Below, in pieces: positions 1 to 41,682 of a stretch of 41,682 nt of DNA. The position numbers were made by a program, and so were the translations under genes. The DNA lies in IMG/VR virus record IMGVR_UViG_3300032327_000851, positions 1-41,682 of that record; one strand, given 5' to 3'. Numbering within the stretch: the first letter of the stretch is position 1; every line of letters starts with the position of its first letter. Below the pieces are notes generated by a model. It saw nothing but the letters and a program-made list of their open reading frames with translations, was not told the DNA's origin and did no database searches. Origin of the DNA: a virus (taxonomy: Duplodnaviria; Caudoviricetes).

Positions 1-168
1 AGTACGATTAGTTAAATTCAACCCAAGATCATCAATAGAATGAATCTCTTGAATTTGGTTCTTCACTGTAATAGGATCAGTAGACTGAATGTTTCCGTCT
101 ACTTTATTCACCTTTACATTAAATGAAGTCTCAGTTAATCTAACAGTAATATTGTTTAAATCTGTCAT
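1..168 (-). CDS. Partial hypothetical protein (MTDLNNITVRLTETSFNVKV...), runs off window edge
   Basis: Hand-translated: ATG at 168-166 overlaps the upstream TGA (ATGA coupling); no stop down to position 1. Confidence 0.7.
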   Translation of the reverse strand, partial: MTDLNNITVRLTETSFNVKVNKVDGNIQSTDPITVKNQIQEIHSIDDLGLNLTNRT

Positions 169-491
169 GTCTTAGTGACCTGTGGATAAACGGTCACAAT
201 CCCTTCTACAATTCTGCTCTTTACGCCAGTGGTTGAGGTTAGTTCGCAATCATATACATATCTACCGGGACTGATTGAATTTGAGTTGCTTGAACTTAAA
301 GATAGTGTTACTGCACCATCAGCTACTGTCACACCAAAATCATAAGCAGTGAGAGATGTATAATGCTTACGAAACTGTGCCTTACCAGTATATCCAGTGA
401 GAACTATAGGCGCATTGTTTGCATCAGTTACGTTAACTGTGACCCTGAAGTCAGTACCCTGATCAATATTGATGTTACTTTTAGTAGCCAT
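165..491 (-). CDS. Small conserved virion-associated protein of T4-like phages (beta-sandwich type)
   Basis: N-terminal NINIDQGTDF, AQFRKHY and GRYVYD...RIVEG..TV.P.VT pattern typical of T4-like structural clusters; has its own late promoter. Confidence 0.65.
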   Translation of the reverse strand: MATKSNINIDQGTDFRVTVNVTDANNAPIVLTGYTGKAQFRKHYTSLTAYDFGVTVADGAVTLSLSSSNSNSISPGRYVYDCELTSTTGVKSRIVEGIVTVYPQVTKT

Positions 492-517
492 TTTTACTCT
501 CTTATACTTGTTTAAAG

Positions 518-525
518 TATTTATA
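518..525 (-). promoter_or_regulatory. T4-type late promoter TATAAATA
   Basis: Exact TATAAATA on the minus strand, 26 nt upstream of the ATG at 491. Confidence 0.7.
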
Positions 526-1039
526 CACCGTTAGGATATTTATCTTTAATTTCATCCATGATATTTAAGAGTGCTTGAAAACAGGCTCTGGCTTCTTCTG
601 TGATGTCGTCTCTTGTTCTGTAAGTTTGAAGTACTGCGATTGAAGCTTTACGATCATCCCATTCGAGATGTTTGGTTGGGAAACCTTCTAGGCGACGGCG
701 CATAATCTCACCGCCCATGAGATGTGCGCCTGTTAGAACGTAAACAGCACCATCAATAGCCTTTTCATTGTCAAGTGTCTTGATATAGTCCTGTGCTGCT
801 TTAAGTTCACCAACATACACATCCATGCATGACATGTCTTCAAGAATCTGATACGATCTTAATATTTCATTTGGAACATGAAGATCGATTACATTATGAA
901 TTTGAAATAGTGCTCTAAGCCATGCAGCATACCACACACGAGGAGGTTTGCCTGTTGCCATTGCACCCCCTACTTCATGTGCTTCACATGCGTGATGAAG
1001 GTCTCTCGTTTCTTCCCAAAGGGGTTTCACTGCTGTCAT
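521..1039 (-). CDS. Heme oxygenase-like protein
   Basis: Proximal helix LWEETRDLHHACE (E-T-x-x-x-H-x-x-x-E), distal motif YVLTGAHLMGG resembling YVxEGSxLGG, C-terminal EEARACF; start overlaps the upstream stop. Confidence 0.75.
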   Translation of the reverse strand: MTAVKPLWEETRDLHHACEAHEVGGAMATGKPPRVWYAAWLRALFQIHNVIDLHVPNEILRSYQILEDMSCMDVYVGELKAAQDYIKTLDNEKAIDGAVYVLTGAHLMGGEIMRRRLEGFPTKHLEWDDRKASIAVLQTYRTRDDITEEARACFQALLNIMDEIKDKYPNGV

Positions 1040-4000
1040 GGTGTGTTGTCCGGTCTATCGCCAGATATTGACCATCCTATACCTGTCAAATAATTTCTAG
1101 CAGCAGTTGCAGTTCTATAATCAGCACTTTCATTTGGATCAACATAGCTTGTTTTGTAAAACCTATCTGTTGAAATACTAACATATGGTGGCTTGCCACC
1201 AACAGCAGAAGCTTTATTTGCAAATGATATTAAAAGTTTGGCATAATTGGTATTGCTTACTGCGGTACCACTTAGTAAATTAGAAAGACTCAATTGTGAT
1301 GTTATTTCTGTATTTAACGACCAATTTGAAATATCTTGACTGAATGATTTGGCATTATTAAACATTGAAGCAAAACTATTTACATTTGATACATTCCAAG
1401 ATGAAAGGTTTTGATTAAATGAAAAAGCAGAAACAAACATTTGTTCCATACTAGTAACATTACTAGTATTCCAAGTAGAAATGTTTCCGTTAAATGCTCC
1501 TGCAACGTAGAACATATACGTCATGTCAGTAACTTTTGATGTATCCCAAGTAGAAACATTACCATTAAATGTGTTTGCACCCCAGAACATTGATCTCATT
1601 GATGTCACATTAGCAGTATTCCATTTAGTCAAATCTAAATTGTCAATTTTAGGTGCGTATCCAGTTGATGAAAATCCTTGGAACATACCAATCATATTGG
1701 TAACTTTTGATGTATTCCAAGTAGAAATATTACCATTAAATGAGTTTGCATTATAAAACATTTGCTGCATGTTAACAACATTACCAGTATTCCAAGTAGA
1801 AATGTTTCCGTTAAATTTAAACGCAGCGGAAAACATACTCTGCATAGTGGTAACATTACCAGTATTCCAAGTAGAAATGTTGCTATTAAATTGAGAATTT
1901 CCAATGGTAGAACTACTTGCACCACCATTAAACATACTTGCCATAGTGGTAACATTACCAGTATTCCAAGTAGAAATGTTTCCGTTAAATAGTCTTGCGG
2001 AAGAAAACATAGATGACATGTTATTTGCTTTTGATGTATCCCAAGATTCAAGATTTTGATTAAATGCATAAGCAGAATTAAACATACTCTGCATATTAGT
2101 AACATTACCAGTATTCCAAGTAGAAATATTACCATTTCCTGTAAATGCACGAGCATTATATAACATCAAATACATATCATTTACTTTTGATGTATCAGTA
2201 AAATATAAGTTTTGATTGAATGCAGTAGCACCACTAAACATACTCTGCATAGTGGTAACATTACCAGTGTTCCAATTTAATGAATCATTAAATTTTGATG
2301 CATTATTAAACATACTAATCATATTGGTAACTTTTGATGTATTCCAAGTAGAAATATTACCATTAAATGAGTTTGCACCTTGGAACATATTTGTCATAAT
2401 GGTAACATTACCAGTATTCCAATTAGATACGTTATTGTTAAATGAATATGCACCTTGGAACATATTTGTCATAATGGTAACATTACCAGTATTCCATGTA
2501 GATACGTTATTGTTAAATGAGTTTGCACCTTGGAACATACCAATCATAGTGGTAACACTACCAGTATTCCAAGTAGAAACATTACCATTGAATGCACGAG
2601 CATTATAGAACATATACGACATGTCAGTAACTTTTGATGTGTTCCACTGATCAAGATTTTGATTAAATTTATTAGCATTATAAAATATTTGATACATATT
2701 AGTAACACTACCAGTGTTCCAAGACGAAATGTTTTGGTTGAAAGAATTTGCATTTCTAAACATATAAGAAATGTTGGTAACTTTTGATGTGTCCCAAGTA
2801 GAGATATTACTATTAAAGTTAATTGCTCCATCAAAAGTTTGTTGCATATTAATAACACTACCAGTGTTCCAAGACGAAATGTTTCCATTAAATAATTGAG
2901 CATTATTGAATGCGCTATTTAAACGGTCTACGCTGGAAGTATCCCACCTACTTAAATCACGATTAAATGAAACGGCGTTTAAAAATGTTTCATCCAATCG
3001 TACAAGCTTTGACGTATCCCAATATGAAATGTTTCCATTAAATAATGAACATCCACGAAACATACCCGTCATCTCAGTAAGGTTTTTTGTATCCCACTTT
3101 GACAAATCTTGATTGAATTTAGATGCTCCATTAAACATAAAAGCCATACTACTGACACTTGATGTGTTCCACTGTGTTACTGATGGAGAATTAAATTTGC
3201 TAGCATTATTAAATGTACCGTATAAAGCAAAACCCGACAATCCTGTAGGAGAATATGGAGTAACGTCAGTTAAGTTTTTAGCATTTCTAAAACAATTTGT
3301 AAGATTTGTGATAGGTAAATTATAGCCAAACGATTGACAATTGACGATCATGCTCTGTGAATTTGCATTATCAGCACTGGTGGCAATAGTACCATTGTAA
3401 AGATCACCAATAGCAGTTACCGGGCCGATCAATTCTACTTTATATTCACCATCTTCATCATATGTGTATGGTTGTATCCTATAATTACCACCATTTGTGG
3501 GCACCACTGTAGTTCCACCATCGCCCCATAAAATGGTTGCGTCTGATGGAGTAACAAATGAAAGATAAAATGTTTTTTTACCATCTTCTGCTAATCTTGT
3601 ATCAATATTTACAACAAAGTTTGGATAAGGAATTCTAAATCTGCTACGATCTGACCATTGAGATTCACCTACACCTATTCTATATCTTCCTTCAAATTCA
3701 TATATTTTGTTTTTATCGAGAGAAAGGTTTGTAACTAATACAAAATTATTATTTATAGTAGAAGTGATAGTGCTGCCAACTTGAAGATCATTTTCATAAA
3801 CTCTAAAATCTGCAAAACCACCAGAATATCCAAACCCAAATGGGCTTGAAAAGTTAGTCAATGTAATTCTAGCAGTTTCCGCATCAGGCAAAGTAGCTGA
3901 AGAAGGTTTCTCAATTAAATTGTCTGTAAAGACTTGTGTTTGAATTTTAGATTTAGCTGATGGCTCTGTTGCTACATCGCTTACTTGTGGAGTACGATAA

Positions 4001-4524
4001 TTCGGCCCACTAGGATTATCGCTATTAGCATAAAATTTAGCATAATATTCAGCTTGCCAATAGAAGGTGTCGCTCAAGTATAACTTTAGAGTATTGCCAT
4101 TACTTGTATCTGTCAGGGTCAATCCGTCTACACCATTAAAACCAGATGGTGCACCCAAAGTAAGAGTTGCGCCAGTTACTGTCGATATTTTAATACTGTT
4201 AGACATGTCTGAATTAAGACTGATATAAAATGTAGTACTTGTATAGTATATTTTATTTTCATAATTAAAACCGGGTGTGAACGGTGTTATACGAAGCAAA
4301 CGTCTTTCAGCTTGAGTTGTGGCTTCAATCGCTGACGGTCTACGAATAATTGGTGGCTGAAGTGGTTCCCACTGAAAACCATCTGAAATATAAATTGCAA
4401 GATCATCAGCAAAAGCCAATGATCCTTTATATAATGTAGCATCAATAATAGCTAGATTGGCTGTTAATCCAGAGCCAATGAACTTTTCTTTACCTGATCC
4501 ATATTTTAGTCCACTACTACTCAT
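1036..4524 (-). CDS. DUF285/BspA-like surface-repeat protein, probable fibre or adhesin
   Basis: About 25 repeats of ~25 aa, FNxxISxWNTxxVTxMxxMF; PKD-like segment (ILWGDG...YTY...GEY) precedes them; lies in the fibre cluster. Confidence 0.85.
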   Translation of the reverse strand: MSSSGLKYGSGKEKFIGSGLTANLAIIDATLYKGSLAFADDLAIYISDGFQWEPLQPPIIRRPSAIEATTQAERRLLRITPFTPGFNYENKIYYTSTTFYISLNSDMSNSIKISTVTGATLTLGAPSGFNGVDGLTLTDTSNGNTLKLYLSDTFYWQAEYYAKFYANSDNPSGPNYRTPQVSDVATEPSAKSKIQTQVFTDNLIEKPSSATLPDAETARITLTNFSSPFGFGYSGGFADFRVYENDLQVGSTITSTINNNFVLVTNLSLDKNKIYEFEGRYRIGVGESQWSDRSRFRIPYPNFVVNIDTRLAEDGKKTFYLSFVTPSDATILWGDGGTTVVPTNGGNYRIQPYTYDEDGEYKVELIGPVTAIGDLYNGTIATSADNANSQSMIVNCQSFGYNLPITNLTNCFRNAKNLTDVTPYSPTGLSGFALYGTFNNASKFNSPSVTQWNTSSVSSMAFMFNGASKFNQDLSKWDTKNLTEMTGMFRGCSLFNGNISYWDTSKLVRLDETFLNAVSFNRDLSRWDTSSVDRLNSAFNNAQLFNGNISSWNTGSVINMQQTFDGAINFNSNISTWDTSKVTNISYMFRNANSFNQNISSWNTGSVTNMYQIFYNANKFNQNLDQWNTSKVTDMSYMFYNARAFNGNVSTWNTGSVTTMIGMFQGANSFNNNVSTWNTGNVTIMTNMFQGAYSFNNNVSNWNTGNVTIMTNMFQGANSFNGNISTWNTSKVTNMISMFNNASKFNDSLNWNTGNVTTMQSMFSGATAFNQNLYFTDTSKVNDMYLMLYNARAFTGNGNISTWNTGNVTNMQSMFNSAYAFNQNLESWDTSKANNMSSMFSSARLFNGNISTWNTGNVTTMASMFNGGASSSTIGNSQFNSNISTWNTGNVTTMQSMFSAAFKFNGNISTWNTGNVVNMQQMFYNANSFNGNISTWNTSKVTNMIGMFQGFSSTGYAPKIDNLDLTKWNTANVTSMRSMFWGANTFNGNVSTWDTSKVTDMTYMFYVAGAFNGNISTWNTSNVTSMEQMFVSAFSFNQNLSSWNVSNVNSFASMFNNAKSFSQDISNWSLNTEITSQLSLSNLLSGTAVSNTNYAKLLISFANKASAVGGKPPYVSISTDRFYKTSYVDPNESADYRTATAARNYLTGIGWSISGDRPDNTP
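1320..3215 (-). repeat. Coding tandem repeat array, ~75-bp unit (boundaries approximate)
   Basis: Recurrent gtaacattaccagtattccaagtagaaat; exact 61-bp copies at 1690-1750 and 2317-2377; exact 48-bp copies at 2374-2421 and 2449-2496. Confidence 0.9.
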
Positions 4525-4525
4525 C

Positions 4526-4996
4526 TTATCTTACCTCTGTAAATGTTTCACGCTGATTTATAATAAACGAAAAATGTACCACTGCATCATTTGATGCACT
4601 TGGTAAATTATTTGCATTACTTGGACATGAAACCTGTAACCTCTCACCAGACAAAAGAACCTGTCTATCCAAGCCAATAAAGATAAAATCATTTGTAGGA
4701 ACGGGTGCCTTATTAACTACATAATATTCACGGTTATCTGTTCCTAAAATTCTAACAGAAGCTGTAATGTCACCAGCTACTGTATTGTTAGCACCTTTAA
4801 GGTTTGTTATGGTAAGACCAGTCATAATTGCTGCTGTATTGATTGTATATTGTGCTCTTAATGCAGTAGCAGGAACTACATACTTTGGAACGTCCAGAAT
4901 ATCAAACCATGTATTACCTTGAAGCTGAACACGATTTGCTTCGAATAGATTAAGTGGTGGATTTGATGTAACAATTGTATTACTTGTGATTGCCAA
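4526..4996 (-). CDS. Hypothetical virion/fibre-associated beta-rich protein
   Basis: 156-aa ORF packed with 1-nt gaps between fibre genes. Confidence 0.6.
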   Translation of the reverse strand: MAITSNTIVTSNPPLNLFEANRVQLQGNTWFDILDVPKYVVPATALRAQYTINTAAIMTGLTITNLKGANNTVAGDITASVRILGTDNREYYVVNKAPVPTNDFIFIGLDRQVLLSGERLQVSCPSNANNLPSASNDAVVHFSFIINQRETFTEVR

Positions 4997-4997
4997 G

Positions 4998-7214
4998 TTA
5001 GCCTCCTACGCCGATAATTAATGGTAGTGTGATGTTCTGAACGCCTCTAGAAAACGCTTGACCTTCGATTGTACTGCGTTCAAAATCAACTCTTAAGTCT
5101 TTACCTAGATATGTATCTCCTCGCTCTGTGGAGAAAGTAGCATATATGAGACCACCATTGTTTGAATATAGATTTGTTGTTGGGTCTGGTGCTACACCAG
5201 TAGCTCTCTGACCATATGGTAGAGCGTTATAGTTGATACCAGAACCAGCATATGAAAATTGCTGAGAGGTGGCTTCAATTCTTGATTCGAAAGGAATTGT
5301 ATATTTTTCTGGGGTTGACACGACATCATTTATCATACTAAACAATTCATTAATCATATTGTTCGCACGAGCACCCGCATTAATTTGAACGTTTGCAGTA
5401 AACGCTCTAAGTGTATCTCTCACTACAACCCAAGAATTTAAGAACTGAGGTTTTAAATTAATGTTAAATACATAATCTGGTGGTGTTACTATTGGTTCTA
5501 CAGAAAGTATAGCCGCAGTTGTTGGTGGGCTATCACGCATTACTAAAGTATCACCAGACTTGAATACGCCATTTGAATACTGAACAATTATTTTATTTGT
5601 TGTGCTATTAGCACTATACACTGTACCATTGGCAATAAAGTTATGAGTTCCATTGCTGCTATATACTGGTGCTGATAAATTAAATCCTATTACATCATCA
5701 ACTTGAAGTGAATATCTAACATCAGCAGATGGACCAACTGAATTGGCTGTAAAGAGACCATACGTGAAGAATCTTGCGCCCTGATCTTTACCAGACTTGA
5801 TATCATCAGCAATCTCAGTCAATAGCGTAGTTGTATCTCTAGCAGTTAATGTGAGATATGTAGGGTCTGAAGAAATGGTTGACCATCCATCAATTTCCTG
5901 ATATTTTGTCATCAATGATGAAACAATATTTGACATATTAGTTGAGATGTAGTTTGCTAGGTTTGATGATGCACTAAGATTTTGAACGTTTGCTACGCTG
6001 TCAATCTTTACTGCATATCTAAAGCCAGTTGATGCAAACGCATAGTCACCAAATGTACTATTTGAGTTTGTGGTTGTAACCTGACCACCATTATGCGCCC
6101 ACACACCAACTCTTGACCAGTTTGTAAAGATTGAAACCAACTGAACCAAGGCATCATTTACAACAGCATAACCAACACCATTTGGATTGACCGCAGTGAA
6201 CGAGTCAACAACAACTGATCTTAGTGGTGAGTCTGGATCAAGAACCGAACCATCAGCATAAATGTTACCACCGCCAAATGGACATAATGGGTTTCCTGTC
6301 GCACGATCAATTGGCAGAGACATTTGTTGATATGAGAAATTATGAATCTGTGTGCAGTCTGCAACATATGGTGAACGAGTGATGTACTCACCCGGTTTAA
6401 ATGCGAATGCATATCCAGTTTTTGGTGGTTCTTTTAGAGTAAATGGCTCGTGTTGTAATCCTTTAAAGGTGAAACCACGAACCTTCACACCACTAGACAA
6501 AAGAAACATGTTGTTTGGTGCTGAAGCTTGATTCCATGAAGGGTATAAATTGGTCACACGAACGTCATAACCATATAGAGCACAATTCGCAGGAATTACT
6601 GTATTTGGAGCAATTGAATAATCACCGGGATGAACAATAATTACACATGAATTGCCATCAGCAGCAGCAGCCTCAAGAGCAGCACCAACAGTAGCCTTAG
6701 CCTTATAAACACTCTTTCCGTTATTACTATCAGAACCAGACATAGTAACGTAGAAAGTACGTGCGATATCCTTCTTTGGAACAATCTGTGTTAGTAGTGC
6801 TTGAAGAATACCAGTGTTTGACCATGATCCTGTACCAGTACCACCAACCTTAAGATAAAAGTCATTGTTTAATACAACAGGGTCTCTATACACAAGAGCA
6901 AGTGTGTTGGCATTATAACTAAGGTTTGCGTTAAGGACTGCGACATTAGCAGCAAATATATCAACTTTTCCAATGCCAGCAATAGAAAGAACGTCAATAG
7001 CCTCTTCAAGACCATTAACGTTTGGAATGTCCATATTACCTATAACAATTTTACCAATCTTGTCAACCGCAAACTTACTGAACCCTTCAATTTGTAGGTC
7101 AATAAGTCTTGAGTTGATTGTAGAGTTGATATCTTCTACATTCATTTTAATAGCGGAATATTGGAGACTGTTATCGTTCCAAATATCCGTCATATTATAA
7201 ATTTTACTTGACAC
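4998..7214 (-). CDS. Tail fibre/spike protein with pectin-lyase-like beta-helix
   Basis: FYVTMSGSDSNNG...KATVGAAL...IIVHPGDY beta-helix entry motif; SPYVADCT and QLVSIFT motifs; GTG start with GAGG upstream. Confidence 0.65.
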   Translation of the reverse strand: MSSKIYNMTDIWNDNSLQYSAIKMNVEDINSTINSRLIDLQIEGFSKFAVDKIGKIVIGNMDIPNVNGLEEAIDVLSIAGIGKVDIFAANVAVLNANLSYNANTLALVYRDPVVLNNDFYLKVGGTGTGSWSNTGILQALLTQIVPKKDIARTFYVTMSGSDSNNGKSVYKAKATVGAALEAAAADGNSCVIIVHPGDYSIAPNTVIPANCALYGYDVRVTNLYPSWNQASAPNNMFLLSSGVKVRGFTFKGLQHEPFTLKEPPKTGYAFAFKPGEYITRSPYVADCTQIHNFSYQQMSLPIDRATGNPLCPFGGGNIYADGSVLDPDSPLRSVVVDSFTAVNPNGVGYAVVNDALVQLVSIFTNWSRVGVWAHNGGQVTTTNSNSTFGDYAFASTGFRYAVKIDSVANVQNLSASSNLANYISTNMSNIVSSLMTKYQEIDGWSTISSDPTYLTLTARDTTTLLTEIADDIKSGKDQGARFFTYGLFTANSVGPSADVRYSLQVDDVIGFNLSAPVYSSNGTHNFIANGTVYSANSTTNKIIVQYSNGVFKSGDTLVMRDSPPTTAAILSVEPIVTPPDYVFNINLKPQFLNSWVVVRDTLRAFTANVQINAGARANNMINELFSMINDVVSTPEKYTIPFESRIEATSQQFSYAGSGINYNALPYGQRATGVAPDPTTNLYSNNGGLIYATFSTERGDTYLGKDLRVDFERSTIEGQAFSRGVQNITLPLIIGVGG

Positions 7215-7244
7215 TCGTTTTTCCTCTTATTTGTATTCTTTATG

Positions 7245-7252
7245 TATTTATT
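7245..7252 (-). promoter_or_regulatory. Late promoter variant AATAAATA
   Basis: Intergenic, 30 nt upstream of the 7214 start. Confidence 0.5.
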
Positions 7253-7261
7253 AAACTTAGA

Positions 7262-7630
7262 TCAAGCATTTGGTGCTTTTGGCCAGACAACTTTATTTGC
7301 ATCAACAAAATTTTGTGGAATATCTCGTAAAGATTGCCTATATTCTGCCCACGATATTTTATCACCGGGCCAATCTGGCATTTGTGTATAATCACATTCG
7401 GAAAGAATTCTGTTTCTCTTTCTTTTAATCATTTCCCATGAAGTTTGGTGTTGTCTTGGCTTAAGAACCAATTGACCATCTTCAATAACTAGCATTTTGT
7501 TTTCTGTATTCATGGTATGTAAAAAAATATTGTATTGATCTTCAGTAATCTCGATTGCATCTTTCGGGATAGGAACACCCGCATCGCTATTATAAAAACC
7601 GCCACTGATAATACTAAAATATACTGCCAT
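7262..7630 (-). CDS. Tail fibre assembly chaperone
   Basis: IP.DAIEIT..QY and RNRILSECDYTQMPD...WAEYRQSLRDIPQ...WP motifs; start reassigned to ATG 7630 (MAVYFS), just after the fibre stop. Confidence 0.85.
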   Translation of the reverse strand: MAVYFSIISGGFYNSDAGVPIPKDAIEITEDQYNIFLHTMNTENKMLVIEDGQLVLKPRQHQTSWEMIKRKRNRILSECDYTQMPDWPGDKISWAEYRQSLRDIPQNFVDANKVVWPKAPNA

Positions 7631-7632
7631 TA

Positions 7633-9054
7633 TTAAAAACCCATTGCAATCCACCAAGCAGTAGTATTTACATTTTCTGTAGTCCAAGTTTGGAAGGATA
7701 CTGAACTTACGCTCACTACAGTAGTTGGATTTTCACCAGCACTATCATTATTATTTTTAACACCACCTGAAACAGTAACTGCAACTCTCGGTGAAGTAAA
7801 TGCTTGAGGGAATACTACAGTAGCAGTACTATCTTGTTGTGATGGTATAGTACCCCATTGTAGAAGCATTCCGTTTGGAAGTTTTACCCAATTACCAGAA
7901 CTGCCAGATGTACTACCAGCGCCTACACCAGCACCATTTGTGAAACTATCTACCGTTAGAACTTCTTTACCGCCAGTATAAATTTTACCAGTAGCTTCAA
8001 TTACACCAGTGTTTTTTAGTCGTATGGCTGAAGTACCAGTTTTATTTCCACTATAAACATTGACACCACTAGCAAAACGCATGGATGCATATCCATCGTT
8101 TAGATCAGCAATGTCACCAGCATCAGAGAGTGTAAGACCACCACCAAGAGCATTTGCGGTAGATATTGTAAGGTTTCCTGTCAATGAAGCAGATGCAGCA
8201 GTAAACGCACCTGTCGTAGACAATGCACCAGACCATGACCACTTACCAGTGCTATCAATTTTAGCATTACCCCATTCGGTTGAACCTAGAGAATTAGTTA
8301 CCTGAAAATATGCAGCGGCACCAGCACCAGCAAAACCTCTTAAACGATACCCACCAGTTGTTCCATCGTTTGGTGTTGTAGCATCTACCCAACCAGTACT
8401 ACGAAAGAGATCGCCATTCAAAACAAAAACGGGATCGCCTGTTATAGAATATGAAGTACCAGTGATTGAGGTAAATTTACCAGTATTTGCTGTAGTAGTG
8501 CCAATAGCATTAGGAGCTTCCCATGTTTTTGAAGCGAGTCTTGCAGCATTAGCAGAATTAAGCGTTGCAATATAATCTGAATCAACAGAAACACCAGCAG
8601 AAGTAACATTTATACCACTGCTTGGTTTTACGGTCAATGAACCAGAAGATGTTATATCACCAGTAAGTCCATTACCACCCTGAACTCTTGTAACTGTACC
8701 AGTACCAGCATTAGTCCAATACAAATATCCACCAGTACCAATCGCTAGAATTTGTCCTGATACACCAATCTTATTGTTGGCTACAATTCTTGTAGAAGGT
8801 CCAAAGGTAAACATTGTGCTATTTGCAGAAATAGCACTTGCAACTTGGAAGGTGTTTGATGTAATTAGTGTGTTTGTGCTAAACCTACCGTAAAGAGTAG
8901 CATTACGAGGACTTGTAGTTGATCCAGTAATTCCACTAGTACTATTAGCAGTTACGACTTCACTAGAAAGTATATCAAAAAGTTGATTGGTACGTGTAAT
9001 CCACGATCCAAACGTATCTACTTGAATGTCAACATTGGCAACTTGTCTAGCCAT
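7633..9054 (-). CDS. Tail fibre protein
   Basis: Gly/Ser/Thr-rich; N-terminal DTFGSWITRTN; C-terminal KLPNGMLLQWG...VVFPQAF...WWIAMGF tip domain; followed by a chaperone gene. Confidence 0.85.
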   Translation of the reverse strand: MARQVANVDIQVDTFGSWITRTNQLFDILSSEVVTANSTSGITGSTTSPRNATLYGRFSTNTLITSNTFQVASAISANSTMFTFGPSTRIVANNKIGVSGQILAIGTGGYLYWTNAGTGTVTRVQGGNGLTGDITSSGSLTVKPSSGINVTSAGVSVDSDYIATLNSANAARLASKTWEAPNAIGTTTANTGKFTSITGTSYSITGDPVFVLNGDLFRSTGWVDATTPNDGTTGGYRLRGFAGAGAAAYFQVTNSLGSTEWGNAKIDSTGKWSWSGALSTTGAFTAASASLTGNLTISTANALGGGLTLSDAGDIADLNDGYASMRFASGVNVYSGNKTGTSAIRLKNTGVIEATGKIYTGGKEVLTVDSFTNGAGVGAGSTSGSSGNWVKLPNGMLLQWGTIPSQQDSTATVVFPQAFTSPRVAVTVSGGVKNNNDSAGENPTTVVSVSSVSFQTWTTENVNTTAWWIAMGF

Positions 9055-9241
9055 AATTTTTCCCGTTTAATACCTGATTAAGTAAATTTTTGATTTCTGT
9101 GAGTTCACATTCTAGGCAGTTCATTCTTTCCTGAAAGCTATCTGCTTTATTTTTTTCTTCACGCTTTGCCAAAATCATTTTATAATAATTGTCATCTTTA
9201 TTTATAACAGCACCAGTACTGTCATCTCGTATAAATGTCAT
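9047..9241 (-). CDS. Small coiled-coil protein conserved downstream of DUF4815/VrlC-like genes
   Basis: RDDSTGAVIN.D...Y motif plus C-terminal coiled coil ELTEIKNLL; overlaps both neighbours. Confidence 0.7.
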   Translation of the reverse strand: MTFIRDDSTGAVINKDDNYYKMILAKREEKNKADSFQERMNCLECELTEIKNLLNQVLNGKNYG

Positions 9242-11868
9242 GCTGATACTCCTATTACTTGAATCTGATCAATCTTTGGAATAACATATGTTGAATTTGA
9301 AAGAAATACGATCTTGATTTGCATAGAATCGAAGTTATCGATTTCAACAAGAGCTTCATTGTAGTATCTTGAGATGTTACTGTTCATTGGATTATTGAAC
9401 GCAATATTTGGATATTTAGCCTTTGCAATTGTCATACCATCACTTGCAACACTATTACTTGAAATCGGAGAACCAAGCGTAATAAATGTTGAACCAACTT
9501 CCTTAGCAACAGCAATAGTATAGTTCTCTGGAAAAATTGAGCTATAAATTTTAATAACATCGTTGTTAGAAAGATATGATTGTGGATTGACATTAGCCGC
9601 TACCACATTAGTATTAGCGTATACTGTTTTAAATACTCCCGGAATATCAATAGATTCTGAAGCGGATGGAAGACCTAGTTCATACTCAATGAAGTTATTA
9701 GGGTCTTCACTAGAACTGTATGTGCTTGTGCTTGTGACATACTCTAGTGGTGTCCATGCCTTGTCATCAAATGGTTCAGGGTCTTGTGAATTATGAACCT
9801 TAGCATATACCTTGATATCTGTTCCAACTGGACGATATGCTGTCATGAATACACGAATGTCTTCAGCAAAACGATCTTTGGCGAAGTTTACTTTCTTGGC
9901 GATATGACGGGCAGCAGCAGAACCTGTACCACTAATTTCACTATCGTATGTAATACCATTTGAAGTAAAGGTGTAATCATTTGAAATAGTATTCTTCATT
10001 GAATAAAGATCAATCTGACCACCTTCAATTGATGGAGATGTATAAAAGTTCGAAGTAGATGTGTTTAGCTGAAGGAGTGCATCAATTTTAACAGACTTGT
10101 TGTTAATGAGCAAAGATTCATTGTTGTAAAGATTATTATTGATAATCTCTTTTGAACGAGAAAGTATTTGTGCATCATACTTAGTAATGTTCTTTACTCG
10201 AAAATCATTAATTTCAACCCACTCTTGATTATCGCCTGTGTAACTATATGTTCCACCATTATTTGCAGCAGCAGAGAAGTTAATATCAATAGTACCAGCA
10301 GCAGAAGTCTTAATATCACCTTTCAATTTAATTCTATCGATAGAAAGAGTATCAATAGACACGATATTTGCAGAGGTATTAGAGTCAATACCAATGATTT
10401 TATTATTAACATCAAAGTAGATAGTATTCGCAGTTGAGTAGTTTAGATATAGCTTATTGGCCAATTCATCCTTATAGTATACCTTACCGACAACAGTCTT
10501 AAGATAACTAGAACCAGTGTTTGTGAATGGCACAGCATTTTTTGTTGTCATTAGCGTATTGTTTGATACTGACTTGACAAAAAGAACTTCTTTCTTTGTG
10601 CCATCACCAAAAACAACAATAGGATCATTTTCAATAAAAGAAGTGAAGGTTGTGCCAGTGCCTCTAATAATATTTGATCCTCTGACAACCGAAAGAACAC
10701 CACTGTCATATGTGTTATTCTTATAGACCCACTCACCGCCAATAAAGTTCTTTATACTTCCTTGAGTTGTGAAGAATTCATAGTTGGCATTCACGAATGT
10801 CTTAGTTGCTTGATTTGCTGTATACTGTGCAGCATTAACCTTAAACTTAAGATCGGTATCAGATAGAGATTTAAATGTGTTTGAATTGTTTTTCAAATAC
10901 ATCTTACCATCTTTTACGATATTACTACCGGGTGAAGGTGAATTGGTACCAACAAGTTTGTCGCCTGTCTTGTTTACCCAGAATTCATATGAAGGATCAT
11001 CACATGAGATAACAATACCATAGAACTTACCTGTGACCAGTTTAACTGGTTTATCAAAACCAAACGTAACTGAAGTAGAAGCATCACCAAAGGCATACAC
11101 ATCATCATATTCTTTACGTGAAATCGATGACGCATAAGACTTTGTAAGAACTGGCTCATCATTTTCAACATCACAAATCTTTACAGTAATACCGGGCTTT
11201 TTATTACCAGAAATATTTTTTGACGGATTTGGTTTTGCCTTGACATAAAGCTCAATAGATGTGATTGATACTTGGCTAGACTTACCAACAACATCTGGAT
11301 CAGCATAGAAAGTCTGAATGACATTGTATTCTGGTGTGGTGAAGTAATCAGTTGCAGAAGTTGATGTTGAAGTAGAAGTTAATACAGGATTATTCTGTAG
11401 AGCAACTTGACCATCAACAGGAGTTTTCTTGAAATAAACTTTTAGGGCTTCACGCACATACAAAGGAAGTGAAATGTTTACTGTAGCTGTTGAAGTTTCA
11501 TTTGTATTCTTTACAGTAAGAACCTTTGGTCCAGCGATAAGAGATGCAAGTGCAGCCGCCTTTTCAACATCTGATGATACAATAATCGATGGTGAGAAAT
11601 AAAATGTAAAAGAAATAAGACCAAATGCACTTGACAGTAGACCTTCGCCTAGTAGACGACTGTCTTGCTTACACATATTAGTAACATCTACGCCCTCAAG
11701 ATACACTTTATGAACGGTACCGGGTTTTAAACCAAACACAAAAGCTTCAATATTCTGTTCAGAAAGAATATAGCTAGAATTGATAGGAAGTGTAGGAAAC
11801 ACATTAGGAATGCCATCAGCACCTAAGTTGTTTTGATAATATAGTGAGTTTAGAATATTAATAGCCAT
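9238..11868 (-). CDS. Virion structural protein resembling the C-terminal part of DUF4815/VrlC-like baseplate proteins
   Basis: GLKPGT.H, QTF...ITSIELY, DLKF, ARHIAKKV...AEDIRV...DIKVYAK and QIKIVF.S...P.I motifs. Confidence 0.7.
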   Translation of the reverse strand: MAINILNSLYYQNNLGADGIPNVFPTLPINSSYILSEQNIEAFVFGLKPGTVHKVYLEGVDVTNMCKQDSRLLGEGLLSSAFGLISFTFYFSPSIIVSSDVEKAAALASLIAGPKVLTVKNTNETSTATVNISLPLYVREALKVYFKKTPVDGQVALQNNPVLTSTSTSTSATDYFTTPEYNVIQTFYADPDVVGKSSQVSITSIELYVKAKPNPSKNISGNKKPGITVKICDVENDEPVLTKSYASSISRKEYDDVYAFGDASTSVTFGFDKPVKLVTGKFYGIVISCDDPSYEFWVNKTGDKLVGTNSPSPGSNIVKDGKMYLKNNSNTFKSLSDTDLKFKVNAAQYTANQATKTFVNANYEFFTTQGSIKNFIGGEWVYKNNTYDSGVLSVVRGSNIIRGTGTTFTSFIENDPIVVFGDGTKKEVLFVKSVSNNTLMTTKNAVPFTNTGSSYLKTVVGKVYYKDELANKLYLNYSTANTIYFDVNNKIIGIDSNTSANIVSIDTLSIDRIKLKGDIKTSAAGTIDINFSAAANNGGTYSYTGDNQEWVEINDFRVKNITKYDAQILSRSKEIINNNLYNNESLLINNKSVKIDALLQLNTSTSNFYTSPSIEGGQIDLYSMKNTISNDYTFTSNGITYDSEISGTGSAAARHIAKKVNFAKDRFAEDIRVFMTAYRPVGTDIKVYAKVHNSQDPEPFDDKAWTPLEYVTSTSTYSSSEDPNNFIEYELGLPSASESIDIPGVFKTVYANTNVVAANVNPQSYLSNNDVIKIYSSIFPENYTIAVAKEVGSTFITLGSPISSNSVASDGMTIAKAKYPNIAFNNPMNSNISRYYNEALVEIDNFDSMQIKIVFLSNSTYVIPKIDQIQVIGVSA

Positions 11869-11890
11869 CGCTCTAACTTAACCTTTTAAA

Positions 11891-14800
11891 TTAAACATTT
11901 TGATTATTCTTAAATGGAAACACATAACCACCACCAAAATAATTAGAATGAGATTGAATATAGTTTAAATATGGGTCTCGTACAATCATATTAATGTCTG
12001 TGTCTGATGGATATATTAGTTTATATCCGAATGTACCTTCTTTACCACCACGCCAGAAAGAATGATGACGTTCGCCCTTATACACTCTTACTTTGTAATA
12101 CTGTCCCTTAACAGGATCGTGTGTAAACAGTAGCTTAAATTGATCTTCAAGGAAACCACCAAATGGTCCATAATTCATTTTTTCCAGCGAACCAGTATGC
12201 TCAATATTTCTACCACCATTCAGATTTAGCTGACGAGTGATGATATCAGCATCAGTAATTGCAGCAGTACTAGCGGCATCAGAAGTTCTAATTGATGTCC
12301 ATGGACCATCAGAAGTCTTGCTTTGGAAGAATTCAGCAGCAACATTATTATTCTTTGAGTTGATGTAGAATTCAACTGGACCGGGCAACGAAGAGAATGT
12401 ATAGAAAAATTCTTCATATACATATGGAGGATTGTCACTATTTGCACGATTTCTTTCTTCTTGAACCACACTAACTATTGTCTGTGTTACTGTTGGAACT
12501 TGTGGCTCTACAATAACAGGACCATCAGTAGCACGTGTTTGACCAGTAAACAAAACTTCATTATATGGAAGCTCTAGAGTTGAGTCAGGAGATTCTGTGA
12601 TAATATTAATTTCTTCTAATGGTGGGGATAGATATCCATCAACAATTGTTGCTCTGTATGCAGGACTTGAAACTTCAGCATATTTATAGTCTTCAAAACC
12701 ATCTACAAAGAAACCGAACTTGAAACGATCAGTGCCATCAAAACTTGGGATCACACGCTTCTGAGCAAGTGCTTCAGTAAGAGTAAGTGAGGTGTAGTAT
12801 TCTAGGTCTTTAATTCTCTTTTCAAGTTTACCAATCTGTTCCATGGTATAACCACGAGGTTGTGTGATAAGTCTATCACCTTCAGATAGTGTAGTCTTAA
12901 TTCTGTAGTTGTCAAGACGTTTTGAAGTATATTTTTCATTTGCAATCTTAGTATCGACAAACGAAACAGTTTGTGCTGATAGCTGATATGGAACTGAAGG
13001 ATATGGTGGTATACTTAATAGATTAATAGTAAGTGCATTATCTGGCTGGGTTGGTTCAATGTTAGTACCGACCTGTCCCTTAATAACGTGGAAGTCATTT
13101 GTTTCATCAATCACAACACGATCAATACGACCCTGATAGTATTCAACAGTTGAAGTTAACTGTGAATCTGGTGCAGGAAAAAACTTGTTCGTTGTGTTAG
13201 CAAAACGTAGAGCAGCAGTAGGCTCTAGCGGATTGATTGGTGCTAGACTTGGTGCTGTGTTTGGTGTAGCAGTTTTGTTTGAGTATGGACGGAAATCGAA
13301 CTGATCACGTAGATCATAGTAAGCACCTCTATTACCAAACACTTCAGGAATTTCAAGAGTATTAATTGTTGTTGCTGATGCACTAAGTGAAATGCCATCA
13401 TTGATTGGATATGTACCAGAAGCACCGCCGACCTTTACACCTTCACTTGTTACTGAGAAGTGATCAAAAGAAGTTAGAAGAACGTCATTGTTGGCAATTG
13501 TCAATCCTGAATTTGGCTTTTGAACTAGATATGAAATACCGTAGAAATCTTCATTCTGATTATGGTCAATATAGAAGTATTGCGTTACATCTTGAGCAAT
13601 TGTATCAGTTGGAACATAAGTTGTATTTGCATTTGCTTTGTAGACTTTATTAAGACGGAATACATCAGGAACACCTAATGCCCATGGACCAGTATTAGAA
13701 GCAATATTTGTGTTTGCATTAATACGAACATACTTATTTCTGTTGACAGTCTTAGCAACAGCCGGTGCTGTTGTTCTTATATTATATGAAACCGCAGTTT
13801 GAACTGCAACGTTTGTTGTCATGTTCATTGTAACTGTCAGAAGCTTCTGATTACCACTCACAACCATTGTTCTATTAGAACGATTAAATGAGATTGGAAC
13901 GTTTCTAGGGAACATTAGAGTATAAGTTCCATTAGTTATATTAGTAGCAGCATTTGCTGTTAGGAATAACTGTGTGGAATTGGCAACATAGCTAACCTGA
14001 CCAATATATTGATCAGATGCTGAAGTCAGAAAGTCACCAGCATTAATTTCATTTACAAAGTTTGTTGGTTGGCTACCAACCACAACAAGATTTGTTGTTG
14101 TAGATGATGTTAAGGTTCCTGCAAGAATGGCATCACGTCTAAATGATGCAAGTGGAGTGATGACAATATCTCTTTCTTGTACACTATTAAGTGTACCAGT
14201 ATAAGGGAATGTATCATCGCCAAGTGTAATAGCCATTTGACCAGTTGTGGCTAAAGTCTGGGTATCAGCAGTACGACGAATATATGATACATTATTTGCT
14301 TTCTTAACGGCTGGATTACCAGCATAAAAGATAAGCGAAGAAGTATCATTATCTTTAAGAACAGTCTTTCCGTTCTCTAGAACAATATCAGCAATACCTT
14401 TATTTGTTCCATCATAGAAAATCGAACGTATATCTGAGAAGTTTGTTCCAACAGTCAAGTTAATATCAAAAAGATAAATTCTATATGTACATGTAGAACT
14501 ACCGATTGTACCAGAATCATATACTACTGATCTAATACGTGCAGTACCAACAGCAGTATCAGGAGCAGAAGGAATAGAACCAACACGTCCTTGACCACCA
14601 TTATAGGTATAGTATTGATACGGAGTTTTATGTAGTGTTACAAGATCGCCATTTTTAAACTGAAAATATCCTGAGAATTGATTAACAGTGATATAGTTAC
14701 CATAGTTAAGAGAAATAGTTGCAGGGTTTGCTGTGTAATAATCAACACCCTTATCAACACCAATTTCATAATTGTTATTTGTTGATACACGCTTACCATT

Positions 14801-16357
14801 AATATATGCAACACCGGGATCAATAAACGCATTAAATTTAGTTGCTTCAGATGCAAGTGTGCTTGGTGACTTGGTATTTAACATGAATTGATCTAGTACA
14901 TAGTTACCAGACGCTTCGTATTGACGCTGAGAGATATATTCACCAATCTTATTATAGACTGTCTGGCGATTTTGCTTGTATGGTTCGCCATTACTAAACT
15001 CTGCAATATATAGGAAGTCTTCACGTAAGTCAGCTTCAGCCTTTGTCAACGTGATAAGCTTTGGTGTTAGTTGTAGACGGTTAGCACCGGGTGCAGCATA
15101 GTTAGGAGCACCAGTTGCATTGTCAAGCAATGAAACGTCTTGGTTGGAATTAATGATTGCTTCTTTTGTTTCGAAACCAACTGAAACTCCATCAGGCTTA
15201 AGATTAGGTGTGCTAAAGTATTTCTCGACCACGACCAATTCAGGTGCAACACGTGAGAAATATCCCTTTTGATAGATAACACCTTCACCTACTGTCATAG
15301 CATAGCCAGAACCAACTGGCAATTCAGCAGCACCAGCAATGGTGATGTTTGTCAAAAAGTTTTGTGCAGTAAAACTAGCGAGTGAAATTTGTTGTACAGG
15401 GGCTGTTGTAGACACAATACCAATATAAGGAGTGACATAATATCCACTACCCTTTTGGTTTACGTTTACGCTCTTAATAACACCTAGAGAACCAAGTGTG
15501 AGTGAAGCCTTTGCTCCAGTACCAACAATACCAGCAACAGTGGCAACACTTGATGGAATTGCGCCTATTGACTGTACGCTGCTTCCAACACTAAATGTCC
15601 ACTTAGATGAATCGCCAGCACTAAGATCAGCAGCAATTGGCTTGATCTTAAGAATCACAACTTCTGTGTTTGATGTGGTGTCAATGCCAATAATCTGACA
15701 GTTTGCATTACCATCAGAAATATAATCATTAATGACAAAATTGTTTGCAAAGGTTGTACCAAATGTGCTATTCTGAACAGCAATAGCACTAACGATAGCA
15801 ACACTATCACTTGTTGAGAAACCTTGCGCCCCATTATTTACAGTGATCTTTTCGATTACACTGTCTGGATCATATACAGTCAGAATTTCATCTGGATTAA
15901 ACTTAAGCTGCTCGACTGTATTACCCGAAACATTATTAAATCCTGAATTAACATATTTAATGTATAGAGTATTAAGATCAGGCGAACGAGATTCATAACC
16001 AGATACTGTAGTAACAACTGTAGCAACAAGAGGAATGATATTATTTGTTGGTGAATTCTTTACATTATAACCATTATACTTTGCCACTTCCACAGGTGTC
16101 TGATCAGTTTCAGCATCTTTAATTTTGACGTATTGAAAATCGTTATTGAAGATGATATCACAACCATCAATAATCGTTCCAGCCTTGAAGATGTTGTCAC
16201 CAAATCGTTCAATCTGCTTTTGCAAAATTGTCTGAAGTTGATTGAGTTCACGAGCCTGAACAGATACACCGGGACGAAATAGAATTTTATAGAAATCCTT
16301 TTTCTCGTTGTAATCGTCAAAATATGGTGATACACTTAGATCGGTCTGTATACTCAT
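11891..16357 (-). CDS. Large DUF4815/VrlC-like baseplate structural protein
   Basis: SPYFDDY...ILFRPG.SVQARELNQLQ, DNA.GAPNYAAPGANRL, YTMEQIGKLEKRI..LEYYTSL and DRFK.GFFVD.F motifs. Confidence 0.85.
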   Translation of the reverse strand: MSIQTDLSVSPYFDDYNEKKDFYKILFRPGVSVQARELNQLQTILQKQIERFGDNIFKAGTIIDGCDIIFNNDFQYVKIKDAETDQTPVEVAKYNGYNVKNSPTNNIIPLVATVVTTVSGYESRSPDLNTLYIKYVNSGFNNVSGNTVEQLKFNPDEILTVYDPDSVIEKITVNNGAQGFSTSDSVAIVSAIAVQNSTFGTTFANNFVINDYISDGNANCQIIGIDTTSNTEVVILKIKPIAADLSAGDSSKWTFSVGSSVQSIGAIPSSVATVAGIVGTGAKASLTLGSLGVIKSVNVNQKGSGYYVTPYIGIVSTTAPVQQISLASFTAQNFLTNITIAGAAELPVGSGYAMTVGEGVIYQKGYFSRVAPELVVVEKYFSTPNLKPDGVSVGFETKEAIINSNQDVSLLDNATGAPNYAAPGANRLQLTPKLITLTKAEADLREDFLYIAEFSNGEPYKQNRQTVYNKIGEYISQRQYEASGNYVLDQFMLNTKSPSTLASEATKFNAFIDPGVAYINGKRVSTNNNYEIGVDKGVDYYTANPATISLNYGNYITVNQFSGYFQFKNGDLVTLHKTPYQYYTYNGGQGRVGSIPSAPDTAVGTARIRSVVYDSGTIGSSTCTYRIYLFDINLTVGTNFSDIRSIFYDGTNKGIADIVLENGKTVLKDNDTSSLIFYAGNPAVKKANNVSYIRRTADTQTLATTGQMAITLGDDTFPYTGTLNSVQERDIVITPLASFRRDAILAGTLTSSTTTNLVVVGSQPTNFVNEINAGDFLTSASDQYIGQVSYVANSTQLFLTANAATNITNGTYTLMFPRNVPISFNRSNRTMVVSGNQKLLTVTMNMTTNVAVQTAVSYNIRTTAPAVAKTVNRNKYVRINANTNIASNTGPWALGVPDVFRLNKVYKANANTTYVPTDTIAQDVTQYFYIDHNQNEDFYGISYLVQKPNSGLTIANNDVLLTSFDHFSVTSEGVKVGGASGTYPINDGISLSASATTINTLEIPEVFGNRGAYYDLRDQFDFRPYSNKTATPNTAPSLAPINPLEPTAALRFANTTNKFFPAPDSQLTSTVEYYQGRIDRVVIDETNDFHVIKGQVGTNIEPTQPDNALTINLLSIPPYPSVPYQLSAQTVSFVDTKIANEKYTSKRLDNYRIKTTLSEGDRLITQPRGYTMEQIGKLEKRIKDLEYYTSLTLTEALAQKRVIPSFDGTDRFKFGFFVDGFEDYKYAEVSSPAYRATIVDGYLSPPLEEINIITESPDSTLELPYNEVLFTGQTRATDGPVIVEPQVPTVTQTIVSVVQEERNRANSDNPPYVYEEFFYTFSSLPGPVEFYINSKNNNVAAEFFQSKTSDGPWTSIRTSDAASTAAITDADIITRQLNLNGGRNIEHTGSLEKMNYGPFGGFLEDQFKLLFTHDPVKGQYYKVRVYKGERHHSFWRGGKEGTFGYKLIYPSDTDINMIVRDPYLNYIQSHSNYFGGGYVFPFKNNQNV

Positions 16358-17166
16358 TACTTCTTTTCTCTTCTTTTTTTAGATTCTTTGGATGAAACTG
16401 AAACAAATTGCCACGTTTCTACTAAGCCAACTTTCTGGATATCAAAAATTTTTTTACACACACGAGTATTTATACCATCTTTTGTAGTAACAGCAACGGT
16501 GCCTTTATGTTTACCAGCACTATTTTTTGACATTTTAATAAGCGATTCGTTGCTATGTTTACGCCCTTTATTATACATTGATATTTTCTTTTTATGTTCT
16601 TCTGTGAGTGGTGGCTTTGATTTTCCTATATGTTTTTTTGAAATCTTTTTACGTGTTTCATCAGAAACATCACGCCCTATTAAAGATAAAGAAATTTTTG
16701 CCTTCGTATCATCACTATGTTTATAATTTTTCATTACTATTTTTTGTCGTTCTCTAGCATGGTCAGTAAAACACTTGCCTTCTATAGCTCTTTGTTTGGC
16801 TTTTTTAGAAATTTTTTCACTTCTGTGTGGTGATTGAGATATTTTTTGTCCCACACTTAATCTATTTTTATCATCGGTAGACCAATGACCATTTAAATGT
16901 CGTGTTAAATTATAGTATTTAATGCCGATTTCATTTTCCAATATCATTTCAAGCCATCTATATTCTTCAGTTAATAAATCTTGTCGGCTACTATCAATCC
17001 TGCGTAATATACGTCTCTTAAAGTCTGATGGCCTTCTTTTGTATGAATTTCTCATCCAACGAGATGAACATACATATCCATCATTTTCAGTTCCCCAATG
17101 AGAACCTATATAATATCTTTTATGTTTACGATCAAACCAGATGTATACAAAACCATATTTTTCCAT
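16357..17166 (-). mobile_element. Free-standing GIY-YIG (Seg-like) homing endonuclease gene with NUMOD3 repeats
   Basis: GFVYIW...YYIGSH N-terminus, E...L and YYN motifs; repeats HSDDTKAKIS, VSDETRKKIS, LTEEHKKKIS, KHSNES..KMS; both flanking genes look intact. Confidence 0.9.
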
Positions 17167-17169
17167 TTT

Positions 17170-17195
17170 AATAACTCCTAAAGAAGTTATTTAGT
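17170..17195 (-). promoter_or_regulatory. Late promoter variant ACTAAATA overlapping an RBS-sequestering hairpin
   Basis: Minus strand reads ACTAAATAACTTCTTTAGGAGTTATTAAAATG; AAUAACUUC pairs with GGAGUUAUU. Confidence 0.75.
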
Positions 17196-17208
17196 AAAAG
17201 TGGTACTT

Positions 17209-19263
17209 CTAGAATTCTAATATAAGTTTGACAACTTCTGTCTGATTAGCATTACGTGTAATTGGATTTAGATTTTCTATGTAAAGGATTTCTCCACTAT
17301 CTGGAACCAATTCTCCATTGTATTTATTCGACACAATAAAGTATGAATCTGAAGAATTTCCTCTAATTATTCCATCACTTCCATCAGCAGCAGTTAAAAA
17401 TGAATTCTTCACATTTGTTACGTACATCGTATCATCAAGACCACCAATACTATCAACGATAGAATGGAAAGTTGCTTGTGGCTGAGAGTATCCAGAAGCG
17501 CCTTCTTGTACAACAATTTCATCTTCAATAAAACCAGAAACACTCACACTACCGACAAATTTTGTTAGTTGATTGAAACCATTGAATTCATCGGCATCTC
17601 TTCCATTAACCAATACAAAAGGACGAGAAACAGTATTGGCAACGGCAGTACAGAAAGAATCTTCACCAACCATGTTTTTACCAATACCAAGGTTCTTTGA
17701 TGACACATTGGTAAGATTTAAACTATCTGATGTATAAGAAGTGACAGTACCATACAAATCAGTTTCGATTAAAGTAATAGAACAATTTGATCCAACAAAA
17801 CTTGAAGATGATGTGACACTCATAGCATTGTTAGACAGTATTCCATTTACAGTAGCAAAGAAATTAGATGATCCATCATTAATAATAATTCTATCATCTG
17901 GTCTCAGTGTTTCTTCAAAGTCTACTCCAGAAGAATAAACAATATTATTGGCTGCTACATCTACTGTACCATAAAGCTTGATTGGTTTATAACGATATAC
18001 ATTCTCATCAATAATAAACTGCCCTATAGTCTTTGAAGAATCAAGTAATACAGTAACATTAGCAAACAATGGATCGTTAATAATACCAACAGTTCTATAA
18101 TCATTAGAAACTGATAATGGATTTTCATCACCAATAAAATATGTGTTGATGCCGACATACTTAGAGAATAGTTCGTTGTTTATATTAGCTCCATGACCAC
18201 CTTCAGGTGAAATAATAACTCTTAATGAAGCAGGAATAGTAACAGGAACTATTGGATTTACATCAACAGTTGCAATAGCAGAACGATATCCAGAACCGGC
18301 CCTTAGAATTTCTACTTTACTTATTGAATTGGCACTAGTAGGATCAATAATAGCACGAGCAACACAGTCAGTTATTCTGGTGCCGCTTGTATCATAGATG
18401 AATACATTTGGGTAAATTTCATAAGTATCACCCGGTTTAATAGGTTTGGAGAATGCAGATTCAATCGTAATAATTTTTTTATTTTGAGTATTATTAAACT
18501 GATAGTTGGTGATGACTTTAGATTCATTTATTGCTTCACCAGATGTTACTTTAATAATACATCCATTATAAAAATTATCAAGGCTAACAGCACTCAATTG
18601 AATACCATAAAGAAGCGAGTTCTCGCCAATACGAACACTTTCAAACTCACCTTCAGGAATATAGTTATCATAACCTCTACCAGCATCGGTAACAGCGATA
18701 ACTTCAATAGCACCAGCCACAGCAGCATTAGTAACTGTACGATCAACTACCACAGGCATATGATCAACAGTTGAAAACTTGTTCATCGTAAATTCATCGA
18801 CAGAGAACATATACTTCCAAATGTAGCCATCACTAACTGTTTCAATTTGACTAGTGTCTGGTTCAGATGGTTCGACCGTTGACTTAGCGCCATAATTGTT
18901 AAACAGACATTTATACACACGAGTATGAGTACCAGCATTGACAGAAACATAAAATTGTTTTTCTGAAAGATTCTCATCGATATCATCATACATATCATAT
19001 ACAGTGTCAACTGTCCAATCATAACGACGAATCATATTGGTCACGTCATTATACTTGACTTTTTTACCAAATACCATATCATTGTAAATATCGATATTAG
19101 TCTTTGTCGTGTCCATTGGCAGCGGAACATTTTCATCCCCCCCATCATATGGAGTGTGTTTTGCCGCAAATACGTAATAGCTTGAATTCGTCTGTACATT
19201 ACGCACAAACGTTTCGGCTGCTTCGACATTGAGTTTTTTCGTAATAATTTGTTTTGTAATCAT
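17209..19263 (-). CDS. gp8: Baseplate wedge subunit gp8
   Basis: IRRYDW....YDMYDD, VYKCLFNN, DGYIWKYMF, P.GGHG, NDYR..G and SGEILYIEN..PITR...Q.E..KLILEF motifs. Confidence 0.9.
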   Translation of the reverse strand: MITKQIITKKLNVEAAETFVRNVQTNSSYYVFAAKHTPYDGGDENVPLPMDTTKTNIDIYNDMVFGKKVKYNDVTNMIRRYDWTVDTVYDMYDDIDENLSEKQFYVSVNAGTHTRVYKCLFNNYGAKSTVEPSEPDTSQIETVSDGYIWKYMFSVDEFTMNKFSTVDHMPVVVDRTVTNAAVAGAIEVIAVTDAGRGYDNYIPEGEFESVRIGENSLLYGIQLSAVSLDNFYNGCIIKVTSGEAINESKVITNYQFNNTQNKKIITIESAFSKPIKPGDTYEIYPNVFIYDTSGTRITDCVARAIIDPTSANSISKVEILRAGSGYRSAIATVDVNPIVPVTIPASLRVIISPEGGHGANINNELFSKYVGINTYFIGDENPLSVSNDYRTVGIINDPLFANVTVLLDSSKTIGQFIIDENVYRYKPIKLYGTVDVAANNIVYSSGVDFEETLRPDDRIIINDGSSNFFATVNGILSNNAMSVTSSSSFVGSNCSITLIETDLYGTVTSYTSDSLNLTNVSSKNLGIGKNMVGEDSFCTAVANTVSRPFVLVNGRDADEFNGFNQLTKFVGSVSVSGFIEDEIVVQEGASGYSQPQATFHSIVDSIGGLDDTMYVTNVKNSFLTAADGSDGIIRGNSSDSYFIVSNKYNGELVPDSGEILYIENLNPITRNANQTEVVKLILEF

Positions 19264-19269
19264 AACTTA

Positions 19270-19277
19270 TATTTATG
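19270..19277 (-). promoter_or_regulatory. Late promoter variant CATAAATA (a second motif AATAAATA lies at 19299-19306)
   Basis: Two NATAAATA motifs in the 50-bp gp7-gp8 gap. Confidence 0.5.
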
Positions 19278-19313
19278 TCTCTTAAAAGGGTTATAGGGTA
19301 TTTATTAGTATAA

Positions 19314-22300
19314 TTATCCTCTGGTATCAATAAAGTTAGAACTACCAAGATTTCCACGATCCATAATATAGACACTGCTACGATCTTGAATAGATAGTGG
19401 TGAAGCTGGTATTACTTCAAATGATGAATTGGCAATACGAATAATATTGTTTGAAACCGTATCAATAACAACAGTGCCAAATAAACGAGTACCAGAAACA
19501 TGCATCACTTTTTTAAACATATCAACATACTTATCTAGTGGTAATCTAGACATAACATCGTATGAATATTCCTGATAGTAATCACCATCATGGACCTTTG
19601 AGATATTGCTTAGGAAACCCTTTGAAGTTTTATAATATCCACTACCAGTACCAGAACCACTTACGATAGCACGTGCTGTACCTGTTCTTGTACCGTCCTC
19701 AGAGGTGTAAACGAGTGTCTGGTTGTTGCTGTACCCGTATCCAGAATCAACTACCTGTAGGTTTGTTATAACGCCGTCCGCTCCATATGCTAAGGCATCA
19801 ATCTGTGCATTGAAACCAATTGGCTGTCTAGCATACTCTTCAATTTGAATTAGATTGGCGGTCACACCAGTTGATTTACCTGTCAGTATTTTATTTAATT
19901 GAAAATTGTTTTCAAATTGCTGTCTCTTAACATATACTGTGTTTCCAGAGACCGAAATAACTTGACCTTTGGCAATAACTGTATTGCTATAAGATGCAAC
20001 ACTTATTACATTTGTTGTGCTTGTTGATGTGCTATAACTAAAGAGATTTTTAGAAGGACCACCAGAAGCAGTGAATATACCATTCGATACTTTATTAACA
20101 ACAATAACATTTGATGTAGGGTATTCTACTGCAAATACAGTACCAACCGCACCTGTTGTGTTCTGATATATTTTTTCACCAACTCTAAATGACTGTGCAT
20201 TACTCACCTCCATGCTGTAACGAAGATCAGCAAATGTTTGAGTTACTTGCTCATCGATAATATATTGGTTGGAAGCATCTTTTACGGTAAACACATAATC
20301 ATTGTAAATATAACTAATAACGTATGGCTGATATGCTTTAACGACAGGAGAAGTAGCATAATTGTCTCCGGGATTAAGATCAGATAGTGTGCTGATTGTA
20401 CCAATAGAAAGATTGGCAAAACTTAAGCATGAGAATATTGAAGATGATACATTACCGCTTGGTCTTTGTTTAAATCCAAATGCAGTAGAATTCAGAGGAA
20501 GCGAAAGAAATGATTGGTTTGCACCAGCAGTAGGATTATTATTACTGCTTAATAAATCAGAGTTTACTTGAATGGTCTCTGCTTCAGTAATCTTGCCGAC
20601 TTTAAATGATGCACCAACACCACCAGAAATAACCTCAACATCTGCTATCGTGCCTGTCTGACTACCAACAAGTTTTGAAAGTTTTGATGTATCATATCTA
20701 TTTTTTGTGTTATATACAGATACAAAAAGATTTACCTTTGTGACAATGGCAGTAGAATTTTTTTTACCAGACACGAGTATTGGTAAACCAGTCTTAAAGA
20801 TGCCTGTCATATTAGACAAAGTTAAAGTGCCGTTTGTAGTATTTAAACTAATATCATCAATTTTTGCTCTGCCAATCACCACTCCTTCATTATTAAATTG
20901 ATAGATTTCATCATATTTACTGAAGACACCCACAGAATTAATAATATTCATGGTACCAGTAGCAGACACATCAAGAATTCTACCTAATGCAGAAGAGTCT
21001 GTTTTGGTTCCAACAGTAGCTATGATTTGTACATTACTAGGCTGATAGATTTTATCGCCAACAGCAACATTATAGTTGCTAGATACAACCATAACAATTT
21101 CGCCGTTACTATAGATGTTTGCACGATTTTCAATAATTTCAGCATTTGCAACTCTAACATTACTTTTTGAAATGCTGATTACATCACCAACGGCAAACTT
21201 AGTACCGTCAGCGATGCCAGTATACTCAATGGTAGCACGATTTTGTCTTAGGTCTTCAAATGTTTTATAGTAATTACTTAAATATGCTTCTTTAAAAATT
21301 GGCTGTAAACTTGCACCGGCACCACCAGATGTTGTAATCTGGACTTGATATTCGTTGCCAAAAAAACCACCACTTTGTGTCATCAAAGCAACATTTCTGA
21401 TTGCTCCACTAGTATTTGTTACTGGTCTAAGCTTAGCATTTCCGTATGATGATCTAATTGTGATAACATCACTATTACTATATCCAGAACCAGCAACCAG
21501 AACATTAACATCACTAATTGAATTGGATGTTTGTACATTTGAAACTTGTATTGTATAATCTGTGATGAGTGACTGAGTTCTATTGTTTGCTTCAATACCA
21601 GTAATATCATGGGATACTGAATATCCATATCCACCATCAATCAGAATAAAATCTACAACACCACGTTCATCATTATATACAGCAGACACACGAGCCTGTC
21701 CATAATCGCCACCTTCTGTTGTAAATGATACGATATCGCCAACAGCAAAGTCCTTTGATCCTGTGAGAACATCAACCGCAGTCAGAGAGCCTAGAACACG
21801 TGGAGAATCTGAGTATGTCTTGTCACTCTTGCGATAGAGTGTTTCATTGTTTATAAATTCACCTTGAACATTTGACAGATAGAGAATATGAACAAAACCA
21901 TTGTTCACCTTTCTCTTGATGTATTTTTCAACAAATGCTTCGGCACCAGACGAAATGCCTCTAATAAGAGTACCAACAAGTGTAACGGCTCTTTGTGGGT
22001 TGCTACCAGTGATTTCTAGATATCGTGGCTGTACCCATGTGCCTTCAGAAAGTTTGAATAGATTTTCACCGGGATATACTACTTGACTGTTGTATCCATA
22101 TACCAGACGAAAGAATAGATCGATTGAACGTGATGTACCCTTAGAGCGATAGAGGTCAAGTGAATTCTTCACCAACATACGCTTATTCGATTGAGTGTCA
22201 AACTCAATATTCTTTAGATATTTTTCTTTGAACTGTGTGATGAATAAATCAAGTGTTGTATCGATATCACGAATGTTTGGCAGATTACGAGATAAGAATA

Positions 22301-22658
22301 TGCTGCCCAATCTCTTGGTAGCACCGCCTCTTAGAATATAGGTATCGCCACCACTTGAGCTTGTTATTGGAATGAGTTCTGAACAGATATTAAAACACTT
22401 GAATGTTTCTAACCCATTCACTTTAACAAGAATATCTGATCCAACAAATGTAACAATTGTACCTGTTACTATGTCTTGTGTAACTGTATCACCAACATTA
22501 AAATTAGTGTTATCTTCTAGTTGAATAAGCTGATGGTTCGTCTCAAGCCATTCATAATAGGCTTTGACAAACGTGATGAAGTTCTGTCCCTCATCCTTAT
22601 AAAAGGATGGAAACATGTTTTCAATTAATGGGGATATCTTTTGTTCAATATCTTGCAT
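19314..22658 (-). CDS. gp7: Baseplate wedge initiator gp7-like
   Basis: FITFVKAYYEWLE, LYRSKGT..SIDLFFR and D..YYQEYSY...K..H..G..LFG motifs; lies between gp6 and gp8. Confidence 0.8.
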   Translation of the reverse strand: MQDIEQKISPLIENMFPSFYKDEGQNFITFVKAYYEWLETNHQLIQLEDNTNFNVGDTVTQDIVTGTIVTFVGSDILVKVNGLETFKCFNICSELIPITSSSGGDTYILRGGATKRLGSIFLSRNLPNIRDIDTTLDLFITQFKEKYLKNIEFDTQSNKRMLVKNSLDLYRSKGTSRSIDLFFRLVYGYNSQVVYPGENLFKLSEGTWVQPRYLEITGSNPQRAVTLVGTLIRGISSGAEAFVEKYIKRKVNNGFVHILYLSNVQGEFINNETLYRKSDKTYSDSPRVLGSLTAVDVLTGSKDFAVGDIVSFTTEGGDYGQARVSAVYNDERGVVDFILIDGGYGYSVSHDITGIEANNRTQSLITDYTIQVSNVQTSNSISDVNVLVAGSGYSNSDVITIRSSYGNAKLRPVTNTSGAIRNVALMTQSGGFFGNEYQVQITTSGGAGASLQPIFKEAYLSNYYKTFEDLRQNRATIEYTGIADGTKFAVGDVISISKSNVRVANAEIIENRANIYSNGEIVMVVSSNYNVAVGDKIYQPSNVQIIATVGTKTDSSALGRILDVSATGTMNIINSVGVFSKYDEIYQFNNEGVVIGRAKIDDISLNTTNGTLTLSNMTGIFKTGLPILVSGKKNSTAIVTKVNLFVSVYNTKNRYDTSKLSKLVGSQTGTIADVEVISGGVGASFKVGKITEAETIQVNSDLLSSNNNPTAGANQSFLSLPLNSTAFGFKQRPSGNVSSSIFSCLSFANLSIGTISTLSDLNPGDNYATSPVVKAYQPYVISYIYNDYVFTVKDASNQYIIDEQVTQTFADLRYSMEVSNAQSFRVGEKIYQNTTGAVGTVFAVEYPTSNVIVVNKVSNGIFTASGGPSKNLFSYSTSTSTTNVISVASYSNTVIAKGQVISVSGNTVYVKRQQFENNFQLNKILTGKSTGVTANLIQIEEYARQPIGFNAQIDALAYGADGVITNLQVVDSGYGYSNNQTLVYTSEDGTRTGTARAIVSGSGTGSGYYKTSKGFLSNISKVHDGDYYQEYSYDVMSRLPLDKYVDMFKKVMHVSGTRLFGTVVIDTVSNNIIRIANSSFEVIPASPLSIQDRSSVYIMDRGNLGSSNFIDTRG

Positions 22659-22661
22659 TCA

Positions 22662-24452
22662 TTATGCCCTGACAGCGACTGCGGTTATATCAACGTCTTC
22701 TTCAATGATATTTAGGATGACATTATTGACGGTTGAAAGGTCTTTGAATTTTGGTGATGCATAAATTTTAATTCCAGCACCAACAAAAGAATCAATTTTG
22801 AAATTAGAAAACTGTAATAGCCCTGTATCGTAGTCGATATTGCCAACAGTTTCGATGAACTGTCCAGATGATGATGAGTATACTTGAATAGAACTAATAC
22901 CATCATCCTTCAAAACAGCCTTGACACCCTTATAATTAAATGGTGTTGATGAGATTGAATATCCATTACCAGAAGAACCATAGATGATACCTAATGGAAT
23001 ACGGAAATCAACGTCAAATGTTAACAGAGTACCAGTTTCTGGTGTAATAACTTTGATGATATTAATGTCTGTTTCATTCGAGATGATGGATGATTGTGAA
23101 CCGTCGATAGCCTGTAACATCTTTGAATAACGGAAAATACGATTGAAGTTGTTTAGGTTTGTTTGAGCATAATCAATGATAGCAGACTTGGTAATTGTCT
23201 TGATATCTTCTGATGACAAACGAGTAACATTTACGTTATAATTGATAATTGATTTAACCTGAATATAGGTATACTCAGGGTTGACAAATACTGGATCAAT
23301 TGAAACAGGCGAACGTGGCTTAAGGAAGTTATAGTATTGATCAATCTTTACTTGTGGTAGACTATCGACTTCATTAAGATCAACAGCAACAAATACCTTA
23401 CCAAATTGTGGGGGATTAAGGTCTTCACCACCATATGCAGTAACAGCATTGACTTCAGGAAAGTTAATCTTCAACAGAGTTTCATAGTCCTCTGTAGTGA
23501 TTGCACGTTCTTGTGTGTTGAAATGTCGTGGAGCATTATACTTGATTGATTCAATACTTTCACTAACTGCACCGCCAGAAGCACTTTCATTGGTGGTAAC
23601 TGTAATATTACTTTCGGTATCAATTGTTGTATCAGGAGAGAACAAATTACATCCATTAGGAAGTTGACCATTAGATACACGATATTCTATGGTAATTACT
23701 GAATTGTTTTTTGGCTTTCTACCACTAACACCATCACCAAATACTACTTCATAACTATCGTTCTCTGCACCTTGCACAAAGAATACCTGTGAAGAAGAAT
23801 CGATATCGAATAGCGATTGTGCTCTATTATATACAAGAATTGAGGCACCAACGTCTTCCATTACTGTTACTGTAATAGATGCTGTGTCAACATTTTTATT
23901 TGAGATAATAAAACGCTGTGGATTATTTGATGAGTATGTATAGTTATCTGCTACATAATATCCTTCGTAAATAGGAATATTAGTACCAGTAAATATTAAC
24001 TGTGTACGATCATCACTCTGCACGTAATCAGAAATGATAATATTTTCAGCAGTAGAGAACGTAAAGTTTTTTGGTCCAAAACGTGATGTAAAAGTATAAC
24101 CTTTTGGAACAACCAATGAACGCTTATTGTTAGATGCAGATGTATTGATTGTTATGTTTACATTAGCCTGTGCAGACTTGAAAGAACGTGGAACATAGTT
24201 AAGTTCTTTGGCATGTGATATAACACTGTCACGAAGCTGAGCAGAGTCAAGGAACATCTCACTACCAATCATGTTTAGGTAGAAAGCGTTGTGGAATGTG
24301 TTATATGATAGAATGTCAAGCAGAACAGACATGTTGCTGCCTTCAAAATCATAATCTTTAAATCTATCTTGTGTCTTGAGATAAGATTTGAATGTATTTT
24401 TTATTGTATCAAAGTCAAGACTTGATAGAACAATTGAGGAATTAGCTGACAT
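22662..24452 (-). CDS. gp6: Baseplate wedge subunit gp6
   Basis: LDFDTIK...FKDYDFEGS...EMFLDSA.LR.S..SHAK.L.Y.PRS, FGDG..G and Q.RA.T..DY motifs. Confidence 0.95.
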   Translation of the reverse strand: MSANSSIVLSSLDFDTIKNTFKSYLKTQDRFKDYDFEGSNMSVLLDILSYNTFHNAFYLNMIGSEMFLDSAQLRDSVISHAKELNYVPRSFKSAQANVNITINTSASNNKRSLVVPKGYTFTSRFGPKNFTFSTAENIIISDYVQSDDRTQLIFTGTNIPIYEGYYVADNYTYSSNNPQRFIISNKNVDTASITVTVMEDVGASILVYNRAQSLFDIDSSSQVFFVQGAENDSYEVVFGDGVSGRKPKNNSVITIEYRVSNGQLPNGCNLFSPDTTIDTESNITVTTNESASGGAVSESIESIKYNAPRHFNTQERAITTEDYETLLKINFPEVNAVTAYGGEDLNPPQFGKVFVAVDLNEVDSLPQVKIDQYYNFLKPRSPVSIDPVFVNPEYTYIQVKSIINYNVNVTRLSSEDIKTITKSAIIDYAQTNLNNFNRIFRYSKMLQAIDGSQSSIISNETDINIIKVITPETGTLLTFDVDFRIPLGIIYGSSGNGYSISSTPFNYKGVKAVLKDDGISSIQVYSSSSGQFIETVGNIDYDTGLLQFSNFKIDSFVGAGIKIYASPKFKDLSTVNNVILNIIEEDVDITAVAVRA

Positions 24453-24874
24453 TACCTGATCCTGTCGAGTGTAATATTAAATGAAACGGGGTCTTGTTTA
24501 TTTATAATCATCACCACAAGGTTTACAATGTATAAATGATTTTCTTCATCTGGGACCACATCTACTTTAAGAATTTTTGCACGAGGCTCAAAATTTGTAA
24601 TTGTTTGTTGAACAAATATAGAAATGTTTTGTGCAGTCATAGAACTGATAGGCTCGAATAACATTGTTGAAATGTCAGTGCCAATAGTTGGTTGATATAG
24701 TCGATCAAATTTATTGGTGAGTAATAGGTTACGAATACAGCGAATAACAGAATTTTCGTTAATATACTTAACGATATCACCAGAAACAGGATGTGGATTT
24801 AGATCAGTAAGAAAGTCACTATATATTTGACTATCTCTGTTCATTGCTGCAAATCTATCGTTATTTTTGGCCAT
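24452..24874 (-). CDS. gp25: Baseplate wedge subunit gp25
   Basis: YSD...HP..GD, IRNLLLT...R...P..G....LFEP and FEPR motifs; directly upstream of gp6. Confidence 0.92.
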   Translation of the reverse strand: MAKNNDRFAAMNRDSQIYSDFLTDLNPHPVSGDIVKYINENSVIRCIRNLLLTNKFDRLYQPTIGTDISTMLFEPISSMTAQNISIFVQQTITNFEPRAKILKVDVVPDEENHLYIVNLVVMIINKQDPVSFNITLDRIR

Positions 24875-24885
24875 CTATTTTCTCT

Positions 24886-26352
24886 TTATGGAATTGATAC
24901 TGGATCAGAATCAATTGCAAGTGTATAACGAGCAGATGAAGCGATCACCTTACATTTAATTTGATTACCAGCATCACCAGATGCCACTACATATGAACTA
25001 TTAGCAGATGATACCATATTAGTTCCTCTGAACCACTGATAATCATATTTGGTGGGAGTAAAGCCTGTCCATATGCCGGTTGAACATTGTAGTGTACCTC
25101 CAACAGATACAGAACCAGATATAACAGGCAAATTAGCAGCAGGGACAGAATAAACAACAGGACCAAGTTCATTTGATTTTACCTCAATATATCCAGCTTT
25201 ATTTTCTCCAACCACTTGACAATAAATCTTAAGATCGATATCATCAATTGCTGGTGAATATGTGAATGAGTTGGCATTATAGATAGGATTGCCTTCACGA
25301 TACCACTGAGCACTGTATGTCATTTCTGCGTTGCTTGTCCATACACCTGTGTTGCATGATACAGTATTACCTACAATTGCAAAACCTGAAGCAACTGGTA
25401 CTTCATCATTTACTGGTGGAAGAGTATTTGCAAATTCTTCATTCTGCTTCTTATATGTCTCAAATGCACCACTATCAATACTTGCCTGAAAACTCTCTAT
25501 ACTGTCTGTAGCAATGGCAGGAGGAATTCCTGTAATTCCTTGCATCTGTGTTTGTGCTTGATCTATTTGGCCAAGACAATCATGTGCGTTACTAATTAAT
25601 GTTGTCTTTAACTGATTAGCAGCATCAAGAGTATCTTCAACCAAATGAAATGCGGTTACAGCATCTCCAATTGCTTGCAATCCTGAAGTACCAACCGCAC
25701 CACATATAAAGTTTGCAATATCTTCTGAAATTTTTCTTTTAAGCTTTGTTGCTGATTGCTTTATTTCGTTCTTTATATCTTCAAGAACCATATTTTTAAT
25801 TTGAACAGCACATGCTTTAAGCTTTGGTAAGGCTTCTTGAATGGCCATAGTCAAATCAGTGACCGCTTTGATCAACTGTAAAATTTCTGTTGTGTATTTA
25901 ATAAATGCCTCAAGTTGAGGTATAATTGATCCGGTTACTAATTTTCCTAACCACTTTACTATACCCCATGGTGTAGGAGATGGAAGTGATGTAATAGGAA
26001 GATATTGTTTCAATAACTTTAGCTGATCATCTACTGCTTTTTTAGCTTGTTGTTTGATATCATCCAAGTGTTGCTTTACTATTAATTTAAGAGCTTCACA
26101 ATCTGTTACAGACCTAATTTGTTGTGTTAACTCTTGTATGCGCTTAGTATTAACAACTAAAGTATCTTCTTGATTGATTTCAATCTTATTATCATGTTTT
26201 GCTTGACATGTTGGTGGCAAAGGAACAGGAGGAGGCAAATTATCCAAAGCCATTTGTGTTTGTAATGAAGCCTCGATAGGAAGATTTCCTTGCGCTTCAA
26301 GCCTATCAAGTACTGAAAACGGTGATGTTGTTGTTGGTGGTAAATTGGCCAT
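24886..26352 (-). CDS. Hypothetical protein: helical N-terminal region plus two C-terminal Ig-like domains
   Basis: Two copies of PV.SG...VG.T..C.TG.WT.....Y..QW.R......Y.....D....I.C.V; lies between gp5 and gp25. Confidence 0.6.
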   Translation of the reverse strand: MANLPPTTTSPFSVLDRLEAQGNLPIEASLQTQMALDNLPPPVPLPPTCQAKHDNKIEINQEDTLVVNTKRIQELTQQIRSVTDCEALKLIVKQHLDDIKQQAKKAVDDQLKLLKQYLPITSLPSPTPWGIVKWLGKLVTGSIIPQLEAFIKYTTEILQLIKAVTDLTMAIQEALPKLKACAVQIKNMVLEDIKNEIKQSATKLKRKISEDIANFICGAVGTSGLQAIGDAVTAFHLVEDTLDAANQLKTTLISNAHDCLGQIDQAQTQMQGITGIPPAIATDSIESFQASIDSGAFETYKKQNEEFANTLPPVNDEVPVASGFAIVGNTVSCNTGVWTSNAEMTYSAQWYREGNPIYNANSFTYSPAIDDIDLKIYCQVVGENKAGYIEVKSNELGPVVYSVPAANLPVISGSVSVGGTLQCSTGIWTGFTPTKYDYQWFRGTNMVSSANSSYVVASGDAGNQIKCKVIASSARYTLAIDSDPVSIP

Positions 26353-26361
26353 CTTAAATCC

Positions 26362-27258
26362 TCAACTTATCTTTGTCACGATGCCTTTGTTGACATGTAC
26401 AGTCATACCAGAAGGAGTAGAAAATGTTCCTGATGCACCTGTTCCCATAGATACAGTACCAAGTGTGGTATAGCTTCCTTCAGTTTGAACTACTCCACCG
26501 GGAGATTGTATATTGATACTTGATCCAGAACTAATATTTACACCAAGTGTACCATTGATATCAATTCTACCAGAAGAACTTAAAGAAATACTTCCCTCAT
26601 TTGAAAGGTCAGTATTTCCCTTTACTTCAGCAGTCAAATCACCTTCAACTTTAATATTTGCATCGCCCTTTACAAATATGTTTTTATCTTTTCCAACAAT
26701 CTCAAAGCTATCATCAACGCTTTTAATAATGACACGACCATCCTTATTTATTTCAACATATGAACCCTTGCTATGGCGAACATGAATTCTCTCGTTGTCT
26801 GGTGTGTCATCAATTTCAACAATATGACCAGCACGAGTAACGATTGCACGGTTGTATGGATACTTCGCTGCATATGAAGAATCTGGTTCTGGTCCAACTT
26901 TATTGTTGACAACTGTCTGTTTCTCTCTGGCAAGGAAAGGAACAGAATGCTTATTTTCATCTTCTCCCGGTAAATAAGGAATAGTACCCAAGATCATAGG
27001 ATACCTTTTCTCTTCACCATCAAGAAAGAAACCAAACACATAAGAGCCAGCCAGAAGACCGGGAGTATCACCAATGCCTTGAAAGCTACCACTGGTAGTA
27101 GGCATCATTACTATAGCGTCAGGAAGCCTCTCAGTTTCTACATTTTCATGTATACCAAAGGCACGTACCTTTACTCCACCAAGCTTCATATCGTCTGTCG
27201 TATTGTCTTCCACAATACCTAAAAACCAACGAAATCCTTGTTGTCCCATTCTAATCAT
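26362..27258 (-). CDS. gp5: Baseplate central spike gp5-like (OB fold plus beta-helix, no lysozyme domain)
   Basis: WF.G.VED....LG.VKVR.FG.H, V.GFFLDG...P.ILG and YPYN.....GH..E.DDTP..ERI...H..G.Y.E motifs. Confidence 0.9.
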   Translation of the reverse strand: MIRMGQQGFRWFLGIVEDNTTDDMKLGGVKVRAFGIHENVETERLPDAIVMMPTTSGSFQGIGDTPGLLAGSYVFGFFLDGEEKRYPMILGTIPYLPGEDENKHSVPFLAREKQTVVNNKVGPEPDSSYAAKYPYNRAIVTRAGHIVEIDDTPDNERIHVRHSKGSYVEINKDGRVIIKSVDDSFEIVGKDKNIFVKGDANIKVEGDLTAEVKGNTDLSNEGSISLSSSGRIDINGTLGVNISSGSSINIQSPGGVVQTEGSYTTLGTVSMGTGASGTFSTPSGMTVHVNKGIVTKIS

Positions 27259-28616
27259 TATGAAGTCTCCAATAAGTTATTCTTGACAATTTCAAGAGAA
27301 ATGGTATGTTGTGGTCTATCACCCAAAAGAATAATATGTCTTAGTTTGGTAATTAAATAATTACCACTGTCAAGTCGAGAAACACCTGTTTCATCATCAA
27401 AACTTGATGAAGAAGGAAATGTACACTTGATCATATCACCAACAGTAAGATCACTATCACCATATACATGAATTTGTGTGATGTTTGTCGTTAGAAACTG
27501 TAAAAACGACATTCGTGTTGCAAAAGCTTCTACAAGAGGTGCCTTAGAACGGTTTGAAAAAATTGGTATTAAGTTGAATGCAGTTGGTCGTTTAACCTTA
27601 CCCGCTACTCTAACTTCATTTGTACTATTTGGAGATGCACCACCTTCATCCATTTTTTGAAATGAATCAAGAGCAATATTAGCACCAGAAGTTGCTGTTC
27701 TTTGACCAGCGGTTTGTGGGTCAACTGATGTTGCGGTACCAACGTAACCACCACCACTTCTATTAGAAGTTGCGGTAGACTGTCCTATTTGATTATAGGC
27801 AATAATATTGCGGATATTAACATCTTCAATTCGTTCTTTTCTTGCAGTATCATAAAAGAATTCTTTATCTGAAAGACCTCTGGATAATTGTTTTCTTCCT
27901 CTCTCAATCAACTTCTCATATGTAGTATAATGATATCCATGCTTATTTTCAAAAAATACGAAGGCATGTGATTGGTATCGGTCAGAGATAGAATATTTTA
28001 ATAATGAATTGATGGCTTGGAATGGCTTAAGATTAAAATTAGGATATTTGTCAATACCAATAGTCTTTTCTATTTCAATCTTTTTATTAGATTTAATGTT
28101 CTCTTCCATGATATTCTTTACGATATCAGAAATATTATCATTAAAAGCCTTATCAACAAATTGATCTGAATTGGTAATTAATTCAGTACTTATACATTGA
28201 ATTGTGCAAGACATAGTTTTCTGGTTCTCATTAGGAACTCTATTTTTAACCTCGTGTATATGAAATACATATCTTGTAGGATTTCCGGGATTATTAGGCG
28301 TTTCAAAGGTTATTGTTATATATTCTTCCAAAATAATAGGAAAATCTTGATAAATTCGTCTACTATCAGCTATAGCCAGTTCACAGAAAATACCGGGACA
28401 ATGAATGTTTTCATAAATTTCAATACCAGAACACACTCCTATTAGTGTTTCTTTACGCTGATGATCTTTACTTGAAATGGTAAGCTCAATGATATTGACA
28501 TCACCAGCAACAATATCTTTGTCGGCACCTTTATTTACAATAATAGGCTGTGCAGCAATTATATTACTACGCAGAACATTTTCAACACCACTGAATACAT
28601 CTTTAAAAAAGCTCAT
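27258..28616 (-). CDS. Baseplate hub / tail protein (gp27-like)
   Basis: IEIYENI, FVFFEN..G and V.GDS.L.VG..I......SG.YLI..LRH motifs; lies between gp53 and gp5. Confidence 0.65.
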   Translation of the reverse strand: MSFFKDVFSGVENVLRSNIIAAQPIIVNKGADKDIVAGDVNIIELTISSKDHQRKETLIGVCSGIEIYENIHCPGIFCELAIADSRRIYQDFPIILEEYITITFETPNNPGNPTRYVFHIHEVKNRVPNENQKTMSCTIQCISTELITNSDQFVDKAFNDNISDIVKNIMEENIKSNKKIEIEKTIGIDKYPNFNLKPFQAINSLLKYSISDRYQSHAFVFFENKHGYHYTTYEKLIERGRKQLSRGLSDKEFFYDTARKERIEDVNIRNIIAYNQIGQSTATSNRSGGGYVGTATSVDPQTAGQRTATSGANIALDSFQKMDEGGASPNSTNEVRVAGKVKRPTAFNLIPIFSNRSKAPLVEAFATRMSFLQFLTTNITQIHVYGDSDLTVGDMIKCTFPSSSSFDDETGVSRLDSGNYLITKLRHIILLGDRPQHTISLEIVKNNLLETS

Positions 28617-29458
28617 GAATTAATACTCATCAATCTCTTAAGTTCCGATTCGGCTTCACGTTTAAAACCAGCGCCAAGCAACTTAATATTCTTTTTATCT
28701 TCATTTAGTTCACGCTCATAATCATAGTATGTAACTGGTTCCCAATATAGAACATCAGTAAACGCAATCGTTTCTACAAGAGTAGTTACGGATGTAATTG
28801 TACCATATGCTCCACTGTCTTTACCAGTGATTACATTACCAACTGAAAATGTTCCGTTGACATGTTGGCATGTAATTGTGTTTCCGTCAACCAAAGTAAC
28901 AAACGCATAATTGGTGCCGTCTACCTGAATTTCTTCGTCAACTGCAAAGTTTCCATTGACAACTGTCAAAGTCATTGTTATAATTTTATTTGTGTTTGTA
29001 GTATCAGTATCAGACTTTCTCTTATATTGCCTTATGTTTAAATAATTGTCATAAACTGGTTCATAATATTTCATAAAGCGAGGAGGCAATGTGCTATAGT
29101 CTGATACACTGATACGTGTCTCGCTATTATATGTAGTTCTGTAAAAGGCAATCTTTCTCATTGCTCTTTCAAGACTTCCATACTTATCAATCAAATAATT
29201 ATTTAAATCACTTTCGGTTAGTGGCATTGAATAGTATGGATCAATTGTATTATTGGACATCCAGATCAACCATGTGTATCCGGGATTGTCATAGTAGTGT
29301 TGTGACAAAGTATCAGCACGATCAGTTTCATCCATGATGTATGGATAAAATGCTGTCTTGCTATTCATAGTTTGATCAGATAACTTTGCACGAGTCAACA
29401 AATTCTTTGCTACTTGGCCGTTATATGTGATTGTCGGAATTTTGTTAAAATAATTCAT
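28613..29458 (-). CDS. gp53: Baseplate wedge subunit gp53
   Basis: YF.K.P.I.Y, DRADTLS..YY..P...WLI...N..DP...P and YE...NE.K..I.LL motifs. Confidence 0.88.
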   Translation of the reverse strand: MNYFNKIPTITYNGQVAKNLLTRAKLSDQTMNSKTAFYPYIMDETDRADTLSQHYYDNPGYTWLIWMSNNTIDPYYSMPLTESDLNNYLIDKYGSLERAMRKIAFYRTTYNSETRISVSDYSTLPPRFMKYYEPVYDNYLNIRQYKRKSDTDTTNTNKIITMTLTVVNGNFAVDEEIQVDGTNYAFVTLVDGNTITCQHVNGTFSVGNVITGKDSGAYGTITSVTTLVETIAFTDVLYWEPVTYYDYERELNEDKKNIKLLGAGFKREAESELKRLMSINS

Positions 29459-30483
29459 TATTGTACTGCTGCCACCCCTGATAGTGCTCCAAATATAGCC
29501 GCTTGTCCGGTTATACCACCAAATCTGTCAATCGCCAAAGCATTTGCTCTTTCAATTATTTGTACGTATGTACTAGTCTCTCTTGTTTCACCCCAATCAT
29601 TAGAAAGCATATACTCAATTTCACTGAACCCAATTGAAAGGCGCACAGCAACTGGCTTTTCATCAGCAAAGAATGCGGGTGAATTTGATGGATTATAGTC
29701 TACACTAACACTATTCATAACACATTTTTTAATTCTTATAATAGAATCTTTTGACCAATACCATGGATTAGTTGGACCCGTTTCGGCTTCGCCACCATCC
29801 CATGGAAAAAAGTTTAATTGTACCATATCTGGATAATTGAGAATTGCTGCACCACTACTAGATGCTGATGATGATAATGAGGCTCTTTTTAAAATTTTAA
29901 TAACATTGTGTATCTTATCACTTTCAGTTTTACTTACTGGAAAAAATGTCCATGATAATCCAAATTCACGAAGATTTGGTCCCTGAAAAGCAACTGATGG
30001 GTTTGGGTTTGGTGCTGTACCCATTGCCTGTTCAAACGCAGATTGCACAAGATCAGGAGGAAATGTTTCTCTAACGCTTCCATTAACCATACCACCAATA
30101 CGATCACCTAGTTCTTTATTACCACCAAAGGCTTGTGTAAGAGCATTAGCAGCAGAACCTGAAAAATTACTAACAGCACCTGATAGAATATTACCAACAC
30201 CTCTACTAACAGCACCTATACTACCACCCGCAATATCACCATTTACAAAATCGCCAACAGACTCTAACTGAACACCACTATAGTTTACTGATGTATTATC
30301 TTGTAGAATATCAGGAAGAGGTAGATGAATCATTGTGGGTGTTTCAAATAGGGCACTTTTAAATGGGGATGGTCTGGAGAATTTACCAATAAGCAATCGA
30401 CAATAGTACTTACCAAGTAAAGAGTCGTTTACTCCATTGAAACCTTCGTTTTTAGTATCTTTAACTGATGTTGCTTCTGCCAT
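29458..30483 (-). CDS. gp48: Baseplate tail tube cap gp48-like
   Basis: IHLPLP, NP....FQGP.LR.F...F.P.S..E...I..I and C....V.VDY....P....L...F.EIE motifs; start reassigned to ATG 30483. Confidence 0.8.
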   Translation of the reverse strand: MAEATSVKDTKNEGFNGVNDSLLGKYYCRLLIGKFSRPSPFKSALFETPTMIHLPLPDILQDNTSVNYSGVQLESVGDFVNGDIAGGSIGAVSRGVGNILSGAVSNFSGSAANALTQAFGGNKELGDRIGGMVNGSVRETFPPDLVQSAFEQAMGTAPNPNPSVAFQGPNLREFGLSWTFFPVSKTESDKIHNVIKILKRASLSSSASSSGAAILNYPDMVQLNFFPWDGGEAETGPTNPWYWSKDSIIRIKKCVMNSVSVDYNPSNSPAFFADEKPVAVRLSIGFSEIEYMLSNDWGETRETSTYVQIIERANALAIDRFGGITGQAAIFGALSGVAAVQ

Positions 30484-30487
30484 ATTC

Positions 30488-30883
30488 TTATACCACCGTA
30501 TATGAAATAAACTTTTGATTGCTCTTTGCGTTAGCAATCTTAGTTTCTGGGTTGGTATTATCCATATATACCTGAGCACTTTCACTATTAGTTCTGCGAA
30601 GTGAAGATAGACTAGAAGAAGCAACTCTTGATGGAGACTTTCCGGCAAGAGCAAAATACTCATCTGATGATCCAGATAGAATGGTATCAGTCTTTTGTGT
30701 AGCGAATGCCTCTACACTATCGAATGATGCTCCAATATTGAATAGTGATTGTGCAGTTGTCTTAGCAATTAGCTGTGCATTACGTGCACCACCAGAGATA
30801 GCAGTGGTTGTGGCATTATCCACGATACGATTTACAATAGTTTTTGCATTACTCTTGACAAAATTGCTTACATTAAAAGCCAC
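30488..30883 (-). CDS. Hypothetical protein, first gene of the baseplate operon
   Basis: GTG start with AAGGA RBS, downstream of TATAAATA. Confidence 0.7.
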   Translation of the reverse strand: MAFNVSNFVKSNAKTIVNRIVDNATTTAISGGARNAQLIAKTTAQSLFNIGASFDSVEAFATQKTDTILSGSSDEYFALAGKSPSRVASSSLSSLRRTNSESAQVYMDNTNPETKIANAKSNQKFISYTVV

Positions 30884-30905
30884 TGTATGTTCCTTAAAAA
30901 TGTTT

Positions 30906-30913
30906 GATAAATA
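30906..30913 (+). promoter_or_regulatory. Late promoter variant GATAAATA for the gp4 operon
   Basis: NATAAATA on the plus strand in the divergent gap. Confidence 0.45.
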
Positions 30914-30924
30914 TTCCTATGATG

Positions 30925-30932
30925 TATTTATA
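30925..30932 (-). promoter_or_regulatory. T4-type late promoter TATAAATA for the baseplate operon
   Basis: Exact consensus in the divergent intergenic region. Confidence 0.75.
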
Positions 30933-30971
30933 CGACTTTTTTAGAAGTCAAACAAATAAAATGGAAAATAT

Positions 30972-31412
30972 ATGGCATATAAAGGACCGTTTCAACCAAA
31001 GAATCCGCATAAATATAAAGGCGATCCCACCAAGATTATTTACCGTTCTCGCTGGGAATTAATGGTGATGCAGAGGCTTGATAGCCACCCTGATGTAATA
31101 CAATGGTCTTCTGAAGAAGTTATTATACCATATATTAGTCCTATAGATAATAGATATCATAGATACTTTATGGACTTTTATATGAAGCGTAGAAATAGAG
31201 AAGGTAAGATTGAAGAGATTTTGATTGAAGTAAAGCCATTTGCACAGACCAAACCACCTACTGTTCAGAATAAACCAACAAAGCGTTATATTACTGAAGT
31301 ACAAACATGGGGTGTTAATTCTGCTAAATGGACAGCAGCACAAGAATACTGTAAAGATCGTGGATGGAAATTCCAGATCATAACCGAAAAAGAATTAGGA
31401 TTGACCTTTTAA
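30972..31412 (+). CDS. gp4: Head completion nuclease gp4 (TnsA-like)
   Basis: YKG.F.PKNP.KYKGDP..I.YRS.WE, WSSEE..IPY, EVKP..QT.PP and VN.AKW motifs. Confidence 0.95.
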   Translation: MAYKGPFQPKNPHKYKGDPTKIIYRSRWELMVMQRLDSHPDVIQWSSEEVIIPYISPIDNRYHRYFMDFYMKRRNREGKIEEILIEVKPFAQTKPPTVQNKPTKRYITEVQTWGVNSAKWTAAQEYCKDRGWKFQIITEKELGLTF

Positions 31413-32014
31413 TGGCAAATATATTCGATAACATACTAGACGATGGTGTAAGACGTGGGATCATTCCTGCGAAGACTGAAGCTGCTCGTAAATGGTATAG
31501 AGATGCTTCTATGCAATACACTCGCTTTCGTGGCGAGAGAGGACTTATGCGCTCTAATACCAATCGTCTGACTAAGCGTATCAGACCCGGAAATATGTAT
31601 ATGTATTTCTATGATGCTAAGACTAAAGATGATCTACCATATTGGGATATGTTTCCAATGGTATTTCCATTTCGTGTTTTGCCTGATAGGTTCTGGGGTA
31701 TCAATCTCCATTATCTTCCATTGCCATATCGTGCCAAACTAATGGATGCTTTGTATCAGACTAGAACCAATAGTCGATATGATGAAACAACCAAACTACG
31801 TATCAGCTATCAAATTCTATCAAGCGCATCAAAGTATAGATATTTTGAGCCATGTGTCAAGCAATATCTCTTTACACAGATGAAATCACAGTTCTTTTAT
31901 ATTCAGCCTGAAGAATGGGATGTTGCTCTATTCCTGCCACTAGAAAGATTCCAGAAGAAGTCAAAAACTCAGGTATTTGCGGAATCAAGAAAACAGATTG
32001 CTGGGAGCAAGTAA
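31412..32014 (+). CDS. gp2: DNA end protector gp2
   Basis: YDAKTKD.LPYWD.FP, GINLHYLP, PCVK.YL and W..A.FLP...F motifs; start reassigned to ATG 31412 (TAATG overlap). Confidence 0.93.
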   Translation: MANIFDNILDDGVRRGIIPAKTEAARKWYRDASMQYTRFRGERGLMRSNTNRLTKRIRPGNMYMYFYDAKTKDDLPYWDMFPMVFPFRVLPDRFWGINLHYLPLPYRAKLMDALYQTRTNSRYDETTKLRISYQILSSASKYRYFEPCVKQYLFTQMKSQFFYIQPEEWDVALFLPLERFQKKSKTQVFAESRKQIAGSK

Positions 32015-32670
32015 TGGCATTTGATATTAAACAATTTAGATCAGAGATTAATACTAATGGTATTTTGCTTCCTACTAAGTTTATTGTGCAATTTCAAAAT
32101 TTACCAAAAAAACTTAAAGAATCGCACCCATCCTATGAAAAAATGTCACTTCGCTGTGAACAAATTTTGTGGCCGGGTGTGTCATTCTCTACAATGGATT
32201 CGCCAGCAAGAGCAGGGTATGGTGCTACTGAACTTATACCATTTGCTCCTATGTTTGAAGAGATATCAATGACTTTTATTGTTGATGAACATGCTAAGGT
32301 ACATAAATTTTTCTTTGATTGGATGAACTCTATTATTAATATTGATAGTAAAGGACAAACAAATTTTAAAGGGGGTGATAATAGAAGACCAGCATATGAA
32401 GTTGGATATAAAAATGATTATGTCTGCGATATAAATATCAGTATATTCAGAGAAAGTGGGACAGATGAAGCTTCTAGTCCTATGAATATTACTCTTTATA
32501 GAGCATTTCCAAGAATTTTAACCGGCTATCAATTAGATTGGAGTTATAGCGATCAATTATTAAAATTGCCTGTAATATTCACATATACAGATTATTTTGT
32601 TCAATACCCAGAACACACTGAAAAACCACATGATGCGCCATCACACGACAAGAAAACTAACAGCCACTAA
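32014..32670 (+). CDS. gp54: Tail tube initiator gp54-like (gp19 fold)
   Basis: LRCE....PG, MTF..D......FF..W...I, Y..DY and L..AFP......L.......L.V.F.Y motifs; start reassigned to ATG 32014. Confidence 0.75.
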   Translation: MAFDIKQFRSEINTNGILLPTKFIVQFQNLPKKLKESHPSYEKMSLRCEQILWPGVSFSTMDSPARAGYGATELIPFAPMFEEISMTFIVDEHAKVHKFFFDWMNSIINIDSKGQTNFKGGDNRRPAYEVGYKNDYVCDINISIFRESGTDEASSPMNITLYRAFPRILTGYQLDWSYSDQLLKLPVIFTYTDYFVQYPEHTEKPHDAPSHDKKTNSH

Positions 32671-32690
32671 CAATTAAAGTGAGAAATATT

Positions 32691-33398
32691 ATGCCATTAC
32701 CTAAAATAGAAAAACCACTATTTGATCTATATGTACCATCAATGAACAAGTCTGTTAAGGCTCGTCCTTTTGTTGTACGTGAAGAAAAAATTCTTTTAAC
32801 TGCACAACAAGCTGGTGGTGAAAAAGATATTATCCTTGCTATCAAACAAGTGCTTACCAACTGCATTGTTGATGAGTTTGATGTTGACACCCTAGCAACA
32901 TTCGACCTAGAATACATGTTCCTTAAGCTACGTGCACGTTCTGTCAATAATGTGATTGAGGTGTCTTATCGTGATAATGAAGACGATAAAGTATATGATT
33001 TCCAAATTGATTTGGATGATGTAGAACTTAAAGTCAACAATAATGTTTCAAATATTATCAAGATTACTGACACTATCGGCATCAAGATGAAGTATCCATC
33101 AGTTACTATTCTTGATAATGTACCAGATACTGATAACACCAGTGATGTGGTAGACTATCTCATCAAGAGTTGTGTTGATCAGATTTTTGATGAAGACAGT
33201 GTATACCCTGTTGGTGATCATACTGATGATGAACTAAATGAGTTTCTTGACAGCATCGATATTGAAGCATTCAATAAAATTCGTGATTTCTTTGAAGACC
33301 TTCCACAGATGTATCATAAGCTTGAATATACGAATGCCAATGGAAATGTTCGTACAATCGAACTTACTACGCTAAGTGATTTTTTTATCTGGGGCTGA
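32691..33398 (+). CDS. gp26: Baseplate hub assembly chaperone gp26
   Basis: MPLPKI..P, RPF.V.EEKILL.A, FDLEY.FL.LRA.SV and M.YP motifs; ends L.DFF. Confidence 0.9.
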   Translation: MPLPKIEKPLFDLYVPSMNKSVKARPFVVREEKILLTAQQAGGEKDIILAIKQVLTNCIVDEFDVDTLATFDLEYMFLKLRARSVNNVIEVSYRDNEDDKVYDFQIDLDDVELKVNNNVSNIIKITDTIGIKMKYPSVTILDNVPDTDNTSDVVDYLIKSCVDQIFDEDSVYPVGDHTDDELNEFLDSIDIEAFNKIRDFFEDLPQMYHKLEYTNANGNVRTIELTTLSDFFIWG

Positions 33399-33565
33399 GC
33401 CACAATACTTTGGTGAACTATTATACAACTACGTTCGCTATGGTTCAGCACCACAAATATTCTATCACTGAAGTTGAAGACTTGATCCCATATGAACGAG
33501 ATTTATATGTGGATATGTTATTGATGCACCTTGAAAAAGAAAAAGAAGAAATGAAAAAAGGATAA
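33380..33565 (+). CDS. gp51: gp51-like ORF in the -1 frame relative to gp26 (absent from the ORF track)
   Basis: Hand-translated FFYLGLSHNTLVNYYTTTFAMVQHHKYSITEVEDLIPYERDLYVDMLLMHLEKEKEEMKKG*; start uncertain (frameshift entry, or TTG 33410, GTG 33413, ATG 33440). Confidence 0.85.
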   Translation, partial: FFYLGLSHNTLVNYYTTTFAMVQHHKYSITEVEDLIPYERDLYVDMLLMHLEKEKEEMKKG

Positions 33566-33571
33566 TAGCCC

Positions 33572-35557
33572 TTGGCTGATAAATCTGGCCCTAAAAAACC
33601 TAGAAAACCCAAAAAACTAAACCGTGGCAGTGATGAATATAAACAAAAGCTTGCGGAAAGAAAAGAAAGGTATAAGGGTTATCTACAAGATAAAGAAAAG
33701 AAAAGAGTACGCTACGCCCTGAGACAAGGGTTTGGTGAAAGTATTCTTGGTGCGTATGGTTTTGGTGAAGAACATTTTAAAAAAGGTGGTTTTGTAAAAG
33801 GTAAACTAGGTTTGTTTGCTGATGCAATGAATCAACCCCCAAGAAGTTCTTCTCCTTCTGGTGGTGATTCATCAGGTGCTTCTGCTTCTTCTAAAATGGA
33901 AACTCCAGAAACCGAAAAACAAAAACAAAATCCTAACATATCAACAATTGTCGATCAATTAAATTCTTTGATTAAGGTAGCCACTAAAATTGGCGCAATT
34001 ACCGAAGAACAGAAAGAACAATTACAAAATCAAATATCTCAGGCTTCACGTGACTCAAAAGAAGCCTCTATGGAAAGAGAAACTACTCCTATTTCTAATG
34101 TTGGTGGTGCTAACTTAACACCATTAAATGAAGAAATTAGCACTCTAATAGAAAAATCATTAAAACCACTTAAAAAAGTGATGGATGACAAACTTAAAGA
34201 GCAAGAAGAAAAAGAAGAGGGTCCACAAAGTTTTGCTCAAATACTTGCTGAAAGTTATGGTTTTGGTGATGAGTATAAAGATTATGCTAAGCGTAAGGCT
34301 GCTAAAGCAAGTAGAGTAAAAGTAAAATCCGGTTATCTTAATAAACTAGATAAGTCCGGTAAAATGCGTTATTATGGTCCAAAAGACCCTATTACCGGGA
34401 TGAGAAAGCGTGTAAAAGCGGCTGAAGCTATTCAAGCAGCAAAACCATCAACTCTTGCAAAACTTACTGGCGCTGCAAAAAATGCTGGTGCTGGTTTATT
34501 TAATATGGCCAAAAAGGCAACTGGTAAAGTTGGCAGTATAGCATCAAAGGTTGGTGGAGCTAAGATTACATCAAAGGTTGGCTCTGTTACAAAAAACATT
34601 TCTTCTTTGATTGGAAAAGGTGTAAAGGGAGCTAAGATTTCTGCCAGTGCTGCTAAAAATGTTGGTGCAGCTACTATCAAACGTATTGCTGGTCCGATTA
34701 TTAAAAAAGCACTAGGCTCTACTGTATTAAAGTCAATTCCAATTATTGGCGCTGCTGCTGGTGGAATATTTGCCGCAAAGAAACTATTAGAAGGTGATCC
34801 TGTTGGCGCTGGTTTAGAAGCCGCTTCTGGTCTTGGTGGTCCATTGACTGCTATTCCTGCATTAGCAGCTTCTGTTGCACGTGACACATACTCTTCTGTC
34901 TTTAATGTTCAGCCAGAGCAAGACCCAATGTTTGGTAAAAGAATGGCGATGATCACTGGCATAATTGGTGCTATGATAACTGCATACTTTGCATCAAACA
35001 TAGAAAAAAAGCCAACACCAACAAAAGATGCTGTTGATAAAGCTGTCATTCCACCAAATCCAGCACAACCAATAAAAGGTGAAACACCAACAGGACAACC
35101 CAAAGTTCCTCCTGCACCGGCATCAAGTGCGTCTCCAGCACCGGCACCAACGCCGTCTCCAGCACCGGCATCAAGTGCGTCTCCTATGTCTTCCAGTGGT
35201 TCTAAAACGAGTAAAGGCGGAAGTAAAAAAGCAAGTTCTACTGGTTCATCAGATGAGTTTAAAAAATCATTTACTCCTGAATTTATGAAGAGTATTGATG
35301 GAAAACCTTCTATGGTTAATAGCACTCCTACTACTGGTGCTGATATTGATAAAATGACGGCTGAAGTTGAAAAATCTCAAAATAACCCAAATGTTATTGA
35401 TCTTAGAAGTAAGCGACCATTACCATCAACTTCTCCACCGTCGAGAAGTGGGGCATCTGGTGCTGGTAATGTTCCTGATCCAAACTATTATGGAATGGGC
35501 GGGGTTTATTATGATGTATACTTCAATTCCAATCCTAGTTCAGTGGGGTATGCATGA
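33572..35557 (+). CDS. Tape-measure-like / baseplate hub protein (gp29 position)
   Basis: Follows gp26/gp51; coiled-coil, Lys/Ala/Gly-rich and hydrophobic segments (KSIPIIGAAAGGIFA...GD.VGAGLE); TTG start. Confidence 0.6.
   Translation: MADKSGPKKPRKPKKLNRGSDEYKQKLAERKERYKGYLQDKEKKRVRYALRQGFGESILGAYGFGEEHFKKGGFVKGKLGLFADAMNQPPRSSSPSGGDSSGASASSKMETPETEKQKQNPNISTIVDQLNSLIKVATKIGAITEEQKEQLQNQISQASRDSKEASMERETTPISNVGGANLTPLNEEISTLIEKSLKPLKKVMDDKLKEQEEKEEGPQSFAQILAESYGFGDEYKDYAKRKAAKASRVKVKSGYLNKLDKSGKMRYYGPKDPITGMRKRVKAAEAIQAAKPSTLAKLTGAAKNAGAGLFNMAKKATGKVGSIASKVGGAKITSKVGSVTKNISSLIGKGVKGAKISASAAKNVGAATIKRIAGPIIKKALGSTVLKSIPIIGAAAGGIFAAKKLLEGDPVGAGLEAASGLGGPLTAIPALAASVARDTYSSVFNVQPEQDPMFGKRMAMITGIIGAMITAYFASNIEKKPTPTKDAVDKAVIPPNPAQPIKGETPTGQPKVPPAPASSASPAPAPTPSPAPASSASPMSSSGSKTSKGGSKKASSTGSSDEFKKSFTPEFMKSIDGKPSMVNSTPTTGADIDKMTAEVEKSQNNPNVIDLRSKRPLPSTSPPSRSGASGAGNVPDPNYYGMGGVYYDVYFNSNPSSVGYA
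35114..35185 (+). repeat. 3 x 24-bp coding tandem repeat (Pro/Ala/Ser linker)
   Basis: gcaccggcatcaagtgcgtctcca / gcaccggcaccaacgccgtctcca / gcaccggcatcaagtgcgtctcct. Confidence 0.9.
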
Positions 35558-37644
35558 TAAAAGCATTAGAAAATTCTAATCAAGATGATCTAAACAAAAT
35601 GGCTAAAAAAGCCAGTGTTGTTCGCATGTCTAATAACAATAAAGAAGATTCACAACAGTACACATTAACCAAAAAAACAACCGCTACAATTTCAAACGAT
35701 TTTGTGTCTCTTCAAAATGCTTTTAATAAAATATTAACAAACACTACCAACGTCAAAGAATTACAAAACACCCAAACAAAAAACGATCAAGCTCAAAAAA
35801 ATATTGAAAACATTACTGCTCCTGTACAAATTATTGGTGCTGAACAGTTAGGTGGAAACATTAAACTTTTGGGTAAGTATTTTGAAGGATTGACTGAGTT
35901 ACTAAAAAAACTTGATCTTACTACTGAAAAGCCAGAGGAAGAAGATTCTGAAGGCGATGAAACAGATGTTGATAAAAAGAAAAAAGGCAAAAAAAGTAAA
36001 AAAGGCAAACAGCGTAAAAGAGGTAAAAAGGGTAAAGCCAAAAAACCTAGATCAACAAAAAAAGCAAAATCAAAAGGTCTTGGAATTGGTGGTAAAGCTC
36101 TTGGTATCTTTGCTGCTGGTATGGACATGTTTGATAGACTTGGTGATGGTGAATCTGTCACAGAGGCTGGTGTAGGCGTTGCAGGGAGCGTTGCAGGAGG
36201 AATTGCTGGTGCAGAGGCTGGTGCTGCTCTTGGCGCTCTAGGTGGCATTGCAGCGCCTCTCACGGTACCATTAGGTGGTCTTGTTGGTGGTGCCATTGGT
36301 TACTTTACTGGTGGAAAGATTGCAGATACCGCATATGATGCTGTTGCAAAGGAATCTCCTGCCGATAAAAATCTTGAAAGGGCTGCTGCTAAAGTATCTG
36401 TAGCTCCTGCTACACGTGCACCATCTGATATCAGTAACAATAGTTATTCAAGTCGTTTCGCTACATATCTTAATGATACATTCAACAACGTAAAAAATTA
36501 TATTACAGGAATTTCTGCTACTTCAATTAATCCCAATGGTAGTGGAGATGAAGATTTTTATGTGGGTGATGGTGCTGGATCGACTGAAAACGCACAAATT
36601 GCCATGGATTTCTTTATTTCTAAAGGATGGACAAAAGAACAGGCTGCTGGCCTTGTGGGCAATTTACAACAAGAATCTGGTGCAAATATCAATCCAAATG
36701 CAAAAAATAGTATTGGTATGTATGGCATTGCTCAATGGGATAGAAATAGAAGAGCAAAATTCCAAGAAATTTATAAAAAGCCGATATATGGATCATCTCT
36801 TCAGGATCAGCTAAACTTTATTGATTGGGAACTTCATAATACTCATAAAAAAGCAAGTCAAAAACTAAAACAATCAACTACTGCTCAACAAGCTTCGGCT
36901 GCTGTAGTTAAATGGTATGAAGGCGCAGAAGGACAAGATGATGCTAAAAGAATGGCTAATGCTGTTGCTTTGATGACATCACAGGCCTCTATTGTTGATT
37001 CTAGTGAACTAACAGGTGGACAAATGATTAATCCACTTCCCGGTTCTAGAATTAGCAGCGGATTTGGTAGACGAAATTCTCCAAAAAAAGGGGCATCTTC
37101 AAACCATGAAGGTATTGATATGGCTGGAAAACCAATCGGTACTCCTGTATTAGCCGCTCAGTCTGGTACAGTAGTAAGGGCTGGAAACGCTGGTGGATAT
37201 GGTACACTTGTTGAAATTAATCATGGAAATGGACTTTCAACAATGTATGGTCATATGTCTACTCTTCTTGTTAAAACAGGTCAAACTGTTCAAGTTGGCC
37301 AACAAATCGGTAAAGTGGGTAACGAAGGAATATCAACAGCACCACATCTACATTTTGAGGTTTTAAAAGAAGGCCAACCTACCAATCCATTAGAATACAT
37401 TTCTGGACCAAAACAACAAAATGCACAAAAAATATTTAATAATTTTCAGCAATCAGATTTGAATTATTATGATAAGCTTAAAAAACCAAGAAGAAAAAAA
37501 GGTGATGGTAGTATATTGATTGTAGCACCTTCTGCACAACAACCTCAAGTTCCATATCAATCATATTTTGGTACACCAACACCAAGACCAAGACAAGAAA
37601 ATATAGACCCTAGAAGTAATTATATAGCATATCACAATCAGTAA
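35554..37644 (+). CDS. Tail-associated peptidoglycan hydrolase: phage tail lysozyme domain plus M23 peptidase
   Basis: AAGLVGNLQQESG..NP.A....YGIAQW...R (lysozyme); HEGID, YGHM and STAPHLHFEV (M23 HxxxD and HxH). Confidence 0.9.
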   Translation: MIKALENSNQDDLNKMAKKASVVRMSNNNKEDSQQYTLTKKTTATISNDFVSLQNAFNKILTNTTNVKELQNTQTKNDQAQKNIENITAPVQIIGAEQLGGNIKLLGKYFEGLTELLKKLDLTTEKPEEEDSEGDETDVDKKKKGKKSKKGKQRKRGKKGKAKKPRSTKKAKSKGLGIGGKALGIFAAGMDMFDRLGDGESVTEAGVGVAGSVAGGIAGAEAGAALGALGGIAAPLTVPLGGLVGGAIGYFTGGKIADTAYDAVAKESPADKNLERAAAKVSVAPATRAPSDISNNSYSSRFATYLNDTFNNVKNYITGISATSINPNGSGDEDFYVGDGAGSTENAQIAMDFFISKGWTKEQAAGLVGNLQQESGANINPNAKNSIGMYGIAQWDRNRRAKFQEIYKKPIYGSSLQDQLNFIDWELHNTHKKASQKLKQSTTAQQASAAVVKWYEGAEGQDDAKRMANAVALMTSQASIVDSSELTGGQMINPLPGSRISSGFGRRNSPKKGASSNHEGIDMAGKPIGTPVLAAQSGTVVRAGNAGGYGTLVEINHGNGLSTMYGHMSTLLVKTGQTVQVGQQIGKVGNEGISTAPHLHFEVLKEGQPTNPLEYISGPKQQNAQKIFNNFQQSDLNYYDKLKKPRRKKGDGSILIVAPSAQQPQVPYQSYFGTPTPRPRQENIDPRSNYIAYHNQ

Positions 37645-37670
37645 AAAAGAGGGGGGATTTCTCCCCCCTC
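37643..37670 (-). terminator. Rho-independent terminator after gp32, between convergent genes
   Basis: GAGGGGGGA-GAAA-TCCCCCCTC followed by TTTTTT on the minus strand. Confidence 0.9.
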
Positions 37671-37676
37671 AGTTAA

Positions 37677-38591
37677 TCAATCATCATCGTCATTCATGCT
37701 ATTGAAGAATGCAAGATCATCATCATCGTCATCAGTTGCAGCAGCAAAGTTTGGTGCTGGCTTTGACTTGAATGAAGGTTCTGCCTTCTTTGGGGCTTCA
37801 ACCTCTTCAGAAGTATTCTTCTTAGGGGCAGTAACACCATTTAGGCTAAGAACAAGGTTCAAGCGATCCTGAAGCTGTTCATAGGACTTGAACTTGTCTG
37901 GTGTGACCAAATCCTTAAGCGAGTATTCACTATCGTAAATCTCCTTGAGCTTCTTATCATCATCATATAGTGGTGATGGCTTATCAAACTCTGAAAGATC
38001 ATAGTTTGTGTTACCATCAACTTGGCGAATGCGAAGCTTGAAGTTAGCACCTGTCCATAGATCGAATGGATTGAATGGTTCCATATCTGGGAATGGAGGG
38101 AACATAGCATTCTTCAACTTGTCAAAGATTCTTGAACCATAGCGGAAGAGAAAGACCTTGCCTTCATTCTCAGGGTTGGCAGGATCACTTACAACATAGA
38201 TGTTTGAGTGATAATTAAGCTGGCGCTTCTGCTCACGTGCCTGTGTGCGCTCTGGTCCCTTATCATTCTCTGAAGAATTCCATAGAATGGTATTGTAATC
38301 AGAACAAGGATCGGGTAGCTTAATTGTTGATAGACAGTTTTCGATATACCACTGTCCGGTTGGTCCCTTGAACCCATGGGTGAAGATACGTGCCCAAGGA
38401 TCAGCCTCATCTCCGTCTGCTTCAGGGCTTGGTAGGAAGCGAATGACAGCATAGCCATTCTTGGCCTTATCGGTGGCACAGGACCAGTAGCGTTCGTCCT
38501 TGTAGCTAGCCTTTGAATTGAGCTTATTGACTTGCTCAGATAGCTTGTTTAGTGATTCTTGTGATGAACGCTTTAGATTTGCAAATGACAT
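37677..38591 (-). CDS. gp32: Single-stranded DNA-binding protein gp32
   Basis: MSFANLK, NGYAVIRFLP, HGFKGP.GQWYIENCL.T, PFDLW.GANFKL and NYD.SEF motifs; acidic tail. Confidence 0.97.
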   Translation of the reverse strand: MSFANLKRSSQESLNKLSEQVNKLNSKASYKDERYWSCATDKAKNGYAVIRFLPSPEADGDEADPWARIFTHGFKGPTGQWYIENCLSTIKLPDPCSDYNTILWNSSENDKGPERTQAREQKRQLNYHSNIYVVSDPANPENEGKVFLFRYGSRIFDKLKNAMFPPFPDMEPFNPFDLWTGANFKLRIRQVDGNTNYDLSEFDKPSPLYDDDKKLKEIYDSEYSLKDLVTPDKFKSYEQLQDRLNLVLSLNGVTAPKKNTSEEVEAPKKAEPSFKSKPAPNFAAATDDDDDDLAFFNSMNDDDD

Positions 38592-38666
38592 ATATTTTCT
38601 CCGTATGTTTGCTTGTTTGTTTAACGTATTTTTCGTATTTTAAGTTTGACAGATATCTGTCATTTT

Positions 38667-38674
38667 TATTTATA
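38667..38674 (-). promoter_or_regulatory. Late promoter TATAAATA upstream of gp32
   Basis: Exact consensus, flanked by inverted repeats at 38647-38662 and 38675-38703. Confidence 0.7.
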
Positions 38675-38703
38675 CTTTTTTTACACAAATCATGTAAAAA
38701 AAG

Positions 38704-39279
38704 TTACTGTTCAGCAAGTATATCTTTGATGATCTTTTTCATCTTAGGCTTATCATATTTGATAAACTCGCTGTATTTCAGACATTTGTCTCTGGTTGTT
38801 GGCCATATGATGGTGTCTGAAATCTTCTTATCCCAATAAGGGAAGAAGTTCATTATGTCGTTGAGAATAGTCAGTGTTTCTACACTGATGCTCCCACGAC
38901 GAAATTGCTTTAAAAGGATTGGATGTTGTCCGTTATTGACAACAAAGTAGCCTTTGAAATCTTCAGAGATTTGGACTAGCTCATTTTGAAAGTTATATGT
39001 CAGCGATTGCACTCGGCGCTGCCACTTGACATATCTTTCTTGTGATTCGTCATTGAACAAATCACGTACCCATATATCACTTTCCAGCGAATTTGCAATA
39101 AGAAAGTTGAGTAAGTCTGGTTGTTTTGCCAGCTTTTCGAAAAAATATCTATCTTTTCTTCTATTGAAAGAGGCTTCGTCCGCTCTTACTTTACCATTAT
39201 ATCTTACATAACTATAATTAGATTTGGCGAAGTGCCACTTAATCCCCAAGTACATCTTATAAGCTTCAAAACCAGTCAT
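38704..39279 (-). CDS. gp59: Helicase loader gp59
   Basis: YK.YL.IK.HF...Y....Y.G, F..RKD.YFFEKLA and HP..LK......IS.ET..IL motifs; upstream of gp32 as in T4. Confidence 0.92.
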   Translation of the reverse strand: MTGFEAYKMYLGIKWHFAKSNYSYVRYNGKVRADEASFNRRKDRYFFEKLAKQPDLLNFLIANSLESDIWVRDLFNDESQERYVKWQRRVQSLTYNFQNELVQISEDFKGYFVVNNGQHPILLKQFRRGSISVETLTILNDIMNFFPYWDKKISDTIIWPTTRDKCLKYSEFIKYDKPKMKKIIKDILAEQ

Positions 39280-39295
39280 AATATAATCCTATTAG

Positions 39296-39538
39296 TTAAA
39301 TAGGAAGCTTAGCAGACCTTGGTAGAAAATGAAGCTCTTCGCCCTCCATTTGTAATGATGACTTCATTCTATAGTTACCAGTGATCATTGCAGCAGCAGT
39401 CTCTATCTCAATCTCATTTTTTTCGCAAAAAAACACTACTGCATCAATATATTTCATATTGTGCCTTTTTACTAAAATGTTAATTTCTTTATAGAACTTG
39501 TTTGCATTAATGGCTTTGGCTAACTTTATTTCACTCAT
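39296..39538 (-). CDS. gp33: Late transcription coactivator gp33
   Basis: F..EI..LV......YIDA...FCE.N.IE.E and L.FLP...KLPI motifs; gp33-gp59-gp32 order. Confidence 0.88.
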   Translation of the reverse strand: MSEIKLAKAINANKFYKEINILVKRHNMKYIDAVVFFCEKNEIEIETAAAMITGNYRMKSSLQMEGEELHFLPRSAKLPI

Positions 39539-39541
39539 CAA

Positions 39542-40093
39542 CTATCCTCTATAAAATATATGTGCGCCAATACTGGCAACCTGTGTTAAATTCCATCTAG
39601 GATGAACATATTTCGCATGATAAAATAATCCGCCGTGTGTTACATCGTACACTTTATTTAGATAGACACGCTCAGCGGCTGCTCGTGCTCTTCTAAACAT
39701 ATCTGCATCACGGATTTTGTTTTTACCTTGGCAGACCCAAGAAAATTGACATACACCATGGTTTTTCTGTCTAATAACAGCACATGGTGTGTCGGGGAAC
39801 CTACTATCCTTAGTACGGTTCATAACTACACTCGTAACAGCAATCATGCCTCTTTCAGATTGATTTCCTGCCTCAAAATATGCATTTCGGGCTAGACAAT
39901 TTATCTGACGTTCTTCATACGGTGTAATTGTTTTGTTGTGTACAGTATTTTGTTCTACTTGTCTAGAACTTTCTACTGTTGGTGATGGTTTTGCAGGAGT
40001 TGATATTGCTGCTGCAATAATTGATACCATAATCAAAAATGTAATCACTATGTTTTTTAAAGTATATGTTTTATTTTTTGTTAAGTAAGTCAT
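39542..40093 (-). CDS. SleB-like cell wall hydrolase (Hydrolase_2) with N-terminal hydrophobic anchor
   Basis: CLARNAYFEA, AV..VVMNR....FP.T.C.V..Q, CQFSW, FYHA.YV.P.W and IG.HIFY motifs; ATG 40093 preferred over TTG 40108. Confidence 0.92.
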   Translation of the reverse strand: MTYLTKNKTYTLKNIVITFLIMVSIIAAAISTPAKPSPTVESSRQVEQNTVHNKTITPYEERQINCLARNAYFEAGNQSERGMIAVTSVVMNRTKDSRFPDTPCAVIRQKNHGVCQFSWVCQGKNKIRDADMFRRARAAAERVYLNKVYDVTHGGLFYHAKYVHPRWNLTQVASIGAHIFYRG

Positions 40094-40370
40094 TTGTATT
40101 CTCGTCAAATAATGACTTTGGTACTACTGAAAGCGTTATAGCGTATCTCAACGCCTACTATCAGTAATCTATGAGAAGATACAATGAAAAATAAATTGGT
40201 ATCTTCTACATCCATCCCTCCATTACTAGGAATGCAAAATCATTAGTGTTTGGTCGGTGTTTATGTTGTTTTTCGCATAAAGTGATTTTATGCTATTTTT
40301 GACATAAACGCTTTCTTAGCCACATAAGGACTTGAAGCTGTTGTAATGGTAATGGAGGTAGATTACCTCC
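40087..40370 (-). ncRNA. Candidate structured RNA or cis-regulatory leader, family not recognised
   Basis: At least seven helices found by eye in a stretch with no credible ORF, starting just after a CATAAATA motif. Confidence 0.6.
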
Positions 40371-40378
40371 TATAGAAA

Positions 40379-40386
40379 TATTTATG
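40379..40386 (-). promoter_or_regulatory. Late promoter variant CATAAATA
   Basis: 8 nt upstream of the first hairpin of the structured region. Confidence 0.55.
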
Positions 40387-40488
40387 TAATAAAAATTTCA
40401 TACAAGTATATGTATACTACTTTTGTATGAATGTCAACAGATTGTAATGCGGTTCATCGCTATTACGAAACGGTTCATCGATTAAGAC

Positions 40489-40524
40489 AAAACAACTGCC
40501 ACCACTATTGCGATGGCAGTTGTT
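40489..40524 (-). terminator. Probable intrinsic terminator
   Basis: 11-bp stem AACAACTGCCA/TGGCAGTTGTT extendable by G-U pairs, short U tract, 8 nt after the stop codon. Confidence 0.7.
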
Positions 40525-40532
40525 CATATCAT

Positions 40533-41012
40533 TTAGATAAGTTCAAAGCCGATAACACTATCAACCTTGAAGTTGCGAACCTTGATTTCCTCTTCAAGAC
40601 CCTGACCATTGCTCTTACGAGCAGGAATGAAGGGCTTGAGAGCATCATATTCAATGACGTTGTTAGCAGCATCGACATAGATAGGAATGCCGATACGACC
40701 TTCCTCAATGCACTTGATGTAAAGCTGACCGTTATTGTCAAGGAGAGCGTTACCAACCATCTGACCATAAGTCATGCTCTTGGCTTCAAAGTTGGCGCTG
40801 TTGCCTTCCTTGATGCGCTGCTCATTCACACGATACTGATAGTCATCATTCATCGTCACCTTGATGGTGTTGATCTTGAAAACTTCAGTGTGTGGATTGG
40901 GGATGCTCTTGGTTTCAACATCCTTCTTGTTCATCTTGACCGCAGTCTTGGTCTGAAGGATTGCCTTGGTGTTAGGCTTCACGATCTTTGCAAATTCAAC
41001 AATGTTCATCAT
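40533..41012 (-). CDS. Hypothetical early protein
   Basis: GGAGA RBS, own consensus sigma70 promoter and terminator. Confidence 0.8.
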   Translation of the reverse strand: MMNIVEFAKIVKPNTKAILQTKTAVKMNKKDVETKSIPNPHTEVFKINTIKVTMNDDYQYRVNEQRIKEGNSANFEAKSMTYGQMVGNALLDNNGQLYIKCIEEGRIGIPIYVDAANNVIEYDALKPFIPARKSNGQGLEEEIKVRNFKVDSVIGFELI

Positions 41013-41039
41013 AATATATTCTCCGTTCGTTGAGCCTTA

Positions 41040-41068
41040 ATTATACAGGCAAAAGCGATTCGTGTCAA
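41040..41068 (-). promoter_or_regulatory. Consensus sigma70 (early) promoter
   Basis: TTGACA-cgaatcgcttttgcctg (17 nt)-TATAAT. Confidence 0.9.
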
Positions 41069-41071
41069 CAT

Positions 41072-41106
41072 AAAAAGTGGGGATCAGATTTTTTTTCTGA
41101 TCCCCA
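41072..41106 (-). terminator. Rho-independent terminator
   Basis: TGGGGATCAGA-A7-TCTGATCCCCA-C-TTTTT, 7 nt after the stop codon. Confidence 0.9.
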
Positions 41107-41113
41107 TATAATT

Positions 41114-41332
41114 TTATTCCTTACCGTCGATAAATCCTTTGAGCTTTTTAGCTTCTGCTAAGAGTTCATCTGTTGTAGGATATGTTGGCACTTCAGTTAG
41201 AAATGAAGTGTTTTCGTTGATACGTGCCTTTTCGGCTGCGTTTGACCATTCAATATGGAACTTTTCTGATGCTCTTTGCTGAGCAACTTTGATCATCTCC
41301 ATGCGTAGGAGATATGGGGTATCTTGTGACAT
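41114..41332 (-). CDS. Small conserved phage hypothetical protein
   Basis: TPY.LR.E....A and YPT..E....A..L..FI pattern; AAAGGA RBS; own promoter and terminator. Confidence 0.8.
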   Translation of the reverse strand: MSQDTPYLLRMEMIKVAQQRASEKFHIEWSNAAEKARINENTSFLTEVPTYPTTDELLAEAKKLKGFIDGKE

Positions 41333-41386
41333 AGTATTTCCTTTGTGTATGTGTGTATGTCCGTTGTCTTAGGACTAGGGACAATC

Positions 41387-41394
41387 TATTTATA
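41387..41394 (-). promoter_or_regulatory. Late promoter TATAAATA
   Basis: Exact consensus 54 nt upstream of ATG 41332. Confidence 0.7.
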
Positions 41395-41407
41395 CACAAA
41401 GGAAATT

Positions 41408-41682
41408 TTACCTACACTTCTGTAGTGCCTTTTCCTTCGCTTCTACAAGCGTATTGAAAGACTTGGACGTACCACCAGCATCAGGGTGATATACCATAGA
41501 CATTTTACGGAACGCCTTCTCTACGGCGCTACTATCAGTCGTAGGCATCATACCAAGTACATGCCAGATAGATGATCTAGTTTTTTCTACGGTCTTTTCA
41601 ACAACTGTTTTAGGAAGGTTAAGGCGGTTGATAGAAATATATCTATCAATACTCTTACCATCTTTGGTTGACATGGTAAGAA
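41408..41682 (-). CDS. Protein with C-terminal DnaJ (J) domain, probably truncated at the window edge
   Basis: W.VLG......V.KAFRK.....HPD.GG....F..L..A motif; frame stays open upstream of ATG 41674. Confidence 0.8.
   Translation of the reverse strand, partial: LTMSTKDGKSIDRYISINRLNLPKTVVEKTVEKTRSSIWHVLGMMPTTDSSAVEKAFRKMSMVYHPDAGGTSKSFNTLVEAKEKALQKCR

Follow-up and report, generated by a model that had tools for sequence, protein, structure and literature searches.

A covarying leader RNA with a predicted second fold precedes cell-wall hydrolase genes in uncultured T4-like phages

Genomic context

The window, i.e. the whole stretch of DNA analysed, comes from an uncultured T4-like phage and is a linear fragment of 41.7 kb (21% complete). 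Its minus strand, which carries all window features described here, encodes a Hydrolase_2 / SleB-like cell-wall hydrolase of 183 aa (39542–40093, ATG at 40093–40091) identified by PF07486 (E 1.8e-23), phrog_938, and SleB 4f55. The protein retains a conserved Glu aligned with a Glu of SleB 4f55, presumably the catalytic residue. A hydrophobic N-terminal segment is present in this protein and in 38 of 40 hydrolases of RNA-bearing loci, and the enzyme is likely exported. Judging by family labels (phrog_938, 'endolysin'), it would be a lysis enzyme.

The gene for the late-transcription coactivator gp33 (39296–39541, PF16805) adjoins the hydrolase stop codon, followed by those for the gp59 helicase loader (38704–39279) and the single-strand DNA binding protein gp32 (37677–38591), the latter with its own 112-nt gap upstream. 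Across the family, gp33 lies at most 2.5 kb downstream in 36/37 loci, nearly always directly after the hydrolase stop, and leader control over gp33-gp59-gp32 is thus possible in principle. The A-rich gap before gene 32 (38592–38703) contains a hairpin and a TATAAATA late-promoter motif; a 300-nt segment around it folds at a z of about -6, making it a candidate gene 32 autoregulatory leader.

Upstream of the hydrolase lies the longest stretch of the window free of ORFs of at least 70 aa (322 nt), as a reading of the sequence alone (the sequence-only reading) had noted. Beyond it are two ORFs without Pfam or PHROG match, at 40533–41012 (159 aa) and 41114–41332 (72 aa). A perfect sigma70 consensus promoter (41068–41040) belongs to the 159-aa ORF alone, and a terminator-like hairpin (40519–40499) comes after this ORF; in the window phage, the hairpin would shield the leader from transcription entering from upstream.

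The named sources of sequences bearing the leader RNA are freshwater metagenomes. A permuted tmRNA was found inside the fetched flank of relatives at 14 of the 20 loci scanned, and as 12 of these 14 match the alphaproteobacterial model, the phage host is likely alphaproteobacterial.

Promoters and leader start

A T4-type late promoter, CATAAATA, lies at 40379–40386 and would place the leader start a few bases downstream; the T4 consensus is TATAAATA in the accessible part of PMC3014915. The motif TAAAT(A/T) occurs at the same distance in 38/43 homologues, compared to a background of 2.6%. A sigma70-like promoter candidate is located further upstream (40409–40437; TTGACA and TACATA separated by 17 nt, the -10 box lacking the last T), with a similar motif upstream in 10/43 homologues against a background of 4%. 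Just upstream of the TTGACA box, a 10-bp direct repeat with a 21-nt period (40480–40450) has the appearance of a binding site for an activator or repressor of the hydrolase-gp33 operon; similar direct repeats are found in loci L003, L004, L005, and L036. No terminator-like site was detected between the leader RNA and the hydrolase in the window.

Folding and comparison with catalogued RNAs

The region 40087–40386 folds at -75.8 kcal/mol (z -5.53), and none of 200 dinucleotide shuffles folded as well. In a rough scan of 70 minus-strand segments of 300 nt with 12 shuffles each, the leader ranked fourth (z -3.84), behind a segment overlapping the 5' part of the leader and a terminator, the gene 32 leader, and a segment inside the hydrolase, so that folding energy alone would not single it out.

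The leader RNA belongs to no Rfam family and is a real, uncatalogued RNA, in line with the earlier remark that it matched none of the RNA classes named there. Rfam 15 covariance models gave no match to the window at the gathering threshold or at E≤10, matched only tmRNA and tRNA elsewhere in 20 homologous loci, and at E≤10 found nothing matching the leader RNA in L024 and L083. There was no Rfam model match to RF00379, known self-cleaving ribozymes, group I/II introns, or RNase P, and ARAGORN reported no tRNA or tmRNA in the window. Sequence words resembling hammerhead, TPP, cobalamin, and group I elements were dropped, as their element order is wrong and they receive no Rfam score. The leader contains no conserved reading frame: the length from the pseudoknot strand to the ATG falls into all three frames (22, 11, and 10 of 43), and the longest ORF within the leader ranges from 18 to 78 codons across homologues.

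Distribution of the leader RNA

Of 80 loci found through the hydrolase, 40 hold the RNA (nhmmer), and L018 was added by a covariance model at 24.6 bits. Searching 51 of 64 parts of the collection with the RNA motif only returned at least 119 loci, comprising 10 chance pattern matches, 36 with too little flank, and 73 scorable loci; among the matches listed, Hydrolase_2 is the next gene in all 73 of the latter. Another viral pattern gave four loci, three of which are the leader RNA, a metagenome scan gave two (one cut L018-type copy and one chance match), and four DNA contig sets contained strain variants as well as part of another member of the family.

The hydrolases have diverged to about 45–60% identity from the window hydrolase. 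In a tree of 54 hydrolases, from which L190, L421, and L427 were left out (protein cut off), a branch with support 99/93 sets the RNA-bearing genes, along with four RNA-less ones, apart from the rest; the deep order of this tree is unsure owing to long branches. The four hydrolases without the RNA (L042, L044, L045, and L048) form a nested clade, and the RNA is therefore dispensable. A late-promoter-like motif is retained in this clade; upstream of its hydrolase, L042 carries a short folded leader (1386–1530), and a small ORF takes the place of the leader RNA in L044, L045, and L048.

Blastn against 50,697 isolate phage records returned only four chance matches shorter than 30 nt, and the isolate phages IME-SM1, X1, JG004, and pf16, which have related hydrolases, all lack the RNA. 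Of about 830 loose-pattern matches in bacterial genomes, model R1 found nothing in the 120 listed, which came from 10 of 64 parts of the collection; this does not imply absence there. The same reservation applies to a sample of 151 genomes of the class to which a Sphingobium genome belongs, scanned with strict filters and no positive control, and to three single genomes (two viral controls matched); the RNA was found in neither set.

In one set of phages, a second conserved multi-hairpin RNA of about 95 nt lies just upstream of the leader promoter (plus strand; L024:2497-2592, L022:1627-1722, L016:1868-1965, L026:2356-2452, L027:2381-2478, L033:1756-1852); the window does not contain it. It has double changes in 5 of 18 predicted pairs (n = 6 sequences) and no Rfam match in the five of six loci scanned (L033 left out).

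A conserved, covarying fold

Comparison of the homologues, as the sequence-only reading had proposed, revealed a conserved and covarying structure, hereafter fold A. It comprises the stems P1, P2, and P3, a four-way junction of P4–P7, and a 7-bp pseudoknot between 40349–40343 and the P5 loop. In an alignment of 36 non-redundant sequences (near-duplicates above 93% identity dropped, L034 left out owing to its insert), 94.5% of cells are paired and 32 of 64 pairs show double changes (n = 36). None of 500 shuffles scored as high and slid controls reached 41–48% paired, although the model was drawn from the same 36 sequences and is therefore favoured over the slid controls. In the window, fold A is the predicted minimum, with a P4 probability of 0.94.

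The 5' hairpin P1 (40354–40370) has double changes in 4/5 pairs and is 89% paired. It is followed by the 5' strand of the 7-bp helix (40343–40349), in which 99.6% of cells are paired; on the hydrolase tree, one pseudoknot pair changes four times and another five times, always with both sides altered. P2 (40311–40337), a stem with an internal loop, is nearly invariant (99.7% paired, no double change among the 36), and one of its base pairs changes from A-U to U-A in L034 and to G-C in L018. P3 (40259–40309) is a variable stem with an inserted lineage-specific hairpin, double changes in 5/5 pairs, and pairs that change 14–15 times on the hydrolase tree. Next comes J3/4 (40248–40258), a conserved A-rich linker and candidate tertiary or ligand contact. 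The unpaired bases of P2 and J3/4 are near-invariant.

P4 closes the four-way junction with its 5' strand at 40235–40244 (97% paired, double changes in 2/10 pairs) and its 3' strand at 40111–40120. Within the junction, the P5 hairpin (40213–40234; double changes in 4/7 pairs) presents loop bases 40226–40220 to the pseudoknot, the P6 hairpin spans 40171–40211, and the variable stem P7 (40121–40169) has double changes in 12/12 pairs. P7 is capped by a UGNRA loop (40150–40146) that resembles a T-loop; this cap is missing in 6/36 sequences. The Shine-Dalgarno sequence (SD), spacer, and ATG of the hydrolase occupy 40091–40103, and since the ATG follows P4 by 16–19 nt in 42/43 homologues, fold A would leave the ribosome site free.

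Divergent copies in L018 (2546–2688) and L034 (432–605), both on the plus strand, carry an extra helix in the P5 loop with unchanged pseudoknot strands and can help to delimit the minimal core. The switch helices are retained in both L018 and L421, which lose parts of the P2/J3-4 consensus, with the J3/4 consensus not kept in L018.

The strings checked from the earlier reading are all present in the window where it placed them (the promoter octamer, the 5' hairpin, the 10-bp pair, and the pairings within 40207–40174, 40166–40125, and 40118–40087), but several of its helices gave way on comparison. Its 10-bp long-range helix (40358–40349/40226–40217) is not conserved, as two pairs are mismatched in 26/36 homologues; it exists in the window because the linker of this lineage is 1 nt shorter and the same heptamer is present in two copies, the second of which (40349–40343) is the conserved partner of 40226–40220, as a pseudoknot. 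The stems proposed inside 40309–40259 do appear in the predicted fold, yet the inner hairpin is the lineage-specific insert, and the suggested CUUA/UAAG stem is replaced by a conserved AGUC/GGCU pairing. P4, P5, the pseudoknot, and the anti-SD role of P6 described below were not part of that reading.

A compact pseudoknotted fold with invariant bases might also be expected of a ribozyme or a processed trans-acting ncRNA that merely adjoins the hydrolase in an ncRNA-rich region, and both the permuted tmRNA near 14 of the 20 scanned loci and the adjoining RNA of about 95 nt would suit such a setting. This alternative, already raised in the sequence-only reading, nevertheless found no support and appears improbable: no Rfam ribozyme matches, no terminator-like site separates the RNA from the gene, the distance to the AUG is fixed, and the RNA was never seen before another gene or away from the hydrolase start (in the 73 scorable loci, among the matches listed).

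A second fold with anti-Shine-Dalgarno pairing

Unconstrained folding of the homologues yielded a second global structure, fold B. P2 and P3 are shared by both folds. In fold B, the 7-bp helix is nested and is extended by pairing of the P1 3' strand (40356–40351) with 40216–40211, the 5' side of P6 has the P1 5' strand as its partner, and J3/4 pairs partly with the P4 5' strand. The 3' side of P6 (40173–40184) is predicted to act as an anti-SD strand that pairs with 40103–40094. The extension helix 40356–40351/40216–40211, which was also picked by RNAalifold, is kept in 34–36 of 36 sequences per pair, shows no double change, and is lost in L034. The earlier proposal that the 5' hairpin competes with a long-range pairing thus stands as far as the competition is concerned, with these conserved partners taking the place of the 10-bp helix.

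Base pairing between the P6 3' strand and the SD plus spacer is supported statistically in most homologues, though not in all. In energy calculations, pairing of the anti-SD strand with its own start site is stronger than that of swapped strands in 35/43 sequences and than that of shuffles in 40/43, with means of -10.1 (own), -9.3 (swapped), and -6.0 kcal/mol (shuffled), i.e. a small own-versus-swapped margin of 0.8. Identical counts, 35/43 and 40/43, were obtained for the P1 5' strand and its partner on the 5' side of P6. Compared with 100 SD-bearing start sites of other genes in the same phages, the own start site exceeded the median in 39/43 and the 95th percentile in 16. Where the P6 strand departs from the consensus (nine sequences), the own start site pairs better with it than with the consensus strand in seven, and in the four RNA-less sister hydrolases the anti-SD pairing reaches only -4.4 to -7.4, compared to -9.7. 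The test failed or was weak in L135, L421, L008, L032, and L036, and in the window, where fold A is itself the predicted minimum, the pairing is modest (-8.7; 16% of control start sites are as good). Since the 43 sequences are related, these tests are not independent and kinship inflates all counts.

The sequence-only reading had placed the AUG in a terminal stem, and the P4 3' strand can indeed pair alternatively with the AUG region. This stem is only partly conserved, however, reaching -4 kcal/mol or lower in 23/41 sequences (n = 41, L038 and L046 left out owing to register); the own linker is better than shuffled ones in 27/41, and selection on codons 2–3 gives no signal (20/41). Pairing of the P6 3' strand with the SD is the better-supported OFF element. 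The pseudoknot strand itself was rejected as an anti-SD, with own pairing above shuffles in 27/43 by only 0.7 kcal/mol and no such advantage in the window. A possible kissing interaction between the P2 loop and the linker before the SD, absent from the window, exceeds swapped pairing in 26/43 and amounts to 6–7 bp in a few sequences.

Should fold A be the sole functional state, as an mRNA stabiliser, a translation enhancer, or a protein landing pad, the anti-SD complementarity would be a by-product of purine-rich sequence. Covariation is much stronger for fold A than for the long helix specific to fold B, and a pairing energy of about -6 to -7 kcal/mol with the P6 strand is typical of purine-rich start sites in any case. 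Still, such a static structure seems rather unlikely to us, as it leaves unexplained that the start site tracks P6 changes in 7/9 divergent cases, that own start sites exceed the control median in 39/43, and that the U of one P1 pair stays U in 12 sequences in which its partner is G, suggesting that this U has a second partner.

A proposed translational switch

Comparison across the phages establishes the predicted fold A, its fixed position before the hydrolase, and the late-promoter motif, and the idea of a new cis-regulatory RNA with alternative pairing before the hydrolase is borne out by conservation, fixed position, covariation, and the predicted second fold. We infer that fold A would be the ON state and fold B the OFF and resting state. 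The reading we favour, with a probability of roughly one half, is that the leader may act as a two-state translational switch held ON by a ligand, for which a protein and a metabolite appear about equally probable, and is otherwise OFF.

In the favoured model, the transcript would fold into A first, with P6 hiding the anti-SD strand and the ribosome site accessible directly after P4. When transcription has passed the SD, a rearrangement to B could follow, opening P1, P4, P5, and P6; the P1 3' strand would then lengthen the 7-bp helix, and the freed anti-SD would cover the SD. In about half of the phages, the local AUG hairpin may provide a second route to OFF. Most speculatively, a ligand present late in infection would bind the core of P2, J3/4, and the pseudoknot and stabilise A, such that the hydrolase is translated only late, and the gp33-gp59-gp32 genes behind it could be transcribed earlier than the hydrolase is translated.

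The predicted energies fit this sequence of events. For a transcript ending just past P4, before the SD, nested A is more stable than B in 37/43 sequences, and at full length B lies below nested A in 42/43, by 6.8 kcal/mol on average, with the pseudoknot omitted and the SD forced open in A. These are nearest-neighbour energies without pseudoknots, and forcing the SD open in A builds in part of this gap. The omitted pseudoknot term, about -11 of stacking minus a penalty, is about the size of the gap, and folds A and B are therefore predicted to lie within a few kcal/mol of each other, with A made first.

The same energies would fit a ligand-free kinetic timer equally well. Here, the transcript would be translatable until A relaxes to B, limiting the hydrolase dose. 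P1 hides the strand that starts fold B, and the divergent L018 and L421 keep the switch helices and not the linker consensus, both of which suit a timer. A precedent exists in the maturation-gene leader of MS2, where, in the portion of PMC4615214 available, an inhibitory fold, in which the SD is paired to an upstream strand, is held back by a metastable 5' hairpin. The leader RNA is predicted by its energies to follow the same delayed-inhibition logic, albeit without double changes in its long helix, but MS2 is an RNA phage with a leader of about 130 nt, whereas the leader RNA belongs to DNA phages, measures 230–310 nt, and, unlike the MS2 5' UTR, contains a pseudoknot, two stems that persist in both folds, and a relay of three strand exchanges. 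A timer would not, however, explain the near-invariant unpaired bases of P2 and J3/4 among phages with diverged hydrolases, and a weak SD would presumably limit the dose more simply. We regard this alternative as possible, at considerably lower odds than the ligand-held switch.

A ligand is favoured because the unpaired P2 and J3/4 bases are near-invariant across diverged phages, and because gp33-gp59-gp32 transcripts share the leader and would fold like late ones unless a trans factor differs. Loss of the P2/J3-4 consensus in L018 and L421 argues against one strict ligand pocket.

A start-site switch, with long early transcripts OFF and late-promoter transcripts ON, would have its model in T4 gene e. 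According to the text of PMC3014915 at hand, the leaders of T4 gene e (lysozyme), soc, 49, and I-TevI form a single hairpin that is removed by transcription starting inside it. Like the leader RNA, T4 gene e-type leaders, as far as that source goes, combine a late promoter with a structure that covers the SD/AUG of a lysis-type gene, and the late promoter (38/43) and the sigma70-like motif (10/43) would supply both kinds of transcript. In the leader RNA, though, the late promoter precedes the whole structure instead of lying within an inhibitory stem, and up to 60 nt of 5' extension shifts the balance toward B in only 5/43 sequences and toward A in 26/43, which argues against a switch of this type. 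We thus consider it the least probable of the alternatives.

Relation to known leaders and candidate RNAs

The leader RNA resembles translational riboswitches with an anti-SD platform in being a large structured 5' leader with a pseudoknot, conserved unpaired bases, and predicted alternative SD pairing. Its consistent sense-strand 5' position and its covarying domain with conserved unpaired bases are riboswitch-like as well. Accordingly, one could imagine a phage-specific riboswitch in which the core of P2, J3/4, and the pseudoknot recognises a small molecule of the host, for instance a cell-wall precursor or nucleotide messenger, an idea we advance tentatively and with no more confidence than the kinetic timer. 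The ydaO-yuaA riboswitch (RF00379) responds to c-di-AMP, and COG3773 is, on our assumption, the SleB family. In the accessible sections of PMC3766115, ydaO is described as regulating COG3773 wall-remodelling enzymes. An upstream position relative to cell-wall remodelling genes is the trait it has in common with the leader RNA (73/73 loci, among the matches listed). The two differ in that the leader RNA gives no match to the ydaO model, has a different helix order, and was found only in phage contigs.

A pseudoknot in the leader controls translation of T4 gene 32 autoregulatorily, according to the excerpted literature. The leader RNA is likewise a pseudoknotted leader of a T4-like phage, and gene 32 lies three genes downstream here. 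In T4, a small pseudoknot and an unstructured AU-rich tract directly precede gene 32, whereas the leader RNA precedes the hydrolase.

Five candidate structured RNAs before Hydrolase_2 genes are contained in the available portion of Fremin et al. 2023 (PMC10690425). One of these, DNAVirus_262, has 45 nt and 31 sequences, of which 30 are from freshwater and all 31 lie within 25 bp of a Hydrolase_2 gene (same partial source). Compared by description only, it may be the 3' end of the leader RNA, of which it would cover at most a 45-nt piece. The candidates of that study reach 151 nt, and its main text, to the extent available, does not contain the words hydrolase, endolysin, or riboswitch. A targeted full-text literature search, with most subscription papers outside its coverage, found no description of the leader RNA.

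Implications for phage lysis timing

To our knowledge, the timing of exported wall hydrolases in lytic phages is poorly understood outside holin systems. A covarying two-state leader of 280 nt would be a new timing device and a new class of riboswitch-like RNA, and as a reporter would allow strands of each fold to be disrupted and repaired independently, both states are accessible to experiment. A kinetic timer would make the leader a DNA-phage equivalent of the MS2 mechanism. Were the leader to bind a metabolite, it would represent a riboswitch class encountered to date in phage contigs only; should the host small molecule proposed above be its ligand, a phage riboswitch would time wall hydrolysis and, by coupling, perhaps gp33-driven late transcription according to the physiological state of the host.
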